From contig CM119268.1 in NCBI GenBank assembly GCA_051294375.1, positions 8,613,008 to 8,677,007 on the forward strand: a DNA stretch of 64,000 nt, written 5' to 3'. The stretch's first letter is position 1. Each line of letters starts with the position of its first letter. Position numbers and translations under genes: made by a program. Of this stretch, positions 1-64,000 are shown piece by piece. Under the pieces are notes generated by a model. The model was not told the DNA's origin. It ran no database searches and was given only the letters and a program-made list of their open reading frames with translations. Origin of the DNA: Paraspadella gotoi (taxonomy: Eukaryota; Animalia; Chaetognatha).

Positions 1-277
1 ATCAGGGGAGATCAGAGGAATAGAGATGGAATTGAGGATGATTTACTACGTGAGTGCGGGAGAGTATGAATGATAAAGAAAATAAGATTTATCAAGAGAA
101 ATAAAAAAGAGAAAGATTTATTAGGTAAAAAATTATCAACAAGATTGCTTAAATGTATATTTGTTATTAATGCCATCTTTCCCCCATTTCACATTTCCCT
201 TTTATTTTATTTTTTTTCACCACCAACTTAACAATTACAGCCACCTCTTCTTCCCCACAACCCGTTAAAAACTTCAG

Positions 278-3200
278 GAGCTTCTCGCGCAAGCCGGAGC
301 CATGATCTCGGAGACGGTCACTCAGATCCGCACGGTGCGGGCCTTCGCGGCCGAGTCCCGCACGCAGAAGGCCTTTCATGCGATTTTGCAGATTGCCTAT
401 GAGGACGGCCTCAAGCTCATCTTCATTCGCGCTGGGTTCGACGCCCTCGAGACCTTCCTCTTCAACATCTGCTACGCTGGATTCTTTATCCTCGCTGTCT
501 TCATGATTATCTGGGGCAAAATCAAAATGGATAATGTACTTGTCTTGCTCATTTACGTCACGCAGGTGGAAAGGGCGGACCTGGTGGTCCGTCTTCGGGC
601 GTCTTTCGTATCGTGTAGATCCGAATCATGAACGCCTCTTTCTCCAGGTTATCGCCGGCTCGGTCGAGTTGATGATGGGAGTAGCGCATGTGGCCGAAGC
701 TACGGGTGCTTCCACGCGGACCTTCGACATCCTACAAACGCGACACGAAGACATCGTCGACAAGGCCCGATTTCGCCGGATGCTCAAGATCACGAACCCA
801 TCGTTGGAGCACTCGGCCAAGGATTTTGACGGCTCCATCGTTTTTGACAACGTCTGCTTCTCCTACGGGAGATCGCCTCGGAATGTGTTGACCGGTGATT
901 CCGAGCCGTTGGTTGGGGGGAGGTGATTGATGTTGTTGATGATGTAAGTCTTCTGCATCATCATCTTAGTCCTTGTCGGCTGCGAGTAGTTGTTGGTTCC
1001 AGGGATGTGGAGCCGGAGTCGGAGCTGGAGCCGGAGCTGAAATATATAAATCTGAAATTTTTTTTCTGTAATAAAAACCTAAATCATTTATATATCAAAA
1101 TTTTATATTGATTGGTTTTGATTTGACTTGGCACTGAGCGGAGAAAAGTTGCCTTCAAAATTGAGTTTAATTTTAAAACTCTATTTTTTTTTTTAAATCT
1201 GTTTGTCTAACTTTTTAACTATTTTTTTACAAAACTTTATATAAAAAGGTATCAATATTAATATCTTCTGAAAGCTCTTAAAAAGATTGGCATAATTAAA
1301 AATACTGTAATTTTAAAATTAGCCTATCTTACTTTAAGATAATTATTAAATTAAAAATTCTTAAAGAGCAGTTTTTGAATAATTATTAAATTATTGTTAG
1401 CTGTTTTAATTTAGTTTTTTTATGCTTTTTTATGATACCTATATAAACAATAATTGGTAAGATCATTATAGTAAAAAAAGGTCAGATATTTAAAAAAAAA
1501 TATTTTAGGATTTTATTATTTTAATTTAGATTATTTTGATTAAACTAAAGCTGGTTAAGCTTATTTTCAAGTTACAATATTCTTAAATATATCATTTTCT
1601 TCAAATTTTCAAGAGCTTTCAGAAGATATTAATATTAATACCTTTTTATATAAAAGTTCTTATTTGGAAAAAAAACAAAAATTTGTTATTTGATAACAAT
1701 GATTTTGTTTTTTTTTTAAATCGGACATGTTTCGACTCTAGGACTTCAGAGTCTTCATCAGCATTTAAATTTACAAACGTTTCAGTTTTTAAATATTGAG
1801 TTTGCAAATTTAAATGCTGATGAAGACTCAAAAGTTATAGAGTCGAAACATGTCCGATTTAAATAAAAACAAAATTATTGTTGTCAAATAATCAAATAAT
1901 CTGAGTTTTAAGTAAAATCACTATAACAAGAATGCTAAATATAATTCACAGTTAAATTACCAAATATTTTGCTTATTATTTTAATATTTTTTAAAATAAT
2001 TTTAATTATATATATTTTTTAATATTAAATATATTATAATATAAAACAAATATTAAATATAGTTAAAATATATGCTGGAGCCGGAGCCGGAGCTGGAGCC
2101 GAGACAAAATTAGGTCGGCTCCACATCCCTGGTTGGTTTATTATGTGGTGTTAAGACTCGTTGCGATAGATATTTAATTACTTATTGCACTATCATACTC
2201 AATTAAAAAAAACGACAAAAGCAGCGATATCATCTACGGGAGGAGAAATAACGCCAACGTCAAATCCGGCCACCCTCATCTCTCTGTCCCAGACGTCAGT
2301 TTCGAGGTCAAATCGGGCCAGACGGTGGCGCTGGTGGGCGCGTCCGGCGGAGGAAAGTCCACGATCGTCTCGATCATCGAGCGATTCTACAATATAAATT
2401 CCGGTGCCGTCTTAGTTGGCGGCCGCAACGTCGCCAACATCGACGCCGCTTGGATGCGGAAATATCTCGTCAGCATTGTGGCGCAGGAGCCGAGTCTCTT
2501 CCAGGGCACGGGTTCGTCGAAACGAAGGGGTTGTATTGCTTGTTATTGTTTGTGATTAATATTTTTATTAGTTTTAGTCGCGGCGACAAGGCGACTCAAT
2601 GAGATAATTTTCTTGTTGGTCCATGGACATTATTTTAAGAATAAGTTGATATTCATGGTATTCAAATGCCAAGCGCTGAAGAAGGCTCGAATTTTGTGAG
2701 CCGAAACATGTCTGCATCTTATTAAATAAAATCGTTGTACAAAATTAAAAACTTTGCTAAGAATAAGTTGAAAAACTACAAAATATTTTAGATGTTTTCT
2801 ATTGTCTAGATCTCGTTTTCAGTGAGAACGATAATAAAAAGTTAACTGGAGGAAAAATAAGGGAAAAAAATATATCAATATTCAATAACAATAACGATTA
2901 AAAGGCTCATAGATGAATGAACATATGTTTTTATAGTGGTTATACCAATTTCGTTGAGAGCGCCTCGACTAATAGATCGCTGGAATCAGCGTCAACAACT
3001 GCAACAACGCCTTCCCGTTTCAGTACGTTCGAACATCGCCTACGGTCGCCCCGAGGCATCCAAGGCCCGCGTCGAGGAAGTGGCTCGCCAAGCCAACGCC
3101 CACGACTTCGTGTCCGAGATGGACAAAGGTTACGGGACTCTGGTGGGAGAGCGCGGCGTCAAATTGTCTGGAGGACAAAAGCAGAGAATCGCCATCGCGA

Positions 3201-3969
3201 GAGCGTTGCTGATGGAATCGAAGATATTGCTGTTGGACGAGGCAACGTCGGCCTTGGACGCCGAGAGCGAGTCTTTGGTTCACGTAAGGAAAAGGGGGTT
3301 GTGGGTGAGGAATGGTAAGAGGCGGGAATGGTGGCGGAGGGAGGGGGGGTTAACAGAGGTGAGAGAAGAGAGAAGACAGTTTTAAACAAAGTAAGATTAG
3401 ATAGTAAAGTTTGATACCGAAGCTTTTTTAAGCTTTTTTAAAGCTTTTTAAAAAGAGAAACGAAAAAGGATTTCTTGTTCTGTGTATGTATCTCCGATGA
3501 GGAAGGGGTAATAATAATGAGGGTGAGCAAGAAGCGGATGTAAAATCGCGATCGGCATTAGAATACATTCAAGTATTGATTTAAAATGAGGAAAGATAAG
3601 TTAAAGAGAGTTCAGGAATTAAAAACATTTAACTAATGCCCTTGTTTTAGAAAGAGACCGGACCTTTTTTTTTACTATATCAATTCCAGTGAGTCAAGAA
3701 AGGCAGGTTACTGCAAACCCTTTACGAAAAAAGAAAACCATGTTTAATCTGTGGATTGGATTTCCCAGGACGCCTTCGACCGCCTGATCGCGGATTCCGG
3801 CACGACCGTCTTGGTCATCGCCCACAGACTCTCGACGATTCGATCCGCGGACGTCATTCTCGTCATCTCCGACGGGCGGATCGTTGAAAGGGGAAGTCAC
3901 GAGGCTTTGATGGCGATGGAGCAAGGGGCGTACAGGAAGTTGGTCGATAGACAGCTGACGATCGGTTGA
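278..3969 (+). CDS. ABCB-subfamily ABC transporter (end of TMD plus complete NBD), 3' part; exons 278-565, 648-894, 2293-2511, 3024-3283, 3769-3969; 5' exons lie upstream of the window
   Basis: GT-AG bounded exons join in frame. They give the ABCB TMD motif [15 protein letters not shown], Walker [11 protein letters not shown]-loop VAQEPSLF, signature [15 protein letters not shown], Walker B/D-loop [13 protein letters not shown]-loop IAHRLSTI, and stop TGA at 3967-3969. Half versus full transporter cannot be decided from this window. Confidence 0.95.
1231..1658. repeat. ~48-bp inverted repeat pair (possible nested foldback/MITE) inside the hAT element
   Basis: 1231-1279 (aaaactttatataaaaaggtatcaatattaatatcttctgaaagctctt) is the near-perfect reverse complement of 1611-1658. 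Confidence 0.7.
1724..1761 (-). ncRNA. Minimal type I hammerhead ribozyme
   Basis: Minus strand reads CUGAUGA-A-GACUC-(10-nt loop)-GAGUC-GAAA-CAUGUC: conserved core, 5-bp stem II, palindromic ACAUGU stem III, GUC cleavage triplet. Confidence 0.8.
1817..1854 (+). ncRNA. Minimal type I hammerhead ribozyme
   Basis: CUGAUGA-A-GACUC-aaaaguuaua-GAGUC-GAAA-CAUGUC. Flanks uuuaaaug / c(g)auuuaaa can form stem I. Confidence 0.82.
2676..2712 (+). ncRNA. Minimal type I hammerhead ribozyme (Penelope-like remnant) in ABC intron
   Basis: CUGAAGA-A-GGCUC-(loop)-GAGCC-GAAA-CAUGUC. Stem II shows a compensatory change relative to the GACUC/GAGUC copies. AATAAA follows at ~2725. Confidence 0.8.
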
Positions 3970-4118
3970 AAGTCAATACAAGCTTAGTGTATATTTAAAC
4001 GCGACTCTTCTTGCTTTTTTTTCCTTTTTTTAATTCGATAATGAAACAGGATAGTCAATTTGATAGACACTGGTGGACAGATGTGTAAATTTTCCAAGTT
4101 TTAATTTCAAAAACTAAG

Positions 4119-4287
4119 TTAGAACAAAGTTTGAAGAAAGATTTAACAACGATTTTTATTTCATAGTGAAACGGACATGTCTTCTTCAGAAATTGGCGCT
4201 GAAGAAGACTCGTATGTGAGTCGAAACATGTCCGTTTCACTATGAAATAAAAATCGTTGTTAAATCTCTCTTCAAACTTTGTTCTAA
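4119..4287. mobile_element. Penelope-like element remnant: inverted pseudo-LTR palindrome downstream of ABC stop codon
   Basis: 4119-4189 is the reverse complement of 4199-4287, except that the left arm lacks the stem II-GAAA segment. Confidence 0.7.
4199..4232 (+). ncRNA. Minimal type I hammerhead ribozyme
   Basis: CUGAAGA-A-GACUC-guaugu-GAGUC-GAAA-CAUGUC, followed by AATAAA at 4246-4251. Confidence 0.82.
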
Positions 4288-4714
4288 ATCAAATCACAAC
4301 GAAACAGAAAGGAAAAAAAATACAAAAACTAAGTTATAAGTTTTTTTCCTAATGGAATCGCAATTAGCGAATAAACCGGAGACAAAAGACAGAAAATGTA
4401 ATGAAATAAAAAAAAAAAATAAAAAAAAAGAATAAAGCGGAAAAAAGAGCGAAATACTAAGGTGAAAAATCGATGTTTTTATGACCATCGCGACTGGCGA
4501 AAAAAAAAGAGTCGTTTCTCGATCGTTTGACTTTACGATCGTCGCTAGGAAACCAATTTGCGCCTCTGACACGAGCCACGTATACACGTTTAATTACGTT
4601 CAAGTACGCAATATACTAATGAAGAACCTGCTCATTACGTCAAACTCGGTATATTTTAAATATCATAAACATGGCAACTTGCAGTTGCCAAGTACCCTTG
4701 ACGCCGTGGTAGTA

Positions 4715-6041
4715 AGGCGTAGTGAAAGTTACATACGAAAATTCTAAAAGTCAATTATGAACAACATACCATCAGTTGAACATTAATTTGTAAAAAAAAT
4801 TAATTTTATTTTTTTTGCAGTAGGCTATATTTATATATAGTACTCTGGTGGTCCTATCACCACAGATGGATTAAAGCTGTTTCTTTCACAGCGCCTCAGT
4901 GGCTCAGTGGACTAATGCACCATCCCAATGTGCGTCCCTGGTTCGAGCCCTGAGGTTGTCATGTAGAAAGTGGGATGGACCGGGTAACCCGCCTGTAGGC
5001 ATGCGCTACTGCCAGATCCAAAGCTCTGGACTACATGAACATGCTGTCTCGCTGTCACCACGAGGTGACACCGCTGTGGGTGTGGCGCCCTGTAAAACCA
5101 GCCTCTTCAATGGTGAGCCCAACGTGATACGAACACGCAACCAACCGGGCATGATAATACTCCTCTGCCCTTGATGTGGTTTGAGCTACGCAGCTGCCAC
5201 TCAAAGCAAGACCACCAGAATGAAGAGAGGTTCAGCGGAGAGACATGCGCTTCATCCCCTGCTTCGTACTCTCATATGCGAGAGTCCTGGGGGCGGCTTT
5301 CTGGTGGTCCTATCACCACAGATGGATTAAAGCTGTTTCTTTCACAGCGCCTCAGTGGCTCAGTGGACTAATGCACCATCCCAATGTGCGTCCCTGGTTC
5401 GAGCCCTGAGGTTGTCATGTAGAAAGTGGGATGGACCGGGTAACCCGCCTGTAGGCATGGGCCTACTGCCAGATCCAAAGCTCTGGACTACATGAACATG
5501 CTGTCTCGCTGTCACCACGAGGTGACACCGCTGCGGGTGTGGCGCCCTGTAAAACCAGCCTCTTCAGTACTATCCTTATAAAATCGAAAAATTTCAAAAT
5601 AAGCTTTTCTTAATTTTGATTGCATATTTGAATTCCTCGTCAAAAGTTGATAAAAGAAAATATAAATCATTTTTAAAATTCTTTCATTAAGTGGGTTAAA
5701 AATTAAAAAAACTATATTTAATATATAAAAAGTTAATTTTTAGCTTCAAATATAGCTTATTCTAATTTTTGACCCACTTAATGAAGGAATTTTTCAAAAA
5801 GAGTTATATTTCTTTTTACAACTTTTTATGACGAATCTAAATCTGCAAAAAAATCTTAGAAAAAACTGTTTTGAAATTTTACATTTATTGATTTAGTACT
5901 AGTATAAATATGGCCTACTGCGTAAATTGTAAAATTTATTATAAACTTTTTTATTACATAAATGTTCATTAATATAATGTTGTTCGTTCCTCACTTTTAG
6001 AATTTTAATTAAAGTTTAAATTTAGAAATTTTACTACGCCT
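4715..6041. mobile_element. Foldback-type MITE (~600 bp imperfect palindrome) interrupted by the small LTR element
   Basis: Ends AGGCGTAGT / ACTACGCCT flanked by TA. Segments 4740-4843 plus 5567-5720 are degenerate reverse complements of ~5748-6007 (e.g. gcagtaggctatatttata vs tataaatatggcctactgc; ttcattaagtgggttaaaaatta vs taatttttgacccacttaatgaa). Confidence 0.7.
4844..5566 (+). mobile_element. Non-autonomous miniature LTR retrotransposon (TRIM) with tRNA-derived LTRs (Helenus-like)
   Basis: LTRs 4844-5109 and 5300-5566 are ~99% identical and end in CA. TSD GTAC(T) on both sides. 190-bp non-coding interior starts with PBS-like TGGTGAGCCCAACGTG (5111-5126, similar to the tRNA-Lys PBS TGGCGCCCAACGTG) and ends with a G-rich tract. 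Each LTR has Pol III A box TGGCTCAGTGG (4900-4910) and B box GGTTCGAGCCC (4940-4950). Confidence 0.9.
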
Positions 6042-6146
6042 TAGTGGGTAGTTAATACAGAACAAGTATATTATTAATGCTTGAAATTATTATTTTTCCG
6101 CGTATCCTTTTTTCTTTTTAACCCTCTCCCCCGCCTACCGCCGAAC

Positions 6147-6292
6147 CTGCACAAGGATTGTCCGTTTTTCAAAGCATCTTTAACTTGAAACTGATCCTTG
6201 ACGCCCTCTTCCGGTGACAACTTTTCCCCCAGCACTTCCTCCATCCATTCCAGCGCTTCCGTCGCCAGCACCACGTCGAACTTCGCCTGAGA
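6147..6292 (-). CDS. Myophilin/transgelin/MP20-like calponin-homology protein, coding exon 2
   Basis: tttttcAG acceptor and GTtcgg donor. Encodes SQAKFDVVLATEALEWMEEVLGEKLSPEEGVKDQFQVKDALKNGQSLC(R), the N-terminal CH-domain helix and LKNG..LC motif. Phase-0 join to exon 1. Confidence 0.9.
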
Positions 6293-6525
6293 CTGAAAAA
6301 TGGGACGGAAGAAGGGGGGGGGGAATTAGGTGAGAAGGTATGTCTGGTATTTATAGATATGTGAAAGTAAAGTTCAGAAACTGTTTCAATTTTAATGCAC
6401 AGGTTTTTTTTATGATTGTTTTATTATTAATACTTTGATAGTTTTAATATGTTATGTTCTCTCTCTCGCTAACTATTTCTCTCTATTTCTCTCTCTATTG
6501 CTCTTCTTTTTCTCTCTATTGCTCT

Positions 6526-6644
<119 letters not shown>

Positions 6645-7914
6645 CTCTCTCGCTTTCTTTCTCGCTCGTTATTTCTCTTTCTATTTCTTGCTACTTTTTT
6701 TGATCGTATTTTTTTAAAACCTTTACAACCTCATTGTGAGTACTGAATAACTGCTCGTCTCATGTGAAATTAATCCCATCCGGAATGACGGCCCGACAGA
6801 TAATTTATAAAGTTAACTATAAAAAGACTTAATTAAAACTGGAAAAGTCTTCTCATCATGCGACAGATAAAAAATGGATCGAAGGATTGCTAACAAAAGT
6901 TATTCTTTCTTTCCTTAACAGGGATAATTGGCGTCGAATGGCACGAGATGGCACCTTACGGCGTCAAATGGCACCAGACGAGATTAAAAGGCGAATGGTG
7001 GGAAAAAGCATCTAATTCCAGAGGATAGTATCGGATACCAGGTAATGGTATCAAAGGAAATTGAATGGGATGGAATGACATCGTAAGGTGTCCAACTGCC
7101 AAACGTGATCTCGTTCCACGATCACTCGCGACTGCAGAAAACTCAATACGATGCTCTTTCTCCTTAATTGCTACGTAGGGAGATCAGACGAGAAAATCGG
7201 AGTAACTCGAAGAAAGGGGGGAAAAATGGCTCGTTTGAAAATCGCACCCCGCAGACAAATTCCTAACACCTCGATTAATATCAAGTCTAAAATATAGAGG
7301 ATATCAATTTTGGTATTCTGGTACACAGACCATCATTTTTCTAATCGATCACGGACAAGGTCATAACCCTTCCTATCTGGAAGACAACCCTCGTCAACCA
7401 CCCTCTTTTGTTTCTCTCTCTTCTCCGACTCGACGCGAGGCGGCGTCGCGGAAAATACACATTCGCCATTTCCTCGCACGAGCGCTCGTCTTCCTCCATT
7501 ATTTAAACGTAAGCAAAGCAGCCAGAAGCGCTCGAGCGAAGACTAACGGCGAAAAAGTGAATAAAAAAATGTGAATAAAAGAGAAAAAAAAAAACAGCGG
7601 TTTCCGCGTGGAACAGTTTTTCGTCGCGCGCGCTTTTCGAATCGGCGGACGCGAAGTGAGAGCGAGAGACGTGACTCGTGATTAGAAAGACGAAGACAAC
7701 GACGGCGGGGAAAACGACGACGGTGATGACGACGACGACAACGACGACGGTGATGACGACGACGACAACGACGACGGTGATGACGACGCCAACGAAAGAC
7801 GACAGAGCTCACGAGCGACGCCAATCGGTGACGAAAGACGCAGAAGTGACAACCACGGTGGAAAACGATTCGCCACTTCTTCGGGCATATTCTCTCTCTC
7901 TCTCTTCTCTCTCT

Positions 7915-7981
<67 letters not shown>

Positions 7982-8025
7982 CTCCTCTCTCTCTCTCATC
8001 TCCTCTTCTCTCTCTCTCTTTTTCT

Positions 8026-8118
<93 letters not shown>

Positions 8119-8959
8119 CCTGCGAATAGATTTTTTTCTCTTTTTCCGACAAAATACAAAAAAACGGGAAAACGACAAAAGTGACTTTTGTCTAAACCTT
8201 TTTTTTTAATTCTCTCATACTCCGGATCTAGACCCGTGAGTTCACTTATATAACCTTTTTACATATTTATAATCACTAAACGATCCATTCAACAAATCCT
8301 CATTTGTTCTCTAATGTCGGCGTCATTTCTAAACCAATCGGTTCGCAACCACGAAACGCAATTAATTAAGGGAAAACTGTTGCTAATTTTCAGACGCCCC
8401 CTTTTCGATCTGGAAATAAAAAATAGGGACAAAAACCGCAACGACGCGACCCGAGATTTTCGATATTAAAACTGATAAACTGTCAGGTTGGATGATTTAG
8501 GTCCATTAGGAAGTAACCAAAAATCTGTTATCTCGATGTTATCGGCGGATTTTTCCTTCTTTTTCTTTAAAAATAGTTCCACGGAATAACTTTTTTTTTC
8601 TCTTCCTTCCTCTTTCGCTTGTCATGACGATTTCGTGTTTATTTTACCCAAGGGAAAAAAAATCTCAGCGACTTTTATGCGGTTTTCATCTCATAATTTA
8701 ATATGACGAGTCTTTTTTTTTTTTGGATGAACAGAAAACCTTTTTATTAAGAGAATCGTCAAAGGGTTTCAAGAACTTGAAAGTCTGTAGAATAGACACT
8801 TGGGTGGAGTGATGAAAAGATTGAGCGATTAAACATAATTTTTTTGCTGCCTATGGAAATTGTAAATGTAATTAACGAATTTTCCTAATCATTTTAATTT
8901 TTTTTCTAGCAAAACAGTATAATAAATTGAATTATTTATGTAATAATATTCTTATAAAA

Positions 8960-9300
8960 TTACTAATTTTCAAAATTTTTTTTATATTTTTAACATATTT
9001 GGATTTGTCTTAAAAAACTAAGAAACTTTTATAAAATACGTTATATGATATTTTAATGTTTAGACCGTAAAAAATGACTTAATCTTTTTAATATATATAA
9101 ATTTTATAAGTTTCTACTACAGAGATTAAAAAAGTTAAAAAATTTTCCCCCCATTTTAAATGGTGAAGACGACAGAATTTTTTATAACATGTTTTATATT
9201 TTTGATTTAACTTTTTATGAAGAATCTGAATCTTTATTAAAAGTTTAAAAAAATATTTTTAAAATTTACGATTTATAAAAATATTACTACAAATATATTT
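8960..9300. mobile_element. Degenerate copy of the foldback MITE family seen at 4715-6041
   Basis: ctttttatgaagaatctgaatct (~9211) resembles actttttatgacgaatctaaatct (~5822-5844), with a decayed inverted partner near 8990-9020. Boundaries approximate. Confidence 0.4.
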
Positions 9301-10123
9301 TATTTTACTATTCTGTTCCCGAGGCAATATGAACAAAATATTTTTGTACTTGTTAATCATACAATCACACGTCTAAATATCTAGGTTTGATCACTCAAAT
9401 AATTTTTTTATTCTTGAGAGCTTCATTCTAATAGACACGTCGCAGTCGACAATTTGGGCTCGAGTCTACCGTAATAAAATTACGGTTTCAAATTATCTTT
9501 ATTCTTGTCATTTTTTTATTTCTACTGGGAAATGAAAAATAAATAAAATTTCATCGAGAAAATTATTAATTATCCATTCAGAGAAAAGCATTAAATTTAA
9601 TTTTCGAATCTAACAATCGAAGAATTAAAAATATTTTTTATTAATATTTTTTTTCTTTCAATTCTATCTCAGATTTCATGGCGCGTAAAGCTAATCAAAA
9701 ACTGGGATAAAACTCGCGAAGCCATCGGATGATGACGGAGATTAAAGGAGAAAGGCGAATCGATTGCGAGAGATCAACTTCTAATTGCTATCAGTGAAAT
9801 CTCGTCTCACAGGATCAGAGACTCACAACGTCGGAGATTCCGCCGAGTTCCGCCAATTTTTACCTTTGATGGAACGAGCCTGATTCAAACAAAGACCCTT
9901 TTTTTTTTTCTAGGCGACTCAATATTGTCGTTTGGTGGGACTAAAATGTCTTTTTTGCCCACCAAGCCATCACGGTACACCCTGACAAACTAGAGATAAA
10001 ACCTACAGTTTTACCTACACCTACAAGCCTTCTCTCTCCCGACCGTGTCCACTTATTGCCGACCCAAGCCTTCTTCCGCCTCCTCATTGCCGACCCTCTC
10101 TCCCTCGCCGATCAAAACCCAAG

Positions 10124-17424
<7,301 letters not shown>

Positions 17425-17912
17425 TCCGAAAATAAACTTTCGTTTCCCCCTAACTTTTAATATATATATACCTAGTATATGTTTATCATAATGAGAAAAC
17501 TTACGGTCTGCGACCCTTGATCAAGGAATTCTCGTTTTGGCGAACGGCATATATATATATATTATATATTTAAACTTCTCAAACAATGCTGGTAAAAGAA
17601 GGTGTGGTTAGGCCCAGTAATTTGAATGAACGTTGAATTAAACTCTTTATATTTCTTGGAAGCAAAGGTTAACGTTTTAAATTTTTTTTTTTTAAATATC
17701 GTTAATTTTCTAATTGAAAAAAAAAATTAAGTACTAAGAAAAACGGTTGTGACAAACGAGTGAGAGATTTTTTGAGACGGAAAGAGTGATAAAATATGAA
17801 ATAAAAGGAAAAGTAAAAAAAAAGAAAAAAGGTTAAGAGGTTGAGAGCATCTTCGATCAATTTCGTATTGGGAATGGGAGAGTATGAAACTTTAAACAAT
17901 GCCGAAGAATAA

Positions 17913-18007
<95 letters not shown>

Positions 18008-18781
18008 GACTCCAGAGTCTGGTTTCTTTCATCGAAGATTATAGAGAGTATAAACATTAGTCTTATTCGTTATCTTCATAGTTATCCTTTCGTTTCTAGG
18101 CTTGTGTTAGGGCTTAATTCGTTTCTGCAGTCGTATTCTGTTAAAAGGAATATGTATGTTGGAAGAAAGAAATTGTTAAATCGATAAAACTACTTATATG
18201 AAATTTGTGTTTATCTGAGATTCAATTTTTATTATTAATAACCTTGTGTCGATTTGTTTCTTCACGGTATTACGATTTTAAATATCCCTCGTAGGTTAAT
18301 TTTTTTCTTATTTCTTTACCGCTTTTATCTCATCTTTTTGTTAAAAAACATCGTTGTGTGTAAATTTTGGTTTTGTATTTTAGGCCAAAATGATTACATA
18401 TCCATTTTTACTTTACTAGTCAAAACATTGCTAGTTTATATCAACAAATTAATTATTCATTAAACTTTTACGTTGATTTAGTTTTTGTTAAAAATGGAAT
18501 TTCATTTCTTCAAAAAATTGTTTTACTCTTCTCTCTTGCAGAAAAAAAAATAACCAGGCATCCTCAAAATTGGAAAAATTCCATGACAATAAAGCATTAA
18601 TTATCGATGCCAGTAAAAGTGAAATGAAAAACCATCTCAACCAAGTCTTTTCTTCAACATCGATTTTCTACAAAACAAAAAAATATTATTTATAAAATTA
18701 ACTTTAATTGAATTCGGAACAGTTCGTCAATTTTTCTTCCCCCCTCTTCCGCCCGACTTCCGCCCGACACTGCCAGAAAAC

Positions 18782-19794
18782 ATGGCGGATCTGTACTACA
18801 ACGAAATTCAGCGCGAGCGTAATTTCGATTTCACGACACAAAACGAGACCGTCAACGCCGCAGTGCCAATTGTCGTCGCCTGCTTCGTGGTCTTCGTAGT
18901 CGTCGTCGTCGTCATCGTCGTCGCTTGCTGTCTCAAGTTGCGCGACCGGAAGCCATGCTACCGCCGCCTGCGCCGAAGCTGCGCCGTCTGCTTGCCGCGA
19001 AGATTCCGTTACCATAGCGACAAGGGGACGCCGTTGAGCGAACGCGTCGACGGGGATGACGACGACGAAGGATCGTCGATGGTGGAGGTGTTGACGTCGT
19101 CGTCGGAAGGAGAACGCGACGAGGTAGATGGAGGAAAGGAGAACAAGAGAAGAAAGGAGAACGGGAGAACGGGGGAGAAGAGGAAGACGAGGAGAACTGC
19201 GGAAGTTGGAAGAAAGAAAAGGATAGAGGGAAAAGCGGGAGGAAGAAAGGAAGGAGAACCCACGACGAAACTTTCGACTCTCAGCGGACGAGAAATCTCG
19301 GCGTCGAGTCGTCGCGTCAGACCGGCGTCGAAATCGGGGCGAAGGAAAAGCGCCGGCGACGCCCTAGTGGGAAGGGCGAAGGATCGAAATATGCGAAGGA
19401 GCGAAACTTGGGCCGGCGACGTGGAAGAAAATGGCGCCACCGCGAAGGAGAAAAAAACCGGCGTCGAAATGTCGCCGTCCAAAAAAGACGCCGCCAGAAG
19501 CTACGATGCCGATGAAAGGTCTGTCGTCGAAAAAAAGACGCAAAGACGAAATCGACTCGAAAAACAAAAAAATATTCGCGAAGATGACGAAGCCAAGAGC
19601 GAGAGTGATTACGGCGCTAAAAATAGACCTCAAAATGGAACCAAAAACAACGTGAAAAACGGGGGTAATGAAGGCGCTATAAACGGAGCGGAAAGAGACG
19701 CTGAAAAAGAGGAGGAGAAAAATGGGGCTAAGAAATCAAAGAGTCGGTGGCGGAATCTCTTTGGAAAAAAAGAGGGAAGAGGTTGTAGGGAGAA

Positions 19795-19831
<37 letters not shown>

Positions 19832-20014
19832 TCTGAACCGAACGGCGACGTCTATGTAGCACTGACGACGACGACGACGACGAAGGCGCCACCGGAAACG
19901 GAAACGCCCTCGAGATCGAGTTCCAGCTCAACTATACGGCGAATCGCGACTTCGCTTAATATGAGAGACGCGGAAATTGGATTGACAAAGGATGGAAAGC
20001 TGAACTGGGTCTGA
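18782..20014 (+). CDS. Orphan single-pass membrane protein B (410 aa, intronless CDS)
   Basis: 1233-bp GC-rich ORF in AT-rich surroundings with good start context (aaacATGG). N-terminal NET sequon, ~24-aa hydrophobic helix, Cys/Arg-rich juxtamembrane segment, long charged low-complexity tail. Confidence 0.75.
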
Positions 20015-21639
20015 AGTCTGAAGAACCCAATGGTGAAAAGAAACTCGGTCTTTTCCGCTTTTATGAATCGTAAACAGAAACCAGGGAAAAAGTTTGTTTA
20101 TTTCCTCCCGATTGAAAAGGAGAAACCTCGCGGGGAAAAAACGTAGACTCTACGTTAAAAAAAAACAAATGGCCAACCCCGTGGAAAAACAAATGACGTT
20201 CTTCCTCGCTTTCTCACCGACGCAAACAAAGAATCTGCCTTTCAACTGCGAATCTTCAGCCTTCACCATTCACATTTGCCTTTTTTTTTTTTAACTCGTC
20301 AATTTTTTGTTCCTTTTTGCCCTCGTTGTGATTTCCGATCGCGCCAATTTTTGATTGGCGGCATTTTTTTCGCACATTTTCTGTACTTTTTTTTAAGTGT
20401 GTACAAAAGATTCTCACTCTGGAGAACGTTAACCTCGTTATAAACTTTCGCGTGATGTCAATCGTTCATTAAAGAAATAATATTCTAAATAAATTTACCT
20501 TATTTTGCGAATATTATTGAAAAAGTAGTTTTTTTTTATTCAGATTATAGTAATTAGTTGAAATCTGAATTTAGGAGCCTCTTAAGACGCAAAACAATTT
20601 GTGAAAATGGTAATTGGCTGAGATGATAATTAATCTAATCTCTTGTGAAGCAAGTCGTGTTTGCCTTCTCCAAACGGATTAAAGAAATTTTAAAGAAAAC
20701 ATATAAAATTACATCAAAAGTATATTGAAACTGCGCCCGTGAACGGAACTCAGTCAAGTTACGAACGCCACCATGAAAAAATTTTAAAACATTTTTGTTT
20801 TCAAGTGAAATATCGCGTTATGTGATATATTCGCAAAGGCATTCCCCCCGAGAAAGGATGGATTGAAAAAAAATTTCTCGTGATTTATGATTTTTTTTTT
20901 TTTTTTTTTTTTATCGAAAAACGTTTTTTATTTCTTTCGCGTGAAAAGAAAATTATTCAATTTTGATTGAAAACAAGTTAATTACGAAGTAACCGGCAAA
21001 TGCCCAAATGGAGTGGGTGGAATAATGGAAGAAAAATCAAAATAATTTGTTAATATTATTCATTTAAAGGTAAGGTACATGAACAATATGAAGTTTCAGT
21101 CCAAGTAAATTATTATTGTAGCCTTATATAAATCGAAGAGATAACAAAAAGGGAAAGCCAAAAAACAATTTTAATACAAAAAATATCTATCCACCCGTAA
21201 AATATGGATGATATTATTAAGCATCGACTCGTATTTGACAAGATTCATCAATGATTCAAGAGAAATTCATGAAAGTGGCCTTTTTTTCTGATCACGTGGA
21301 CTGCGACGACGACGACGACGACGACAACAATTAGGACGACGGCGTTGGCGACGACAACGAAGATGATGACAACGAAAAGATCTTCAGGTTGTCACGTTGA
21401 CGGAAAAAAACAGCGCGACCTTTTTTGATCGGGGCTCTTTTTGGCGTTTGTTCACTTAATATTTCTTTTAAGTTTCGACCTAATAACTTAATATAATAAA
21501 AAAACAAAAACAGAAAATATGAACAAACTTGCAGGAGCAGTTAAGCTATAAAAAAAAATAATTAAAATATATTTTCCCAGTCACTGCCGCAATGATAATT
21601 ACGGTTGGTCTTTCTAAAAATTTAATTAAAAAGAAAAAC

Positions 21640-21868
21640 TGAAGAGGCTGGTTTTACAGGGTGACAGCGGGACAGCATGTTCATGTAGTCCAGAGCTTTG
21701 GATCTGGCAGTAGGCCCATGCCTACAGGCGGGTTACCCGGTCCATCCCACTTTCTACATTACAACCTCAGGGCTCGAACCAGGGACGCACATTGGGATGG
21801 TGCATTAGTCCACTGAGGCGCTGCGAAAGAAACAGCTTTAATCCATCTGTGGTGATAGGACCACCAAA
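21640..21868 (-). mobile_element. Solo LTR of the tRNA-derived TRIM family
   Basis: Reverse complement of the 4844-5109 LTR with two internal deletions (one removes the A box). Flanked by a TSD (A)AAAC at 21636-21639 and 21869-21872. Confidence 0.9.
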
Positions 21869-22930
21869 AAACCTTAATAAAAAAATCCAATCGATTCCCT
21901 TTTTCAAATCTAACGCAACTAAACTTAGGAGACAAATCGCTACTCTGCTTTTTTTACGGCCGACATCCGGTCTATTCATTGATCAGTGTCGAAAAATTCA
22001 TCAGATCGAATTTTTTGTTTTTTTTTAACATTTATAAAATTTTTTTATCGTAAGATGAAACTCGCAGCGCAACCAAAAAGACAAACGGTGGCTAATTTAT
22101 TTCTTTTTATACTGGCCGAAAAAAAACGTGAGTTTTATTTAATTTTTCAACGTAAGATGACATAGCTTGTGATTTGAATGACGAAGACGAGGAGAAATAC
22201 GTAGTAGACTACCACAATAATAAAAATAATCCTTAAATTTGTTGCTCGGCGATTCCGTCCGCAGCCTATTAAATTGTGGCTCAGTATCTGGAGTCTGGAC
22301 AAAGAACAATTGCAAAACATTGTTTGTTTTTTTACGCATCGATACCACAAGTGCTACAACAACAACATAAACAACAACAACAACAACTACAACAACGCTT
22401 CTTTCATCTTCACATCAGAAAGCAAAAAAAGATCTCGAATCTTACAGGTTGAATTCTCCAGAAAAAAATGAGGGCAGATTTTACTTCATCGAAAGCTAAA
22501 TCATTCGTTGCTTCATTCATGAAGAAAAAAACGGGAACAAACTAAAAATTAATTTATGTCCGCACGTCTACAAGTTCACACAAAATTGCAAAACTAGTAA
22601 AAAATAAATGACTTAATAAAAACTCTTAACTCTTAAGGTGATTAATAAGGAGTCAGCAAGGAGTTTCGATATTTTTTTTGCGAAAACAATTTCGAAGACA
22701 ACAAGTTCCCTGTGATGCGTTTACTTCCTTTTTAGCCTAACATATATTGATCGACGGGAAACTAATACTAACCGTGCGTTAGTTTACCCTCCGTTCAAAA
22801 CTTTAATTAAACTAAAAAAAAAACATAAATCAAATAATCTACTTAATAATTTTTATTAATCAAAATTTAATGAAAAATTAAAAACAGTCGATCTAAATAG
22901 ACAGAACTCAGTTGTAAGAAAATTATCATC

Positions 22931-23301
22931 ATGGCTGATATGTTAATCCATGAAACCTTAGTGGATGAAGAGAATTACGAGTAAGTTACACATTGATTAT
23001 TACATTGGTTGTTACCGATTTATATTATCATTATTAATATTATTCATCGTTAATCACTTGAAGAATTGTCGGATTCGGCCTGAAAAAAAACCAAGCGGAA
23101 AGCGACAACGCGACCGTCCCGACCCCTAACGTCACCGACGCCGTGGAACCCACGATTCCGGCGACGCGGGAATCACCGGCGCTGATGCTGTGGCCAGCCC
23201 TTTTGGCCGCTGCGGGGGCTGTCGTCGTCGTCGTCGTCATCGTCTGCGTCGCCGTCGTCCTGCAGCGGAGGAAGAGAGGAACGACGATGACGATGACGTA
23301 G
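22931..23301 (+). CDS. Orphan small single-pass membrane protein C; predicted exons 22931-22980, 23064-23301
   Basis: atcATGG start. MADMLIHETLVDEENYE ends at a consensus GTAAGT donor (phase 2) and joins in frame to IVGFGLKKNQAESDNATVPTPNVTDAVEPT...LMLWPALLAAAGAVVVVVVIVCVAVVLQRRKRG..stop. Two N-glycosylation sequons precede the TM and basic residues follow it. The acceptor is a weaker AAG. Confidence 0.55.
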
Positions 23302-24714
23302 GTTACGTCGTCAGTCTCTCAAAACGAAAACAAACAAAACAAAAACAAAAAAAAACAATCACGATGTAGATGGAATTGTCTCATCGTGCTTCGAATAAAT
23401 ACTGAATTAAAAAAAATTTAAGAATTTACGGCAAAGTGTGTTTTTCGGTGTGTGAGATTTTTCATGATTCATAGTTGAAATCGTTCGAATTAGATCCCTC
23501 AAACTTATAAACTGTAAACTGCTTAAATTTCATTCTTTGATTGTTTTATCCCGTGATGGCAGAGAAATGAAATCTTATCCCTCTGCCCACTGTTAGCTTT
23601 TAATAAAAGATTGAACTTTTTAAATTTCGAACTTTTTTCAAAATCAATACGTACGTAAACGAGGATCCCTAACTAATCAGTCACAGTTATAGTATGTATT
23701 AGGCTATAAGCTAATGTTTCCGACAAGAACCAGATTATCGGTTGTCACGTGAAACTTATAAGTGACTCTGGAGATCAGAAATCGAGCGGGAGTCAGCAAA
23801 ATGGCGACGCATTCGCTAAAATGAGTTAAAATGTGAGGATTTAACTGTGACATCTTTTCGTCTCAAAGAGAAAAATGAAATGGGAAACGATAAGAAACAG
23901 AGGCCCTTGACGTCGGTGAAGACGATGTCGACGACGATGATGACGACGACGACTCAAATTCTAAAAATCCATAAAATACATATATACAGAGGATTTTCTT
24001 TCATGCTGACGTCATACTGTATTCAAACCATAAGCGTTTGTATCAGGTGTTTTCCATCCCATTTTTATTGTGATGGTTTACAGAAAATATAAAATATTGA
24101 ATGGTAAGTTTGTTGAATCAAAAAATATATATATATCTTAAGTCTTAAGGACGGGAACTTCGGACTGAAAAGATTTATATAGAGTGACCCGAAAATAGAA
24201 GCGAAAAACAAAGAAGAAACTTAGGCCAAAAAGAAGAAAAAAAAATCGAAGAAAATATCGGACGACGTTAGGAATTTTTTTTGTGGGGCGTTGGTTAAAT
24301 TGAGTCAGTTTGATGAAGTTTGTAGAATTTATATAATCGGTCATGAGATGCGGAGGAAAAACGTGGCAGGAATTTTTTGGGGCGGTTTTTGTTTAAAAAT
24401 TTTCACCGTTTTATCACAAGTATCGAGTATGACCATTACTTGCCGAGTTTTGAAGTTTAGAGCTTCTCTCTCAATTCTAATCCCTCGTTCCATTCCCTCA
24501 ACTAATCTTTTTTTCATTTTTCCTATGTCACATTATTATATTATTATATTATTCTTATTTCTTATATAATAAATAAAGTAACAGGTCTCCCAAGTAACTC
24601 GGCTTCATATTCCTAATTGCATGGAGCGCACTGTGCAACCCACAACCCCCCGCCCCACATTCCTGTACAAAGACTCCCATCAATCGACACTCCATCACCC
24701 CCAAAACTACTCAC

Positions 24715-24762
24715 CCTCATTTGACACTCCCGACTCAGTCCGTAGGCGGGTCCTCTGTTCAT
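24715..24762 (-). CDS. Myophilin/transgelin/MP20-like protein, coding exon 1
   Basis: Minus strand gccgaagATG...AGG|GTGAGT encodes MNRGPAYGLSRECQMR, the characteristic transgelin/calponin N-terminus (RGPxYGLSxE). Missed by the ORF track. Confidence 0.92.
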
Positions 24763-25043
24763 CTTCGGCGTTTCCTTCTTTATTTTAAACGTCGCTCGAA
24801 TTTATTTCCAGTCGGAATTAAACCAAAAGGAATCCAGTTTTTTTCTTTTCTTTTTCTTGTTTTTTTTTTGGCAGCGAAGATCGAGAAAAGAGTTTTTTTT
24901 CTTGGCTTCAACTCCGTTTAAGGAAAAATAAGGCGAACTGCTTTCTCACACTGGCGAATGACGTTACGAAAACATTCCTACACAGTCGAAAATATTTATA
25001 AAAAAAAAAAAAAAAAAAATTGGGAAGCTGGAGGGGGTGACGA

Positions 25044-25134
<91 letters not shown>

Positions 25135-25787
25135 AGGGTCGTGATGAACAGAAAGATCGAATCATCCCTTTTTAAGGCGATTCTCTGCTCTTTTTAGCTT
25201 CAAAGAAAAAAAAAACTTTTTTGGGGAAAGATATATTTCCCTTCAGTAACAAAATTCCTTCTTAGCCCCCAAAAAAATGGTTCTTTATTTAACATAACAT
25301 TAACATAACATAAAAAAGGGAAAAAAATATCAGAATTCGAAATAAGGTTATTTTGAGGAGGAGGAGGAGGAGGAGGAGGAGGAGGAAGGGGAGAGCGAAG
25401 GTGGCGGGAGTGTTTTTAAAAAGGAAACAGTCAATGTTGAATAATCTAATTTCATTATAGAGCGAAAATGAAATCAAGCAAAGCTTGGAAGGAAATTTTA
25501 TCACATTAATGTAATCGAAAAATGTAGCGAGACGAGAGCGAAACGATTTCAGAATGTAAGGTGGGTTGGTGAGTCTGTACGTCAGCGTGAAAAAATTTGA
25601 CAGTTTGTTCAAAATGACGTGGGCATTTCCGAACGAGAACGATGTTTAAAAAAAAAAACAACTTTGCTGTATATTCGAGACGAGTTTCTTAAAAACAAAT
25701 ATCGGAAATTGATTTGGCACCCGGAAACTGGAAAAACTTTGTAACTATCACTTAAGAGGTGGAGAAAGGGAGAGAGAGAGAGAGAAT

Positions 25788-25842
<55 letters not shown>

Positions 25843-27243
25843 GAGAGAGAGAGAGAGAAGAAGAGAGAGAGAGAGAGAGAAACCCTTTGTCCTAAATATG
25901 GATACAATTATTTTTCCGGAAATAACGACTTTGGGTCCGAAAATTAATCTAATTTTCTTTACTATTTTAGGTAATGGAATTTGTTGCGCAAAGATTTATT
26001 TATTTATTTTGTTAATATAGTATATATAGTAATATTGCAGTAGTCGTTCTTTGAGACATTTATAACTTACTTATTTAATGATTGAATAATGTTATATTAA
26101 ATTTCGCCAATTTCATTTAAGGATGATATTTTTGATGGTGGATTATCAAATTTTTGAAAACGATGATAATAAAGATGACGATAATGAAAATGATGATACA
26201 ACGATAATGAAAATGATAATGACAATGATGATACAATGATAATGAAAATGATGATGACAATGATGATGACAATGATGATGACAATGTTGATAACAATGAT
26301 AATGTAAATGATAATGAAAATGAAGATAACAGTGATGATGAAAATGATGATGACAATGATGATAACAGTGATGATGACAATGATTATAACAATGATGATG
26401 ACAATGATGCTGAAAATTATAATGACGGTGAAGAGAAGAGAGAATCGGTTTAAAAAGAAACAAATTGGACCAAAGGAAAAAAAAGTTTAGAGTGGGTAAG
26501 GTCAAGGGTCACGGCTTTAAATAGCTGCTGTAGGGAAACTATGACTGATTCGGGTTGGAAACGATTCTTGGAATGGGAAGGGTGGGGGTCACGTTAGAGA
26601 GAGGGGGAGAGAGAGAGAGCGAGAGAGAGATAGAGAGAGAGAGAGAGAGTCCCTTTAATCTACTTCGTAGTTTTCATTTCGATCGTTAACTTCAGCTTTA
26701 TAATTGTCGCTGCCAATCAAAGAGCGACGTTAACCTGAGGCTGAGATCCGCTGCTTAATTCTCCTTTCGTCGTCGTTGTTGTTGTTGTAGCCGCCCCGAC
26801 GAAAAGGCCGGGATGAATTCTTGAATATTAGAATGATTTGAAGATAAAGTTAATCCGGCAGAAAAAGGCATTTCTTGACCAGAGCTGAAAGGAAATGAGC
26901 CAGCTTTTTTATAATTTTTAAAAAATTTTCAATCTTATCTAAAACGGAATCAAATTTCGTCAAATTGCATCAAGAAGCCTCGAAATAGAGATTTTTTCGG
27001 TTACTGTGCCAAGCTGTGTAGACTGTACTGTAGTCGTAGTACTGTACTGTAGTCTGTAGTCGTCAACATCGTCGTCGTCGTCGTCGTCGTCGTCGACGTC
27101 GGCAAAAACTGTTGTGACCTAGAAGTGGACCAGCTGCTTCCAAATTCGAATAAGTGTCTTTTTAGGTTGAGACGTTTGTGCCAATTCTCAATTTCACAAC
27201 CAATAGGCTTCAGATTTTTACAACATTTATTTTTTTTTCATTT

Positions 27244-27246
<3 letters not shown>

Positions 27247-27335
<89 letters not shown>

Positions 27336-27338
27336 TTT
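27247..27338. repeat. (ATTT)n microsatellite (mirror copy ~34257-34340)
   Basis: Pure run seen directly. Confidence 0.95.
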
Positions 27339-28110
27339 TGGATCGGTTTGCCTGAATAACTTTACTGTAATTGGTATTTACCTAATTAGACAATAAAAAA
27401 AACATTTCCAAAACTTTATTTATAAAATTATCTCTCTTTTCGATTTTCTTTTTTCTCTTCGCTGGAAAATCGAAAAAACTGGACAAAATTCCTTATTTTT
27501 TTTTTTTTTGGTTTTGTTTTGTTTTGCCAAAAACAAAGAAAAAAAATTACGAACAAGAACTCGATACACAATCTGGAATTTCGCCCAGGAAAAAAAAAAA
27601 AAAAAAAGCAAATCGAAGACTCATCGCCCGCGGTCGTAGCAAATGGAAGAAGCAGCTGTTTCCTTGCGTCGACCACCCTCGGCTAGGGGGTGAGGGGAAA
27701 GGTGGGAAGGTGGCGGCGGTGGCGGGTGCCCCCGGGGGTGGGGACAATCACCGCGAAGAGGGTGATTCTAACCGAGTGATTGTTTCCAACTCGAAACCTT
27801 AATCTGTGAAACTCCATAATTATTAGGCCCCAAAATAGAAACGATACAACTTGAACACGAAAAGTTCGTCATCTCACAATCAAACTCGTAACAGTTTTTG
27901 AAAATACTTTGTTGATTTAACAAAGAATATAGTCCTCTTTTATTTTTGTTAAAAAATGATCGATTATCCAACCTGATTGGCCAGAGTGAACCGAAAACCC
28001 GGATATGCTGGCTCCTGATTGGATCTACGAATGTTAAAGAGTTTTGACAAAACTAGAACTCAAACCAGGAACAAGGAAACTATCGGCGAAGAAAATTAGG
28101 TGACCTGAAT

Positions 28111-28170
<60 letters not shown>
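28111..28170. repeat. (TCG)n/(ACG)n trinucleotide microsatellite (mirror copy ~33418-33480; shorter ones at ~10804, 21305, 27069)
   Basis: Pure run seen directly. Confidence 0.95.
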
Positions 28171-28171
<1 letters not shown>

Positions 28172-29358
28172 TTTCTCATTTATTTATATCGGATGTTTTG
28201 AAGCAATTTCCCTTCACGATTGCATCCTTGAAATATTAAAAACTCGTCGTTGCCAACGAATTTGACTCTTAATCAAATATATATACTATTCTCTCACTCA
28301 AAATTCATTTCGGCGAAAAACCAAATATAAAACGAAAGGAATTCGTTGGAGACGGCACTCCCTTCAACCGCCCACCTCAGGAGAGGAAACTCCTTTCCCC
28401 GCCTTCCGATTACGCAACCCGCCGCAAATTACGTTGCCATCAGCGCCATCCTTCCTAACGCCACCCCGAACAAACTCCACCCCTTTCTTCCACCCCCCCC
28501 CTCCGCCACCCACAACCCTCGCCCACCAAATTCTGAGACTCAGGCGCGATCGGCGAAAGGAAGATTCGTTCGGGATTTCGAGGCGGAAAATGGAACAAAG
28601 ATTACAAAATGAAGCCAAAATCGGAAGGAGTAATTATTATAAATATTATAGCTATATCAGTTTCATAAAAGTCAGCTCCTTGTATTTTAATGTTCGTGCA
28701 GAGTACAGTGAGTGCACTATAGTATTTTCCGATCTAATACTTACGGGAATCGTCCTTTAATTAAAATTAAATAGTTCATTGAACGTAAGCCAGGCACTGC
28801 AGGGAGCTATTAAACTAGACAGTGAGAGTGTGAGAGTCTTAATTGAAAGCTTGGAGGGACTTGCTGACATCGAGAGGGATGAAGGCCTTAAACCACCAAA
28901 GCCTGTCTAGTGTCTATTGTTCGGTGTCCAAAGTCGGGGGTAAGATCGCTTATTTATTAAATTTTTTTTTTCATGTTTTTATTCTAAAAAAAACTTGGTT
29001 GATTAAGTTCATTTCTTTGTTCCTTTCTAACCTATGTAGTATGTATGTCAGTAAAAACTTATATTACACGCAGGGTTACAAGCAGATGTTACCTCTAAAA
29101 AATTATACGTCAATTCTTTAGATTTGAGGGCTTAAAGCCCACATTTTTCTCGTACGGATTTAACCTTAGAAATGTTACAATATATCAATCCTTCAATAAA
29201 CTCGATGGAATTGGAAAAGTAAAGACAAAAAAAAATTGTAAAACATTTTTTTTCTTTCGTGAAAAAATCGCTCTCCCGTCGAATGATACGAGAAAAGGGT
29301 ACCGATCAAAGTTACATTTCGTTCTCTCTCTCTCTCTCTCTCTCATCTCTCTCTCTTC

Positions 29359-29391
<33 letters not shown>

Positions 29392-29501
29392 TCCTCTCTC
29401 TCAATTTTTCTCTGCTGGGAAATTCCATCTCTCTCCGCTCTCATAAGATTGTGGTAAGCTGGCATTTCCCTCGATTTCGGTATCATCCGCACGTCATCAA
29501 T

Positions 29502-29574
<73 letters not shown>

Positions 29575-29913
29575 GCATCCATTTCAGGGCGACCTGATTT
29601 CAATACGAGTCTTACGACGTTGGGTTCAACGACTACAATAGTCTCAATATTGTACATTATATTTCCCTTTAATCCTCTTAAATGTAAATCATCAAATCGG
29701 TTCCTCGTCCAATCATGACCCGCGCTCTCCTTTTGGTCACGACGATATTTCACTACGAATTCGAAATTTGTGAAAAAGTATGAAAAGTCAAATCGATGAA
29801 TCATTTTCATAGTGAGAAAAAAAATCGCCTTTTAAAGTTTCGAGAAAAAGGAGAAAATTTTTTTTTTTGTTGAAGATTTCGTCTGGAAACCAAACCCACT
29901 TCGTTTTTTTTAT

Positions 29914-29992
<79 letters not shown>

Positions 29993-30421
29993 AGAGAGGG
30001 AGAGAGAGAGAGAGAGAGAGAATTTTGCAATCTGCAGGCTCGCCTCATTATGTTTCTTTTCCCCTTCTCTCTCTTTTTAGTTTAAAACCTTTTAACATTT
30101 TAGTCTTTAATTTTATACTTAACTTACGAGTATTTCATTCTCTTGTTTGTTCCACAGTTGCATCGATCATCGACTTTCTTAATCTTTTTTTCATCCAGCG
30201 CTTTTTAATCCCCTGCTTCATTTCTTGTAAATTCACACCCTCTTCGTTTAACCTTTCTTTCTCTTTCCCACAACAACGACAACGATTACGGAATGATCAC
30301 TCTCCGCTCTTCGTCCCTTTCCATCGCTATCATCATCATCATTATCATCATCATCATCATCATCATCATCATTATCATCATCATCATCAACATCATCTTC
30401 AACATAATCATCATCATCATC

Positions 30422-30484
<63 letters not shown>

Positions 30485-30722
30485 TTTATCAGTATCTCTA
30501 TCTTTTTCATCTCCACATCATTTTCCCTTCCCGACCCCCGTTTGCTTCTCCTCCTCCTCTTCCTCCTCCTCCTTCTCCTCCTCCCCTGCTCCACCTCCCT
30601 CCCCGCCCGGTGAATGGAACCGAACGCCTTGAGAATTCCACGTCGTGACGAAGCCCGGGGTACTACGGGAACCAATCCGCGTCCAGAACGGCGCCGGGAT
30701 TTGAGCGATGTCAAGACGCGTA

Positions 30723-30747
30723 NNNNNNNNNNNNNNNNNNNNNNNNN
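30723..30747. other. Assembly gap (25 N)
   Basis: Run of N. Confidence 1.
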
Positions 30748-30768
30748 GTACTGAGAGAGATGAGAGAA

Positions 30769-30849
<81 letters not shown>

Positions 30850-31121
30850 AGGTAAGGATGGGGAATTTAAAAATTGAGAGTTACGCGTCTTGACATCGCT
30901 CAAATCCCGGCGCCGTTCTGGACGCGGATTGGTTCCGTAGTACCCGGGCTTCGTCACGACGTGGAATCTCTCAAGGCGTTTCGGTTCCATTCACCGGGCG
31001 GGGAGGAGGTGGAGCAGGGGAGGAGGAAGAAGGAGGAGGAGGAAGAGGAGGAGGAGAAGCAAACGGGGGTCGGGAAGGGAAAATGATGTGGAGATGAAAA
31101 ATAGATAGAGATACTGATAAA

Positions 31122-31158
<37 letters not shown>

Positions 31159-31584
31159 GATGATGATGATGATGAAGATTGATGATGATGATTATGGTTG
31201 AAGATGATGTTGATGATGATGATGATAATGATGATGATGATGATGATGATGATGAGATATAATGATGATGATGATAGCGATGGAAAGGGACGAAGAGCGG
31301 AGAGTGATCATTCCGTAATCGTTGTCGTTGTTGTGGGAAAGAGAAAGAAAGGTTAAACGAAGAGGGTGTGAATTTACAAGAAATGAAGCAGGGGATTAAA
31401 GCGTGGATGAAAAAAAGTTAAGAAAGTCGATGATCGATGCAACTGTGGAACAAACAAGAGAATGAAATACTCGTAAGTTAAGTATAAAATTAAAGACTAA
31501 AATGTTAAAAGGTTTAAACTAAAAGAGAAGAGAAGGGAAAGAAACATAATGAGGCGAGCCTGCAGATTGCAAAATTCTCTCTCT

Positions 31585-31706
<122 letters not shown>

Positions 31707-32045
31707 TAAAAAAAACGAAGTGGGTTTGGTTTCCAGACCGAAATCTCAAGCAAAAAAAAAAATTTTCTCCTTTTTCTCGAAACTTTAAAAGGCGATTTTT
31801 TTTCTCACTATGAAAATGATTCATCGATTTGACTTTTCATACTTTTTCACAAATTTCGAATTCGTAGTGAAATATCGTCGTGACCAAAAGGAGAGCGCGG
31901 GTCATGATTGGGACGAGGAACCGATTTGATGATTTACATTTAAGAGGATTAAAGGGAAATATATGTACAATATTGAGACTATTGTAGTCGTTGAACCCAA
32001 CGTCGTAAGACTCGTATTGAAATCAGGTCGCCCTGAAATGGATGC

Positions 32046-32091
<46 letters not shown>

Positions 32092-32200
32092 ATGATGATG
32101 ATGATGATGATGATGACGTCGATGATACCGACATCGAGGGAAATGCCAGCTTACCACAATCTTATGAGAGCGGAGAGAGTGGAATTGTCCCAGCCAGAGA

Positions 32201-32260
<60 letters not shown>

Positions 32261-33417
32261 AGAGAGAAGAGAGAGAGAGAAGAGAGAAACGAAATGTAAC
32301 TTTGATCGGTACCCTTTTCTCGTATCATTCGACGCGAGAGCGATTTTTTCACGAAAGAAAAAAAATGTTTTACAATTTTTTTTTTGTCTTTACTTTTCCA
32401 ATTCATCGAGTTTATTGAAGGATTGATATATTGTAACATTTCTAAGGTTAAATCCGTACGAGAAAAAATGTGGGCTTTAAGCCCTCAAATCTAAAGAATT
32501 GACGTATAATTTTTTTAGAGGTAAATCTGCTTGTAACCCTGCGTGTAATATAAGTTTTTACTGACATACATACTACATAGGTTAGAAAGGAACAAAGAAA
32601 TGAACTTAATCAACCAATTTTTTTAGAATAAAAACATGAAAAAAAAATTTAATAAATAAGCGATCTTACCCCACTTGACTACTGAAGTGGTGGCTTTAAG
32701 GCCTTCATCCCTCTCGATGTCAGCAAGTCCCTCCCAAGCTTTCAATTAAGACTCTCACACTCTCACTGTCTAGTTTAATAGCTCCCTGCAGTGCCTGGCT
32801 TACGTTCAATGAACTATTTAATTTTAATTAAAGGACGATCCCGTAAGTATTAGATCGGAAAATACTATAGTGCACTCACTGTACTCTGCCACGAACATTA
32901 AAATACAAGGAGCTGACTTTTATTGAAAACTGATATAGCTATAATATTATAATAATTACTCCTTCCGATTTTGGCTTCATTTTGTAATCTTTGTTCCATT
33001 TTTCCGCCTCGAAATCCCGAACGAATCTTCCTTTCGCCGATCGCGCCTGAGTCTCAGAATTTGGTGGGCGAGGGTTGTGGTGGCGGAGGGGGGGGTGGAA
33101 GAAAGGGGTGGAGTTTTTGTTCGGGGTGGCGTTAGGAAGGATGGCGCTGATGGCAACGTAATTTGCGGCGGGTTGCGTAATCGGAAGGGCGGGGAAAGGA
33201 GTTTCCTCTCTGAGGTGGGCGGTTGAAGGAGTGCCGTCTCCAACGAATTCCTTTCGTTTTATATTTGGTTTTTCGCCGAAATGAATTTTGAGTGAGAGAA
33301 TAGTATATATATTTGATTAAGAGTCAAATTCGTTGGCAACGACGAGTTTTTAATATTTCAAGGATGCAATCGTTGAAGGGAAATTGCTTCAAACATCCGA
33401 TATAAATAAATGAGAAA

Positions 33418-33481
<64 letters not shown>

Positions 33482-34259
33482 ACCGTTCAGGTCACCTAAT
33501 TTTCTTCGCTGTCCTGGTTCTTAGTCTTTTTGTCAAAACTCTTTAACATTCGTAGATCAATCAGGAGCCAGCATATCCGGGTTTTCGGTTCACTCTGCCA
33601 ATCAGGTTGGATAATCGATCATTTTTTAACAAAAAATAAAAGAGGAGACTATATTCTTTGTTAAATCAACAAAGTATTTTCAAAAACTGTTACGAGTTTG
33701 ATTGTGAGATGACGAACTTTTCGTGTTCAAGTTGTATCGTTTCTATTTTGGGGCCTAATAATTATGGAGTTTCACCAGATTAAGGTTTCGAGTTGGAAAC
33801 AATCACTCGGTTAGAATCACCCTCTTCGCGGTGATTGTCCCCACCCCCGGGGGCACCCGCCACCGCCGCCACCTTCCCACCTTTCCCCTCACCCCCTAGC
33901 CGAGGTGTGGTCGACGCAAGGAAACAGCTGCTTCTTCCATTTGCTACGACCGCGGGCGATGAGTCTTCGATTTGCTTTTTTTTTTTTTTTTTTGCTTTTT
34001 TTTTTCCTGGGCGAAATTCCAGATTGTGTATCGAGTTCTTGTTCGTATTTTTTTTCTTTGTTTTTGGCAAAACACAAAAAAACCAAAAAAAAAAAAAATA
34101 AGGAATTTTGTCCAGTTTTTTCGATTTTCCAGCGAAGAGAAAAAAAAGAAAATCGAAAGAGAGATAATTTTATAAATAAAGTTTTGGAAATGTTTTTTTT
34201 ATTGTCTAATTAGGTAAATACCAATTACAGTAAAGTTATTCAGGCAAACCGATCCAAAA

Positions 34260-34323
<64 letters not shown>

Positions 34324-36917
34324 AAATAAATAAATAAATAATAAATAATAATAAAATGAAAAAAAATAAATGTTGTAAAATCTGAAGCCTATTGGTTGTG
34401 AAATGAGAATTGGCACAAACGTCTCAACCTAAAAAGACACTTATTCGAATTTGGAAGCAGCTGGTCCACTTCTAGGTCACAACAGTTTTTGCCGACGTCG
34501 AGACGACGACGACGACGACGACGATGTTGACGACTACAGACTACAGTACAGTACTACGACTACAGTACAGTCTACAAGCTTGGCACAGTTAACCGAAAAA
34601 AATTCTATTTCGAGGCTTCTTGATGCAATTTGACGAAATTTGATTCCGTTTTAGATAAGATTTAAAATTTTTTAAAAATTATAAAAAGCTGGTCATTTCC
34701 TTTCAGCTCTGGTCAAGAAATGCCTTTTTCTGCCGGATTAACTTTATCTTCAAATCATTCTAATATTCAAGAATTCATCCCGGCCTTTTCGTCGGGGCGG
34801 CTACAACAACAACAACGACGACGAAAGGAGAATTAAGCAGCGATCTCAGCCTCAGGTTAACGTCGCTCTTTGATTGGCAGCGACAATTATAAAGCTGAAG
34901 TTAACGATCGAATGAAAACTACGAAGTAGATTAAAGGGACTCTCTCTCTCTCTCTCTCTTATCTCTCTCTCGCTCTCTCTCTCTCCCCCTCTCTCTAACG
35001 TGACCCCCACCCTTCCCATTCCAAGAATCGTTTCCAACCCGAATCAGTCATAGTTTCCCTACAGCAGCTATTTAAAGCCGTGACCCTTGACCTTACCCAC
35101 TCTAAACTTTTTTTCCTTTGGTCCAATTGTTTCTTTTTAAACCGATTCTCTCTTCTCTTCACCGTCATTATAATTTTCAGCATTCATTGTCATCAATCAT
35201 TGTTATAATCATTGTCATCATCACTGTTATCATCATTTGTCATTCATCATTTTTCATTCATCACTGTTATCTTCATTTTCATTATCATTACATTATCATT
35301 GTATCAACATTGTCATCATCATTGTCATCATCATTGTCATCACATTTTCATTATCATGTGGTATCATCATTTGTCATTATTCATTTTCATTATCGTGTAT
35401 CATCATTTTCATTATCGTCATCTTTATTTCATCGTTTTCAAAAATTGATAATCCACCATCAAAAATATCATCTAAATGAAATGGCGAAATTTAATATAAC
35501 ATTATTCAATCATTAATAAGTTAAGTTAAAAATGTCTCAAAGAACAACTACTGCAATATTACTATATATACTATATTAACAAAATAATATAATAAATCTT
35601 TGCGCCAACAAATTGCCATTACCTAAAAATAGTAAAGAAAATTAGATAATTTTTCGGACCCAAAGTCTTATTTCCGAAAAAAATAATTGCTAGTCCATAT
35701 TTAGGACAAAGGGTTTCTCTCTCTCTCTCTTCTCTCTCTCTCTCTTCTCTCCTCTCTCTCTCCTCTCTCTCCTCTCCTCTCTCTCTTTCTCCCTCTCTTC
35801 TCTCCTCTCCATCTTCTCTCTCTTCTCTCTCCTTTCTCCACTCTTAAGTGATAGTTACAAAGTTTTATCCAGTTTCCGGGGTGCAAATCAATTTCCGATA
35901 TTTTGTTTTAAGAAACTCGTTCAATATACAGCAAAGTTGTTTTTTGTTTTAAACATCGTTTTTCTCGTTCGGAAATGCCCACGTCTTTTGAACAAACTGT
36001 CAACTTTTTTCAACGCTGACGTACAGGACTCACCAACCGCAGCCTTACATTCTGAAATCGTTTCGCTCTCGTCTCGCTACATTTTCGATTACATTAATGT
36101 GATTAAAATTTCCTTCCAGCTTTGCTTGATTCATTTTCGCTCCCTATAATGAAATTAGATTATTCAACATGTGACTGTTTCCTTTTTTTTAAAAACACTC
36201 CCGCCCACCTTACGCGTCTCGCCCTTCCTCCTCACTCCTCTCCCTCGTCCTCCTCCCAAAATAACCTTATTTCGAATTCTGATATTTTTTTCCCTTTTTT
36301 ATGTTATGTTAATTGTTATGTTTAAATCAAGAACCATTTTTTTTGGGGGCTAAGAAGGAATTTTGTTACTGAAGGCTACCCCTGGGCGAGACGATGGTTT
36401 GTCGAGAGGAGATGCTTTGAAAGGTAAGGGCGAGGTGAGGTTTGCGAAGCTGCGGCAGCCTCCGCCGCCGCCTCCGCCGCGGCAGGAAAGCCCGCCTTTA
36501 AATATTGGGACGTGGGGTGAGAAATTTTCAGTTGGCGAAATACAAACCTTTGTCTCTCTTTCCGTTCAGAAGGAGAGATAAAGAAAACGAATGGATTTTG
36601 TATGGGACTTTCTTAAATTAAATAATTAATTAATCAATAATCAACTCATGAAAATACTCAAAAAAAACTAACAAAACTCCCTCCGACATCGTACTTGATA
36701 TAAACCCTTAAACGGAAGATAATAAAAAAAAATTAATAAAAAATATAAAATTCTGATTAAAAAAACAAGTTGAAAACCCAAAAGGGAGGCGCTCTGGCGT
36801 GGAGCGCCGCCAAACGTGATTCTAGGATAAATTTTAAAAAAATTGACTTTCGTCGGCGAAAGTTTAAAGGATAAAAACTAAGTCACAAAAACTATGAAAA
36901 TTAGACAAAAAGCGATC

Positions 36918-37775
36918 ATGCATAAATCGGTACTAACCCTGGCCGCTCTTCTTTCGCTGGGTAAGTAAATTTTTTTTTTATTCGTTTTGTATTGAAAATT
37001 TTGTTACGCACGTAGAACCTAAGGAGGTACAATGACTGAAAATTATTAAGCAGTATTTAATGACTAGTAAATGTAAATAACCAAAGTCGCTCTATTCTTC
37101 TTCCATTCGAACATCTAATCGTCAGTTCAGTTGGTAACATTCCGCAATCTCATCTGGTATCAGATTCAGTATTATTTTGACTGTAACTACATCTATTTGC
37201 CTGGGCAAAGTTTCACTAGCAATAGCGGCTATAGTCTATGCTTTTGTGAATGACAAGGTAAGGGGATGGAGATTAGACTAAGTCGAAAGTCTTTTGTTTA
37301 AAACAAGTGAATAAGTTGCTAAAGCGATTTCAATTCTACGGTGACCCAACACGGGATTTACGGGGAAAAAAAGCGAATTACTAATTCCAGAAAAAAAAAC
37401 AAAAGACTTTTAGAAATTGTTATTTGTTTCTACTACTTTTAAAAATGAGACGAACTAAAAAAGTTTAAAAAAGGAAAGACAAAAGAGATTGAAAAATGAG
37501 TGAACATAAAGAAGCGGTGAGAAAAACGGGTTCATTTAAACTGTGAAGGAAGATTATCAGATAAATCTACAAAGAGGAGAGAGAAAGGAAAAGGCGAAGA
37601 CATGAAAATGAATCTAATTAAAGATTTAAGTCAATTAAAATAATAACTAGCAATCATAATTAGAACGTAATGGTATTAAAAATGATAATTAAATAAAATT
37701 GAAAAAGAAAAGAAAAACATTAACGAATATAAGTAAAGAGGTAGAAAAAACAAGAGGGCTCTTTCTTTCTTTCTT

Positions 37776-37806
<31 letters not shown>

Positions 37807-38644
37807 CTCTCTCTCTCTCTCATCTCTCATCTCTCATCTCTCTCTCCTCTCTCTCTCTGTCGTAGTAAGTTTCTTGGGTTCCGTTCAAAACAGTTCCCGG
37901 GCGCGAGGGAATAAGAATTTATTTATTAGCCGCCATTGCAAAAAAAACAAAGGATAAAAAAAAAAAGAACTCGAGTTGAAAGCATTTTTTTCTCCCGCGT
38001 TAGTGGGTGGTACATCTCGATAGAAAAAAAACGTTTGATTTAATATTATTTAATATTATTTCAAAGAAATTCCTGGCCGCATTTCCGAAATCAAATATTA
38101 ACCGTTTTCTAACTGTTGAAGCAGCCGCGTGACCGGTTAACATTACCTTTGGTTTTCTGTTGACACTCATCCCCGTTTTTAATTAAAATTCTTAACAATC
38201 TTTTTTTCTTTTTATGTTAACGTGATGGTGATATATTCTCACGCGCTTTTTTTTAATTTTTTTTTTTGTTTTCCCCTCGAACAGTTTTATTGCCGTTATT
38301 AATTTTTTTTTCCTTAATATTTTCCGGTTGGGAGATCGCAAAGCTAAAATTGGGTTTACGACAAGAAAATAAAAAAAAATAAACTGACCTATATTGCCAG
38401 TCACTAACCAATCACCACCATGTGTATCAAAACTTTTTGATTGTTTTGGTTTTACGTTAAGAGTTTTAAAGATATGATATTAAACAGTAGCTTACTCGAT
38501 TTACCGGTGGCTCATTCCAACAATGAAATTCTTCATAACCTTGACTCGACGGTTCCATCTCGACTTGATACAATCTTCCCGGTAACTTTTTTTGTCGATT
38601 CCGTTGAATTTTGTATAAATTCGCGAATAAATCTTGTTCCAAAT

Positions 38645-38690
<46 letters not shown>

Positions 38691-39819
38691 CTCTCTCTCT
38701 CTCTCATCTCTCTCTCCTCTCTCTCGATCGCTAAACATTTTTGGATCGCTTAAAGATTTTTTTTTTTGCTCCCTTTATTTTCCTTTTCCTGCCTTTTTTC
38801 ATCCCAAAAGTCTGAGTATTTTGTTTTCTCAAGACTAAGTGCGAAAAGCCGACTGGTTCACCTTTTCGGTGCCAGGGACTCTAGTGGGGAGTAGGAAAGG
38901 GGGGAGGTGGTGACGAGCCCGCGCTTTATCTTCCGTACTTTCTCCCCCTCCGCTCCATCACTCCTTCACGCTCTCATTTTTCTTTCATTTTTCTTGATCT
39001 GTAACCTCTCCTAAGCAAAGACAAAGCGCTTTAACTTGTTCCGTTGGTCAGTTTTTTTAGTTCTTTTTCTTAATTCATTTCCTTCCTTCGGCCAAGTATT
39101 TCCGTCTGTCAGTAGCGGGGATAGCTCATGTTGCGCGCTACATATTTGCTTGTTTCTTAGTTTTACCCTTTTTTTCTCAAGTTCGTTAAATGGAATTTTT
39201 NNNNNNNNNNNNNNNNNNNNNNNNNNNNNNNNNNNNNNNNNNNNNNNNNNNNNNNNNNNNNNNNNNNNNNNNNNNNNNNNNNNNNNNNNNNNNNNNNNNN
39301 NNNNNNNNNNNNNNNNNNNNNNNNNNNNNNNNNNNNNNNNNNNNNNNNNNNNNNNNNNNNNNNNNNNNNNNNNNNNNNNNNNNNNNNNNNNNNNNNNNNN
39401 NNNNNNNAAAAATCTTTCCCAGGCTTTCGATTAAGACGTTCCCAATTGTTACTGGCTCACAATGTCTGTAGACTCGGATCNNNNNNNNNNTTGTGCTGCG
39501 GTTTAATTGGGTTGAACCATGACTTTGCCTATATCACAGAAATCTTTTCTGATCTTTTCTCTCGGTCAGTTCGTCTTCTTAAAAAGGTAGTTTGGCTTAA
39601 TCGTAAATTGAGGACTGATAACTGTTGTTTCTACTATTAAGTAAACCTATAAAAAATATTTTAAATCGATAAAATCATACCCTTAAAAATTTATAAAGGT
39701 CGAGATGTTTTTATGTCGGGTAAAAAGCGTCCAAAATAAAATCAGCTTGACCCCAGAATATTGAACAAAGAGATCGAGAAAAAGAGGAGGAGGAAGGAGA
39801 GGGAGAGACAGAGAGGAGA

Positions 39820-39881
<62 letters not shown>

Positions 39882-39885
39882 AGAA

Positions 39886-39917
<32 letters not shown>

Positions 39918-40765
39918 ATGAGAGAGAGAGAGAGAGAGAGACAGTAAAAGAGAAGAAAGAGGAATGGAGAGATGAAGAAGAGAGGCGAATAGGTTATATA
40001 AGAAGAGAATCGAAATGCCAAACATTCTGAAAAAATCAGAGAAAAGTTTTTTTTTTATCAGGAAAAGAATAAGTTGTAAAAAAGACGATATGATAGGCAA
40101 TAAAAAAGGGAAAAGATAAATAAATAATAAAAGAGCGAAAGACTGTGGAATATTATGAGATTTTTAGGACCGTCTATATTATATAAATACCATAAAAAAA
40201 GAAAGGTTGTCAAGTATAAATAACAATAATGACTGGGCTATCAATTTGATGACAAAAAGATACGGTGATATCCTGAAATGGATAAAATTATTACATCGTA
40301 TTAGAGCGGAAAAAAGAGAGTCGGCGATTCTAATAAATGGACGAGAAGATTGGACATAAAATTTCCCAAAAATAGAAGCTATGAGAAAAAAATATGAAAT
40401 GATAGACGATTTAAATAATGATGTGATGAGCAAAAAAAAAAGTGAATAAATGAAGTGTTGTCGTTATTATTTTAATATTGATCGGTCCCGAGGTCGACGT
40501 TGCTGCCATCTATCGACGTTTTTCTCGTCGTCGTCGTTAGCGTCGTTATCTTCGCCTTCGTCGCTTTTAGCGTCATCGTCGTCTCTTCTCTCGACAATGT
40601 CATTGTCGTCCTCATCAGTGATTATCATCATCATCATCATCATCATGATCATCATCATGATCATCAACATCATCATCATCATCATCGTCATCAGCATCAT
40701 CATCATCATCAGTCCTCCTCACGATCATAATTTTGTCTACTCACGCGAAAAAGCGGTATTTTGCA

Positions 40766-40810
<45 letters not shown>

Positions 40811-40819
40811 CTCCTCTCT

Positions 40820-40851
<32 letters not shown>

Positions 40852-41154
40852 CAATATAAACGTCATTGTGAAACTCGTTACCGGCCTCGTCGTCGTCGTC
40901 GTCGTCGTCGTCGTCTTTCCCGTTTTTCTCCATGTTCTTTCATTCTTTCTCCTTCCCGTCTCTCCTCGACACGGAGAATTCTTTTCATTCAATGATTCAT
41001 CCATGGTTTTAAGCCTGGACCTGGAATTTCTGAGCCAATAAAGTCTATTTGCATTTCGGGGGACTTTTTTTCCCTTTTTTTTTCCTTTAGTTTTACCTTT
41101 TTTCAAGTTTGTTACTTTTTGGTTATTTCTTTCGCTCTTTCTTTATTTTTTTCC

Positions 41155-41216
<62 letters not shown>

Positions 41217-44200
41217 CTCTTTCTTTCTCTCTTATTCATTTTTTTTTCATTCTTTCTTTCTTTTTTCTTTCTTTCCTTTTTTCATACTTTTTCTTTTTTT
41301 TTCAGTCGGTTTCTTTAGTTTTTTCTCGACCTTCTTCACGCCTTCTTTTCAAAAGATTTCTTTGTTTCTCGACTTTAAAAAAAAAAAGCGGAAGATTAAG
41401 GTGGAAAATTATTGGCGAAAATGTGAGAAAACTTACGAGGTTGTCGATCCTAAACGGCGCATCACGGTGCCGGTTTGCAGTGCCATTTCGCGGAGCCGGT
41501 TCGCCGTGCCACACTTTTCCCGCCAAATTACATTCCTCTCTTCTTATCATATTAAATTAATAACGCGGCATGGCATGGCAAGGAACAGGGAGCAGGACAA
41601 AGAAGTAATCCGCTATTCGGTTTTCAGAGGGGCACGCTTAACAACCTCCGGTGAATCGAGAGCACCCGAGGTTTTAAGCTCTCCCACTTTTTTTTTATCT
41701 CATTTCAATCGAAAGCCACCTGGACGCCACCTTCTCTACTCTTCCCCCCCTGCAACCCAAACCACCCACGGGCGGGCTAACCCAAACCCCATCTCTTCCG
41801 AACCGCTGCATACTACCTACTCCGCGGAAAGACTCAGCGGAAATTCGATCGGGTCCCGAAATGTTTGTATTTCCATCTCCGCAAACTTATTTAACCCGAA
41901 GCACAAAAAAGAAAAAAAAAAGAAAGAATCAAAAGAGGTTTTTGCGCTTTACATTCGTATCCTCCTTTTTTCTTTCATCGCGTGGGGTGATTTTCTTTTA
42001 GAGGGGGGGTCTATAGGGGGATTGGGATTGTAATTCTATTGGCTTGTTATAATTTTATTATAAGAATTTAACACGAATTGTTTGGATATGCTTGTGTAAT
42101 GGAATGGAATGGAATGTGTAATGGAAATCTCAACATGCTGTGTTTCACTAGAGCAGTTTGAGGTTTAAGTTTTGATGCTAATAACCGTTAAATGCTCTAT
42201 ACATGAATTATCTTCCCTATTTACCCGGATTTTTAATGAGACATAATCTCTCAAAGGCAGTCATCTTTTGTTTTTTTTCCTTCGGAGATACTACGGAGCT
42301 CGCGACATCTAAAAGGAAAATGTTTAAAAAAAAGTGTAACTAATACTTGGGCAAGCATTCTATAATCTTTTAACAATACCTTGTCCCATAAACATTTTAA
42401 ATATAATGTAAAAAATATAGTTCCAAGCTGGCGATAAAATTGATTTAATCCCGTTTAAGTTTTGCTCTTCAAAAATAAACGCTGCATATCTCTATGGATT
42501 TGGTTAAAAAATCTTAGCAAAAAGAAAGTATGTAAACTGACCTTTACTTTTCCAAAGAGTTGGCAGGCAGTCCTTTCGTATATCCAAAAAAAAAAGTAAT
42601 TCTTTCAAATTTGCACAAGTGCTAAGAATTTTTGGGTTTATATCGATTTTTTTATTTTTTTATTTTTTTCCTACTTAAAAAGAAAAAAGGGGAGGGGGGA
42701 TTAAATGGAATTTTTTCCGCCTTCCATTCCTCCGCTGTGCAAATTTGCTTTTGAAAAGTTTTCAAGGATCGGATATTTGGCCTACGAGTTTACTTATTTT
42801 TTTAAAAAAGGGTTTTTTTTTTCCTCTCTCAGTCAAAAGTCAAATTAATTTCTTTGGCTCGAAAGGAAAAATCAATATTTTTTTTTCATTTGGCTCCTCA
42901 GGTTGGCCTCCGCCCGCGAGAAGCGACATGGGCATGGGCTCCACAATCAATTCCCCAGTACAACCAAGCTCAACCCCCTCAACCGGTAAGCAAATTAAAG
43001 ATTGGTGGGTCCAGAGAAGAGCGGGAGTTTAACCTGGAGGTCACTCTATACAAGCTTTCTCAGTGCTTCCCCGGGCAATCGTTTTTAGTTGCGAAGCGAG
43101 TACTCGCATACCCGACCGTCTATCAGTTCATCCTACATATATTTTTAAAGTTTTTATCTATAGTGATATGTTATCATTTTAGTTAATTATTGATAGAAAG
43201 ATGCTTATTGTTCATTCGATTACAGCAATTCTTATTTGCGTAGTTATATTGACATTAAATTAAAATTAAACGCAATGGAACACTTAAAAACAGCCGTTTC
43301 TGGTTTTAAAATATTGGCCCTTCACTGAACAGTGATAAGTATTCAATGCATTGACGTTTTCTTACAGCCCCAACAGACTCCGAAGGGAATTGGGAATGTC
43401 CAACTGAAGTCATCTTGATCAACCTTCCTCATCCGACGGACTGCGAGTAAGAAATTCTGAGAAATTAAGCAATCAATCAATCAATCATCCATGTCAGTAT
43501 CAATCAATCAGCCATCTTATACATAAAAAAAATAATGACTAAATCAATTTATCTATCATTGAATCCTCTATTGATGACAAAAAACAAAAAAAATCACGTC
43601 GATCGCTTAAAATCGTCAACCCTCAACTCAAGGCGGTTCATCGAGTGCCGGTCCGGCGTCGGCACCCTCCAACGCTGCCCGCCCGGCAAACACTTCGACC
43701 GGGTGATGACGATCTGCGAGTGGCGAGTCCTGGTCAGTTGCGAGGCGACCGTCGCCCAGCCCGACAACGCCCCTGCGGACCCGAACTCCTCCTCCTCTTC
43801 ATCCTCCTCCTCCGACGTGACGTTCCTGTGCGACAAGGACGGGTTGTTCCCGACGGAGGGAGACTGCAAAAAGTATTACTCGTGCCGGGACGGCGACGTC
43901 GAGGAGAGGCAATGCGATGAAGGTCAGGAAGTTTGGTAGGGTAAGGTGGTAGCGGGGGGGGTAGGGGGCAGACTGAGAGAACATGATGCAGATTGGACCT
44001 CGGGGGGCGTAATTTACTGTTCCCCATTATATCGTTTAGTTCGTGAAAGTTACCTTTCAAATGAATCTTTTTTTGAGTTTTCTTTGCAGTAATAAGTTAT
44101 AAACACGAACACAAAAAGATACGGAAAGTAAGAATAACCGTTTTAATTGAACGATTGAGTACGTGGTCCAAAAAAGAAGTAAAAATTAAAAATGGCGGGT

Positions 44201-44531
44201 GTGAGGTGCGTAAAGTTGAAGATGTCTTCGTGGTGAAAAGCTGCGCTCTCTGGCGATCGATAACTCTGCTTAACGTAAGCCTAAACGTGCGTACATATTA
44301 GGATTGTTCGACGTGAGAAATACTTTTGTGACGAAGACTTGTGTAATGTGTAATGTGTATGTATATCGAAAAGAGCGGTAAATTCAAACCTCGTCACTAA
44401 GCAACCTAACTCCCTTTCCTTTCCAGGATCTCTTTTCAACGCGAGAATCGGAGCCTGTGATCAGTCGCTCACGTCTTGTGATCGGCCTCTCACGCCGAGA
44501 CTCGCTCGTGCTCACGGGAGGTGAGAGAGAG

Positions 44532-44619
<88 letters not shown>

Positions 44620-47086
44620 CAGGCCTGGAGTAAGTCGAAAATAAGTCAAAATATAAACAATATTGAAATATATCCGTACTTTAAATCTTTATTTTTTTTT
44701 CAACCAGGAATCGCTTCCATGACCGCTTCCGCCTCTGGTTCGGCCGGTACGACTGAGTGCTGACTGACTGACTGAACTACGTACATTGTGAAAAATCAAA
44801 AATGAGTTTTAATTTTGGTTTTGTTTCTCTGGTTGATTTGATTTTATCGTGCAAGAGATTTTAAAAAAATTTCTAGTTATGACAAAATTCGATAAAATAC
44901 ATTGCCCGTTTCTTTAATATTTCTTTTCAGCTTCGGGTGGTTCGTGCCCAGAGGCTGATCACGGCAAGTTCCGACCTCACCCGACCAATTGCCGGTTCTA
45001 CTACCAGTGCGACAACGGAAGACTCGTCAGAAAGGAATGCCCCAAGGATCTCTACTGGAATCAGCCACGCATGCAGTAAACAATAGATAGTAAAAAATAA
45101 TAAATATTAATTCCAACTAGGGATAAATTTAAATTTGCATTACTTTCATTTTATATTATATAACATTTGATAATTGTTCATATTGTGATTCCGATTGACA
45201 GATGCGACTACAGTTGCGACCGAGGGGCAGGCTCCGTTGCCATGGCCGGGAGCATTGGGGGAGACATGTCGAGTGGCGTGGGAGGAGCGACGAGCGGCAT
45301 GGGAGGAGGAGGAATGTCGAGCGGCATGGGAGGAGGAGGAGGAATGTCGAGCGGCATGGGTGGAGGAATGTCGGGTGGAATGGGCGGCAGCCACGGTGGC
45401 ATGGGGGGTAGCATGGGTGGTAGCATGGGAGGAGGAATGTCGAGCGGCACGTCAGGCGTCTTCGGTAACAACATGGGCTCTTCCGACAGCGCTTCAGGTA
45501 ATTTTATGATGTTGCTCTCACTAGAGCCTCATCGATGAGTCATCAATGAGTCATCATGCTCAAGGCTCATAGCTACTCTCGCACTCAACAATTTAGGCTT
45601 CAATAAAAATAAAATATAAAAAAAGTTTCATTTTAAATTTTTATTTGAGGATTCGGCGGCGAAGTCATCGGCACTTCGAGCGGATCATCCGGAATGTCCG
45701 ACGGATCTTCCTTCATGTCTGGAGGCTCCGGAATGTCCGATGGATCTGGCATGTCTACCGGATCTGGGGCAACAAATGGATTCGGTATGTCGGGTGGTTT
45801 TGAGAGCATCAAAGATAGATATGCCACGATGGGCATTAGGCAGTTATGGGCTTTAGATTGGAGCAGTTGTATACATAAGCTCAAAAATTTTACTGAAGAT
45901 GTCAATTATTGTATTTTTTCACCTAATATATTTAGGAAAAAAATTTAGTTATTATTTGCTTTGTATAAGAAAGCATAAATAAAGTATTATTATTTATTAT
46001 ATGTTTTTATTTTTTTTAATTTAGTTATTATTTGCTTTGGATAAGAAAGCATCAATAAAGTATTATTATTTATTATATGTTTTAATTTTTTTAAATTTAG
46101 CTATTATTTGCTTTGCATAATAAAGCATCAATAAAGTCTTATTATTTATTATATGTTTTCTTTTTTTTTTAAATTGAGTTATTATTTGCTTTGTATAAGA
46201 AAGCATCAAATAAGTATTATTGTTTATTTATTATATCTTTTCATCACTTCTCCTCATCGGGCATGCCAGGGAGCTCTGGCGCTTCAACTGGATTTGATAT
46301 CTGGGGAGGATCTGGAATGTCAAGTGGATCAGGCATGTCCAGTGGTTCAGGCATGTCCAGTGGTTCAGGAATGTCCAGCGGGACAGGCATGTCTAATGGA
46401 TTTGGCATGTCTGCTGGTTCAGGCATGTCAAGTGGATCTGGAATATCTGGTGGGGCAGGCATGTCTAATGAATTTGGCATGTCAGGAGGATCCGGCATGT
46501 CAAGTGGAACTGGACTATCCTCTGGGACTGACATGTCAAATGGTTTTGGTATGTCGGGAGGTTCTGGCATGTCAAGTGGATCTGGAATGACCAGTGGGTC
46601 CGGCACTTCGAATGGATTTGGTATGTCGGGAGGTTCTGGCATGTCAAGTGGATCTGGAATGACCAGTGGGTCTGGCACTTCGAATGGATTCGGAATGTCA
46701 GGAGGTTCTGGCATGTCAAGTGGATCTGGAATGACCAGTGGCTCCGGCACTTCGAATGGATTCGGAATGTCAGGAAGTTCTGGCATGTCTAGTGGGTCTG
46801 GATCGGGTACGACGAATGGATTTGGCATGTCTAGCGGGTCCAACATGTTCGGGACATCCGATGGATCTGGGATGTCCGGTGGTTCTGGCATGTCAGGAGG
46901 ATCGACGGGCGGATTTGGAGGGTCAAACTCGGGTAATGACAATGATACACGGCACAGCCTTTGCATGCGAGGTTATCACAATGCTTCTCTTCAAGACGCA
47001 TCAGAGATATATTCACTTTGATTTGCAACACCGTCACCGTGCTCTTCACATTTAATACTCTCCCACGCTCTCTACCTTACTTTTTA

Positions 47087-47150
<64 letters not shown>

Positions 47151-47192
47151 TTTAGTCTATGTCTCTCTCTTTTTCTCGCTCACACTTCGTCT

Positions 47193-47263
<71 letters not shown>

Positions 47264-50200
47264 TGATTTCGATTTTCTCGCTCTACGAAGCTTTGAATGT
47301 TAATACTTGCTCTATGGTTTTCTTACATTGAAGCGACCAATCGGCTTAACAATCGGTACTTTTTACAAAGATTATTTTCATTTTCTCGACCTACGTAAGT
47401 TAAAAGCTAATGATTTAAAAAATGCTAATTTTAAAGATTTAATTATTTTTTCAAATATTTTAATTAATTAATTAATTTTAATTATTTTAATTAATTTTTT
47501 TCCAATTATTGACGTCTCCTCTCGATCGGAAACAAAAATCCCGACTCTGATAATTTTAAGATGGGAGCCAGAATTTGCTCTCGATTCTGGCTCGGATAAA
47601 TCGTAGCTTGGCGCTGCCTCAGATCGATCTCTTCTCTTTTGGCGTGGCGTCAAATCGTCTCGTACTGTTTGGCGTGGCGTCAAATCATCTCGTACAGTTT
47701 GACGCAAAAATGAAGAACGAGAGAGAACTTGCCAGGAAAAAATGAAGGCTTTTATTAGGATTTGTAATGAATACATAATACATACGTATATATTATATGA
47801 ACGTATAAATGGGAGAAAATGACGGACTCTGCCTAATATTTTTTTTTTCTACCTTCTTTCAAACTTTTTAACAATTTATGACTCACCGCGCTTATATCAC
47901 TCTTCTTTAACTCGCAATATCAAGATATGAATATTATTTGTTATTGATAATTATAACTAATCTATGTACTTTGACCAGGCGGAAGCACTTGGTCTTCTTG
48001 GTCTTCTTGGTCTTCAACCGATGGAAATTCAGGAGGTAAAAAAAAAGATTATTATATTTACATACATACATAATGTTCATATGAATTTATATATGTATAT
48101 GAATAGGGTCGAACAACTGGAATTCTGGTTCTTCAAGCAATAACGGAAATACAAGTAAAACCAAGAAAAATAATTTTCATCATTATAAATAAGATCTGAT
48201 TTAAACAATGTAAATTGTTTCTTTTAAAAATCAGATAATGCGGGATCTAATACTTGGACAAGTGGCTCTAATGGAGGGACCGACAACTCTTGGAACTCTG
48301 GAGGAGGTGGAACTTCTGACAATGCAGGTAAGAATGGATAATGTTTTAAAACATATCATATCATATTTCGAACACAACTTTCAAATAATAATTCTAGGAT
48401 CTACGACGTGGAATTCAGGATCTGGGGGAAACTCAGGAAATACAGGTGCATTTACTTTGGCTTTGAATCACATTTTTTTCTTTTAACTTACTTAACAGTT
48501 AACACCCAAACGTGCCAAAACTAAATTTTATGCTAGGATCGACTGGATCATCTTCTTGGAACTCCGGCTCAGGAAACTCAGGTACGTTTAAACTTAAAAC
48601 AAGAAATAGTCTTTTTCTAAACACCAAAGTTGATCAAAATTTATGGAATAATCAATTTCAGGATCGGGGTCATGGAATTCTGGATCAGGAAGTTCAGGTA
48701 TCACGAAAGGATTCTTGCGATGGTTCGAGATAAAGAAATTGACAATTGCGGTCTTAATCATTTTCAGGTTCCACATCATGGAATTCTGGTACCGGCTCTA
48801 ATACAGGAAACACAGGTATTTTCAAGTTATATAGGACGCTTTTTTCGTGTTTTTATCATGCTTAAATGTATTTTCCATGCTTCATGATTATTGAATTCTT
48901 TGACAGGATCCAACACCTGGAATTCCGGAGGCGCTGGTGGTTCAGGAAATACAGGTCATAATTTACTGTAGTATTAAACTTTTTGAAATGATTTATATAC
49001 AAAAAAAACCGAATTTAATTAAAAACATACAGGAGGTGGTTCCTGGAACACAGGCTCGGGTGGTACTGGAAATTCAGGTATAAACTAAAGGTTGAAAGCC
49101 TCCAGCAAACAAAAATCAAACAAAATTCTTTTTAATCAATGTTAGGGTCTTCTTGGAACTCCGGGTCAAGTAACACAGGAAACTCAGGTTCATAATTATT
49201 TATTCTATTTCTAAGTAGTAATTAAGTTTTGGGGCTAATTATTAGAGCACACATTGACAAGAGTAATCTGTATCGACTTTGGTAAAAATTATGATAATCT
49301 TTTTCTTTATTTGGTAGGATCCGGAAGTTGGGGAAATTCTAACTCCAACTCAGGAAGTTGGGGAAATTCAAACTCCAACTCTTGGACCTCAGGTAAATCT
49401 TTTGTTCATATTTATTTTATTAACTTAAATCACCTACGATCAAAAAAAAGGTTTAGTTGGTTAATTGTCTGACCACACAATGCACACTGCGCACACCATC
49501 AATTTTCTTTCATGAATCGACCTATTATGATTGCATTGTATTATTATTGTGTAGATTTGTCACAATATCACAAAACACAATATCTTTAAATATTAGGTTT
49601 ACTTCATATCTTTGTTTAGGCTACAGTTGGCCAACGATTACACCATCTCCTGTGTATTCATCATGGACAAATTCTTGGGTTTCTCCTACAGTTTTTGTGT
49701 TAGTTTAATGATACTTCCTTCGTTGATATGTTAGTTTGCTAAGATTCTTCAATTTTGATATAATTGAAATAGGCCTTCCACCTGGACTTCTACCTCAACT
49801 AATTGGAATACAAATAGTGTATCGGGTAATACTGGCACTGGAACATCATCCAATAAGCCTTGGTCTGCATCCGATATTGGAGCTGGCGGTACTGTCACTG
49901 GAAATTCTTGTAAATGCGACAATAAATACAAAGAATGTTACATAGAGGTAATGATTTTTCATTGAAGTTTTGAAATAAATATTAATAAACATGTTATACT
50001 TTGCAGGATGTTTCCTCATGCAATCATTTCTTCCATTGTTCTGTCGGAAATTTGTACAAAAAAAAATGTCCAAATGGTTTGGTTTGGAACACTGGAAGTA
50101 ATCAGTGTGACTGGATTTCAAAAACGAACTGTGGCGCTCGACCGGTCACTAATCAAGGAGGAAGCAGTTCCACTTCGGTCATTCAACAATGTACTTGCCC

Positions 50201-53200
50201 GAGAAATGCTGAGGAGTGTATGACTTCGCATCCAAGATACTGCAATTATTTTTATTACTGCATTAATGGGCAAAAATTCGAAAAGTTTTGTCCCAAGGGT
50301 TTAATATGGAGCCAGGTAAACTTTTTTTACTGTTAACCATAGAATTATGTATTTAGAGAAAGTTGATAAGTACAGTGAATATTTTTTTTTCTAGCAAAAG
50401 TCAAGATGCGAATGGGCTGATGTGTCTATTTGTGCAGGAAAGCAAATGGGACCTGGTGGGAAATATGAGGGCCATGACTCTAGTAAGGAATTTAATTGTT
50501 TAACTGATAACATCCTTAATTTTTATTTTTATTTTTATTTCTATTAGCTTCTGCGAATGTCGTCTCTTGCTCTTGTCCTGGGGGCCTAAAAGAATGCTAT
50601 CAACGTCATAATTTGTATTGTAACTATTACTATCGATGTGCCGAAGGCAGACGTTATGAATTGGTAAGATTAAGATTTCTTTTTTAAAATATTTTTTAAG
50701 TAATCACTTTTAAAACTGTCAACTGTTTTTGGACGGCGTAGTCTAATTTATTCATATAACTAATTTTTCACTGAAACACATCGTGAAAAGTAAATAAAAA
50801 CCGGAAAAAAAATATGTGTATAAATATCGATTTAGTAGGAATTTTACAGATATTTTTCTGAAATAAATATAATATTTAAGTACTTTTTTCATAAAATGAT
50901 TTTTATTTATGATAGAAATGTCCAGCTGGTTTGGCTTGGAATGGAAGGAATCAATGCGAATGGGTTAATCTAGTCAATTGTGGGACGCAAGGGATGGGAG
51001 TAGTTCCAGGAAGCTCACCGACTGTTCAACCTAGTGGTCCAAAGTGTTCATGCCCTGGTAAACTACTTTAGATTATGATTGATTAAATTTAAATTAACAT
51101 TTTTAAACTTGATTCAATCGTGTTTTTTTTTAAACATATTTCAGGTGGTTCTAAGGAGTGTTACAGAAAAGACGCGTCCAAGTGCTCTAACTTTTTCCAT
51201 TGTTTTAACGGAACGGATTATTCAAAGTCGTGTCCCGGTAATTTTTTTTTTAAATTTAATGACTTTCAAAATTTTTTATTTAAGAACTATTTTTTCTCTG
51301 CAGATAATTTACAATGGAATGACATGAAAAAAAAATGTGATTGGTCTTGGGTTGTACGTTGTGGAGGTGCTTCAAGTTCAGTAATTTTGCCAGGTAATGA
51401 ATAAATCAAATGAATAAATGCATTAAGGAAGATTTGGAAATTTCTGTCTCCCTACGTATACTGACCATTACAATTCAAATATACAGGACAACCCTCAAAT
51501 GAGGCATGCAGATGTTCTGGAGGAATGAAAGAGTGTTATTTTTCGGACAAAATGTCATGTAACAGATTCTACCATTGTTCAACTGGCATTGCGTTTCATA
51601 AAGGTAAAAAAATAAAAAATCATAAAAAAAGAAACACATATAAACACATTTGAACATTATTTAAAAGAACATTTGTGACCCGACTATACATTCCCTAATG
51701 TGAAATATTTATAAATGAAATATTTGTTTAATTTTGCTCAGAATGCCCTCCACCATTACAATGGAATATTGCAAATTCAAAATGTGACTGGCCTGTTTCC
51801 ACTGATTGTGGGACAAGACCAATTACTGTACGCCCAGGATCAGGTACTACCATTATTTAAATCTGAACGACTATCAAAAGTTTAAATAATGATTACATTT
51901 TTTTAGGTACAAATGTTATTGGGGTTGGAAAACAATGTACTTGTCGCGGAGGTTCTAAGGAGTGCTATAAAACAGATGCAACTTCATGCAACAAATTCAG
52001 CCATTGTTCCAATGGTACTCTATACAATAAGGAATGCCCAGGTATATATTTACAGAAGATGTTAATTTTTTATTTTGTACATATGCCTTTTAAAAACAAC
52101 CACTATTCAATCTCTCCATTCTTTGTTGGAAACTTCTCTCTCTCTGTCTCTCTCTCTCTTTACCACATTCTGTGAAATATTTATCTCAATTTTCGCTGAT
52201 GAAGGGGCTTTCACCATAGTTGAAGCATGTCTGTCTAAATAAGAAATTGCCATTTTTAAAACAAAAAGTTTTTTCCTTGATTAAAAACAATACTTTAATT
52301 TTTTTAAAGATGGCTTGGCATGGTCAACAATGAAGAATTTCTGTGATTGGCCTACCTCTGTTATGTGTGGAGCAAGACCCATTACAATAAATCTAAAGCC
52401 TTCAGATGGAAGTGCCACTCCAACTCAGCGATGCTCTTGTCCAAATAGAAAAGGCGAATGCTATTTTGCTGACCAAAATTCATGCAATAAATATTTTCAT
52501 TGTTATAATGGAACCGCTTATGGAAAAATCTGTCCCGGTACTTTCTGTTGTTTTTTAAAAATTAAAAATATGAAAATAAGTTAGTTTTCAAGCATTACCT
52601 TTTCAGACGGATTGGTATGGGGAATCAAAGAAAATCAATGTAATTGGCCATCTGATGAAGATTGTGGCAACAGACCGATTACGGTTAATATGAAACCTGG
52701 TGCAGTTACTCAAAAGTGTACATGTCCTAATGGAATAAAAGATTGTTACTATGCTGATATTAACAACTGTAATGGATTCTTTCAGTGCTCAAAAGGAAAA
52801 GCTTATCAGGTCTGCTCATGACTGATCCAATTACCTAAAAAAATTATCCAAAAAATTTAATTTCGATTTTTAAAGTTAACTCTTTTGAAATAATATTCCT
52901 TTTAATTGATTTTTCATATAATGTACTTTTAATATGAACTCTAAACAAAATAAATAATTTTTTTTCAATGTTTTACATATACTATATAATTAATATTATA
53001 TTTGAAAGGATATACAAGTGATAAATTCTTTCTTCAATCTTTTAATATCAGAAAAAATGTCCAAACAACTTACGTTTCAATACAATGAAAAAAGAATGTG
53101 ATTGGCCAACTACGGTTCAATGTGGTTCAAGACCTGTTACAGTATCAACATCAGGATCTCCAAATGAATGCCAGTGCTATGCTGGCACTGGGAAGTGTTA

Positions 53201-56200
53201 TAAACCTGATGTAACTTCATGCAATCAGTTTTATGTATGTGTGAATGGATCGCAATATAAACAAAAGTGCCCTTCAGGTTAATTCATGATTGAATTTCGG
53301 TTATGTATTTCTTCACGTTTCAGGTATTTATTAAACATATTCTGTTCCAGGCCTCAGATGGTCACTAACAAAAAATGAGTGTGAATGGCCTGTAAATGTG
53401 CAATGTGGTAACCGACCAGTTACCATACAGATAACTCCCGGAACTGGTGCCGTTACTCAAAAGCAATGCAGCTGCCCTAATGGAAAAAAGGTAAAGGAAT
53501 AATTTAAAGAAGTCAGTTGAAGTGAAATAAGTACTTTGTTTGCATTGAAAGAAAAAAGAATTTTTTTTTTATCTTAATGAATACGCAAGAGAAAAATTAA
53601 AAAATGATCTTTCACTGCTGTTTTATATGTTTAATTGTTCATCCTATAAACCTAGTGAATATATATTTTTATTTCACATAGATTTTAACATAATCAATAA
53701 ATTTTAGGAATGCTACTCATTAGAAATGTCTTCATGCAACAAATTCAAGCATTGTTTCGATGGTGCGGAACATCTTAAAACTTGTCCTAATGGTCTAACT
53801 TGGAACACTTTTAAAAATCAATGTGATTGGCCGTCATCTACAAATTGTGGAGCTCGGCCAACAACAATTCAGGTAAAACAAAAAAAAATAGTTATTTTCC
53901 TAATTAGTTATATTTTGATAAATGTTTTTATATAAGAAATATACAGATTCTTAAATGGATATGATGTAATTTTTTTCAGAGAATGTTTTTTTGCATTTAC
54001 ATAGTTTTCTTCTAAAGTAAAAATACTGTAAGGCCTCTTCTTCTTCCTTTTTAAGCTTAATATTGGGGGGAATACACAAAATGTTCGACCGTGCTCATGT
54101 CCAGGTAATTTGTCAATGATGATTTTTTAATTATATATTGTTTTATTTTCCTATGTATTTTATATATATTTAGGTGGAATGAAAGAATGTTACACCTTGG
54201 ATCAACAGTCATGCAACAAGTTTTATCAATGTGTGAATGGCACAGCTCATTCTAAAAAGTGTCCCTCAGGATTAACATTCAAGTAAATAAATCATTAAAT
54301 ATATTTACATTTAATTGACAGAAAAGAAAAGTTGTTTGTTTTGGTAAATACAAAGTCAAAGTTTATTAATAATAAACTTCACCAGAGCTGAAATATATCC
54401 CTTTTTTATTATAAGAACGCTAATTCAAATGTGTTGCGCCGCAGTGACTGCGTTATCACATGTATTTCTAGTGACATGACATGACTGCAATAACTTTCTG
54501 AGACTGTGTATTTATGACATGCACTGCATTGGAATTTCGTCTTTATAGTTTTAGGATTTGCTGAAGACGTCGCTAGCAGTTCCTTAAATTTGAGGTTTTT
54601 TTTTGTCTTAACAAATGAGCAACCCACAATAGGCAAATTATATGCATTTTTAATGTAAGTGGGACAGACCGACCAACAGACTTACCGACCGACCGAAAAG
54701 TGATTAATAGAGTTGCTGCGTGAGTACTTGCGGCGCAACTAATAATCTCTTATTTACCAAAAAAAAATAGTTTCTCATGCCATTTTCAACATAGCAAAAA
54801 ATAAGTACTATTCATACAAAATTCTTTAATAAGAAAACGTTCTATTTTTTCAGCTCTTTCAAATCTGAATGTGACTGGCCTACTTCAACAATGTGTGGAA
54901 ATCGACCCATTACAGAAAACCTTGTCTCTTTACCATCAGATGGGACTTCACGCCCAAATAAACCCTGTACATGCCCAGGTTACTATTTATCTAACTTTCT
55001 ATAATAAAATATTGCATATTATTTAATCATTTAATCAAGAATGCAAAATTAAATCTAATTACTTATTTAGGAGGTAAAAACGAATGCTACTACTCAAGTC
55101 AGTCATCTTGCAACAAATTCATTCACTGTTACAACAACTCTGCCCATGAAAAGCTATGCCCTGATGGATTAGTTTGGAATGACTATCAAGGAAAGGATGA
55201 ATGTGGTTGGCCATCTGAAGTAAACTGTGGAGCTAGACCTATTACAGGTATTTGAATTATTCATATCTAAATTTTAATAAAATTTTGTATTTTATTCATA
55301 ATTAGTTTTTGGTATATTTATTATTGTTTTAAACAATGTTTATATTGAAATATATATCAAATCTTATATAATAATTATTGAAAGGCGATCATGTCGTAAA
55401 TACATTGCTTATTTCTTTTCATTCAATCAATTCAAGTCATAAAAAGATAAAGAATTTTGAAATAAGTTATTGCTTTAATCATTAATCAAAAAATACTTAA
55501 TTATTTTAAAATTAGTTTGAAAAATGGAAAAAATTATTTACAATTTGCATGAAATATTATTAAACCATGAGTTCAAGATTCAGAAAATTAAAGAATAATA
55601 ATCCATTTAAAAAATTATGTACAATTTTATACATTTTCAAATCATTTACCTTTATTTCAGAGCGTATGCCTTCAACTGTACAAGAATGTAGATGCCCGCA
55701 AGGAAAGATGACATGTTATGCGGTTGATCAATCATCGTGTAACAAATTTTATATGTGTATTAAAGGAAAAAAATATTCAAAAAAATGTCCTTCTGGATTA
55801 GCTTGGTCAGTTGTAAAATCACAGTGTGATTGGCCTGACAAAGCAATGTGTGGAAATAGGCCAATAACTGAACGCCCTAAAGCAAGTCCAATAATTGGAG
55901 AAGATGGTAATGTAATTACATCAGAACCATGCAATTGTCCTGCAGGGAGCCTAAATGGAGAATGTCTCTTAGTTGATATGTCATCCTGCAATCGATATAA
56001 GGTAAAAATTTTCATAACCCTTTTTCTAATATTTAATGTTTAACAAACATTATATTTTTAAAATTTATTTCTAATGTTAAAAGTTTTATGCTTTTCATTT
56101 ACAAATTGTATAATAGTATTGTATTAAACGCTTTTAACAAAAGTTTTCTGTCCTTTTAATAAAAAAACTATATATCCTGTCATATGACTTTAGACACTGG

Positions 56201-59200
56201 AATCCCTATTTTTTCTTTTCCATTATAAATTTAGGTTTGCATCGCTGGCAGAGCCATTGCACAAAAATGTCCAAATGGTCTTGGATTCAATTCTATAAAA
56301 AAAGAATGTGATTGGCCTTCACAACAATTATGTGGTTCCAGACGAATCACAGAAAAGTTATCAGTTGAAGGTGGCGGTGGCGGTGGAGCAAGCGGATCTC
56401 CAGCAATGCCCTGTTCCTGTCCAGGTTTGTTAAAGAGGTTGTTTACTTATAATGAAAATTAATGATTCTCGAATTTAAAAAAAATTATTTGTTATAAATT
56501 CAGGAGGGCAAAAAGAATGTTACTCTGCTGAAGCAAGATCATGTAATAAATTTAGACACTGCAGAGATGGATCGGCTTATACAAAAAGTTGCCCAGTTGG
56601 ATTGCAATGGTCTACAAGAAAGAATGAATGTGACTGGCCCACTGAAGTTCAATGTGGAAATAGGCCAATTACTGATAATTTAGTTGATATGGGAAGTGCA
56701 AATAGTAACGCAAAACCTTGTAAATGTAATGGTGGATTAAAGGTAATGTTTTTCTATTTTCTGTACATTTGATAAATATATTGATAAATTTTTATTAAAA
56801 AAAATTTTGCAATATATGTAGTCGGTCATTTATATCATTCAATCAATATTTTTTAATTTCTTTCATTCGTATTTTTACAGAAGTAAGAAAGTTATTTAAA
56901 CACAACATGTTAAAATTTTTATTTAATGCCTTGTGAAATTTTTTACCCATTTAACAGTTAGAGTGATATTAATCTGAATTAAATTATTTAAAAAAAAACA
57001 GATTAAGTAATAAATCAATTTATATAATACTATTTGTTTTTGTAATATTCTTTTTCAGGAATGCTATTTCCCAGACCAACAATCATGCAATAAATTCAAT
57101 CATTGCTTCAAAGGATTATCTCACAATAAAGAATGTCCAAATGGCTTAGTTTGGAATGTTGGTAAAAATCTTTGTGAATGGAAGGACAAGGTGAACAATC
57201 GATTCTTTCAAAAAGAATATTCCAAGTTTTTTTATATTTCATTATTTCTTTTTTTAGGTCAACTGTGGAGCTCGACCAATTACTATAAATGCCAACAATG
57301 TTAGCAATAAACCAAAATGTTTTTGCCCACGAGGACTTTCTGAATGCTTTTCTCCGGATCCAACCTCGTGTAACAAGTTTTACAGATGTGTTAAACAAGA
57401 AAAATTTGAACAGGTATTTCATAATGATAACAATAATAATTAATTTCTCTTATTTCTAAAAAATACACAATTTAGTAATTTACTAAAAAAATATTTTTAT
57501 TTTTAATAATTTCATTGAATAATAAGAAATATTTGGAAAATAAATTTTGTCTTTTCACCTAAAATTTGTCAAATATAATTTTTAAAAATTATTTTTTTAA
57601 AAACAAGTTTGTGCAAACAACGTCGGATCTGCCAACGATAATTAAGCAGTAATCAGCTAATCAGATGATAAATGACGATAATTATTTTAATCTGTGATCA
57701 TAACAGATCGTACCATACCAAACCAATGGCTGCGCATATACATGTAAATCGCTTGCAAGGGATTAAACTGAACTGTAACTAAACAAATAATTTTTTCAAC
57801 TTTTTTTTTAACTTGCACCATTTTTTAACTTGCACTATTTTTTTAACGCGCACCATTTTTCCACTTGCATCATTTTTTTACTGTTACTATTGTACAAACA
57901 AATAATGTTTTTCAACTTTTATTTTTTTTAACTTGCACCATTTTTTTAACTTGCACTATTTTTTTAACTCGCACCATTTTTCCACTTACTTCATTTTTTT
58001 ACTTGCATCATTTTTTTAACTTTTTTTCAATTCGCACATTTTTTAACTGGCATAATTTTTTAAAGTTGCACCATTTTTTAAACTTGAACCATATTTTTAA
58101 CTTGCATAATTTTTTCAATTCAATTAATTAATCAATTAATCAACTAATTAAAACATTTATGAGTAAGCATAAAAAAAAAATTTTGAGTCAACTTGACTTT
58201 GGTTTTTTCATGCAAATTCATTTCCACTCCTCGATTCCATCTAAACTTTATATTCTGCTCAATCACACACTTTCCTACCACACACAAAATTTCAATAATT
58301 ATGAATAATTTGAGTAATTATGGGTTAAAATTAGTAAAAATATTCAAGAAAATGTGACTTATATTTTTTCCGATTTAAACTAATTTCCACTTGCACGATT
58401 TCATCGAAACTTTATATCCAGCTTAATCGCACACTTTCCTACCCACACACAAAATTTCATTCCAATCCAACCATCCAATCACTAGTAATTGGAGTTTTTT
58501 GCTAAGGGGGGATTAACAGACAGACGGACAGACATCATTTTTTTGCATAATTTATCATAATTTGATGTCCTGACATGATTTAAGTTAATGCCTAACAAGA
58601 TTGAGGGGGCGGACCGACGGACCGACAAAGTGAATTATAGAATCGGAATATGCTGATAAGCAGATCTGACTAAAAATATAATTTAATTCAATCTTGTAAT
58701 AAAATTGTAAAATTATAAAACATAATTAGAATTTAATTTACATTTTCAATTAATAAAAGGAATGTCCAAATGGACTTGGATGGAATACGATGAAAAACCA
58801 ATGTGATTGGCCAAGTCAACAGTTGTGCGGTATCCGACCAATCACTAAAAGACTTGATGCCAATACTGATGGTACTGTTGCAAGTCCAAGGTGTACATGC
58901 CCCGGGATGGCAAGGGAATGTTATTATGCAGATCCCAGGAGCTGTAATAAATTTACTCACTGCTTTAACAATACAGGTAATATTTTACATGATAATTTTT
59001 CGTAGTTTATATTTTAGGTAACTTAATTGAAAACTTAAATGTAAATTTTTTTTTTAAATTTATTAAGTATATATGTTAATTATATATAAACTAAATATAG
59101 TAAAATGATAGTAAAAGATAGGCATTAATTCAAAGATCTAATTAATTTCTAGCATATTCAAAGACTTGTCCTTCTGGCCTTACTTTTAATACGGCTGCAT

Positions 59201-62200
59201 CAAAATGTGATTGGCCTACCGTTACAAACTGTGGAGCAAGGCCTATTACAGAAAAATTTGTTGAACTACCTAAAGAAGGTTCCAATGCAAATACCGTAAC
59301 AAGAAAATGTCAATGTCCTGGCATAAAAAAAGAATGTTATACAAATGACCAAACAAGTTGCAACAAATTTTATCACTGCATAAACGGGTATGCTCAAAAA
59401 TGGCTTTTTATTTTATATGAATATTTATTTTTATTATTGAGTAACAGTGCAAAAACAAACAAAAAATTATTTTTTGCCATATGTTAGAACATATTTTTTT
59501 AAGTCATCATCTGTGGCTAAAAGAGTTATAAAACAAAGAAATATTAAGAGAGAGAAAGCGCGAGAGAGAAAATGATGAATGAGTCAAAGGTAGAGATGAC
59601 CTATTCTCTTTCAATTTACAGAACTGCTTATCAAAAAAAATGTCCCAATGGATTACGATGGTCTACTATGAAAAGCGAGTGCGAATGGCCTGACAAAGTA
59701 AATTGTGGTACCAGAGCAGTAACTGAAAGATTTACCGGGAGCAGTAATCAACCAGTTGCTGGACCACCTTGTAGTTGCTTGGGCAATAGAAAAGAATGTT
59801 ATTCGGCAGGTGAGTTATCTTTTATCATCAAGTAAATAATATTTAAATACATTTATTTACATATATGAAAAACTTATTTTCAGATCAAACATCCTGCAAC
59901 AGATTTCAGCATTGCTTTGACAAAATAGCATACAAAAAGACATGCCCAGGAGGACTAGTGTGGGATACTTTTAAGAATAAATGTGGTTGGCCTGGGGAGG
60001 TACGTTGAATATTGTTGAAAAAATATTAGTTATTTCGTGATGATGATTTTTACAATTTTTATTTTTTAGGTAAATTGTGGAAACCGCCCTGTAACTGATA
60101 GGTTCATTCCATCTACAAATAACATAGCAAGACGTCCATGTAACTGTCCTTTTGGAAAATCTATTTGTTATTTACCATCTACATCATCTTGCAACAAATT
60201 TTTTCATTGTGCTAATAAAACTCAATTTGAAAAAACATGTGCTTCCGGGCTTACATTTAACACTTTTACCTCAAAATGTGATTGGCCATCATCTACAGCT
60301 TGTGGAAACCGCCCAATAACAGTTCAACTTGATCCTAAACTTAGAAAGACTGAAGGTTGTCTATGAAAAATTATTTTTATTTATCTATGAATTTAACTAT
60401 TATTAGATTCTATAAAGTAGTAGTTATAGGAACTATGAATTAAATCATTTTTTATTATATAGGAGGTCAAAGATGCTCTTGCCCAGGAAGAAAAAGTGAT
60501 TGCTACTTTCAAGTAGCGACTAGTTGCAACCAATTTGTACACTGTAGCAATGGAAGTTCCTTTCAAAAGACTTGCCCTGGCGCTCTTAGATGGTCTACAG
60601 GCAAAAATAAATGTGACTGGCCCAACAAGGTACAATGTGGAAACAGACCAGTTACATCAACTTCTTCATCTAACAGTGTTCGGGAATGTACTTGTCCAGG
60701 TTGGTTTTTAATTTGAATAATTAAAATATTTTCAAAGTAAGTAATATAAAGATTTGTTTACTTAGGTGGATTAAATGAATGTTACTTACCTGATCCTATG
60801 TCCTGTAACAAATTTAAAAGATGTGTCGAAGGAAAATTAACTTCTAATACATGTCCTGATGGATTGGTATGGTCAACAATTTCAAAAAAGTGTGAATGGC
60901 CTGACAAAGCAAATTGTGGGGCACGACCTATAACTATTACTACATCAACCAAGCCATCCAATGGACAAAAATGCAGGTGCTTTGTTAAATTTTTAAAGAA
61001 AAAAATGTAAACACAATATCTTACAAGGAAACTTAACTCACTTTAGCTGATCTTTTTTAACATTTAATTAGAATTAACATAAAATTTTAAATGATAATAC
61101 AATTTTTTTTTCAAGCTCGTTAATACTTCTACTGAGCTTATACATTTTGCAGTTAGCCATTTAGCCAGCTAGAAGCTAATAATAACCTTAAATTTATTTT
61201 TTTTATTTAATAGTAACAATGTAAAGATATACACCATGTCCGTTTGAGAGTGAAACAAAACCAATTTTTATTCTAATTTCAATACTTAATTCATAAGCAC
61301 ATCATTAATTAAAAAACCACTGAACGTTTTTTATATATATTATATAAGTTTTATTTCATGTTTTAATTATGAAAAGACAGTAAATTTAACGAAAAGCATG
61401 TTCTTGACTACAGGGAAAAAACATAATATATCATAATAAATCATAATAAATGGCAATGGTGTATCTGAATTCTCGTAACATTTTATAGTTTTTTGTAAGT
61501 TCATACAATTAAAAAAAATGCTGTCCTGAGCATGTTCTTGATTGTCGTGAATAATTATTTTATATCATAAGAATTCCCAGTTAATGCTTTATTTAATTAT
61601 GTCTCTGAATTTCAATACTTTTTAATACTTAATGAATAATTAATTCATAATAATTTTCGTTTTTTAAAAAAGTAGTTTTTTACTCAAAATAAAAGTGGAT
61701 GATCGTTAAAAAGGTTTCTTTGCATAAGTAAATATTAAATTAATTTCATGAAATTAGGATATAATAAGCGATGGGAAAAAAAATTTTCAAAATATTCATC
61801 CATTGAGAAATGGTAAGCAATTTTTTTGTATCACTTGCGAACGTATACACGGTATAGTAGGATTAAAAAAGACTACAATGGTGATATATAAACGTAACAG
61901 TGGAATCAAAGCAATAATCTAATAGATTATTTTAAAGAAAAATTAAAATGTCGTATTTTACTGCTCATAATTCAATTAACAAGCATAGTAATTCCCATTA
62001 TGAGTTACGCCATGTATATTCGATGCGCTCTGCATCGTAATTTCATCATTTATTCTTCATACAATTTGAAAATAAATGGTCGCGCTGGCAGTCACTTAGA
62101 TTTGAGGTTCTTTTCGAGAACAATCAAATTTAAGCCGCATCAAATTTTGATTCATGTGATAACGTGACTTTACAAGTAAAAAACAGTGCCAAAATTAAAT

Positions 62201-64000
62201 ATTTACATAATATTTATATAAACATTTTAACTTTTTTAATTTGTTTTTTGTTTATTTTAGAGTCATGATTTTGGCAGCATGATTAATAAGTGATGAGCAG
62301 ATGATTTGATTTCTATGTACAAGTAAAATGAAAAAAAAACATATTTAGTGTTTAAGCACTGATTTTCTGTCTCCCCTAAAGATCAGATCTGCTCAAATCT
62401 AAAAACATGTTCTCTCCAGAATTATTTTGCTTTCATTTAATCTTACTAGCAAATAAATTACTATCAAATATTAATGGTTGTTAATATTTTAGTTGTCCGA
62501 GGCCTGGAGTGAAAGAATGCTACTTTGCAGACAACAATAACTGCAATGGTTTCTTCCATTGCATAAATGGAGTAGCATACAAAAAGAAGTGTCCTGAAGA
62601 TTTACGATACTCAATTATGAAAGCACAATGTGATTGGCCACAAAATGTACAATGTAATAACAGGCGTATTACAGTACAACCATCTGCTACTGCATCTAGT
62701 CAAGCAAAATGTACCTGTCCAGGAGGAAAAAACGAATGTTATTCTGTTGATATGACCTCATGCAATAGATTCATTCAATGTTCCAATGGTACTCAATATA
62801 AAAAAAATTGTCCTGGAAGTTTACGCTGGAACACAGTAAAAAATTTCTGTGATTGGCCAACTTCTACTAATTGCGGAAATAGGTAATTAAAATTGTGGGT
62901 TCTATCATTCTTATATAATTATATAATATTATATTAAAAATCTTTTTTTTTCAATTAAAATGTTTTAGCTTTAACTGTTGTAAAAGTTTATTTTTTAAAA
63001 CCTTATTGTTGAAGATAATTTATCTTTTTTTCAGACCAATTACTGTAAGACCTGACAGTTCAAATATGGGTAGTGCATCTGGTAATCAATGTTCTTGCCA
63101 AGGTGGTGCAAAAGAGTGTTATATGGCAGATCAGGGAAATTGTAATGGTTTCTTTGTCTGTTCTGGAGGAAATAAATTTAAGAAAAGATGTCCTGGAATA
63201 TTGCGTTGGTCTACTATCAAAAACCATTGTGAATGGCCCAATTCTGTTCAGTGTGGCTCAAGACCTGTTACTGCACGAGAAACTCCTGGAGGAGCTAAAA
63301 CATGTAATTGCCCTTCCGGGAAATCTGAATGTTTTTATGAAGGTAAATATCTCGTAAGTCTATTTTAATTATTGATTAACACAAAATTACCAGTAATTTT
63401 TTTTTATAAATTTCTAGATAAATCTTCTTGCAACAAGTTTTATCAGTGTTCAAATGGAACAGCATTTTCTAAACAATGCGCTGATGGTCTAGTATGGAAT
63501 CCAATGAAAAATGAATGTGATTGGGTTGAATTTACTAATTGTGGAAATCGGCCTATCACTATAAGACCAAGTGGAGGTTCCAATAGCATGTCAGCATCAT
63601 GCAGTTGTGATGGAAATAAAAAATCATGTTATCAAATGAATCCTTCAACTTGCAACGGGTTCATTCACTGTTCTAGTGGTAGAAAATATGAAAAATTATG
63701 CCCAGGTATAACAATGATTTTCAATGCCTGATTTGTTTTGATCATTTTTAATCCTTGTCTTGGGTTTTGTTGCAGGCGGTTTAGTGTGGAACATCATGAA
63801 AAATAAATGCGATTGGCCAAAGGATGTGCAGTGTGGTAATAGACCGATTACTGTTCGATTTAATGGAACATCAGCTGGAGGAACCTCTGGAGGAAGCAAT
63901 AGCGGTTCAAGTGGCAGCTGGGGAACAAACAATAGTGGGGGATCTTCCGGATCATGGGGGAGTAATACAGGTGGAAGTTCTGGTGGATCCTGGGGAAGCA
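36918..64000 (+). CDS. Giant secreted multi-domain chitin-binding protein (peritrophin-A/CBM14-like, >=31 domains), 3' end beyond window
   Basis: Exon 36918-36960 (MHKSVLTLAALLSL, GTAAGT donor) joins 42902-42985 (GWPPPARS|DMGM..) to form a signal peptide. Exons 43368-43446, 43633-43922, 44427-44520, 44931-45075 and the start of 45202-45497 give three 6-Cys CBM14 domains. G/M/S-rich exons follow (45202-45497, ~45650-45784, 46270-46932), then mini-exons 47979-49698, then dozens of exons 49773-64000 encoding tandem Cys repeats. I could not reconcile the phase of one junction near 44520-44930. Confidence 0.88.
39201..39490. other. Assembly gaps (39201-39407 and 39481-39490)
   Basis: Runs of N inside the first intron of the chitin-binding gene. 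Confidence 1.
45941..46235. repeat. ~77-bp AT-rich tandem repeat x4 (intronic)
   Basis: Unit aaatttagttattatttgctttgtataagaaagcatcaataaagtattattatttattatatg.. starting at ~45941, 46018, 46094, 46171. Confidence 0.9.
46270..46932 (+). CDS. Gly/Ser/Met-rich repetitive exon of the chitin-binding protein
   Basis: 663-bp phase 1-1 exon of GMSSGS hexapeptides. Includes a 72-bp unit (GFGMSGGSGMSSGSGMTSGSGTSN) x3 from 46542, with synonymous third-position variation. Confidence 0.85.
47979..49392 (+). CDS. Array of 11 symmetric phase-1 mini-exons encoding GS-x-W-N-S-G repeats
   Basis: Exons 47979-48035, 48107-48154, 48235-48327, 48398-48445, 48537-48581, 48662-48697, 48768-48815, 48907-48954, 49033-49077, 49146-49187, 49318-49392. 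All are AG/GT bounded, 36-93 bp, multiples of 3 and stop-free. Confidence 0.88.
49773..63850 (+). CDS. 28 tandem 8-cysteine chitin-binding type-2-like repeats (multi-exon)
   Basis: Recurring CxC-P-xxx-KECY..D..SCNKF.HC.NG....K.CP.GL.W...K..CDWP....CG.RPIT. I counted 28 C-[DENG]-W motifs between ~50106 and ~63808. Confidence 0.92.
52196..52231 (+). ncRNA. Decayed hammerhead/Penelope-like remnant
   Basis: ctgatgaagggg...ttgaagcatgtc followed by aaataag. The GAAA core and stem II are mutated, so it is probably inactive. Confidence 0.45.
54410..54745 (+). mobile_element. Helentron/HINE (DINE-1-like) non-autonomous element, intronic
   Basis: 11-bp subterminal inverted repeat GTTGCGCCGCA (54433-54443) / TGCGGCGCAAC (54729-54739), (GACC/GACA)n tract, and a 3' stem-loop after aaagtgattaatagagttgc. 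Boundaries approximate. Confidence 0.6.
57600..58676 (+). mobile_element. Helentron/HINE-like non-autonomous element with internal tandem repeats, intronic
   Basis: Subterminal IR GTCGGATCTGC (57622-57632) / GCAGATCTGAC (58660-58670), internal ~18-bp (aacttgcaccattttttt)n array at ~57800-58115, ACAG/GACC tracts, and 3' aaagtgaattatagaatc plus hairpin like the 54410 element. Confidence 0.6.

What the first reader, a model, noticed from the sequence alone, without database searches (positions are those of the whole stretch)
4844..5566. 723-bp LTR retroelement whose LTRs contain a tRNA-derived Pol III promoter (SINE/LTR hybrid)
Seen: near-identical LTRs, TSD, Lys-like PBS, no ORF, and intact A and B boxes within a tRNA-like segment (gcctcag...ctgaggt acceptor-like pairing) in the LTR. 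Established: small-RNA-derived TRIMs exist (Cassandra with 5S rRNA in plants; Helenus with tRNA-like LTRs) but are rarely annotated in animals. Inference: a young, possibly undescribed family transcribed by Pol III from LTR to LTR and mobilised in trans by an autonomous LTR element. The 5' LTR end (TC or CT) departs from the canonical TG.
Basis: partly seen in the sequence, partly recalled or inferred. Interest (0 to 1): 0.75.

Follow-up and report, generated by a model that had tools for sequence, protein, structure and literature searches.

The report
Mini-retrotransposon with tRNA promoter and twister
This is a small, repeated, protein-free jumping element whose two end repeats each carry tRNA-type promoter boxes followed by an imperfect twister-type RNA motif, which is predicted to cut the element's RNA into a 456-base unit that would be closed into a circle and copied by a helper retrotransposon.

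Summary
Confirmed: a 723-bp non-coding LTR element with 266/267-bp LTRs (98.9% alike), a GTAC duplication and A/B boxes in each LTR. Public runs show the empty site (skip of 727 = 723+4) and many other insertion sites. It fits Helenus (Kojima 2024). Corrections: the primer site fits tRNA-Trp, as in CsRn1-clade Gypsy, better than Lys; integrated copies start TC, with a TG left between the purine tract and the 3' LTR in most copies. It has both pseudoknots, the catalytic G and A, and three compensatory changes against the Rfam consensus; the predicted cuts are 456 nt apart. The lead came from earlier scan notes on other families in this genome; I tested it on this DNA. Against activity: P2 is one base short, P1 is a palindrome with no room for a stem, a slipped pairing is favoured, and Rfam gives no twister hit. 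Best reading: a Helenus-type element built like plant LTR retrozymes, a pairing my searches did not find in print. Cleavage, circles and Pol III transcription are untested; the host is unplaced.

The parts
4840..4843 (+). Left target-site duplication GTAC
   Evidence: empty-site skip of 727 = 723+4
4844..5109 (+). 5' LTR, 266 bp, starts TC, ends CA
   Evidence: junction contigs
4893..4956 (+). tRNA-derived segment: acceptor-like GCCTCAG/CTGAGGT, A box 4900-4910, B box 4940-4950; predicted Pol III start near 4893
   Evidence: A+B in 1 of 20000 shuffles; start position inferred from tRNA gene layout
4959..5038 (+). Type-P5 twister-like motif in the 5' LTR: P5 4959-4966/5031-5038; P2 4988-4990/4970-4973 (one base short); G4974-A4975; T1 4976-4979/5017-5020; predicted cut U4985^A4986; T2 4991-4992/5023-5024; P3 (with private changes); P4 5012-5016/5025-5029; palindrome ACCGGGT 4979-4985 in place of P1
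   Evidence: compared with the Rfam consensus printed and Table 1 of PMC8501958
5111..5128 (+). Primer-binding site, tRNA-Trp type, one base after the LTR's CA
   Evidence: most copies read G at 5121
5110..5299 (+). Non-coding internal region, 190 bp
   Evidence: folding z = -0.88
5289..5299 (+). Short G-rich purine-tract-like run 5289-5297, then two bases (TT here, TG in the contigs laid) before the 3' LTR
   Evidence: position 5299 reads G in all listed depth of X1, X4, X5 and X9
5300..5566 (+). 3' LTR, 267 bp, with A box 5356-5366 and B box 5396-5406
5415..5495 (+). Type-P5 twister-like motif in the 3' LTR; predicted cut U5441^A5442, 456 nt after the first
5567..5570 (+). Right target-site duplication GTAC
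21640..21868 (-). Solo LTR of the same family, 229 bp, flanked by GTTT on both sides; 8-bp deletion removes the A box, 30-bp deletion near the 3' end; twister core intact
4715..6041 (.). Host of the insertion: a MITE-like repeat of about 600 bp when empty, with TA on both sides and ~15-bp terminal inverted repeats; it supplies the empty-site evidence

Best explanation
It is a non-coding miniature LTR retrotransposon of the Helenus type whose two LTRs each hold tRNA-type A/B boxes followed by a type-P5 twister-like motif, and it likely spreads like a plant LTR retrozyme: Pol III would start near 4893, the twisters are predicted to cut at 4985/4986 and 5441/5442, and the 456-nt piece would be circularised and copied by a likely CsRn1-clade Gypsy helper. 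Shown: LTR pair, 4-bp duplication, empty site, many insertion sites, solo LTR, A/B boxes, Trp-type primer site, twister-like motif, no T4 run on the + strand. Inferred: Pol III transcription; cleavage, perhaps only when the two palindromic P1 remnants pair as a dimer; ligation; the helper. If both sites cut, the linear piece has no terminal repeat for strand transfer, so a circle is needed, the argument made for plant retrozymes in PMC4918200.
For: Twister descriptor: 3 hits in 64 kb on both strands, all in the three LTR copies; 0 of 20000 LTR shuffles gave a P5 hit, 1 of 20000 any permutation; 0.05 hits per shuffled window. The same descriptor picked 4 of 360 phage loci, and Rfam scored all 4 as twisters. 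Against the Rfam twister-P1 consensus printed, T1 has C-G changed to A-U and two P4 pairs are changed to A-U (three double changes, by eye); UAA, GC, the catalytic GA, AAGC and the CUGUAG...CUACUG flanks of P3 are kept and match the S. mansoni twisters of PMC8501958 Table 1. P5, P3 and P4 form with probability 0.96-1.0 in the isolated 3' motif. P1 is dispensable in vitro (PMC5408937). The P1 remnant self-pairs at -8.1 kcal/mol. No T4 run on the + strand before 5605. The primer site fits the CsRn1 motif TGGTGAG/CCCCG, a clade with 4-bp duplications (PMC2582038).
Against: The 5' strand of P2 has 3 bases, not 4, in all three window copies, and no insertion there reaches 20% of depth in 3 runs; the review says any change in P2 length was suggested to disrupt the active site (PMC5408937). 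The free-energy model prefers a slipped 5-bp helix that buries the catalytic G and the T2 bases; the active-register P2 pair has probability 0.0 without pseudoknots. P1 cannot form in one molecule, and PMC8501958 calls P1-less cleavage inefficient. Rfam gave no twister hit at E up to 10. I wrote the descriptor after seeing the sequence and allowed the 3-base P2 for it; with 4 only it would not hit. The three copies are one family, so there is no covariation of my own within the host. The predicted circle folds only modestly better than shuffles (z = -1.9, 4 of 100 as good). No helper element was seen.
Confidence: 0.5

Rival explanations
1. Ordinary Helenus with a dead twister. The motif is inherited from an ancestor or sister family but no longer cuts; uncut Pol III transcripts run into the flank and are copied by normal strand transfer between the two LTR copies.
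For: P2 one base short in the copies seen, slipped helix favoured, no P1, no Rfam hit. Most catalogued Helenus families move with no ribozyme described (PMC10886601: 'twister' 0 times in the main text).
Against: The core bases, both pseudoknots and P3-P5 are intact in all three copies although the solo LTR has decayed elsewhere. One phage motif with a 3-base UAA-to-GC spacing passes Rfam's P5 threshold (42.4 bits against 37.6), though Rfam aligns it with a 4-bp P2 and its activity is unknown.
Confidence: 0.3
2. Active twister, linear life cycle. The motif cuts slowly, so it mainly trims the 3' end in place of a missing Pol III terminator; RNAs uncut in the 5' LTR keep a 93-nt repeat (4893-4985) for ordinary strand transfer, and no circle is needed.
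For: No T4 terminator in the element; the imperfect P2 and P1 suggest partial cleavage; twister variants process linear retrotransposon RNA ends in S. mansoni (PMC8501958).
Against: Both LTRs carry the whole motif downstream of the promoter, so nothing in the sequence favours the 3' one apart from private P3 changes in this 5' LTR; dimer-dependent cleavage would tend to cut both.
Confidence: 0.17
3. Two SINE copies side by side, or a chance duplication, not an LTR element.
For: Each repeat looks like a tRNA-headed SINE; the 5' end is not TG.
Against: One 4-bp duplication around the whole 723 bp and an empty site skipping 727; primer site and purine tract at the right places; no tail; both LTRs share two letters (4888/5344, 5057/5514) that most other copies do not have, as expected when both are copied from one template; a solo LTR with its own 4-bp duplication.
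Confidence: 0.03

Closest known systems
Helenus TRIMs (TRIMp3), Kojima 2024, PMC10886601 (main text parts 1-4 and 6 of 6; supplement parts 1, 6, 10, 11 of 11 plus term searches)
   Same: Non-coding, within the 311-1263 bp range, tRNA-like A/B boxes in both LTRs, primer site and purine tract, 4-bp duplication as in animal families, solo LTRs. Helenus-2_SyJa and -2_SyUm also use a Trp primer and have a long stretch after the tRNA part.
   Different: No ribozyme is described for Helenus. LTR records in its data file start TG (226) or TA (8), none TC. None of 6 short motifs of this element was found in that file (line breaks can hide matches). Many Helenus LTRs seen have a T-rich run after the tRNA part; this one has a twister-like motif there.
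Plant LTR retrozymes, Cervera et al. 2016, PMC4918200 (passages), review PMC7761336 (passages)
   Same: Non-coding LTR element, 4-bp duplication, a ribozyme at the same place in each LTR, primer site and purine tract between the cuts, Gypsy helper proposed.
   Different: They use type III hammerheads, a tRNA-Met primer, 600-1000-nt circles and occur in plants; circles are shown there and untested here. The review says animal retrozymes lack LTRs, PBS and PPT. This element has tRNA-type promoter boxes.
Twister ribozyme, types P5 (Rfam RF02684) and P1 (RF03160); S. mansoni Perere-3 twister variants, PMC8501958 (passages and section 17)
   Same: UAA cut site, GC and AAGC of T2, catalytic GA, 4-bp T1, P4, P3 flanks CUGUAG...CUACUG, AAA before P2; reduced P1 as in the T-variants.
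   Different: P2 is one base short, P1 is a 7-base palindrome, no Rfam score. The S. mansoni ones sit at the 5' end of non-LTR RTE elements and are not P5-permuted.
CsRn1 clade of Ty3/gypsy (PwRn1, AgCR), PMC2582038 (passages)
   Same: tRNA-Trp primer motif TGGTGAG/CCCCG and 4-bp duplications.
   Different: Autonomous and protein-coding, LTRs start TGT. The link is by primer site and duplication length only; no helper was found.
Cassandra (5S rRNA TRIM), as described in PMC10886601
   Same: Small-RNA-derived Pol III promoter inside the LTRs.
   Different: 5S-derived, plants, with a terminator inside the LTR; here tRNA-derived and without a T4 run.

Membership tests
Helenus TRIM | Two LTRs, short, no coding capacity | tested here: met
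   723 bp, LTRs 98.9% alike, longest overlapping ORF 65 aa
Helenus TRIM | tRNA-like sequence with A and B boxes in the LTR | tested here: met
   1 of 20000 shuffles
Helenus TRIM | PBS matching a tRNA 3' end and a PPT | tested here: met
   Trp PBS 16-17 of 18 against the honey-bee tRNA in Fig. S2; the purine tract is short and holds two C; host tRNA not available
Helenus TRIM | 4-bp target duplication (animal families) | tested here: met
   Skip of 727; fifth base after CA is A, not T, in 6 of 6 multi-contig junction rows shown (113 rows not shown); solo LTR has GTTT twice
Helenus TRIM | TG (or TA) at the LTR 5' end (usual, not part of the paper's definition) | tested here: not met
   Starts TC here; C or T lies directly before TCTGG in the 11 contigs of rows 4843 and 5299; 0 TC starts in the paper's data file
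Helenus TRIM | Pol III transcription | not testable with these tools
   Also unvalidated for Helenus itself (PMC10886601)
Helenus TRIM | Identity with a catalogued family | tested here: inconclusive
   0 of 6 motifs in the paper's data file; Repbase and Dfam could not be searched
Twister ribozyme | Conserved L1 and L4 bases (UAA, catalytic GA, AAGC) | tested here: met
Twister ribozyme | Pseudoknots T1 and T2 | tested here: met
   TCCA/TGGA and GC/GC by sequence, with one double change against the consensus
Twister ribozyme | Stem P4 (and optional P3, P5) | tested here: met
   5 bp P4, 8 bp P5, P3 hairpin; probabilities 0.96-1.0 in the isolated motif, 0.33-0.99 in longer contexts
Twister ribozyme | Four-base-pair P2 | tested here: not met
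   3 bases on the 5' strand; at best 3 pairs with a bulge
Twister ribozyme | Stem P1 | tested here: not met
   ACCGGGT leaves no room for a stem in one molecule; can pair with a second copy; P1 is dispensable in vitro
Twister ribozyme | Rfam model score | tested here: not met
   No twister among the hits at E up to 10; none at gathering score in the window
Twister ribozyme | Self-cleavage | not testable with these tools
   Needs an in vitro assay
LTR retrozyme | Ribozyme motif at the same place in both LTRs of a non-coding LTR element | tested here: met
   Motifs 456 nt apart
LTR retrozyme | The ribozyme is a type III hammerhead | tested here: not met
   Twister-like; no hammerhead hit
LTR retrozyme | Circular RNA accumulates | not testable with these tools
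   Only assembled contigs were available
CsRn1-clade dependence | Helper with the same primer site and ends in the host genome | not testable with these tools
   No genome held

The most novel reading that the evidence does not exclude
An animal LTR retrozyme built from a tRNA-derived Pol III promoter and a twister ribozyme that cuts only when the two LTR copies pair through their palindromic P1 remnants. Only full-length transcripts would then release the 456-nt circle, which a Trp-primed Gypsy copies and integrates with a TC instead of a TG end.
Probability: 0.3. Interest if true: 0.82.

Novelty: new variant of a known kind. Interest (0 to 1): 0.62.

Why it matters
Ribozyme-bearing LTR elements with circular RNA are described in plants with hammerheads; the reviews read say animal retrozymes lack LTRs, and twisters have been tied to non-LTR elements. 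An active twister in an animal Helenus LTR would join these lines, give twister a second retrotransposon role, and explain how a Pol III LTR element without a terminator defines its RNA. The prediction is cheap to test: one cut site and one 456-nt circle. If the motif is dead here, this is one more Helenus family with an odd TC end.

Tried and rejected
Lys primer: rejected for Trp. Five-base duplication GTACT with a CT start: fits both window copies but is disfavoured by junction contigs. Functional tRNA gene: rejected; a relaxed ARAGORN run gave overlapping weak calls on both strands. Rfam: no meaningful hit. Folding z-scores: LTR part -2.09, internal -0.88, post-tRNA part -0.79. Host placement failed: ABC exon hits listed were mostly plant ABCB; of the 10 CBM14 hits looked up, 7 were insect proteins at 35-41% identity and the two at 75-76% had no name; the Atlas gave only a generic CBM14 cluster. 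So I cannot say the host lies outside Kojima's list. Metagenome scans for relatives found 0 twice. No RNA holder listed; X9 is only guessed to be RNA. Summed contig depth is not a copy number and was not used as one. Phage scans stopped at 120 loci each and were mostly chance matches: 3 of 120 with 4-base and 1 of 240 with 3-base spacing passed the descriptor, too few for a frequency. No earlier scan note matched this sequence or place.

Full report
Observation. The element runs from 4844 to 5566. Its LTRs (4844-5109, 5300-5566) differ by two substitutions and one indel, 98.9%. GTAC lies on both sides. Nine ATG ORFs of 30 aa or more overlap it, the longest 65 aa. Each LTR has an A box and a B box 40 bases apart; this pattern arose in 1 of 20000 shuffles. 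The tRNA-like part folds as a long hairpin, and ARAGORN calls no tRNA at default. A third copy, a 229-bp solo LTR on the minus strand at 21640-21868, has GTTT on both sides, has lost its A box by an 8-bp deletion and lacks 30 bp near its end.

It is a real, repeated insertion. The element sits in a MITE-like repeat (4715-6041, TA on both sides, about 15-bp inverted ends). Contigs of 4 of 4 public runs join the two flanks and skip 727 bases, which is 723 plus 4. In a second laying, 15, 12 and 3 contigs of runs X1, X4 and X9 leave the element right after A5566 into unrelated flanks. Both LTRs of this copy share letters at 4888/5344 and 5057/5514 that most laid depth does not have, as expected when reverse transcription rebuilds both LTRs from one template. 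The SINE reading is therefore rejected.

Ends. The window alone allows a 4-bp duplication with a TC start or a 5-bp one with a CT start. In 6 of 6 multi-contig 3' junction rows shown, the fifth base after CA is A, where the 5-bp reading needs T; the 11 contigs in rows 4843 and 5299 have C or T directly before TCTGG; one X9 contig begins exactly at 5300 (113 rows were not shown). So the start is likely TC. At the inner junction, all listed depth reads TG between the purine tract and TCTGG. The TG thus sits where the two bases removed at integration would be, or is left on the primer; which is untested. In Kojima's data file 226 LTR records start TG, 8 TA and none TC.

Primer. The site at 5111-5128 matches the tRNA-Trp end printed in Kojima's Fig. 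S2 at 16 of 18 bases, and 17 of 18 with the G that most copies read at 5121. Lys needs a gap. The motif is the one given for CsRn1-clade Gypsy elements, which also make 4-bp duplications (PMC2582038, passages; PMC3630058, passages). A CsRn1-type helper is an inference; no genome was held to look for it.

The twister-like motif. I had not recognised it before reading earlier scan notes, which report twisters in other mini-LTR families of this genome (unchecked AI notes, units of 413-494 nt, none matching this sequence). On this DNA, a descriptor written from a recalled consensus found three hits in 64 kb, all type P5 and all in the three LTR copies; 0 of 20000 LTR shuffles gave a P5 hit and shuffled windows gave 0.05 hits. 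As a control it picked 4 of 360 phage loci, all scored as twisters by Rfam. Against the Rfam consensus printed there and the S. mansoni twisters in PMC8501958 Table 1, the motif keeps UAA, GC, the catalytic GA, AAGC, the AAA linker and the P3 flanks, and shows three double changes that keep pairing (one in T1, two in P4; by eye). Descent from a twister is very likely (about 0.9). The predicted cuts, 4985/4986 and 5441/5442, are 456 nt apart and enclose the primer site, the purine tract and one LTR's worth of sequence.

Results against activity. P2 has three bases on its 5' strand, and no insertion there reaches 20% in three runs; PMC5408937 (parts 1-2 of 7 and passages) says P2 has four pairs and that a change in number was suggested to disrupt the active site. 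The energy model, which ignores pseudoknots, prefers a slipped helix that buries the catalytic G (-29.9 against -22.4 kcal/mol). P1 is reduced to ACCGGGT, which cannot form a stem alone but pairs with a second copy; P1 loss is tolerated according to one paper and called inefficient in another. Rfam finds no twister here. My descriptor was fitted after seeing the sequence. I put activity at about two in three and the circle route at about one in two.

Mechanism. Pol III likely starts near 4893. There is no T4 run on the + strand until 5605 in the flank, so the transcript would pass both LTRs. If both motifs cut, the 456-nt product has no terminal repeat and would need circularisation to be copied, as argued and shown for plant retrozymes (PMC4918200, passages). 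A helper reverse transcriptase primed by tRNA-Trp would then rebuild two LTRs and its integrase would make the 4-bp duplication. Rivals: a dead motif in an ordinary Helenus (0.3), or slow cutting that only replaces a terminator (0.17).

Comparison and novelty. The tRNA-in-LTR layout is Helenus, known from fungi, six animal phyla and one plant (PMC10886601). That paper does not mention twisters. Searches for a twister in an LTR element listed plant hammerhead retrozymes, animal non-LTR retrozymes and twisters in non-LTR RTE elements; I read passages of PMC7761336, PMC6765202, PMC4918200 and PMC8501958 and saw only listings of the rest; none seen describes this pairing. The library lacks most subscription papers, and Repbase and Dfam were not searchable. 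The host could not be placed; an invertebrate animal is likely from intron-split CBM14 genes and the 4-bp duplication.

Verdict. A real Helenus-type element with an imperfect twister in each LTR: a new variant of a known kind, interest 0.62. The scan has noted the same design on other DNA of this genome; this family adds a one-base-short P2 and a TC end.

Noticed in passing
PMC10886601 supplement, Helenus-2_SyJa-LTR and Helenus-2_SyUm-LTR: Both published gall-wasp Helenus LTRs, which also use a Trp primer, show a hammerhead-like core (CTGATGAG ... GAAAC) after the tRNA part. The paper does not mention it. Seen by eye only; an earlier scan note also points to these two families.
   Followed up: partly
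window 4715-6041: MITE-like repeat of about 600 bp with TA on both sides and ~15-bp inverted ends; very deeply covered in the runs laid.
   Followed up: partly
window about 25986-35605: A roughly 10-kb inverted duplication centred near 30800, arms 86-100% alike with an N gap at the centre; may be an assembly fold-back.
   Followed up: no
window 269-3385 (+): Exons of an ABC transporter (ABC_membrane, ABC_tran), ending about 1.3 kb before the MITE.
   Followed up: partly
window about 43469-63731 (+): Exons with many CBM_14 chitin-binding domains and a Gly/Ser/Met-rich 6-residue repeat at 46173-47021; peritrophin- or mucin-like.
   Followed up: partly
L327:74-141 (+): A type-P5 twister in a phage contig (Rfam 42.4 bits) in which UAA and the next GC are three bases apart.
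   Followed up: partly
window 4891-5038, contigs of runs X1 and X9 (records 4 and 28): A diverged sister subfamily with a 6-base deletion in the tRNA part and several changes in the twister region; the listing is too partial to read its structure.
   Followed up: no
junction rows: Target duplications tend to begin with a purine and end with a pyrimidine (ATAT, GTAC, GCGC-like); weak, from consensus letters of few contigs.
   Followed up: no
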